Translations under genes and position numbers: made by a program
In this document: piece after piece, positions 1 through 20,000 of the stretch
Position numbering within the stretch: position 1 is the first letter of the stretch
Layout of the letters: the number at the start of each line of letters is the position of its first letter
Assembly: GCA_048213135.1 (NCBI GenBank)
Contig: PS015081.1
Coordinates: 59,960-79,959, forward strand
Length of the DNA stretch: 20,000 bases
From: Reclinomonas americana ATCC 50394
Lineage: Eukaryota
Direction of reading: 5' to 3'
Notes under the pieces: model-generated
Database searches by the model: none
What the model saw: the letters and a program-made list of their open reading frames with translations, nothing else
Told to the model about the DNA's origin: nothing

Positions 1-2468
1 GCTCCGGTTCGCCTGCGCAACAAAATGAAACAAAGTGAGAATCAACGCAGAGCGAGTGGCAGTGAGAACTGCGACGCACGCACCATCGCCGGTGAATGGC
101 AGCTGCCGAATCACGTCGAAAGCAATGATGAGCAGATTGACGGTGTCGGGGAACTTGGAGCACGTCTCCAGCATGCAGTACAGTGCACCGCGTCGCAGCA
201 GCACTTGCGGTGCGCCCTCTGATACAAAAACGCGAACAGAGTGTGAGAATCATGTGTTAGGGAAGGGTGATTCACCTGCAGTGGCAGAGCGCAACTCCTG
301 TCACACAGACGCTGTACTTGGGCCACGGCGGCCGTAGCCTCGTCCGCCAATCGACAGGCCGCCACTCGTCGCAACAAATCGTCGACTGGACTCTCGTCCG
401 ACCACAACACTGTGCGCACCACATGTGAATCAGACGGGAGAGAAAAGAGAAACGCGACGTTTATGACAACAACAACAACAACGAACAGTTGGAGGACATG
501 ACCGACTCCCAGTAGTGCGCCATCTATGAAGGTTCCCTCGTCAGCTACGACCGAGAAAGGAGAGGACGCACGAGCAGTGCCGACAGACCTCGCGTTCGTG
601 ATGCACATTGGCTTCCACGAACGAGGCCAACGCCGAGGTAATGTCGGCCACGCGCATCTTCTCGAATCTGTCGAGCTCCGGCGCAATGCTGGTGCGCACC
701 TGATCCACTCGCTCACGCGCCGTGTTCACTTGGTTCGCCAGCTAAGGTGCCCACACATAAGTCACCTGCGCTTATTATTGAGAAGAGATGGCAGTGACAG
801 ACCTTGTTAATGTCGGCATCCAGCCGGGTGACGGTCTTGCTGCCGGGTGCGGCCGCCGTCGCCAAGCCATCGCGCTTGACGTTCTTTTCTTGCAGCCGAC
901 GGCTGTCGAGGTCCACTTCGATCTGCATCTCCTCCGCGCGCTTCAGGTACAACTGTGCGCGCCCTTCAAAGTGAGTATCCCACGGTCGTGGATGCAAATG
1001 CAGCATGGCACATACCGCTGCCGCCTTGGCACTGCGCGACGCAAAGTCCATGTAGTCCAGCAGAGTCTCCTCCTCAAAGGCCTGCGACAAGGTGTGAGGA
1101 CGCGGGTCGGACACTCCCACTCGACGACACGCAGCGGCGCACCATGTTCATCTCGCGGTCACCCCACGTGGTGCACATGATTGCCAGGTCGCGCATGGCC
1201 AGAGCAATACGACCGTTGCCCTCGTTCGTGGACGGTGGTGCGAAACGAATGCCAGCCATTTCGCGGTTGGCCAGCTGTCGACACTCACCCAGTCAGCTTT
1301 CACGAATAAAACAGCATCAATAGAAGCAGAGAGCGCAACTCCTGAAAAGTGCTCGCCGATCTGAGTGACGGTCTGCCCGAGAGCTGTGCGTTGTCGACAG
1401 CAGTAAGGATCTCTCACCAAAAACCCACCTCAATCACAGTCGGCACTCACCCTTGCGAGTGTGCGTGTATTCGCGAGCCGCATCGACTGAACGTGAGTAG
1501 GCCGACTGCAGCTTGAGCAGGTTGTCACGGAACGCAGCCTGCAGTGGAGAGTGTGAGCGCGGCAGTCAACATTCCCACCACACTTTGCATCCCGCAACAT
1601 TGGAGGCCGCCAACTCCTTCTCCTCCTTGGACTTGCGACGGAAAAAGTTGCGCAGCGAGCTCATGATGGAGTCCTTCAGCGACTTGCGGTACACCTTGAC
1701 TTCCTCCACCGACAGGGCACAAATGTCCTCGTATTCCTGCGCACGTACGAGAGCGAATGAGCGATTGCATGTGTACGAGTCAAGGCGATCGACGCACCTT
1801 GTCCCAGGCGCTGAGGAACTTCAAAAAGTACTTGGAGCGACACAGTTCGGGAATGGCGGCGACCTTGGAGAGGAACAGCTGCAGCGCACGAGTGCGGTAC
1901 GAGTCAAAGTCGCGCACACTCAGTTGTTCTGTCGATGGCGGGCACGGATGAGTGCTGAGCGGGTGAACGCACACACAAGAGCAGACACACACACACCAAA
2001 GATATCCGAGTCCGGCAGCGGCGGCACAATGATGTGCACGTGCAGCTCGACCAGCGTGTCGTACACTGAAAAGCAGTCAGACACAACACTCTTGACAAAA
2101 CAAAGACGACAAGTCGCCTGCAACGCACGCCAACGAAAGTCGCTGAAGCGGCGGAACACAGTGAACTCCTTCAGAATGCCAAACGCATCCGAGTTGGTCT
2201 GCGCACATGTGTGAGCGACTGACAACTCCTTCCTACGCAGACAGCGACTGACCTTGGTCTTCACATTGTAGTACCACGTGTTGGAGAACGAGTTGAACTC
2301 GTGCTCAATGTTGAACTCAAAGTACACCTCCTCGGGCTGGGGTGTGCGAGGGATGAGTGAGAGAGAGAGTGATGCGAATCCATTGTGTGACTGACCGGGT
2401 CCTCATCGCTGATTGCTGAGCCTCCATGCACTCCGGATCCTGTTGCGGCACTCTACGCACACATGCAA

Positions 2469-2499
<31 letters not shown>

Positions 2500-2699
2500 C
2501 AAGCAAGCGCGGGAGATGAGCGCAATGCGAGCTCATGTCTGTTTTCGTCACAGCACACAGAAAGGGAGACACACGAGCAGTCACAGGCAATGCCTGTCTC
2601 TCACTCACATACACACACGCACGCCTGTGGAGAGAGAGAGAGACAGACACAGAGACAAGTGACACATTGAGTGCGACTGATGCACACCCCACGCACCAT
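1..2699 (-). CDS. PX-BAR sorting nexin (SNX-BAR family) with extra C-terminal helical extension; 3' end lies outside the window
   Basis: Modelled exons (- strand): 2699-2697 (ATG only, tentative), 2452-2396, 2336-2253, 2198-2129, 2065-1997, 1928-1798, 1736-1599, 1538-1451, 1383-1340, 1274-1143, 1081-1016, 952-803, 741-589, 523-487, 409-296, 218-84, 12-1. PX motifs: WYYNVKTK...FTVFRRFSDFRWLYDTL...IVPPLP...RTRALQLFL. BAR helices: ALGQTVTQIGEHFSGLANRE and ELDRFEKMRVADITSALASFVEANVHHEREMAHYWE. All junctions are GT-AG and frame-consistent. Confidence 0.88.
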
Positions 2700-2814
2700 G
2701 ATGTCGTGAGATGACTTGCACTCTCACTCACTCGCGCGATATAGCACACAACGCTCTTTCTCTCTTTTCCTCAAAGAAGCAAGATCGTCTTCGTCGCTGT
2801 GGGACAACTCGTAT

Positions 2815-4112
2815 TCACTGTCGACTTTGCACGGAACACAAAAAGCACAGCGACTGGGCATCCTCGCAGATGAAGCAGCGAAGGACTCGCAGCGGGAGTG
2901 GCTCTCCCTCGTCGACATCGTCGTCTTCGCGAGCGTGCAATTCGGCGAGAGCTTCGAGAGCTTGACGTATGCAGGCCAGTTCGCGATTCAGCAGGCGCAG
3001 TGCACTCCATGGACCTGCCAGTCGATGTTAACGCTATGGCAACTACCCAGTACTGCGTCGCCGTTGCGTACCTGTTGGCCACGTGAGGAAAGAGCCGGCG
3101 ACGTCGGTCGTCTCCTTGTACGAATACAGCGAAGGTGACCCGGGCTTCATCACAAACATCGTGCGATGGTACGTCCACGCGACGACCCGCAACGTGCTCA
3201 CTAGTGTGGCGCTTCTGGCGTGCCACACGCGGATGGATCCATCTGCGCGCAAGCGTTCACTCGTCAACGCAAAGCGGCAGAGCAGGCTTCCCTCACCCCG
3301 CACTCACCAAAGGACGAGCTGACAAAGAAGGCGCTGTCGTTCGTGAACGCCACATCCGCGACGCCCAGCTCGTGCTGACTGGTAGACGCCAGCAGGCGTA
3401 CGTCGCTCTCCAGCAACGCCCACACAAACAAGTGACCGGTGGGGTGACCGGTCACCAGCAGAGTCTCGTCGGGCGAGCATGCAGCGCATGTCAGCGAGTA
3501 CTGCATGGGCGGCGACTGCCACGACTGCAGCGTCTGCGTATCCCACCACTCCACGTCCGACGCCCGCATCACCAGCAGCAGCTGTCGATCCCCGTTCTCC
3601 AGCACCCTCAGAGGCGTGGCCGCCGTCGACTTCGGAAACACATTCAAACACTGCCCATCATCCGCACGCCACATGCGCACCGCCTCAGTGTGGGCGCTCG
3701 TGAACAGCAACTGCCCGTCTCTCGACGCCACCATACTCGTCACCAGTCGCGTGTGCCCCTCCCGCTGCCACACCACACGCCGAGTCGCCACCTCCCACAT
3801 AATCACCTGTCCAGGCACCTGTCGCCCATACCTGTACTGCACGCCATCCGCACTGCACAAGAGCGTTCCACCGCGCAGAAACAGCATGGCTGTCACGGGG
3901 TTGAGGTGCGCTTGCAACTCATGAACTGTGCGCATCTCCTCCTCCTCCTCCTTCTCCTCTATGAGATACACTGTGCGATCGCCAGCACCTATCGCGACCC
4001 ACGTGTCGCACACTGCCATGGAGCACACACCGTTCACTGTCGGCTCCCCCAGACTCACTTGCACATGCGGGTAGTGCGCGGCCGCAATCGCCTTCACTGT
4101 TGCTGTTCTCAT
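2815..4112 (-). CDS. WD40 repeat (beta-propeller) protein, about 391 aa
   Basis: Exons 4112-3308, 3242-3072 and 3014-2815 total 1176 nt and stay in frame. WD40-like units: LQAHLNPVTAMLF, REGHTRLVTSMVASRDGQLLFTSAHTEAVRMW, CSPDETLLVTGHPTGHLFVW. Splicing intron 3307-3243 completes FVSSSF/DGSIRVW. The last exon is less certain. Confidence 0.8.
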
Positions 4113-4177
4113 CGCGGAAGAGTGGAGAGATCTGTTGATTGGCAGTCTCTCTTGTCTTCTTCTTCTCTCTCTTTCCA
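4113..4177. promoter_or_regulatory. Putative bidirectional promoter between the divergent WD40 and S1P lyase start codons
   Basis: Only 65 bp separate the two ATGs. The spacer contains CGGAAG (4115-4120), an inverted CCAAT box (ATTGG, 4138-4142) and a CT-rich tract. Promoter function is inferred from gene geometry only. Confidence 0.5.
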
Positions 4178-6095
4178 ATGAGCGCTCTGCTGTGGATTGA
4201 GCACGCGATTGTGGCCGCGCTTGTGCTGTGGGCCATCAAGCAAGTGTACACCAAAGGTACGACGAGAACGCGAGCGAGAAAGAGAGTGAGAGTGTGTGCA
4301 TTGTCTGAGCAACACACACACAGGTCCTCGTGCGACCATTGGCAAGTTCCTTGTGCGCTTTGTGCGTGCCATCCCGTTTGCCGGAAACGCGATCAATGCA
4401 CAGCTCGGCTCTGAAGGTTTGCGCTTGTGTGACACTGTGCGTGCGTGCATGATCGTGTGACTGATTGCATGCATGCAGCGGAGAAAATGGTCGAGTCGAC
4501 CTTTGCGCAGATTGCCAAGCTGGAGCGGCTTCGTGCAGTGCCGCGACAGTCGTCGTCTGCGCAGGCAGTGCTGGGCAAGATCAATACGATGCGCGAGTGT
4601 GATAAGGATGCCTCGTGCGGGCGCACGTTTGCGTACACGTATGTGGTGTCGGAGGAGCATACGCACCTGCACAACGAGGTGACGGCCATGTATCAGCACT
4701 CGAATGCGCTCAATCCCATGGTGTTCAAGAGCCTGCGCAAGATGGAGACGGAGGTCGTGCGCATGGCGTGCACGATGTTGCATGGCGATGCGGATACGTG
4801 CGGTGTGATGACCACTGGCGGCAGTGAGAGTCTGGCCATGGCGATCAAGGCGTACAGGGATCGCGCGCGTGACACGGCGCCGCATATTGTCGAGCCAGAG
4901 ATCGTCATGTCCATTACTGCGCATCCGGCCATCGAGAAGGCCGCACACAACTTCAACATCAAGGTCACTTCTTCACTTGTGTGTCTCTTGCTTTTTGCGT
5001 GTACGTGGCTGACTGGCTGGAGGGCGTGTAGACCGTGTATGTGCCCATTGATCCGACGACATGCCAGCCACGCATCGACGACGTGCGTCGGGCCATCAAC
5101 CGCAACACGATTCTGGTGATTGGGTCGGCGCCGCAGTACCCACACGGCGTCATTGATCCGATTGAGGAGCTCGGCAAGCTGTGCGAGGAACATCGTCTGC
5201 CGCTGCATGTTGATGCGTGCGTCGGCGGCTTTGTGCTGCCATGGCTGGAGAAGCTCGGCTACGACATTCCGCTGTGGGATTTCCGCGTGCCGGCCGTCAC
5301 TTCCGTGTCACTCGACGCACACAAGGTGCTGCGATGTGGATGTGGCGAAGTCTGTTTGATATCCCTCACTCACTCGTGCGTTTATCATTTGTGCGGGGCG
5401 CAGTACGGCTACGCTGCCAAGGGTGCCTCGTGCATCCTGTACCGCTCCGACGAGTATCGCCAGTATCAGTTCTTTGTGTACGCCAACTGGCCCGGTGGTC
5501 TGTTCCTGTCCAGCACGCTGGTGGGCACCCGCGGTGGCCCCGGCATCGCATGCGCCTGGGCCACCATGGTCTCACTCGGCGAGGAGGGCTACATGGCGCT
5601 GGCCGATCGCGTCAAGAAGACGGCCGACAGCATGATGGACGAAGTGCGCCGGATCCCCGAGCTGCGCATCCTCGGCAAGCCGCACCTCACCGTCTTCTCC
5701 TTCACCTCGACTCCGGAATCCCGCCTCAACATTCTCTGCGTGGCCGACGAGATGGAGACGCGCGGGTGGACCATGGAGCGGCAGCAGAAGCCCGACTCGC
5801 TGCACTGCACCGTCACCCCACCGCACGCCAGCCGAGTGCAGGAGTTCGGCCGCGACTTGCGCGACTCGGTGGAGGCCGTGAAGCGCGATCCGGCCGCCGC
5901 TATGAAGAAGGGCTCGGCGGGAGCGTACGGTCTGCTGGCTAACATTCCCGGTGAGATCGAGAAGAAGAAGCACGTGGCGAATGTTGCGCTATGCAAACTC
6001 ACACAACAATCCCTTGCTCACACACACACACAGACGAGGCTGTCGCCGAGGACATGCTCCGCCAACTCTCCTGCAAGGTCTACAGCGACAAGTAA
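4178..6095 (+). CDS. SGPL1: Sphingosine-1-phosphate lyase (PLP-dependent), about 519 aa
   Basis: Exons 4178-4256, 4324-4416, 4479-4963, 5032-5325, 5404-5950, 6034-6095 (1560 nt). Hydrophobic N-terminal anchor. Family motifs: SNALNPMVFKSLRKMETEVVRM, MTTGGSES, TAHPAIEKAA, SAPQYPHGVIDPIEEL, LHVDACVGGF, DAHK/YGYAAKG (PLP lysine at the exon junction), WPGGLF. Confidence 0.95.
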
Positions 6096-6159
6096 ACATC
6101 AAAGAAGTCCTCCCAAAGTGTTGTCCCCGATCAGTCCCCCCACAGAGCACTCTCCTTCC

Positions 6160-7070
6160 ATGTCCGTGGACAAGGAGGATGCAGGGTGAGCACGGCGACA
6201 AGCACGAACACCCCTTGTGCACACACACTCACACGCACTCACTCACTGCAGGGCGGTCGCACGCTCGGGCTCCTACGCCGACACAGTCAGCAGATTGCGC
6301 GCAGCCAACAGTCGAGCACCGCCTCCACCACGCGGTAAGCACACACACACACACACACACACGTGTGTGCGAATGCATTGTGTGATGATGATGATGATTG
6401 TTATGTGATCTGTGCATGCAGCGGCGCATCGAACTCGACTGGCGTTTGTGCAGCCCGACGCTGGAGGCGCTCCGGACCCCGATGCCGCGCCTGTGTCACT
6501 GCCTCGCGCGCGGTCACAAGTGTCGACGAACAGCGGAGGCACTGGACTGCGTCGCAACATGTCCATGGGCGCAGTGGCCTCGGCGGCAGCAAATGGGAGT
6601 CTCGGATTGGGCGGTATGGCTGGAGGCTCGCATCCTGTTGCGTTGGTGCAGTGATGGGTGCAGGTGATGAGCCGCGCACTGAGAAAGTGCCTGCAGGATA
6701 TGACTGCGTTGAACAAGGAGGAGGAGGCCGAGTCGACCATGGAGCAGGCGTTGCTGGCTCCACGACGTTGCGCTGCTCCCGCACAGCTGGTGATGATGTG
6801 GGAGGGAAGTGATTGACGCTGTCTGTCTATCTATATGTGTGCAGCGGTGCCGAAACCTGAGAGCGAAGTCAGCACGGCAGTGACGATGCTGATTCACTCG
6901 GAGGATCTGAGTACGCACTCGTTGCTCATCAACCCCGATGTGTTCCCGCACCTGCGGTTACATAACATTGTGGAGCTCGGGTTCCCCAATGGACGGTCGG
7001 TGATGCTGCAGGTCACCACGATGCAGCGATTTCGAGGTGAGTCGAGAGGGTGACCAGGCAGAAGTTTATT

Positions 7071-7138
<68 letters not shown>

Positions 7139-10100
7139 TGTGTGTTCATAATGTCGTCGGTGCAGGCATCAACCAGCTCAGCGTGCACAAGAGTGTGGCC
7201 GACGCGTTTGGTGTGCGCGGTCGCATGGAGAATGTCACGGTGCGGGCGGTCGATCCGGAGATTGTCGGTCTCGACTTTATCGAGCTCTCGTTCAAGGAGC
7301 AATTCATATCGCGCTCCGACATGTGGCGCTTCATGCTGTACTTGCGAAACAAGTGCACGCATCGCACCAAGTTGTTTGTGTGGGCCGGCATGAGAGTTGC
7401 GTCGGCTTCTGCCTTTGCCTCTCTCCGCGTGGCGAGACTCACGCCCGTGCAGGCGCAAGTGGAGGAGCTGATGATGGATGGCACGGTGGTGGAGAGCGGC
7501 CTCATCACGCCGCACACCAAGGTCACGTTCCGCTCGCACTCGGCCAACTACATGTTCCTGTTCCAGATGAGCCGCGAAATGTGGCAGTATGCCGACGACG
7601 GTGATCTGCACTTTGAGAAGGCGGTGAATGGCTTCCTCAAAGAGGTGCACGATCGGTGGACGCGGTCGACCGCCTCGCATCACATGACGATTGTGTTTTG
7701 GTCGCGCTCATTCTTCTCCGAGGAGACGTTGCGTGCTGGAGCGAGTGTTGCGCCGCGAGAAAGAGTCGGCGGTTGGGCTGATGGTTGACTGTGCAGGGTG
7801 GCGGACATGCCGGAAGGAGAGCGCGCAGAGCTGTCCGAGGATGCATACGGGCGGCACTATCAGGACTTTTACAAGGTGGTGGTAGATCGGCAAGTGGTGC
7901 GCGAGTGGGACACTCTGCGGCGCGTCTTGAAGCACGAGTTCAATCAGTATCCGTCTCTGATTGGGTGGGATCCGCATGTATCGAAGGGTACGCACCTGCT
8001 TTCCGATGCTTTCTCTCTCTCATGTCGGTCACTCACTCTGCCACCTGCTGCCAGACGACCCGTTCTCGTCCACCATTGGCGAGAATTCAAACGCCGAAAA
8101 GGGCAATTTTCTTGAGGCACTGAACTTGACGCTGGACATTTTCGAGAGGGTGCGTGCCAGTGCAGCAGGAAAGGGTGCAGGTGTTCCAGGCGCGCTAACG
8201 CACACGTGTCTACACAGCATTACATCAATCGAGACCTGGCGCACACGGGCCAGTCGATTGTCATTGTCACCGCCGGTGTCGGCGTGTACGATGTGGATCG
8301 GTTACTGGCGCAGAGCACCAAGCGTCGCATGATCGACAATGGTATTGGATGCGATCTGGTGTGTATCTCGCAGGCCCCGCTGCATGCCGTCCCGCTGTTG
8401 CGGTACTCGGACGCGGAGTCATTGGTCTCCAGAACGCCGTTGAGTAGTAGTTGGTGTTGTTGATGTTGATGTGGCATTCGTGCAATGTTTGAGAGCTGGC
8501 AGCTTACTTCCTTCTGGCATTGCAGCAGCGACAGCCGGGTGGCGAGGTCGGCGTCGGCCAGTCGTGATCGAGAGGTTTCATCGTTTTGCTAGTGGCTGGA
8601 AAGTCTTGAGCTCACTTGACGTGTGTGCAGGGCTCGGTGTTCCACACGCCGCACTGGATGCGTATCTGCTTCTTCTCGTCCACCGTGTTCAACCCGCTGC
8701 CGCTGGATGCGAGGTTACAGGATATCTTTGTGCCACGCGCCCGCATGCCTGCTGCTCGAGGTGCGCATTGTGTGATGTGTGTGCACGCTGCCACGGAGCC
8801 GCTGACAGCTCCCACGCGCTGCTTCGCTCAGAGTACGCTTCGGAGCACGACGTCACCGGTGCCGGTGTTGGTGCCCCGCGTGCCGGCGACAGCATCATGC
8901 TGCCTTCATTCGTTGGTCTTGATGTGAGTGACGGCACAGGAAACAACGTGCATGCAGTATTACTCTGTTGTTGTTGACCATCCGCGCATACAGACTCTGA
9001 AGAAGGACGGCCGGTGGGACCACCAGATGTACGATGATTTCGTGTTCAGACCGGAGGCGTTTGGGAACGCCAGTGTTCCTTCCCCGCAGCAGAGTTGGGT
9101 TTTCCCTTGACGAGCATATTGTATTTGCTTTCTCACCTCTCTTTGCTTCGGGCAGGCATATCGCCCGTGCTGTATCGCTCTGGCAACTACGGCCGCAACG
9201 CACGCGTCCGGTCGTCCGGCGGCGCCAGTCCACCGCGAACGTTGCGACCGCCAACCTGCATCCCTCCCCATTCCCAGCCATTCACGGGCTTTTGTTTTTG
9301 CCACAGCACGGGCGGCATTCTGCGACACTCCTCCAGCAACTCGAGCCTGACGCAGCCCGACGGTCACAGCGACTGGGCGTCGGGTAGTGTCGGTGGTGTG
9401 CGCGGCGCAGGCAGCTCGATCACCACTGGCTCAGGGTCGGCCAACGATCGCAAATTCTCCGGCCTGACGCTCGCCCTGATGCGAGCGGGTGAGTCGGGAA
9501 TGCCGTCAGAGGCCCCCGATGCGATGGATGCTGGTGCAGTGGACGAGGATGGTGCAGCGCCGTGGCCGTTCTACTCGACAGAGGACGGCTCGGCCATGCC
9601 GCCGCCTCCAGTCCGCTCGTCGGTCGACCGTGATGCGCGCCGCGGACGGAGTGGATCCGTCAGCGGGCAGCCGCAGTTGCTGCAGCCGAGTGCCTCTGCC
9701 ATGCCCGCCAATGCACGATTCAACAGCACTGGCGGAAGTAGCATCACGCGGCGTGACCACATTCCCATTCGCCCCTCCATAACACCGGGCTCGTCGCCTC
9801 TTGCCGGCTCACCACTCAGTTTCAGTGGAGTGCACGACGATCCGCTGCGCCGGTCCGCCACCTCGGCACTATCCAACACCCGCATTGCTGCGGTGACTGC
9901 CAATGTGGTCAATCGTGCGTGACCTTCCATGCACAGAGGGAAGCACGCTGCTCGTTGCTCACATCCGTCTCGGTGTTGCAGCTTTTGTGGGTGCCAAGAA
10001 AGGCAGTCGCCGCAATGCCGGCTCGTCACGACCGCCACTTGCCGGCTCCACGCACTCGCACAGCGCAGTAAGCAGTCCGACCACCACACCACCACCCGAG

Positions 10101-13100
10101 AGCAACTGTTGCGTCATTTTCTTCCACCAGCGATGCAATCTCCATCTCGCTTATGATGTTTACTCGATACGTACAGCTCCACACTCGCAGACGGGCGACA
10201 TCCTGGCACCCATTCCCGAGACCGAAATGCTCACCGGCAGTGTTGACGATCGAGGCAGCATGAACGCCACGGTGTGTAAGGAGCGACCACAATCTCGTAC
10301 ACACTGATGCTAACTGCACATGTGCAGAGCCTGCTGCGGAGCGGACCGTCCCTGATGCCGGTCACTGTGCAACGAACGTTGCGATTCCTTGTCGTAGTTT
10401 GTCTCCCGCCCATGTGTAACACCCCGTGTCGTTTTGTCTGCGCAGCCTGAGCTTGCGAACCGCCAGTGAGCACTATGTGCAAATCTCGCCGAACACTCCG
10501 CCGCTGGTCGGTGGAGCGCCGTTGCATGAGGAAGGTTTGGCAAGCGCACTTGCGATGGATCTTGAGAAAACTATGTGGACTGACCGTGTCGTCTCTCCAG
10601 CGGACACCACCGACACCAGCATGTGCTCGCGCAAGGGTGGAGCGGTGACGTTTGAGTCGATGCCCTTTACTCCAGTGTCTCCGTCTGTTGCGTGCGCTGT
10701 GCTTGGCGGCCTCGCTGTTCGCGCCACTGAGTTTCTTGTCGTGCGCAGCAGGGCGAAGAAGGCAAGGAGGTGTACAATCCCTTCCAGTTCGACGATGCCC
10801 ACTCTCGCCGATCGTCCAGCAGCCGTCGTCGATGGTGCCACTTGTTCCCGTACCTCGATCGCGGTGAGTTGTGTGCTTGATGTACAGCGTGGTGAGCTTG
10901 CTTGCTTATAAGGGAGTGTGTTCGTTGGTGCAGCGGCGCTGGAGTCGTACGTGCCCAACTGGAAGTCGCTTAGTCAGCCTGCTGTGCTGCCAGTGACCAC
11001 GGAATTCCATCCGGACAAGCGTGAACTGTTGCGTGCCCCTTCCCATACCCGTGCTTATCGAGATCTCTTCCCCCTCACATGTGTCACGACAGCGACGAAA
11101 AGTACACTCGCTTCGGTTACGCGCTCACCGCTGTGGAGACGCCGTACCAGGAGAAGCCGTACACACTGCTGCTGGAGCTGGCCTGCCAACGCTTGCAGCA
11201 AGGGTACCAGGTGTTCTTGACGGACAAGATGTCGCCGAATGAGATGATGCAGGTGCACCTGAGCATGGGACCGCACTGCCAGACGATTGCACTCGACAGC
11301 AACAAGCAGGACATTTCTGTGACGGTGAGTGAGTGAGTGCGCCGCGTGTATGGGCGGAGATCAAAGCTGGCACCGCCGCTCATTTTCTCTCTCCGTCCCA
11401 CTCGCAGCGGTACGATCTGATCCGCGACCCACTGCCACCACCGAGACCATACCGCTACCGACTGTGGGCCTCGGAGGAAGATCGTTTCTGCATGAAGGAG
11501 GTGGTGTTTGGGAGGAGCGAGGATCTGTCGCATCACTGGAACTACATGGACCAGCTGGTGAGCGGCAACAACGACTTTTTCACCGACACCCTCAAGTACC
11601 GCCGCCTCAAGTACGTCATGCTCCCCACCGAGGTGCGAAGTGGACGTGTGACGTNNNNNNNNNNNNNNNNNNNNAGAGAGAGAGAGAGAGTCAAGATAGT
11701 GTGTTCTCACATTGTGTCGCGCAGTTTGTGGATGTTCTCAGCGGCACCATGTCGCGCGCCGAAATCGAGGCGCTGGCCGACAAGCGTGAAAAGAACTTCA
11801 AGCGTGTGGAAGGCTCCTTCACCAAGATCACTGTCAAGCCGGCTCCGGATCAGGACCCGATTGCCATCAACTACGATCGGCACATGGATGTCGACTGGGA
11901 GATGCTGCTGCGGAGTGCCGATGGTTTGTGTCGTCTTGAGAAAGGGAAAAGAGGGCGTGAACTCACACCCACTGTCGTGCAGTGTCGATGGAGAAGAAAC
12001 GCTCGTTTGGCTATCACTTGAAGAAGCGCGTCAAGTTGTCGGTGACCACGTATCGCACCGAGCGTGAAGAATGGCTGGTTCGTCTCACAAAGCAGCCGGT
12101 GCCGTGTCAGTGTGCTAACTGAGAGCTGTGCGTCCAGATTCTGCGCTACGACAGCGTGTTCAACCCGATGAACGCCTGCTACATTGTGTCGTTCGACTGG
12201 TCGGTGTGCGGCAGCGCTGTCGACGAGTACGTTCAGTTTATCAGCCGCCGCGCCAAGACCAACGGCTTCAACATGCTACCGATTCCGCACGAGAAGGATG
12301 TTCGCATTTTCGACACGCTGCATCACTACGCGTCGCTGAATTACTCGCCGGAAATCATGCTGGTGGCGTTGCGGGCATTGGTGACCGACCAGTTCCAGGT
12401 GAGGAATGAGAGTCGCGATGGGAGAAATGCAGGCATGAGATAACTGATCTGCCGGCGTTTTTTTTTCAATCAGTTCTATCCCGAGTCGATTCCCGTCCCC
12501 GGCGGCGGTGGCACCTGGTTCATTCATCACACGGGCGTGGCCATTGTGCAGCTGTCTGACAACAGCATGCTGTGGTTCGTGCCTGTTTGTGCGTAGATAA
12601 GAGATGTTGCATGCGACTAAAAACGTGGCACAGGTTCCGCAACCCGCTGGTCGCATCGAGCACCACCGAGTTCTTGCCGCTGCTGAACCGCTTCCGCGTG
12701 TTCTGCGATGCAGAGGCACCGGCCATTGCCGCTCGCATGCAGGAGCCGCCGATGCAGGTGTCTCCGTCGTCGCATGTGGGACCGACGAGGAGTGAGCCAC
12801 CGGGCGCGGCACAGGCAGGGATGGCGGCGGCTGGCGGTGCTGCTGGTGCCGCGGCGGGAGGCATGTCGCGGATGAGTTTCGGCAGCCCAGAAGACCACGG
12901 GACGACCATGCTGATGTACTCGCGCTCGGCTCCGTACTTGCTGGCCGACCTCGGCGGCTTGCGACACGAACACGACGGCGGCGACGATGAGGAAGCGGCG
13001 CACAGCAGCGGCGCGGAAGACGATTTGGACGCCAGTAGCTCACGCACGATTCCCAGCGGTGTCGAGGGACACCCGCACGCGCTGTCCTTTACGTCGGACT

Positions 13101-13114
13101 CGTCGGGCTTGTAG
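6160..13114 (+). CDS. DEPDC5: GATOR1/SEACIT subunit DEPDC5/IML1, about 1644 aa, 30 modelled exons
   Basis: Exons 6160-6185, 6252-6334, 6422-6636, 6697-6766, 6845-7036, 7166-7395, 7453-7727, 7797-7987, 8055-8149, 8218-8438, 8526-8574, 8631-8760, 8832-8911, 8958 (or 8994)-9093, 9156-9240, 9307-9914, 9982-10107, 10177-10271, 10328-10377, 10446-10534, 10601-10686, 10749-10863, 10934-11027, 11093-11324, 11408-11632, 11725-11923, 11983-12077, 12138-12398, 12474-12574, 12634-13114 (4935 nt, one frame). Recognised motifs: [24 protein letters not shown]...[88 protein letters not shown]. The low-complexity N-terminal exons are less certain. Confidence 0.93.
7074..7135. repeat. (GT)n microsatellite inside DEPDC5 intron 7037-7165
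   Basis: About 30 uninterrupted GT units. Confidence 0.95.
11655..11674. other. Assembly gap (20 N) inside a DEPDC5 intron, next to an (AG)n tract
   Basis: Run of N. The flanking exons join in frame (MLPTE/FVDVL). Confidence 0.95.
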
Positions 13115-13316
13115 TGTATTTAGAGCGGGAGAAAAGAGAGAGAGTACAACACGGAGAAATATGTTTTGTTTACTCGCTACTTGCGCTTCTGCGGCGCGCG
13201 GTCTTCGTCACCGGCACGCAACGCCGCCACAAACGTGCGCACAAGTCGCACAAACATCAACACAACCACCACCAGCGCCACGAACAGGAGCAAGTCGAGC
13301 CACGACATGGTTCTTA

Positions 13317-14532
13317 TTACACGGGCGAGGTCCACAGCTGCGGGGCCGGCGAGCGGCAGTAGTAAAAGTCGGTGACGCGCGACGACGGGCGCGGCGACAC
13401 GGGGCTTGCAGGTGACGACGACCTGTACGAGAGCGGGCTGGCGTCGTACGACGACGACGACGATGACGGCGACGAGATGGGCGAGCTCAGCAGCTTCACA
13501 GTCACGGGCGGGAGACCCTCCAGAATGCGCAGCACGTTCTGCCGATGGAAAGCCAGCGATGAGGAAGAAGAAGAAGAAGGGGGATGGGAGGGGAAGGGAA
13601 GCATCGAGTTGAACCTCGAGGCAGCAGTCAGTGCCGAGCAGCTGTGAAGCGCACAGTCAATCAACAGGCTGGTGAGCGACCGATAGAAGCAACAGACCTC
13701 GTGCTTGAGCGTCGTCTGCAGCACCAAAGAAGCAAATGAGTGCACCGTCAGGGGAGGGAAAGGAGCGACACGAAAGGCGGCTCACCTGGTGATACACGCG
13801 GAACTCGGGAACCTACAACGCGCACAAGGTAAGATCATACAAACATGACTGCATATCATGACGCGCGCAACGTCAAAGACACCAAAGGCCTACGACAAGA
13901 GCCCACAGTGAGCCACACACACACACACACACAAGCACAACACAGCAAAGAAGAACGCACCTTGACCCAGAGGTTCTTTCGTCCACAAAAAAGAGCGCGC
14001 AATGATGATGATGGAATGAGACAAAAAAAGTCGAAGGAAAAATGCACATCACAAGCAGCAGCAGACCGTCTCTTCAGACTCGTGCACGTCGACCTGCACA
14101 AGCGCACACTGCATAAGAACAAGCACTACACTCTCTCTCTCTCTCTCTCTCACCACAATGAACTGGCAACGCGGATAGAGCTTCGCCAGCGAGTCAAACT
14201 CAGAGCGCAAAAACAGACGCGTCGGTGCCACCCTTGGCACAAACACCACCAAAATCAGCACCAAAACACGATGAGAACAGCACGAAAAAGCGCAGACGAA
14301 ACAGCGACGAGTGGAAGAGCACAAACGCCCAATCGCGATGACCAAGCGCCGTCAGAAACTCGAGATAAGCAGGCGGACTAACAGAGAGGGAAGCATCAGT
14401 GTCTCTTGCACACACACATACACGCACACACACATACACACAAACACACACACACACACACACACATACACACATACACACACACACACACGCAACACGT
14501 AGGCACGGCCAGTGTCAAGCTCAGTCTCCATT
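13317..14532 (-). CDS. Thioredoxin-fold protein lacking the CXXC motif, with an S/P-rich tail; microexon gene, 5' end probably in the gap
   Basis: Exons 14532-14497, 14377-14303, 14232-14154, 14093-14067, 13975-13961, 13889-13872, 13812-13786, 13715-13698, 13641-13615, 13538-13317, all GT-AG. Spliced product: METELDTGRAYVPPAYLEFLTALGHRDWAFVLFHSSLVAPTRLFLRSEFDSLAKLYPRCQFIVVDVHESEETNLWVKAFGVFDVPEFRVYHQTTLKHELLGTDCCLENVLRILEGLPP...WTSPV*. This follows the thioredoxin pattern (LAKxYP-x-F-x-VDV; GV-xx-VP-x-F; ELxG). Confidence 0.8.
14409..14491. repeat. Imperfect (CA)n microsatellite in an intron of the thioredoxin-like gene
   Basis: CA units interrupted by occasional TA, CG and AA. Confidence 0.9.
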
Positions 14533-14568
14533 CTTTTTTGTTGCAAATGGAGTCAGAGGCAACGAATG

Positions 14569-15249
14569 NNNNNNNNNNNNNNNNNNNNNNNNNNNNNNNN
14601 NNNNNNNNNNNNNNNNNNNNNNNNNNNNNNNNNNNNNNNNNNNNNNNNNNNNNNNNNNNNNNNNNNNNNNNNNNNNNNNNNNNNNNNNNNNNNNNNNNNN
14701 NNNNNNNNNNNNNNNNNNNNNNNNNNNNNNNNNNNNNNNNNNNNNNNNNNNNNNNNNNNNNNNNNNNNNNNNNNNNNNNNNNNNNNNNNNNNNNNNNNNN
14801 NNNNNNNNNNNNNNNNNNNNNNNNNNNNNNNNNNNNNNNNNNNNNNNNNNNNNNNNNNNNNNNNNNNNNNNNNNNNNNNNNNNNNNNNNNNNNNNNNNNN
14901 NNNNNNNNNNNNNNNNNNNNNNNNNNNNNNNNNNNNNNNNNNNNNNNNNNNNNNNNNNNNNNNNNNNNNNNNNNNNNNNNNNNNNNNNNNNNNNNNNNNN
15001 NNNNNNNNNNNNNNNNNNNNNNNNNNNNNNNNNNNNNNNNNNNNNNNNNNNNNNNNNNNNNNNNNNNNNNNNNNNNNNNNNNNNNNNNNNNNNNNNNNNN
15101 NNNNNNNNNNNNNNNNNNNNNNNNNNNNNNNNNNNNNNNNNNNNNNNNNNNNNNNNNNNNNNNNNNNNNNNNNNNNNNNNNNNNNNNNNNNNNNNNNNNN
15201 NNNNNNNNNNNNNNNNNNNNNNNNNNNNNNNNNNNNNNNNNNNNNNNNN
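14569..15249. other. Assembly gap (681 N)
   Basis: Run of N between two divergent genes whose 5' ends are missing. Confidence 0.95.
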
Positions 15250-15287
15250 GATCACGAGGAGCTCATCCCGTCTGTGTGTTTTCGCAG

Positions 15288-18200
15288 CGAAACCAACCTC
15301 AAGCTGAAGCGGAGCGTCAGCAGCACGTACCAGATGCGGGACACGCTCAGTGTCTACCAGTCCATGCGCGGCGTCATCAACTGTGAGACGCCGAACAAGG
15401 ACCTGCGCGAGTTCCACGGTGTCTTCGAGTCGAACTTGCGCTCTGTGCCGCTGCACTTGGAGAACCTGCTGTTGCGCGGCAGCACGGTGAAGAACACCGA
15501 GTGGGCCATTGGCGTGGTCGTGTACACGGGACACGACTCGAAAATCATGCGCAACATGACCGACCCGAAGCACAAGCAGAGCCAGGTTTGTTCACTTTCG
15601 TCGTACCGGCTGCGTGTGCGTCTTGTCACTGACTGCGCGCGGCATCGGCGGCAGGTGGAGCAACTGACCAACCGGTGCATCCTCATCCTGTTCCTTGTTC
15701 AAATCGGCCTCTGTTTGTTGTGTGCCGTGGGCATTGGTTTCTGGACCGTTGCGTGCATGTCGCACGGTATTCTCTTTGTGCACACGCGCGTGTGTCTCAT
15801 ACTGTTGCGAGCAGGAGCATGGCGAGTACACGGCGTGGTACATTTACGCTTCGAGACGTCCGTCGCCGACCACGCAGGGTCTCGTCGGCTTCTTCACCTT
15901 CCTCATCCTGTTCAACAACCTGATTCCCATCTCGCTGTACGTGTCGATGGAGATTGTCAAGTTTGCACAAGCGGTGGCTATTCGCCTGGACAAGGGCATG
16001 CATTACGAGCAAGTACAGGCCGACGGAACTCGCGTCACGACGCCAGCCGAACCGAGAACGTCGGCGCTGAACGAGGAACTCGGTCAGGTGCGTTCGTGTG
16101 TGTCACGCACCCGTCTACCCGTAGTGCATGCTGAGTTGTGCGACTGGCACAGGTCACGTATGTGTTTTCCGACAAGACGGGCACCTTGACGTGCAACCAG
16201 ATGAAGCTGCTCAAGTTTGCCGTTCCGGGTGCCAGCTACGAGCTGTACCCATCGCTGGTACTTCTGTCTCCCTGTCTCTGTCTCTCTCTCACGCACACAC
16301 TGCGTGTCTCACTGTGTGACCACGTGACCTGCAGCAACCGGGTGACATTCATCCGCTGCGTTCGGAGCTGGAAAACGTCAACTCGCCAGCGTACCAGCAG
16401 ATTCGCGAATTCTTCACGTGCATCAACCTGTGCAACACTGTCGTGCCTGAAGGAGGCTCGGCCATGACCACGGACGGTTGCGTTCGCGTGACTTGACTGC
16501 CGTATGCGCCCGCGCCTCTCTCAATTGGTATACCCCTTTTTGCAGCCATTCAATACCAGTCGGCGTCGCCCGACGAGGAGGCGTTGGTCAAGGGTGCCCG
16601 CGAACTCGGCTTTGCGTTGCTGGTTACGTGGAAGCTCGGCTGTGATGACCGTAGTGGCCGCGGTCGGTGGAGCTCACATGTCGAGTGTATTTTCTTGTGC
16701 AGTCGCGCACGCCGAGGTCGTTGACGCTGTTGGACACACGAACAGGCGAAGTGGTCGAGTTCACCATTGAGCACATTTTGGAGTTCACCAGCGATCGGCG
16801 CATGATGTCGGTCATTGTCAATGTCAATGGCGAGTGGTATTCACTCTCCGCTCAGCCTTAGCACGTCGTTGCTCATTTCTCTGTTTGTGTCACAGGTATT
16901 CGCGTGCTCTTTGCGAAGGGTGCAGACACGGTCATGCGAGAAAAGTCGGTGGAGGCCGCGATGGCTCACGAGAGTCACGAGCTGCACGACACGCTGGAGT
17001 ACCGCCTCAAGGTGATGTCTCCTCCGCCATCGTTGTCGTCCCTTGTGCTGTGGCTGACTCGAGGTGTCCTCGTGCAGGACTACGGCGAGGCCGGGTTGCG
17101 CACGCTGGTGTTTGCACGGCGCGAGTTGAGCGAGCAAGAGTACGGCGAGTTTGCGACCTTGTATCTGCAGGCGTGCTCCACGGTCGATCATCCCGCTCGC
17201 CGCGCCGAACTGGTGTGTGCAGCAGTGCTGTCCTTTTTTTTTTGCTGGCTTTGCTGACCTTGATGTTCGCCGTGTAGATGGCGGAGGCGTACAACTTGGT
17301 GGAGCAGCAGCTGTCCATGTTGGGCGTGTCGGGCATTGAAGATCGCCTGCAGGACGGCGTGTCGGAAACGCTGCAGACGCTGCATGCTGCGGGCATGCGA
17401 GTGTGGATGCTCACGGGCGACAAGCAGGAGACCGCCATCAATGTCGGCTACAGCTGCAAGTTGCTGAACAACGACATGCGCATGATCAAAGTTGCGTGCC
17501 ACTGTCGCACTGAAGGCCACACACACACACACAAAAGTCATTTGTTGATGTGAGCACACACACACACACACATAGTTTACCGAGCACTTGTCGAGATTTG
17601 GCGATCGGCAAGCTGCACAGTTCTATCGCGACATGGGCAGCGCGCTGTCGCAGGTGCAAGCCGAGGTGATTCACGGCAAACACGAGCGAGCGATGCAAGG
17701 AGATGATGACGAAGAACTGGGCGAGTTCGACACGAACCTCGACGACATTGCGATTGTGCTCGACGGCGATGCGTTGGAGATGGCACTGCAGCCGGAGCAG
17801 CGCATGTCGTTCTTGGAGTTGACGATTCGTGCCAAGGCCGTCATCTGCTGCCGTGTGTCGCCCAAGCAGAAGGCGGATGTGGTCAAGCTGATTCGTGAGA
17901 CCCTCGGTGCGGTCACGCTGGCCATTGGCGACGGCGGCAACGACTGTGCCATGATTCAGGCCGCCAATGTCGGTGCGTGGACATGTGATTGGATCATTCA
18001 GTGGAGTGCGCGATGCTCACTATGTGGGATACGTGTGCAGGCATTGGCATCAGCGGCAATGAGGGCATGCAAGCGGCGCGGTCCAGCGACTATTCCATCT
18101 CGCAGTTCCGGTACGCTGACGTGGCACGCTTGTTTGATCGGTGTCACTCCCACCCGTACTCATTCATTCATGGTGGGTTGGGCAGGTTCTTACAAAGGCT

Positions 18201-19355
18201 GCTGCTGGTGCACGGTCGCATGTCGTACAGGCGAATCTCCAAGCTCATTCTCTACTGCTTCTACAAGAACATTGCGTTGTACATGACGCAGTTCTGGTTT
18301 GTGCTGATGAACGGCTTCTCGGGCACGGTTTGTCGGCGTGGTGTGTAAAAATGATTGCACTGCGTGCTGACCATGTGCGACATGCAGAGTCTGTACGACA
18401 ACTGGACCCTGTCGATGTACAACATGCTGTTCACCTCCTGGCCAGTGCTGCTGTTTGCCGTCCTCGATGTCGACATGACACTGGACGATCAGCCGCAGCG
18501 CGATGTGCCGACCAAGCGCCTCAAATTCGCTCAAGTGTACAAGCTTGGACCGAAACACTACTACGTTGCGCTCCGTGCATGCTTGTGTGTTGCATCGTCT
18601 TGTGGCTTACTCATTCTTCTTTGTGCGCGCGTGCAGTTTACGACCAGTGCCTTCCTGGGCTACATCATGAACGCGTTCTGGCATTCGCTGCTGTGTATGG
18701 GCGCGGTGATGCTGGCCTTCCGCGGCACGGTCGGCTTCCAAGACGGTCGCAACGCCGATCTGTACATCATGGGCACTCTGGTGTACGCGCTGGTGATCGT
18801 GGTGGTCACCTTCAAGCTGGCACTGGAGACCAAGCTGTACAGCGTCGTGTCGATGCTGATTATTGTGCTCAGCATCGGCTCCTTCTTCGGCTTCATCTTC
18901 CTGGTCCAGTACCACTTGCAGTGGTCGCGCTCGACACTTTTCTACGAGATGACCGGGGTGGCCAACGACTTGTTCTCCAACTTTGTCGCCCCACTGGTCA
19001 TTCTGCTGGTGGTGGCGACGTGTCTCAGCCGCGATTTTGCCTGGCTGGCGGTGCGCTGGTTGTTCAGACCAACACTCCTGCACCGACTGCGCCTGCAGCA
19101 GGTGGAAGAAGATGACGACGACGGCAGCAAGGCGATGCGCGAGATACCAGACGCCGAGACGCGCGGCATGTCACCGACACAACGTTGCGTCTGCGTGCGT
19201 GTGTTGAGGCACCAAACCGCTCACTTACCCATCTCCCCCTCGCAGACAAGGGCTTTGCGTTCGTGGCACCCGAGCCGGGCTACAGTCAGATCTTGTTCTC
19301 CGACGAGGCGGCTCAGACGCGGAGAGAATCGCCAGCGTCACGCGATCGACCATAA
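15288..19355 (+). CDS. P4-type ATPase phospholipid flippase, Drs2/ATP8A-like; N-terminus lies in the gap
   Basis: Exons 15288-15585, 15655-15747, 15815-16087, 16153-16257, 16335-16476, 16546-16622, 16703-16829, 16896-17011, 17078-17212, 17278-17490, 17576-17972, 18041-18110, 18186-18327, 18388-18564, 18637-19183, 19246-19355. Motifs: [31 protein letters not shown] (phospho-Asp), [71 protein letters not shown], and a C-terminal GFAF. Confidence 0.95.
16830..16895 (+). other. GC-AG intron in the P4-ATPase gene
   Basis: G|GCGAGT...CACAG|GT is the only donor I found that keeps MSVIVNVN in frame with [11 protein letters not shown]. Confidence 0.7.
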
Positions 19356-19437
19356 GTGAAACCTATCAAAAAAAAGTCCTGTTGTCAGCATTGTGCACGT
19401 GACGACATCACTCGTTTTGTTGTTTCGCCCTTCCGCA

Positions 19438-19625
19438 ATGTCCGACGACGTGCACATGGAAGACGTGGCAGGTACTGCATGTGTGTATATGTGAATGAGA
19501 GAGATCAAAGAAGAATGTGCGAGTTTGCACATACGCCAATGCGAGGGTTCATTTTTGTTTCCAAAGTCTCGTGTGTATGTGTGCGCTGCATTGTGCATGT
19601 CTCTCTTTATCTCTCTCTCTCTCTC

Positions 19626-19662
<37 letters not shown>

Positions 19663-19903
19663 TCGCTTGCATGCATGCGTATTGTTCCTCGCACTTTGAT
19701 CACACTTATGAATTTCCCTCCCCCCCCACTCCCAGGTGGTCCCTCGTGCACCAACTTGGAGACCTTCGAGGCTGCAAGAAGCGCTGGCGAGGAGGCACTT
19801 GTGTCGCTGGCCTATGACACGTTTTCGTCAATTGATTCGCTGTCACGGTCGTTCCTCACACGAGGTGCGCTGTTGGGTGGCGAGTCGGACCCGGAGACCT
19901 CTG
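19438..19903 (+). CDS. First two exons of an unidentified gene that continues beyond the window
   Basis: Exons 19438-19471 and 19736-19903 join in phase 1 to give MSDDVHMEDVAGGPSCTNLETFEAARSAGEEALVSLAYDTFSSIDSLSRSFLTRGALLGGESDPETS, followed by the donor G|GTGAGC. Confidence 0.55.
19608..19662. repeat. Compound (CT)n-(CA)n microsatellite, intronic
   Basis: A CT tract directly followed by a CA tract. Confidence 0.85.
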
Positions 19904-19909
19904 GTGAGC

Positions 19910-19913
<4 letters not shown>

Positions 19914-20000
<87 letters not shown>
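19914..20000. repeat. (AG)n microsatellite running to the window edge
   Basis: More than 40 uninterrupted AG units. Confidence 0.95.

Follow-up and report, generated by a model that had tools for sequence, protein, structure and literature searches.

Do all introns of this locus begin with donors of one kind, or is a second, rigid 5' splice-site word in regular use beside the standard one? An earlier note on this DNA had placed the word GTTGCG at the start of 19 introns (14 on the plus strand and 5 on the minus strand) and the related words GTTGAGT, GTTACGT and GTTTCGT at 8439, 16623 and 14302, respectively; all of these were found where it had placed them. The whole sample was one 20-kb window (the entire stretch of DNA analysed, 20,000 nucleotides) with six genes, and the donors were taken from our own coordinate-based gene models, which contain 71 introns.

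A second donor word at intron starts

GTTGCG was the commonest donor hexamer in the gene models of the window, accounting for 19 of the 71 introns, and with its related words it accounted for 23. Base composition, with GT given, predicted 0.36 such donors among 71 introns. An independent-position donor model, which had been named beforehand as a possible refutation, predicted 1.17 and left the observed 19 unexplained. On both strands together, the window contained 39 copies of GTTGCG, against 22.5 +/- 4.9 in dinucleotide-preserving shuffles, none of 200 of which reached 39. Relative to the genes, 30 copies lay on the sense strand and 9 on the antisense strand. The 30 sense copies comprised the first six bases of 19 modelled introns, 4 copies inside introns and 7 copies in exons; therefore, the entire excess is located at intron starts. 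GTTGCG introns form a donor class distinct from the standard donors.

Base preferences displaced by one position

The two classes differed sharply in the last exon base. As the earlier note had stated, this base was not G in 18 of the 19 GTTGCG donors, the sole exception being 16477, whereas about nine in ten of the other donors followed a G. Counted over all 21 donors beginning with GTTG, a G at -1 was present in 1, compared with 45 of the 50 donors outside this class (Fisher p = 4.5e-12), and the difference persisted in the homology-backed subset (1/7 versus 16/16, p = 7e-5). The described absence of G at +5 and its presence at +6 also held, with 1/21 and 21/21, respectively.

Positions +4 to +7 of the class replicated positions +3 to +6 of the standard donor G|GTGCGT: G at +4 (21/21) mirrored G at standard +3 (28/39); G at +6 (21/21) mirrored G at standard +5 (35/39); and +7 (T 13, C 5, A 2, G 1) mirrored standard +6 (T 25, C 7, A 4, G 3). 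On the exon side, the -1 base of the class resembled the standard -2 base (chi-square p = 0.34) and not the standard -1 base (p = 1e-10), and its -2 base resembled the standard -3 base, with T in 0/21 against 13/50 at standard -2 (p = 0.007). Two positions did not match a plain shift: +5 was C in 19/21, against A 17, C 16 and T 6 at standard +4, and -3 was like standard -3 and unlike standard -4 (p = 0.005). Barring +5 and -3, sliding the donor by one base recovered the species' own consensus on either side of the junction. Donors with GTTTGT or GTTCGT, which keep the G at +5, also kept the G at -1 (9/11), so a T at +3 is not by itself the cause of the loss of -1G. Phase 2 introns were more frequent in the class (5/19) than elsewhere (3/46, p = 0.04). 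The introns themselves, their division into two classes and the agreement of position preferences at an offset of one base are established at the level of genomic sequence.

A proposed reading of the donor one base out of register

We think it somewhat probable that these are ordinary major-type introns in which H|GUUGCGU serves as a second rigid donor word and is read one base shifted. The word is the seven-base standard donor, G|GUGCGU, in which U has replaced the second G. U1 snRNA would pair with these seven bases at its usual place, intron G+1 occupying the position of exon G-1 and U+2 forming the single mismatch, and because the only GU begins one base earlier, cleavage would be displaced to one base upstream of the usual position in the helix. 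The last exon base would thereby be freed from the requirement for G, so that such donors would fit any codon phase. The presumed reader would be a U1 with a 5' end that is non-canonical at positions 5-6, or else a second U1.

In human shifted-register donors (Roca and Krainer 2009, as presented by Tan et al. 2016, PMC4856993), -1G and +5G are absent and all U1 pairs are moved by one position, G+1 replacing -1G while cleavage still occurs at the GU. The class described here resembles these sites in being without -1G and without +5G. The human sites, however, are rare and are read by canonical U1, whereas GTTGCG is the commonest donor word here, with 19 of 71 introns; in addition, the human word is GUUAAGU, and the predicted pairing of canonical U1 is too weak to hold GUUGCGU. 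In a nearest-neighbour model, the canonical U1 5' end gave a mean of -1.2 kcal/mol for the class compared with -6.8 kcal/mol for standard donors, and the shifted register was predicted in 1 of 21, the GTTGAG donor at 8439. The shifted-register interpretation in the earlier note therefore stands in part: the position statistics fit a one-base shift, but the human mechanism is not simply transferable, since canonical U1 barely pairs with GUUGCG in any register. This near absence of pairing is also why a co-evolved or second U1 is predicted, in line with the second option of the earlier note, a variant snRNA.

In the sources covered, shifted splice-site reading is so far known only from rare human cases, and a shifted U1 register, although acknowledged at a few atypical human sites, is usually viewed as a curiosity. 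If the shifted reading is correct, then the U1 binding register and the cleavage site would be routinely uncoupled in about three introns in ten, which would offer a natural setting in which to study how the GU is then located by U6 and U5 and would explain introns behind non-G bases and in phase 2 despite the otherwise strict exon-end G. In this organism, about one intron in three would be mis-called by gene finders that were trained on GTRNGT donors. A search of the main-text literature for GTTGCG or GUUGCG donors returned only primers and unrelated sequences among the matches listed, and no matching donor class was found in searches of the literature on apusomonad genomes or in the passages covered of the Andalucia and Acanthamoeba genome papers.

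Perfect pairing or a bulged U as possible alternatives

An alternative that we regard as unlikely is perfect pairing of the class with a U1 fully complementary to GUUGCGU, which could be the only U1 or a second U1-type snRNA dedicated to these donors; the standard donors would in that case tolerate a mismatch or depend on another U1. Such a U1 would suit the invariance of the word (19 identical hexamers, with G at +4 in 21/21, C at +5 in 19/21 and G at +6 in 21/21) and the near absence of pairing with canonical U1. A hypothetical complementary end gave -11.5 kcal/mol for the class, and the pyrimidine at -1 in 15/21 could mean one extra pair. There are also precedents for co-evolved U1 ends: according to the main text of Roy and Bowser 2022 (10.1101/2022.06.08.495308), Entamoeba combines GUUUGU donors with U1 AACAAAC, and Mastigamoeba combines GUGCGC donors with U1 ACGUAC, the altered U1 5' end restoring pairing in both. 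As here, the donors of these organisms differ from GURAGU, through T at +3 or C at +4, and the standard class here (GTGCGT, GTACGC and GTTTGT) resembles their words. Each of them, however, has one dominant word in the normal register, in contrast to the two classes one base of register apart in the window, and the same text makes no mention of GUUG or of shifted or bulged pairing. Against perfect pairing, as also against the shifted reading, a single standard U1 is all that is reported for Thecamonas and Mamiellales, which have C at +4 (10.1101/2022.06.08.495308). A search of the window for snRNA genes with Rfam gave two chance-level matches only. Moreover, a near-copy of the standard preferences one base along is simpler with one reader. 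The related proposal of two 5' splice-site systems in one major spliceosome, the usual U1 plus a second U1-type snRNA or accessory factor for GUUGCGU, appears no less doubtful; if it were true, about 30% of introns would be handled jointly, and introns would be allowed behind any exon-end base.

Somewhat less probable again is a bulged-U register, in which GU[U]GCGU would be GUGCGU with an extra U looped out of the helix with U1 (and later U6), G+1 and U+2 pairing normally. This would explain the intronic positions as well as a shift does, and the later U6 pairing would stay in step. Bulge +2/+3 and +3 registers have been validated for human sites, although Tan et al. 2016 (PMC4856993) gives only tens of such sites, and the class resembles them in having an extra U after GU followed by a normal +3 to +6 word. 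In the human bulge registers, however, -1G stays paired, and a bulge here predicts a favoured -1G because U1 C9 would be left free. The observed -1G frequency of 1/21 lies below the 23% G at -6 to -4 and below the 30% background (binomial p = 0.006). Folding against a hypothetical U1 end complementary to the standard donor likewise favoured the shift, with G+1 opposite C9 in 11/21, over the bulge, with G+1 opposite C8 in 2/21.

Support for individual introns

It is very improbable, in our judgement, that the class is a modelling artefact, with the true donors elsewhere and GTTGCG a frequent word near intron starts, such as an intronic enhancer. Introns were identified by spliced alignment of unrelated homologues with a donor rule of GT/GC and no further donor scoring. 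Seven GTTGCG donors (7396, 7728, 11028, 15748, 16477, 17491 and 18565) and the GTTACG donor at 16623 were fixed in this way, 7396 to the residue, which argues against an artefact, as does the confinement of the word excess to the first six intron bases. The same aligner placed no GTTGCG among the 71 donors of 11 unrelated P4-ATPase loci, which came from a metagenome scan, had an identity of at most 56% and served only as a negative control. For 11 further GTTGCG donors, the evidence was the unbroken frame across the whole gene model, and each had 4 to 23 other frame-compatible GT/GC donors within 60 bases; these choices in unconserved regions, together with standard-looking alternatives for 295, 19184, 1339 and 10108, are what an artefact would have in its favour. 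Alignment without any splice-site rule gave the right introns and lengths, with boundaries drifting by up to about 20 bases. A PWM-guided finder supplied coordinates only and was not counted as evidence, and donor-blind ab initio exon chaining by codon usage was discarded as too coarse, with exons merged or skipped. The nearest named homologues, all of low identity, were from Cavostelium, Diphylleia, dictyostelids, Willaertia and chytrids.

The DEPDC5/Iml1 gene (plus strand) was modelled with 29 introns and a 1636-codon open frame. The clearest case in it is the intron at 7396..7452 (A|GTTGCGT), which is 57 bases long, in frame and stop-free: human DEPDC5 (PDB 6ces, among others), when aligned with the translation read through the intron, showed a gap of exactly 19 residues that coincides with 7396-7452, and the intron was chosen by 30 of 40 homologues. 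Those at 11028..11092 (T|GTTGCGT) and 7728..7796 (C|GTTGCGT) were chosen by 28/40 and 18/40, respectively, rivals of the latter donor receiving 3 votes per donor-acceptor pair. The following introns were placed by the open-frame chain: 6637..6696 (T|GTTGCGT), which has no homology vote because the region is unconserved; 10108..10176 (T|GTTGCGT); 10687..10748 (T|GTTGCGT), followed by an exon that contains the motif RRRWCHLFP in frame, as the earlier note had stated; and 9094..9155 (A|GTTGGGT), which is absent from the earlier note and has only 4 frame-compatible donors within 60 bases. The chain was the sole evidence for 6767..6844 (C|GTTGCGC), 9241..9306 (C|GTTGCGA) and 10378..10445 (C|GTTGCGA). 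The 6767 donor has an alternative, G|GTGATG, 23 bases downstream, and for the 10108 donor there is an A|GTAAGC, compatible with the frame, 40 bases upstream. The intron at 8439..8525 (C|GTTGAGT), which precedes a 49-base exon, was assigned by frame logic, being required for the frame jointly with the intron at 8575-8630; the homologue votes did not back this donor, 8425-8630 having taken 11/40.

In the P4-ATPase gene (plus strand), the introns at 16623..16702 (G|GTTACGT) and 18565..18636 (C|GTTGCGC) were chosen by 43/45 and 42/45 homologues, respectively, and in unconstrained alignments with 10 homologues, 4/4 intron calls listed at 16623 were 80 bases long. At least 30/45 supported 15748..15814 (C|GTTGCGT), for which the acceptor could be 15811, 15814, 15817 or 15826. 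The intron at 16477..16545 (G|GTTGCGT), the only one with -1G, received 21/45, against 18/45 for a frame-equivalent GC donor 3 bases downstream. That at 17491..17575 (A|GTTGCGT), with an acceptor at 17575 or 17620, received 13/45, with 3-4 votes per donor-acceptor pair for rival donors, and read-through met a stop. The intron at 19184..19245 (C|GTTGCGT) put the motif GFAF in frame, as the earlier note had reported, but the same would follow from a C|GTGCGT that lies 11 bases downstream and has a matching acceptor; G[FY][AS]F was found within the last fifth of 40 of 85 long homologues.

On the minus strand, the sorting-nexin-like gene has introns at 1539..1598 (T|GTTGCGG) and 1275..1339 (A|GTTGCGC), both placed by the open-frame chain, read-through of the former hitting a stop. 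Pfam searches with the exon pieces of this gene matched the last BAR exon only and consequently give no check of 1598 or 1339. A G|GTGAGT lies 51 bases downstream of the 1339 donor. The intron at 219..295 (A|GTTGCGC) is ambiguous: a CAG|GTGAAT at 275 had been said to give the poorer frame, and we found 275-217 to be in frame as well as 295-219. In the thioredoxin-like gene, also on the minus strand, the intron at 13813..13871 (C|GTTGCGC) follows an 18-base exon, and by manual reading its removal yields the spacing of the thioredoxin G-x-x-x-(I/V)-P motif. Manual reading was the sole basis for 14233..14302 (T|GTTTCGT) and 14378..14496 (T|GTTGCGT, followed by a GT repeat). The exon upstream of the 14496 intron extends into an N gap.

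Branch sites, acceptors and intron bodies

The class was like the other introns in branch sites, acceptors and lengths. All 23 introns with GTTGCG or a related word began with GT and ended with AG, and the median length was 67 in the class and 67 in the others. A YTNAY branch motif was present in 17/21 class and 36/39 standard introns, at a median distance of 18 and 19 bases from the acceptor, respectively, and the motifs of the class (CTCAC, CTTAC and TTGAC) were as in the remaining introns; a CAG acceptor was present in 18/21 and 34/39, respectively. By these features, the class appears to consist of major-type (U2-dependent) GT-AG spliceosomal introns.

U12-type introns are marked by the 5' word RTATCCTT and by a branch site resembling TCCTTAAC. 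Like them, GTTGCG introns accompany the major class as a further set with its own rigid 5' word, but that word and the branch site differ from those of the U12 type, and in their 3' halves GTTGCG introns cannot be told apart from major-class introns. U12-type introns, or an introner family (mobile introns) with a common conserved 5' end, would be expected to repeat one rigid 5' word, as is seen here in about a quarter of introns, but either origin is extremely improbable, given these differences from the U12 type and the intron bodies, which, trimmed of donor and acceptor, had a 9-mer in common in 8/210 class pairs compared with 39/741 standard pairs, gave no BLAST matches among class introns except GT/CA microsatellites and were flanked by no target-site duplications at the listed exon ends.

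The standard class of the window, with G|GTGCGT and a branch motif near the acceptor, is like that of Mamiellales and Thecamonas, which have GYGCGY donors and ACTGAC-type branch sites (10.1101/2022.06.08.495308). In the passages covered, no extra GTTGCG class is mentioned for these lineages. Their genomes are regarded as intron-poor, in contrast to the window, where each kb of coding sequence contains about 5 introns.

Genes and introns of the window

The window has a G+C content of about 58% (two N gaps left out), is dense in genes and very rich in introns, and contains six multi-exon genes together with the beginning of a seventh. The genes include a PX-BAR sorting-nexin-like gene (1-2430, minus strand, 15 introns in the model), a WD40 gene (minus strand), the sphingosine-1-phosphate lyase gene (4178-6095, plus strand), DEPDC5/Iml1 (6160-13114, plus strand), modeled with 29 introns and 1636 codons and no internal stop, a small thioredoxin-like gene (about 13300-14570, minus strand, extending into an N gap), and a P4-type lipid flippase gene (P4-ATPase; 15287-19355, plus strand), whose 5' end lies inside a gap. 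The closest named homologues were from Cavostelium, Diphylleia, dictyostelids, Willaertia, and chytrids, with about 40 to 60% identity in conserved exons. Proteins of the organism itself were absent from the collections searched, which points to an orphan lineage.

GTTGCG is the most frequent donor hexamer

All GTTGCG intron starts listed in the earlier note were found on the strand assigned to them, as were its three related words, GTTGAGT (8439), GTTACGT (16623), and GTTTCGT (14302). GTTGCG was the top donor hexamer, at 19 of 71 introns, followed by GTGCGT with 8. Independent donor positions would give 1.17 such donors, and base composition alone 0.36. The 71-intron coordinate set omits introns of uncertain placement: one further intron in the WD40 gene, those around 14066 and 13697 in the thioredoxin-like gene, and both introns of the incomplete final gene. 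The omitted donors 14066 and 13697 are standard-looking, with G at -1 (the last exon base).

Both strands of the window together contained 39 copies of GTTGCG, versus 22.5 ± 4.9 in dinucleotide-preserving shuffles, and none of 200 shuffles reached 39. By gene strand, 30 copies were sense and 9 antisense, the sense copies comprising the 19 at the first six intron bases, 4 internal to introns, and 7 in exons, a number close to the antisense background. The exonic copies, unused as donors in the models, lie at 8397, 12368, 15471, and 17095 (plus strand) and at 375, 3193, and 13222 (minus strand); T follows the hexamer in only one of these 7 (13222), versus 11 of the 19 donor copies.

Two donor classes related by a one-base shift

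The donors fell into three sets. The 39 standard GTR/GC donors, typified by G|GTGCGT, had G at -1 in 36 cases, G (28), A (6), or C (5) at +3, A (17), C (16), or T (6) at +4, G at +5 in 35, T (25), C (7), A (4), or G (3) at +6, and a nearly even +7. The 21 GTTG donors (19 GTTGCG, GTTGAG at 8439, and GTTGGG at 9094; here termed the class) invariably had T at +3 and G at both +4 and +6, with C at +5 in 19, T (13), C (5), A (2), or G (1) at +7, and C (9), T (6), A (5), or G (1) at -1. The 11 other GTT donors (GTTTGT, GTTCGT, and others) had G at -1 in 9 cases, T at +3 in all 11, T (7), C (3), or A (1) at +4, G at +5 in 8, T (6), G (3), A (1), or C (1) at +6, and T (5), C (3), or G (3) at +7. The lack of -1G in the class, as originally noticed, was borne out, with G in 1 of 21 GTTG donors versus 45 of 50 others (Fisher P = 4.5e-12) and, among homology-backed introns only, in 1 of 7 versus 16 of 16 (P = 7e-5). 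T at +3 is acceptable in the ordinary register given +5G and -1G, and the loss of -1G tracks the word GTTG. Among non-GTTG donors, -1G is unusually strict, and phase-2 introns are nearly lacking among standard donors (2/36).

The one-base offset suggested previously was recovered at most positions: class +4, +6, and +7 correspond to standard +3, +5, and +6, and class +7 differs from its standard counterpart. In the exon, class -1 could not be told apart from standard -2 (P = 0.34) and was very unlike standard -1 (P = 1e-10). Class -2 lacked T (0/21); in this it was close to standard -3 (3/50) and differed from standard -2 (13/50; P = 0.007). Two positions did not fit: class +5 is nearly always C and standard +4 is A or C in about equal share, and class -3 resembles standard -3 rather than -4 (P = 0.005). 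Phase-2 introns made up 5 of 19 in the class versus 3 of 46 others (P = 0.04); in this phase -1 is a second codon base, where G is costly. A single rule could describe both classes, whereby the donor reader would prefer G-K-U-G-C-G-U and cleavage would precede the first GU within it.

Support for individual intron starts

Homologues were aligned with a protein-to-genome aligner in which an intron could start at any GT, or at GC for a small penalty, and end at any AG, splice sites being otherwise unscored; it was run on 45 of the 47 P4-ATPase homologues of 1000 to 1400 residues and on 40 of the 59 DEPDC5 homologues of 1350 to 1900 residues. In P4-ATPase (plus strand), the GTTGCG donors at 15748 and 18565 were chosen in at least 30 and in 42 of the 45 homologues, respectively, and the GTTACG donor at 16623 in 43; 16477 was chosen in 21, with 18 picking a frame-equivalent GC donor three bases downstream, and 17491 in 13, with rival donor-acceptor pairs at no more than 4 each. 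In DEPDC5 (plus strand), the GTTGCG donors at 7396, 7728, and 11028 were chosen in 30, 18, and 28 of the 40 homologues, respectively. The clearest single case is the intron at 7396-7452, whose 57 bases are in frame and stop-free, so that the read-through translation could be searched directly; human DEPDC5 from solved structures aligned to both flanks, and the gap between them was 19 residues long, matching exactly the stretch from GTTGCG through CAG. The same aligner applied to 11 unrelated metagenome P4-ATPase loci yielded no GTTGCG among 71 donors, which were mostly GTAAGT-like. For the homology-backed core, we have high confidence in the introns themselves and in their division into two classes.

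The GTTGCG donors in unconserved protein regions, namely, 6637, 6767, 9241, 10108, 10378, and 10687 in DEPDC5, 295, 1339, and 1598 in the sorting-nexin-like gene, and 13871 and 14496 in the thioredoxin-like gene, have open-frame support, which is weaker than homologue votes; 4 to 23 other GT or GC donors within 60 bases of each site keep the frame. Standard-looking alternatives include G|GTGAGT 51 bases downstream of 1339 and A|GTAAGC 40 bases upstream of 10108. The preference for 295 over 275 was not upheld, since the donor G|GTGAAT at 275, joined to acceptor 217, also keeps the frame, leaving 295 ambiguous. Donor 19184, which drew no homologue vote, does bring the conserved GFAF into frame as proposed, but C|GTGCGT 11 bases downstream does likewise.

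Retention of the intron at 7396-7452 would add 19 residues to DEPDC5 with the frame intact. Donor 15748 has four AG acceptors at 15811-15826 (plus strand), spaced by three bases or multiples thereof and chosen by 6, 9, 5, and 10 of 45 homologues; tandem acceptor use is possible. The P4-ATPase intron at 16830-16895 (plus strand), chosen by 35 of 45 homologues, is of the GC-AG type (G|GCGAGT) and has the sole GC donor in the 71-intron set. Metagenome contig L011, from an unrelated AT-rich eukaryote, carries at its P4-ATPase locus one predicted T|GTTAAGT donor, the human-type shifted word.

How the class may be recognized

A U1 register moved by one base is reported as an established mode at rare human 5' splice sites (Tan et al. 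2016, PMC4856993); in it, G+1 would occupy U1 C9, the place of exon -1G. The earlier note's proposal of such a register stood in part: the base preferences follow the shift, but the canonical U1 5' end barely pairs with the class (mean, -1.2 kcal/mol, in shifted register only for the single GTTGAG donor), versus a mean of -6.8 kcal/mol with standard donors, all 39 in normal register. With a hypothetical U1 end matched to the standard donor (G-C at positions 5-6), the class reached -6.4 kcal/mol, with the shift in 11 of 21 and a bulge in 2 of 21. The shift pattern and the weak canonical pairing together predict a non-canonical U1 or a second U1. An Rfam search of the window found no snRNA. On balance, the shifted register is probably the best explanation, if by no means a secure one.

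A U1 end fully complementary to the class word would pair with the class at a predicted -11.5 kcal/mol; co-evolved U1 ends are documented in Entamoeba and Mastigamoeba, and Thecamonas and Mamiellales, which share the C at +4, are reported to have kept U1 in its standard form (Roy and Bowser 2022, 10.1101/2022.06.08.495308). We regard a dedicated or fully complementary U1 as rather unlikely. Reading through a bulged U at +2/+3, likewise described as an established human register (Tan et al. 2016, PMC4856993), makes the same prediction as the shift on the intron side and a different one at the exon end: a bulge keeps U1 C9 free for -1G, yet -1G is depleted (1/21; binomial P = 0.006 versus a 30% background). 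This depletion and the exon-side correspondence favor the shift, and the bulge appears improbable.

Class introns otherwise resemble the rest, having the same length, branch-site motif, branch-to-acceptor distance, and acceptor triplet. With splice sites trimmed, class introns had no common sequence besides GT/CA microsatellites; 8 of 210 class pairs shared a 9-mer, versus 39 of 741 standard pairs, and no duplicated exon ends were seen. On these grounds, both introner-type mobile introns and U12-type introns were rejected.

The terms GUUG, shift, and bulge were absent in a term search of Roy and Bowser 2022 (10.1101/2022.06.08.495308), and a donor-motif literature search returned nothing relevant among the matches listed. 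Many "non-canonical" annotated introns are reported, without detail, for some protists, Thecamonas included (Olthof et al. 2024, PMC11347168). In the literature covered, no description was found of an abundant donor class that behaves like the standard donor moved by one base; the host genome paper may contain one.

Other features of the window

An internal GTTGCG in the final intron of the sphingosine-1-phosphate lyase gene (5983-6038, plus strand) is in frame with a nearby acceptor; its possible use as an alternative donor would lengthen the protein by 11 residues. The DEPDC5 exon at 8526-8574 (plus strand) has only 49 bases, and the next donor, G|GTTTCA, is weak and fits either class poorly. 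Very small internal exons occur in the thioredoxin-like gene (minus strand) at 13872-13889 (18 bases) and about 13961-13978 (about 15 bases). Between that gene and DEPDC5 lies a short intronless open frame of 43 codons with a hydrophobic stretch (13172-13303, minus strand). Long GT/CA and GA microsatellites lie within introns and intergenic regions, at 7075-7135, 14400-14490, and 19895-20000, among others.

Follow-up and report, generated by a model that had tools for sequence, protein, structure and literature searches.

Six Consecutive Microexons in a Gene for a Divergent Thioredoxin-Fold Protein of the Jakobid Reclinomonas americana

The minus strand of a 20,000-nucleotide stretch of Reclinomonas americana DNA (hereafter, the window) carries what we regard, with a probability of about 0.82, as a genuine ten-exon protein-coding gene, from which nine GT-AG introns are removed by ordinary intron-definition splicing and whose six microexons are all joined in the sole recorded transcript-derived protein, a divergent and apparently redox-dead member of the thioredoxin fold. 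As an intron-dense protist gene with microexons, it is extreme in degree but ordinary in mechanism.

Gene Structure

The exon chain runs from position 14531 down to 13317 on the minus strand and contains 543 nt of coding sequence, which specify 180 amino acids and a stop codon. All nine introns (119, 70, 60, 91, 71, 59, 70, 56, and 76 nt, in order) begin with GT and end with AG; introns 1 and 2 are in phase 2, and introns 3 to 9, which include all seven that border microexons, are in phase 0. A preliminary description of the window, made from the letters of the sequence, had proposed a hidden multi-exon gene built around six tiny symmetric exons, and its reading of the exon chain proves exact: the peptides that it quoted lie on the minus strand precisely where it placed them, each of the six microexons (27, 15, 18, 27, 18, and 27 nt) is preceded by AG, followed by GT, a multiple of 3 in length, and flanked by phase-0 introns, and the two exons that it named as flanking (14232–14154 and 13538–13317) belong to the same chain. 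Microexons supply 132 of the 543 coding nt, these 132 nt being delimited by seven introns; the introns beside and between them measure 56–91 nt, and the exon-plus-intron units are 118, 86, 77, 97, 74, and 103 nt long.

Exon 1 (14497–14531, 35 nt) opens with the start codon at 14531–14529 and encodes residues 1–12, the last codon being split in phase 2; it corresponds to the N-terminus of the EST-derived protein P0001 described below. Two runs of N occur in the window (11655–11674 and 14569–15249), and the second starts 37 nt upstream of exon 1, hiding the 5' UTR and promoter from view. Intron 1 (14378–14496, 119 nt) is mostly a (GT)n microsatellite and contains the motif CTGAT, whose A lies 18 nt before the 3' splice site. 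Exon 2 (14303–14377, 75 nt) encodes residues 12–37, comprising alpha1, beta2, and the beginning of a degenerate active-site stretch. It is followed by intron 2 (14233–14302, 70 nt, phase 2), which ends in an AAG acceptor, and by exon 3 (14154–14232, 79 nt), which encodes residues 37–63 and with them the LVAPTR that replaces WCGPCK, alpha2, and the start of beta3.

The microexon array begins after intron 3 (14094–14153, 60 nt, phase 0), which has GT(GA)n at its 5' end. Microexon 4 (14067–14093, 27 nt) encodes residues 64–72 (VDVHESEET), namely the end of beta3, a loop, and the start of alpha3. Intron 4 (13976–14066, 91 nt, phase 0) ends in AAAG and has no YTNAY motif in the zone 10–40 nt before its 3' splice site; it precedes microexon 5 (13961–13975, 15 nt; residues 73–77, NLWVK), in which NLW is an insertion of 3 residues that none of the 32 aligned thioredoxins has. 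Beyond intron 5 (13890–13960, 71 nt, phase 0), which has a (GT)n run inside it, microexon 6 (13872–13889, 18 nt) encodes residues 78–83 (AFGVFD), the end of alpha3 and a loop. Intron 6 (13813–13871, 59 nt, phase 0) leads to microexon 7 (13786–13812, 27 nt; residues 84–92, VPEFRVYHQ), which holds the conserved cis-proline position, P85, and the entire beta4, and intron 7 (13716–13785, 70 nt, phase 0) to microexon 8 (13698–13715, 18 nt; residues 93–98, TTLKHE), which encodes a turn and the first part of beta5. Microexon 9 (13615–13641, 27 nt; residues 99–107, LLGTDCCLE) lies between intron 8 (13642–13697, 56 nt, phase 0) and intron 9 (13539–13614, 76 nt, phase 0), the latter pyrimidine-rich with a (CTT)n run, and encodes the end of beta5, a loop, and the start of alpha4. 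Exon 10 (13317–13538, 222 nt including the stop codon at 13319–13317) encodes residues 108–180, comprising what remains of alpha4 together with a tail rich in Ser and Pro, for which disorder is predicted; it matches P0001 with 97% identity over 100% coverage.

Transcript Evidence and Coding Signal

Stop-free segments of 15–27 nt that are multiples of 3 in length and lie between AG and GT number 343 on the plus strand and 348 on the minus strand of the 20-kb window, and chains of at least six of them, with gaps of 50–130 nt, end at 80 sites on the plus strand and 58 on the minus strand. Since the AG/GT microexon pattern is so common by chance (about 345 per strand), the reality of the gene rests on a transcript and not on the pattern. 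When the last exon was used as a query, exactly one protein among 328 candidates was recovered at E ≤ 0.01 (E = 4.6e-33): P0001, a complete ORF of 180 amino acids called on an EST of Reclinomonas americana (EukProt, EP00694). The spliced product of the window has the same length as P0001 and agrees with it at 176 of 180 positions, with no gap, the differences being at positions 49, 100, 128, and 168. It follows that all the junctions, including those of the 15-nt exon, are present in cDNA-derived sequence, the inclusion of all six microexons being established by one EST-derived ORF compared at the protein level. Codon usage points the same way: under a codon model trained solely on Pfam-supported stretches of neighbouring genes, the spliced frame has log-odds of +54.9, whereas the remaining two frames score -66.2 and -109.6.

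A Divergent Thioredoxin Fold

The product consists of a thioredoxin-fold domain (approximately residues 10–118) followed by a Ser/Pro-rich tail of about 60 residues. The preliminary description had anticipated a thioredoxin-like profile match, an expectation that failed for Pfam-A, in which hmmscan of P0001 found no family at E ≤ 10, PF00085 included, and was borne out when hhalign was used with a profile of 32 thioredoxins (probability 89.5%, E = 2e-6, residues 26–103). Because Pfam is silent, the fold call rests on such more sensitive comparisons. The profile was derived from one domain of the triple-thioredoxin protein P0003, which gave 39 candidates, 36 of them thioredoxins, of which 32 were aligned and four fragments of 70–88 amino acids were dropped; identity to the 32 is 11–25% overall and about 16–25% for most. 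P0003, which carries three PF00085 domains (E = 2.6e-60), was also one of three proteins recovered at E ≤ 0.001 when 1.84 billion cluster representatives were searched with phmmer, the others being P0001 itself and P0002; its match spans residues 18–110 (E = 1.3e-5, library-wide), and BLASTP aligns it with 28 identities in 95 positions (29%) and one 3-residue gap. The phmmer match to P0003 and the hhalign result both amount to significant homology to bona fide PF00085 members. Three PDB sequences match at E ≤ 10 (E 0.098–1.3), all of them thioredoxin-fold domains in the same register: the Trx domain of yeast Grx3 twice (0.098 and 0.12) and a Tetrahymena outer-dynein-arm thioredoxin (1.3).

AlphaFold produced a poor model from the single sequence (pLDDT 42). 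With the thioredoxin alignment, block-mean pLDDT was 78–92 over residues 11–120 (78–91 over the microexon-encoded residues 64–107) and 40–61 beyond residue 120. This model contains the elements H14–23, E28–34, H41–55, E59–65, H70–79, E86–91, E94–100, and H106–113 and has the order beta-alpha-beta-alpha-beta-alpha-beta-beta-alpha, and Foldseek matches it almost exclusively to thioredoxins, the best being 2e0q (E = 1.1e-5, TM 0.81); as the alignment supplied to the model was made only of thioredoxins, the support from the AlphaFold fold and from Foldseek is partly circular. In the ESM Atlas, the clusters nearest to residues 1–120 lie at 0.91–0.93, with thioredoxin or DIM1 families among them, and have shared-feature counts of 135–158, compared with 170 as typical of the same family. 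That the joined microexons reproduce the C-terminal half of a thioredoxin fold, as first described, is upheld: residues 64–107 begin in the last part of beta3 and run into the first part of alpha4.

In the alignment with the 32 thioredoxins, three columns are invariant, namely the phenylalanine that precedes the active site, the proline within CGPC, and the cis-proline, P85 of this protein, and the VDV strand is retained; a cis-proline before beta4, as expected of a thioredoxin fold, is thus present both in its invariant column and in the model built from the thioredoxin alignment. The replacement of WCGPCK by LVAPTR removes both catalytic cysteines and the tryptophan, so that no CXXC motif is left and the proline alone is retained. 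From the missing cysteines we infer that the protein is probably redox-dead at the classical site, and the same loss suggests that it probably serves as a binding or scaffold module. Its tail, to judge from the many Ser-Pro sites, could be phosphorylated and thereby regulated.

No orthologue in another organism was found either in a word-index search, which yielded only P0001 among 1409 candidates of 99–315 amino acids, or in the phmmer search of 1.84 billion representatives, and 112 pattern matches for relative-encoding loci in metagenome contigs included none that tblastn confirmed. As a separate observation, P0002 is a 1182-amino-acid abalone protein without a Pfam family that matches residues 1–53 repeatedly (E = 2.6e-7, library-wide).

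The preliminary description had also suggested that the exons roughly match single secondary-structure elements, and this view has to be given up. The microexon boundaries fall after residues 63, 72, 77, 83, 92, 98, and 107; judged against the model, five of the seven would lie inside a strand or helix (beta3, alpha3 twice, beta5, and alpha4) and two in loops, and one of the six microexons (residues 84–92, beta4) would correspond exactly to a whole element.

Intron Signals and Splicing

The introns have the features of spliceosomal GT-AG introns: the terminal dinucleotides are present in all nine, a branch-point-like motif in eight, and splicing yields a product that aligns colinearly with the EST-derived protein. 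The motif, YTNAY within 10–40 nt of the 3' splice site, has its A 15–22 nt before that site; in shuffled introns the mean count is 3.2, and eight or more are reached in 0.2% of 1000 shuffles. Intron 4 is the only exception, and there such a motif sits just outside the preset 10–40-nt zone. Acceptors are CAG in four introns, TAG in three, and AAG in two, and the 5' splice sites have little in common beyond GT. In composition, the introns are 43–59% GC, as against 62% in the coding sequence, with 27–47% T and 3–23% A. Introns so short, T/G-rich, and A-poor would be recognised as units (intron definition), in which case exon length is not limiting, and the introns around the 15-nt exon are probably removed sequentially.

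Codon usage goes some way towards explaining the run of phase-0 introns. Third positions in the neighbouring coding sequence are 45% G and 7% A, and 45 of its 63 AG|R sites, including 28 of the 34 AG|G sites, are in phase 0. Because this bias towards third-position G places AG|R sites mostly in phase 0, the run needs no selection for frame-preserving skipping; the exon ends in AG at only 4 of the 7 phase-0 junctions, so codon bias accounts for the run only in part.

Origin of the Introns

The window is intron-rich and without long ORFs, has a GC content of about 55–63% outside the assembly gap, and contains several dinucleotide microsatellites. Neighbouring genes encode a PX domain, a WD40 protein, a PLP decarboxylase, IML1/DEPDC5, and a P4-ATPase; their coding pieces are about 80–950 nt long, the WD40 gene having at least 720 nt uninterrupted and the ATPase gene eleven segments of 111–807 nt. 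These pieces were measured as codon-score segments, which are blind to microexons, so that the neighbouring genes may contain microexons as well. The original remark that the neighbours are less fragmented therefore holds for the bulk of their coding sequence, which lies in the pieces of about 80–950 nt, and not for any microexons, to which the method is blind. At one intron per 19 coding nt the array is far above any general intron density, and most of its introns were accordingly, in all likelihood, gained at some time in the lineage.

That this happened in a recent local burst, as the preliminary description had proposed, whether through an introner-like copy-and-paste element or through tandem duplication, is unlikely. 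Seven introns within 132 coding nt do stand out from neighbours cut into pieces of about 80–950 nt, and another jakobid, Andalucia godoyi, is intron-poor, with introns in 107 of 864 curated genes according to the part of the report available (PMC7050145). The mean pairwise intron score likewise exceeds that of mononucleotide shuffles (16.9 versus 14.3, sd of means 0.43), but this excess is an effect of shared TG-rich low complexity, which shuffling destroys. The sole strong alignment, between introns 1 and 5 (score 44), sets (GT)n against (GT)n, and the next best score, 28, falls below the shuffle maximum of 32; no introner-like family similarity beyond (GT)n was found among the nine introns of this gene, and, the microsatellite aside, the region shows no tandem periodicity. 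The exon-plus-intron units given above are, moreover, unequal in length. Intron richness may also be genome-wide, not local, given that jakobid chaperonin genes are mentioned, in the accessible portion of one study, as a possible exception to the low intron density of excavates (PMC1501061, citing Archibald et al. 2002). The number of introns does not by itself set the gene apart, since wheat thioredoxin genes have 0–8 introns in the section available of a survey of that family (PMC9813791).

Introns 1, 3, 5, and 9 are largely simple repeats, and in two of them the repeat directly follows the donor, as (TG)n after GTTGCG in intron 1 and as (GA)n after GT in intron 3. One can imagine an intron-birth hotspot, in which seven phase-0 introns arose inside a 132-nt part of a thioredoxin frame that had once been continuous, as GT- and GA-rich microsatellite expansions were rescued by being spliced out, although we consider this account speculative and rather improbable; in a weaker variant, the 15-nt exon with its weak acceptor may be optionally included. 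If the account were true, microsatellite rescue would be a route to new introns.

Expressed Copy and Isoforms

The four residues at which the window product differs from P0001 indicate different alleles, strains, or recent paralogues, and they allow a reading in which the window copy, as a recent paralogue or an allele of another strain, is not the expressed locus and the EST came from a sister copy. We think the chance of this small: the 180-codon frame of the window copy is intact, its nine introns all have canonical GT-AG ends, its codon usage is favourable, and it aligns with the EST product without a gap, and even if the reading were correct, the exon-intron architecture would be the same and only the sampled copy would change.

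The other proposal of the preliminary description was that the microexon array is a cassette for isoform diversification, any symmetric subset being skippable without a frameshift, as in schistosome micro-exon genes. The phase 0 shared by all six microexons and by seven introns in a row would suit it, and the 15-nt exon is the best candidate for optional inclusion, since it holds the insertion absent from 32 of 32 aligned thioredoxins and lies downstream of the weakest acceptor (AAAG, intron 4), which lacks a branch-like motif in the standard 10–40-nt zone. The sole recorded transcript-derived protein, however, has all six microexons, and no shorter isoform occurs among the 1409 candidates of 99–315 amino acids, a finding that weighs little, as the source is a small EST set. 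In the model, the microexons supply beta3 and alpha3, the loop with the cis-proline, both beta4 and beta5, and the beginning of alpha4; because these would form the core of a compact fold, skipping any microexon but exon 5 should unfold the domain. With the phase-0 run partly expected from codon usage, and with a folded domain and introns of 56–91 nt here in place of the secreted products, disordered MEG 2.1 isoforms, and long introns of the schistosome genes, we judge diversification very unlikely. A gene spliced by intron definition, with all six microexons joined, is the reading that we prefer.

Significance

A dynamic-programming parser combining codon and intron scores, applied to the locus, recovered two true acceptors (14232 and 13975) and none of the ten complete exons. 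An expressed, complete gene can thus escape both ORF scans and simple gene finders, and transcript-derived proteins can recover such genes. With its short introns, whose 5' sites share little beyond GT, the gene would make a good test object for intron-definition spliceosomes acting on exons of 15–27 nt. Jakobids span the intron-poor Andalucia, as portrayed in the part of its genome report cited above, and this intron-dense window, and sister genomes could date the intron gains. The gene further adds a lineage-restricted thioredoxin-fold protein, cysteine-less at the active site and without a detectable orthologue.

Comparison with Known Systems

Classical thioredoxins (PF00085), among them P0003 and the Euglena longa thioredoxin P0004, agree with the protein described here in fold order and in the register of conserved positions: a phenylalanine ahead of the active site, the CGPC proline, the strand with VDV, a cis-proline, and a glycine following beta5. 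Unlike them, it has LVAPTR for WCGPCK, three inserted residues where alpha3 begins, and a Ser/Pro-rich tail of 60 residues, and it falls below Pfam detection. The best PDB sequence matches (3d6i and 5y4t; E = 0.098 and 0.12 over residues 19–104, not significant alone) are to a cysteine-poor thioredoxin-like domain, the N-terminal Trx domain of yeast Grx3, which likewise combines a thioredoxin fold with a degenerate active site. The Trx domain of Grx3 serves as a module and is not known to act as a reductase. It keeps one cysteine (WAEPC in the alignment) and is fused to a glutaredoxin, whereas the Reclinomonas protein has neither.

The literature searched contained no account of how Reclinomonas nuclear genes are structured or of microexons in jakobids, and the closest parallels to the exon array come from other lineages. 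Schistosome micro-exon genes (MEGs), as characterised in recent work, have exons of 3–81 bp, long introns of up to 5 kb, and secreted products, and those MEG 2.1 isoforms whose structures have been solved are disordered and arise by alternative splicing (10.1101/2023.06.21.545858, PMC10399815). What they share with the present gene is a succession of tiny symmetric exons, each with a length divisible by 3. In contrast to MEGs, the introns here are not long but 56–91 nt, the microexons encode what is modelled as a folded core, with one isoform on record in place of disordered products varied by skipping, and the N-terminus does not, by eye, resemble a signal peptide.

Plant microexons, often unannotated and constitutive, offer a second parallel. 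In the portion of the survey by Yu et al. (2022, PMC8831610) on which we draw, they are small coding exons in conserved domains, missed by gene finders and ORF scans and revealed by transcripts; they are mostly single and occasionally two adjacent, as in the peptidase M1 genes of plants, measure at most 15 nt, are conserved across land plants, and have longer flanking introns. The Reclinomonas gene differs from these in having six microexons in a row, and in being a lineage-restricted gene of a protist.

Genomic Context

Pfam matches on ORF pieces identify the neighbouring genes in the window as encoding, on the minus strand, a PX domain (1783-2402) and a WD40 propeller (3267-4235) and, on the plus strand, a pyridoxal-dependent decarboxylase (5032-6186), an IML1/DEPDC5 N-terminal domain (7054-8460 and onward), and a phospholipid-translocating P-type ATPase (15250-19356). 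Runs of N mark assembly gaps at 11655-11674 and 14569-15249. The larger of these lies upstream of the thioredoxin-like gene, beginning 37 nt from its start codon, and also truncates the divergently oriented P4-ATPase gene on its 5' side, so that the upstream region common to the two genes is hidden.

Long dinucleotide microsatellites are found at 7074-7145, (GT)36; 14409-14491, (CA)41; 19600-19640, (TC)21; and 19914-20000, (AG)43, the last of which continues beyond the window end. The (CA)41 array forms the body of intron 1 of the thioredoxin-like gene, where it reads as (GT)n on the minus strand. Intron 4 (13976-14066), which directly precedes the 15-nt exon, has a purine-rich acceptor (AAAG) and is the sole one of the nine introns without the branch-point-like motif YTNAY 10-40 nt before its 3' splice site.

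Two coding-like stretches were observed around the 3' end of the gene. A plus-strand segment at 13366-13512, antisense to the last exon, has a codon score of 16.4 and lies close to where the IML1/DEPDC5-like gene, encoded on the plus strand from about 6880 onward, presumably has its 3' end. The segment may be an artefact of antisense codon bias, or it may reflect convergent overlap. On the minus strand, a 43-codon ATG frame (13308-13180) with a positive codon score of 16.9 and a strongly hydrophobic beginning is located 8 nt past the thioredoxin-like stop codon. This frame might represent exon 1 of a closely packed downstream gene; alternatively, it could have arisen by chance within a T/G-rich 3' UTR.

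Similarity to an Abalone Protein

Residues 1-53 of the jakobid protein, the 180-aa product of the thioredoxin-like gene, are matched by at least six repeats (library-wide E 2.6e-7) in P0002, an uncharacterized 1182-aa protein of Haliotis rufescens in which no Pfam family was found. The match may be a coincidence of composition; alternatively, the abalone repeats may represent a repeated degenerate thioredoxin-like half-domain.
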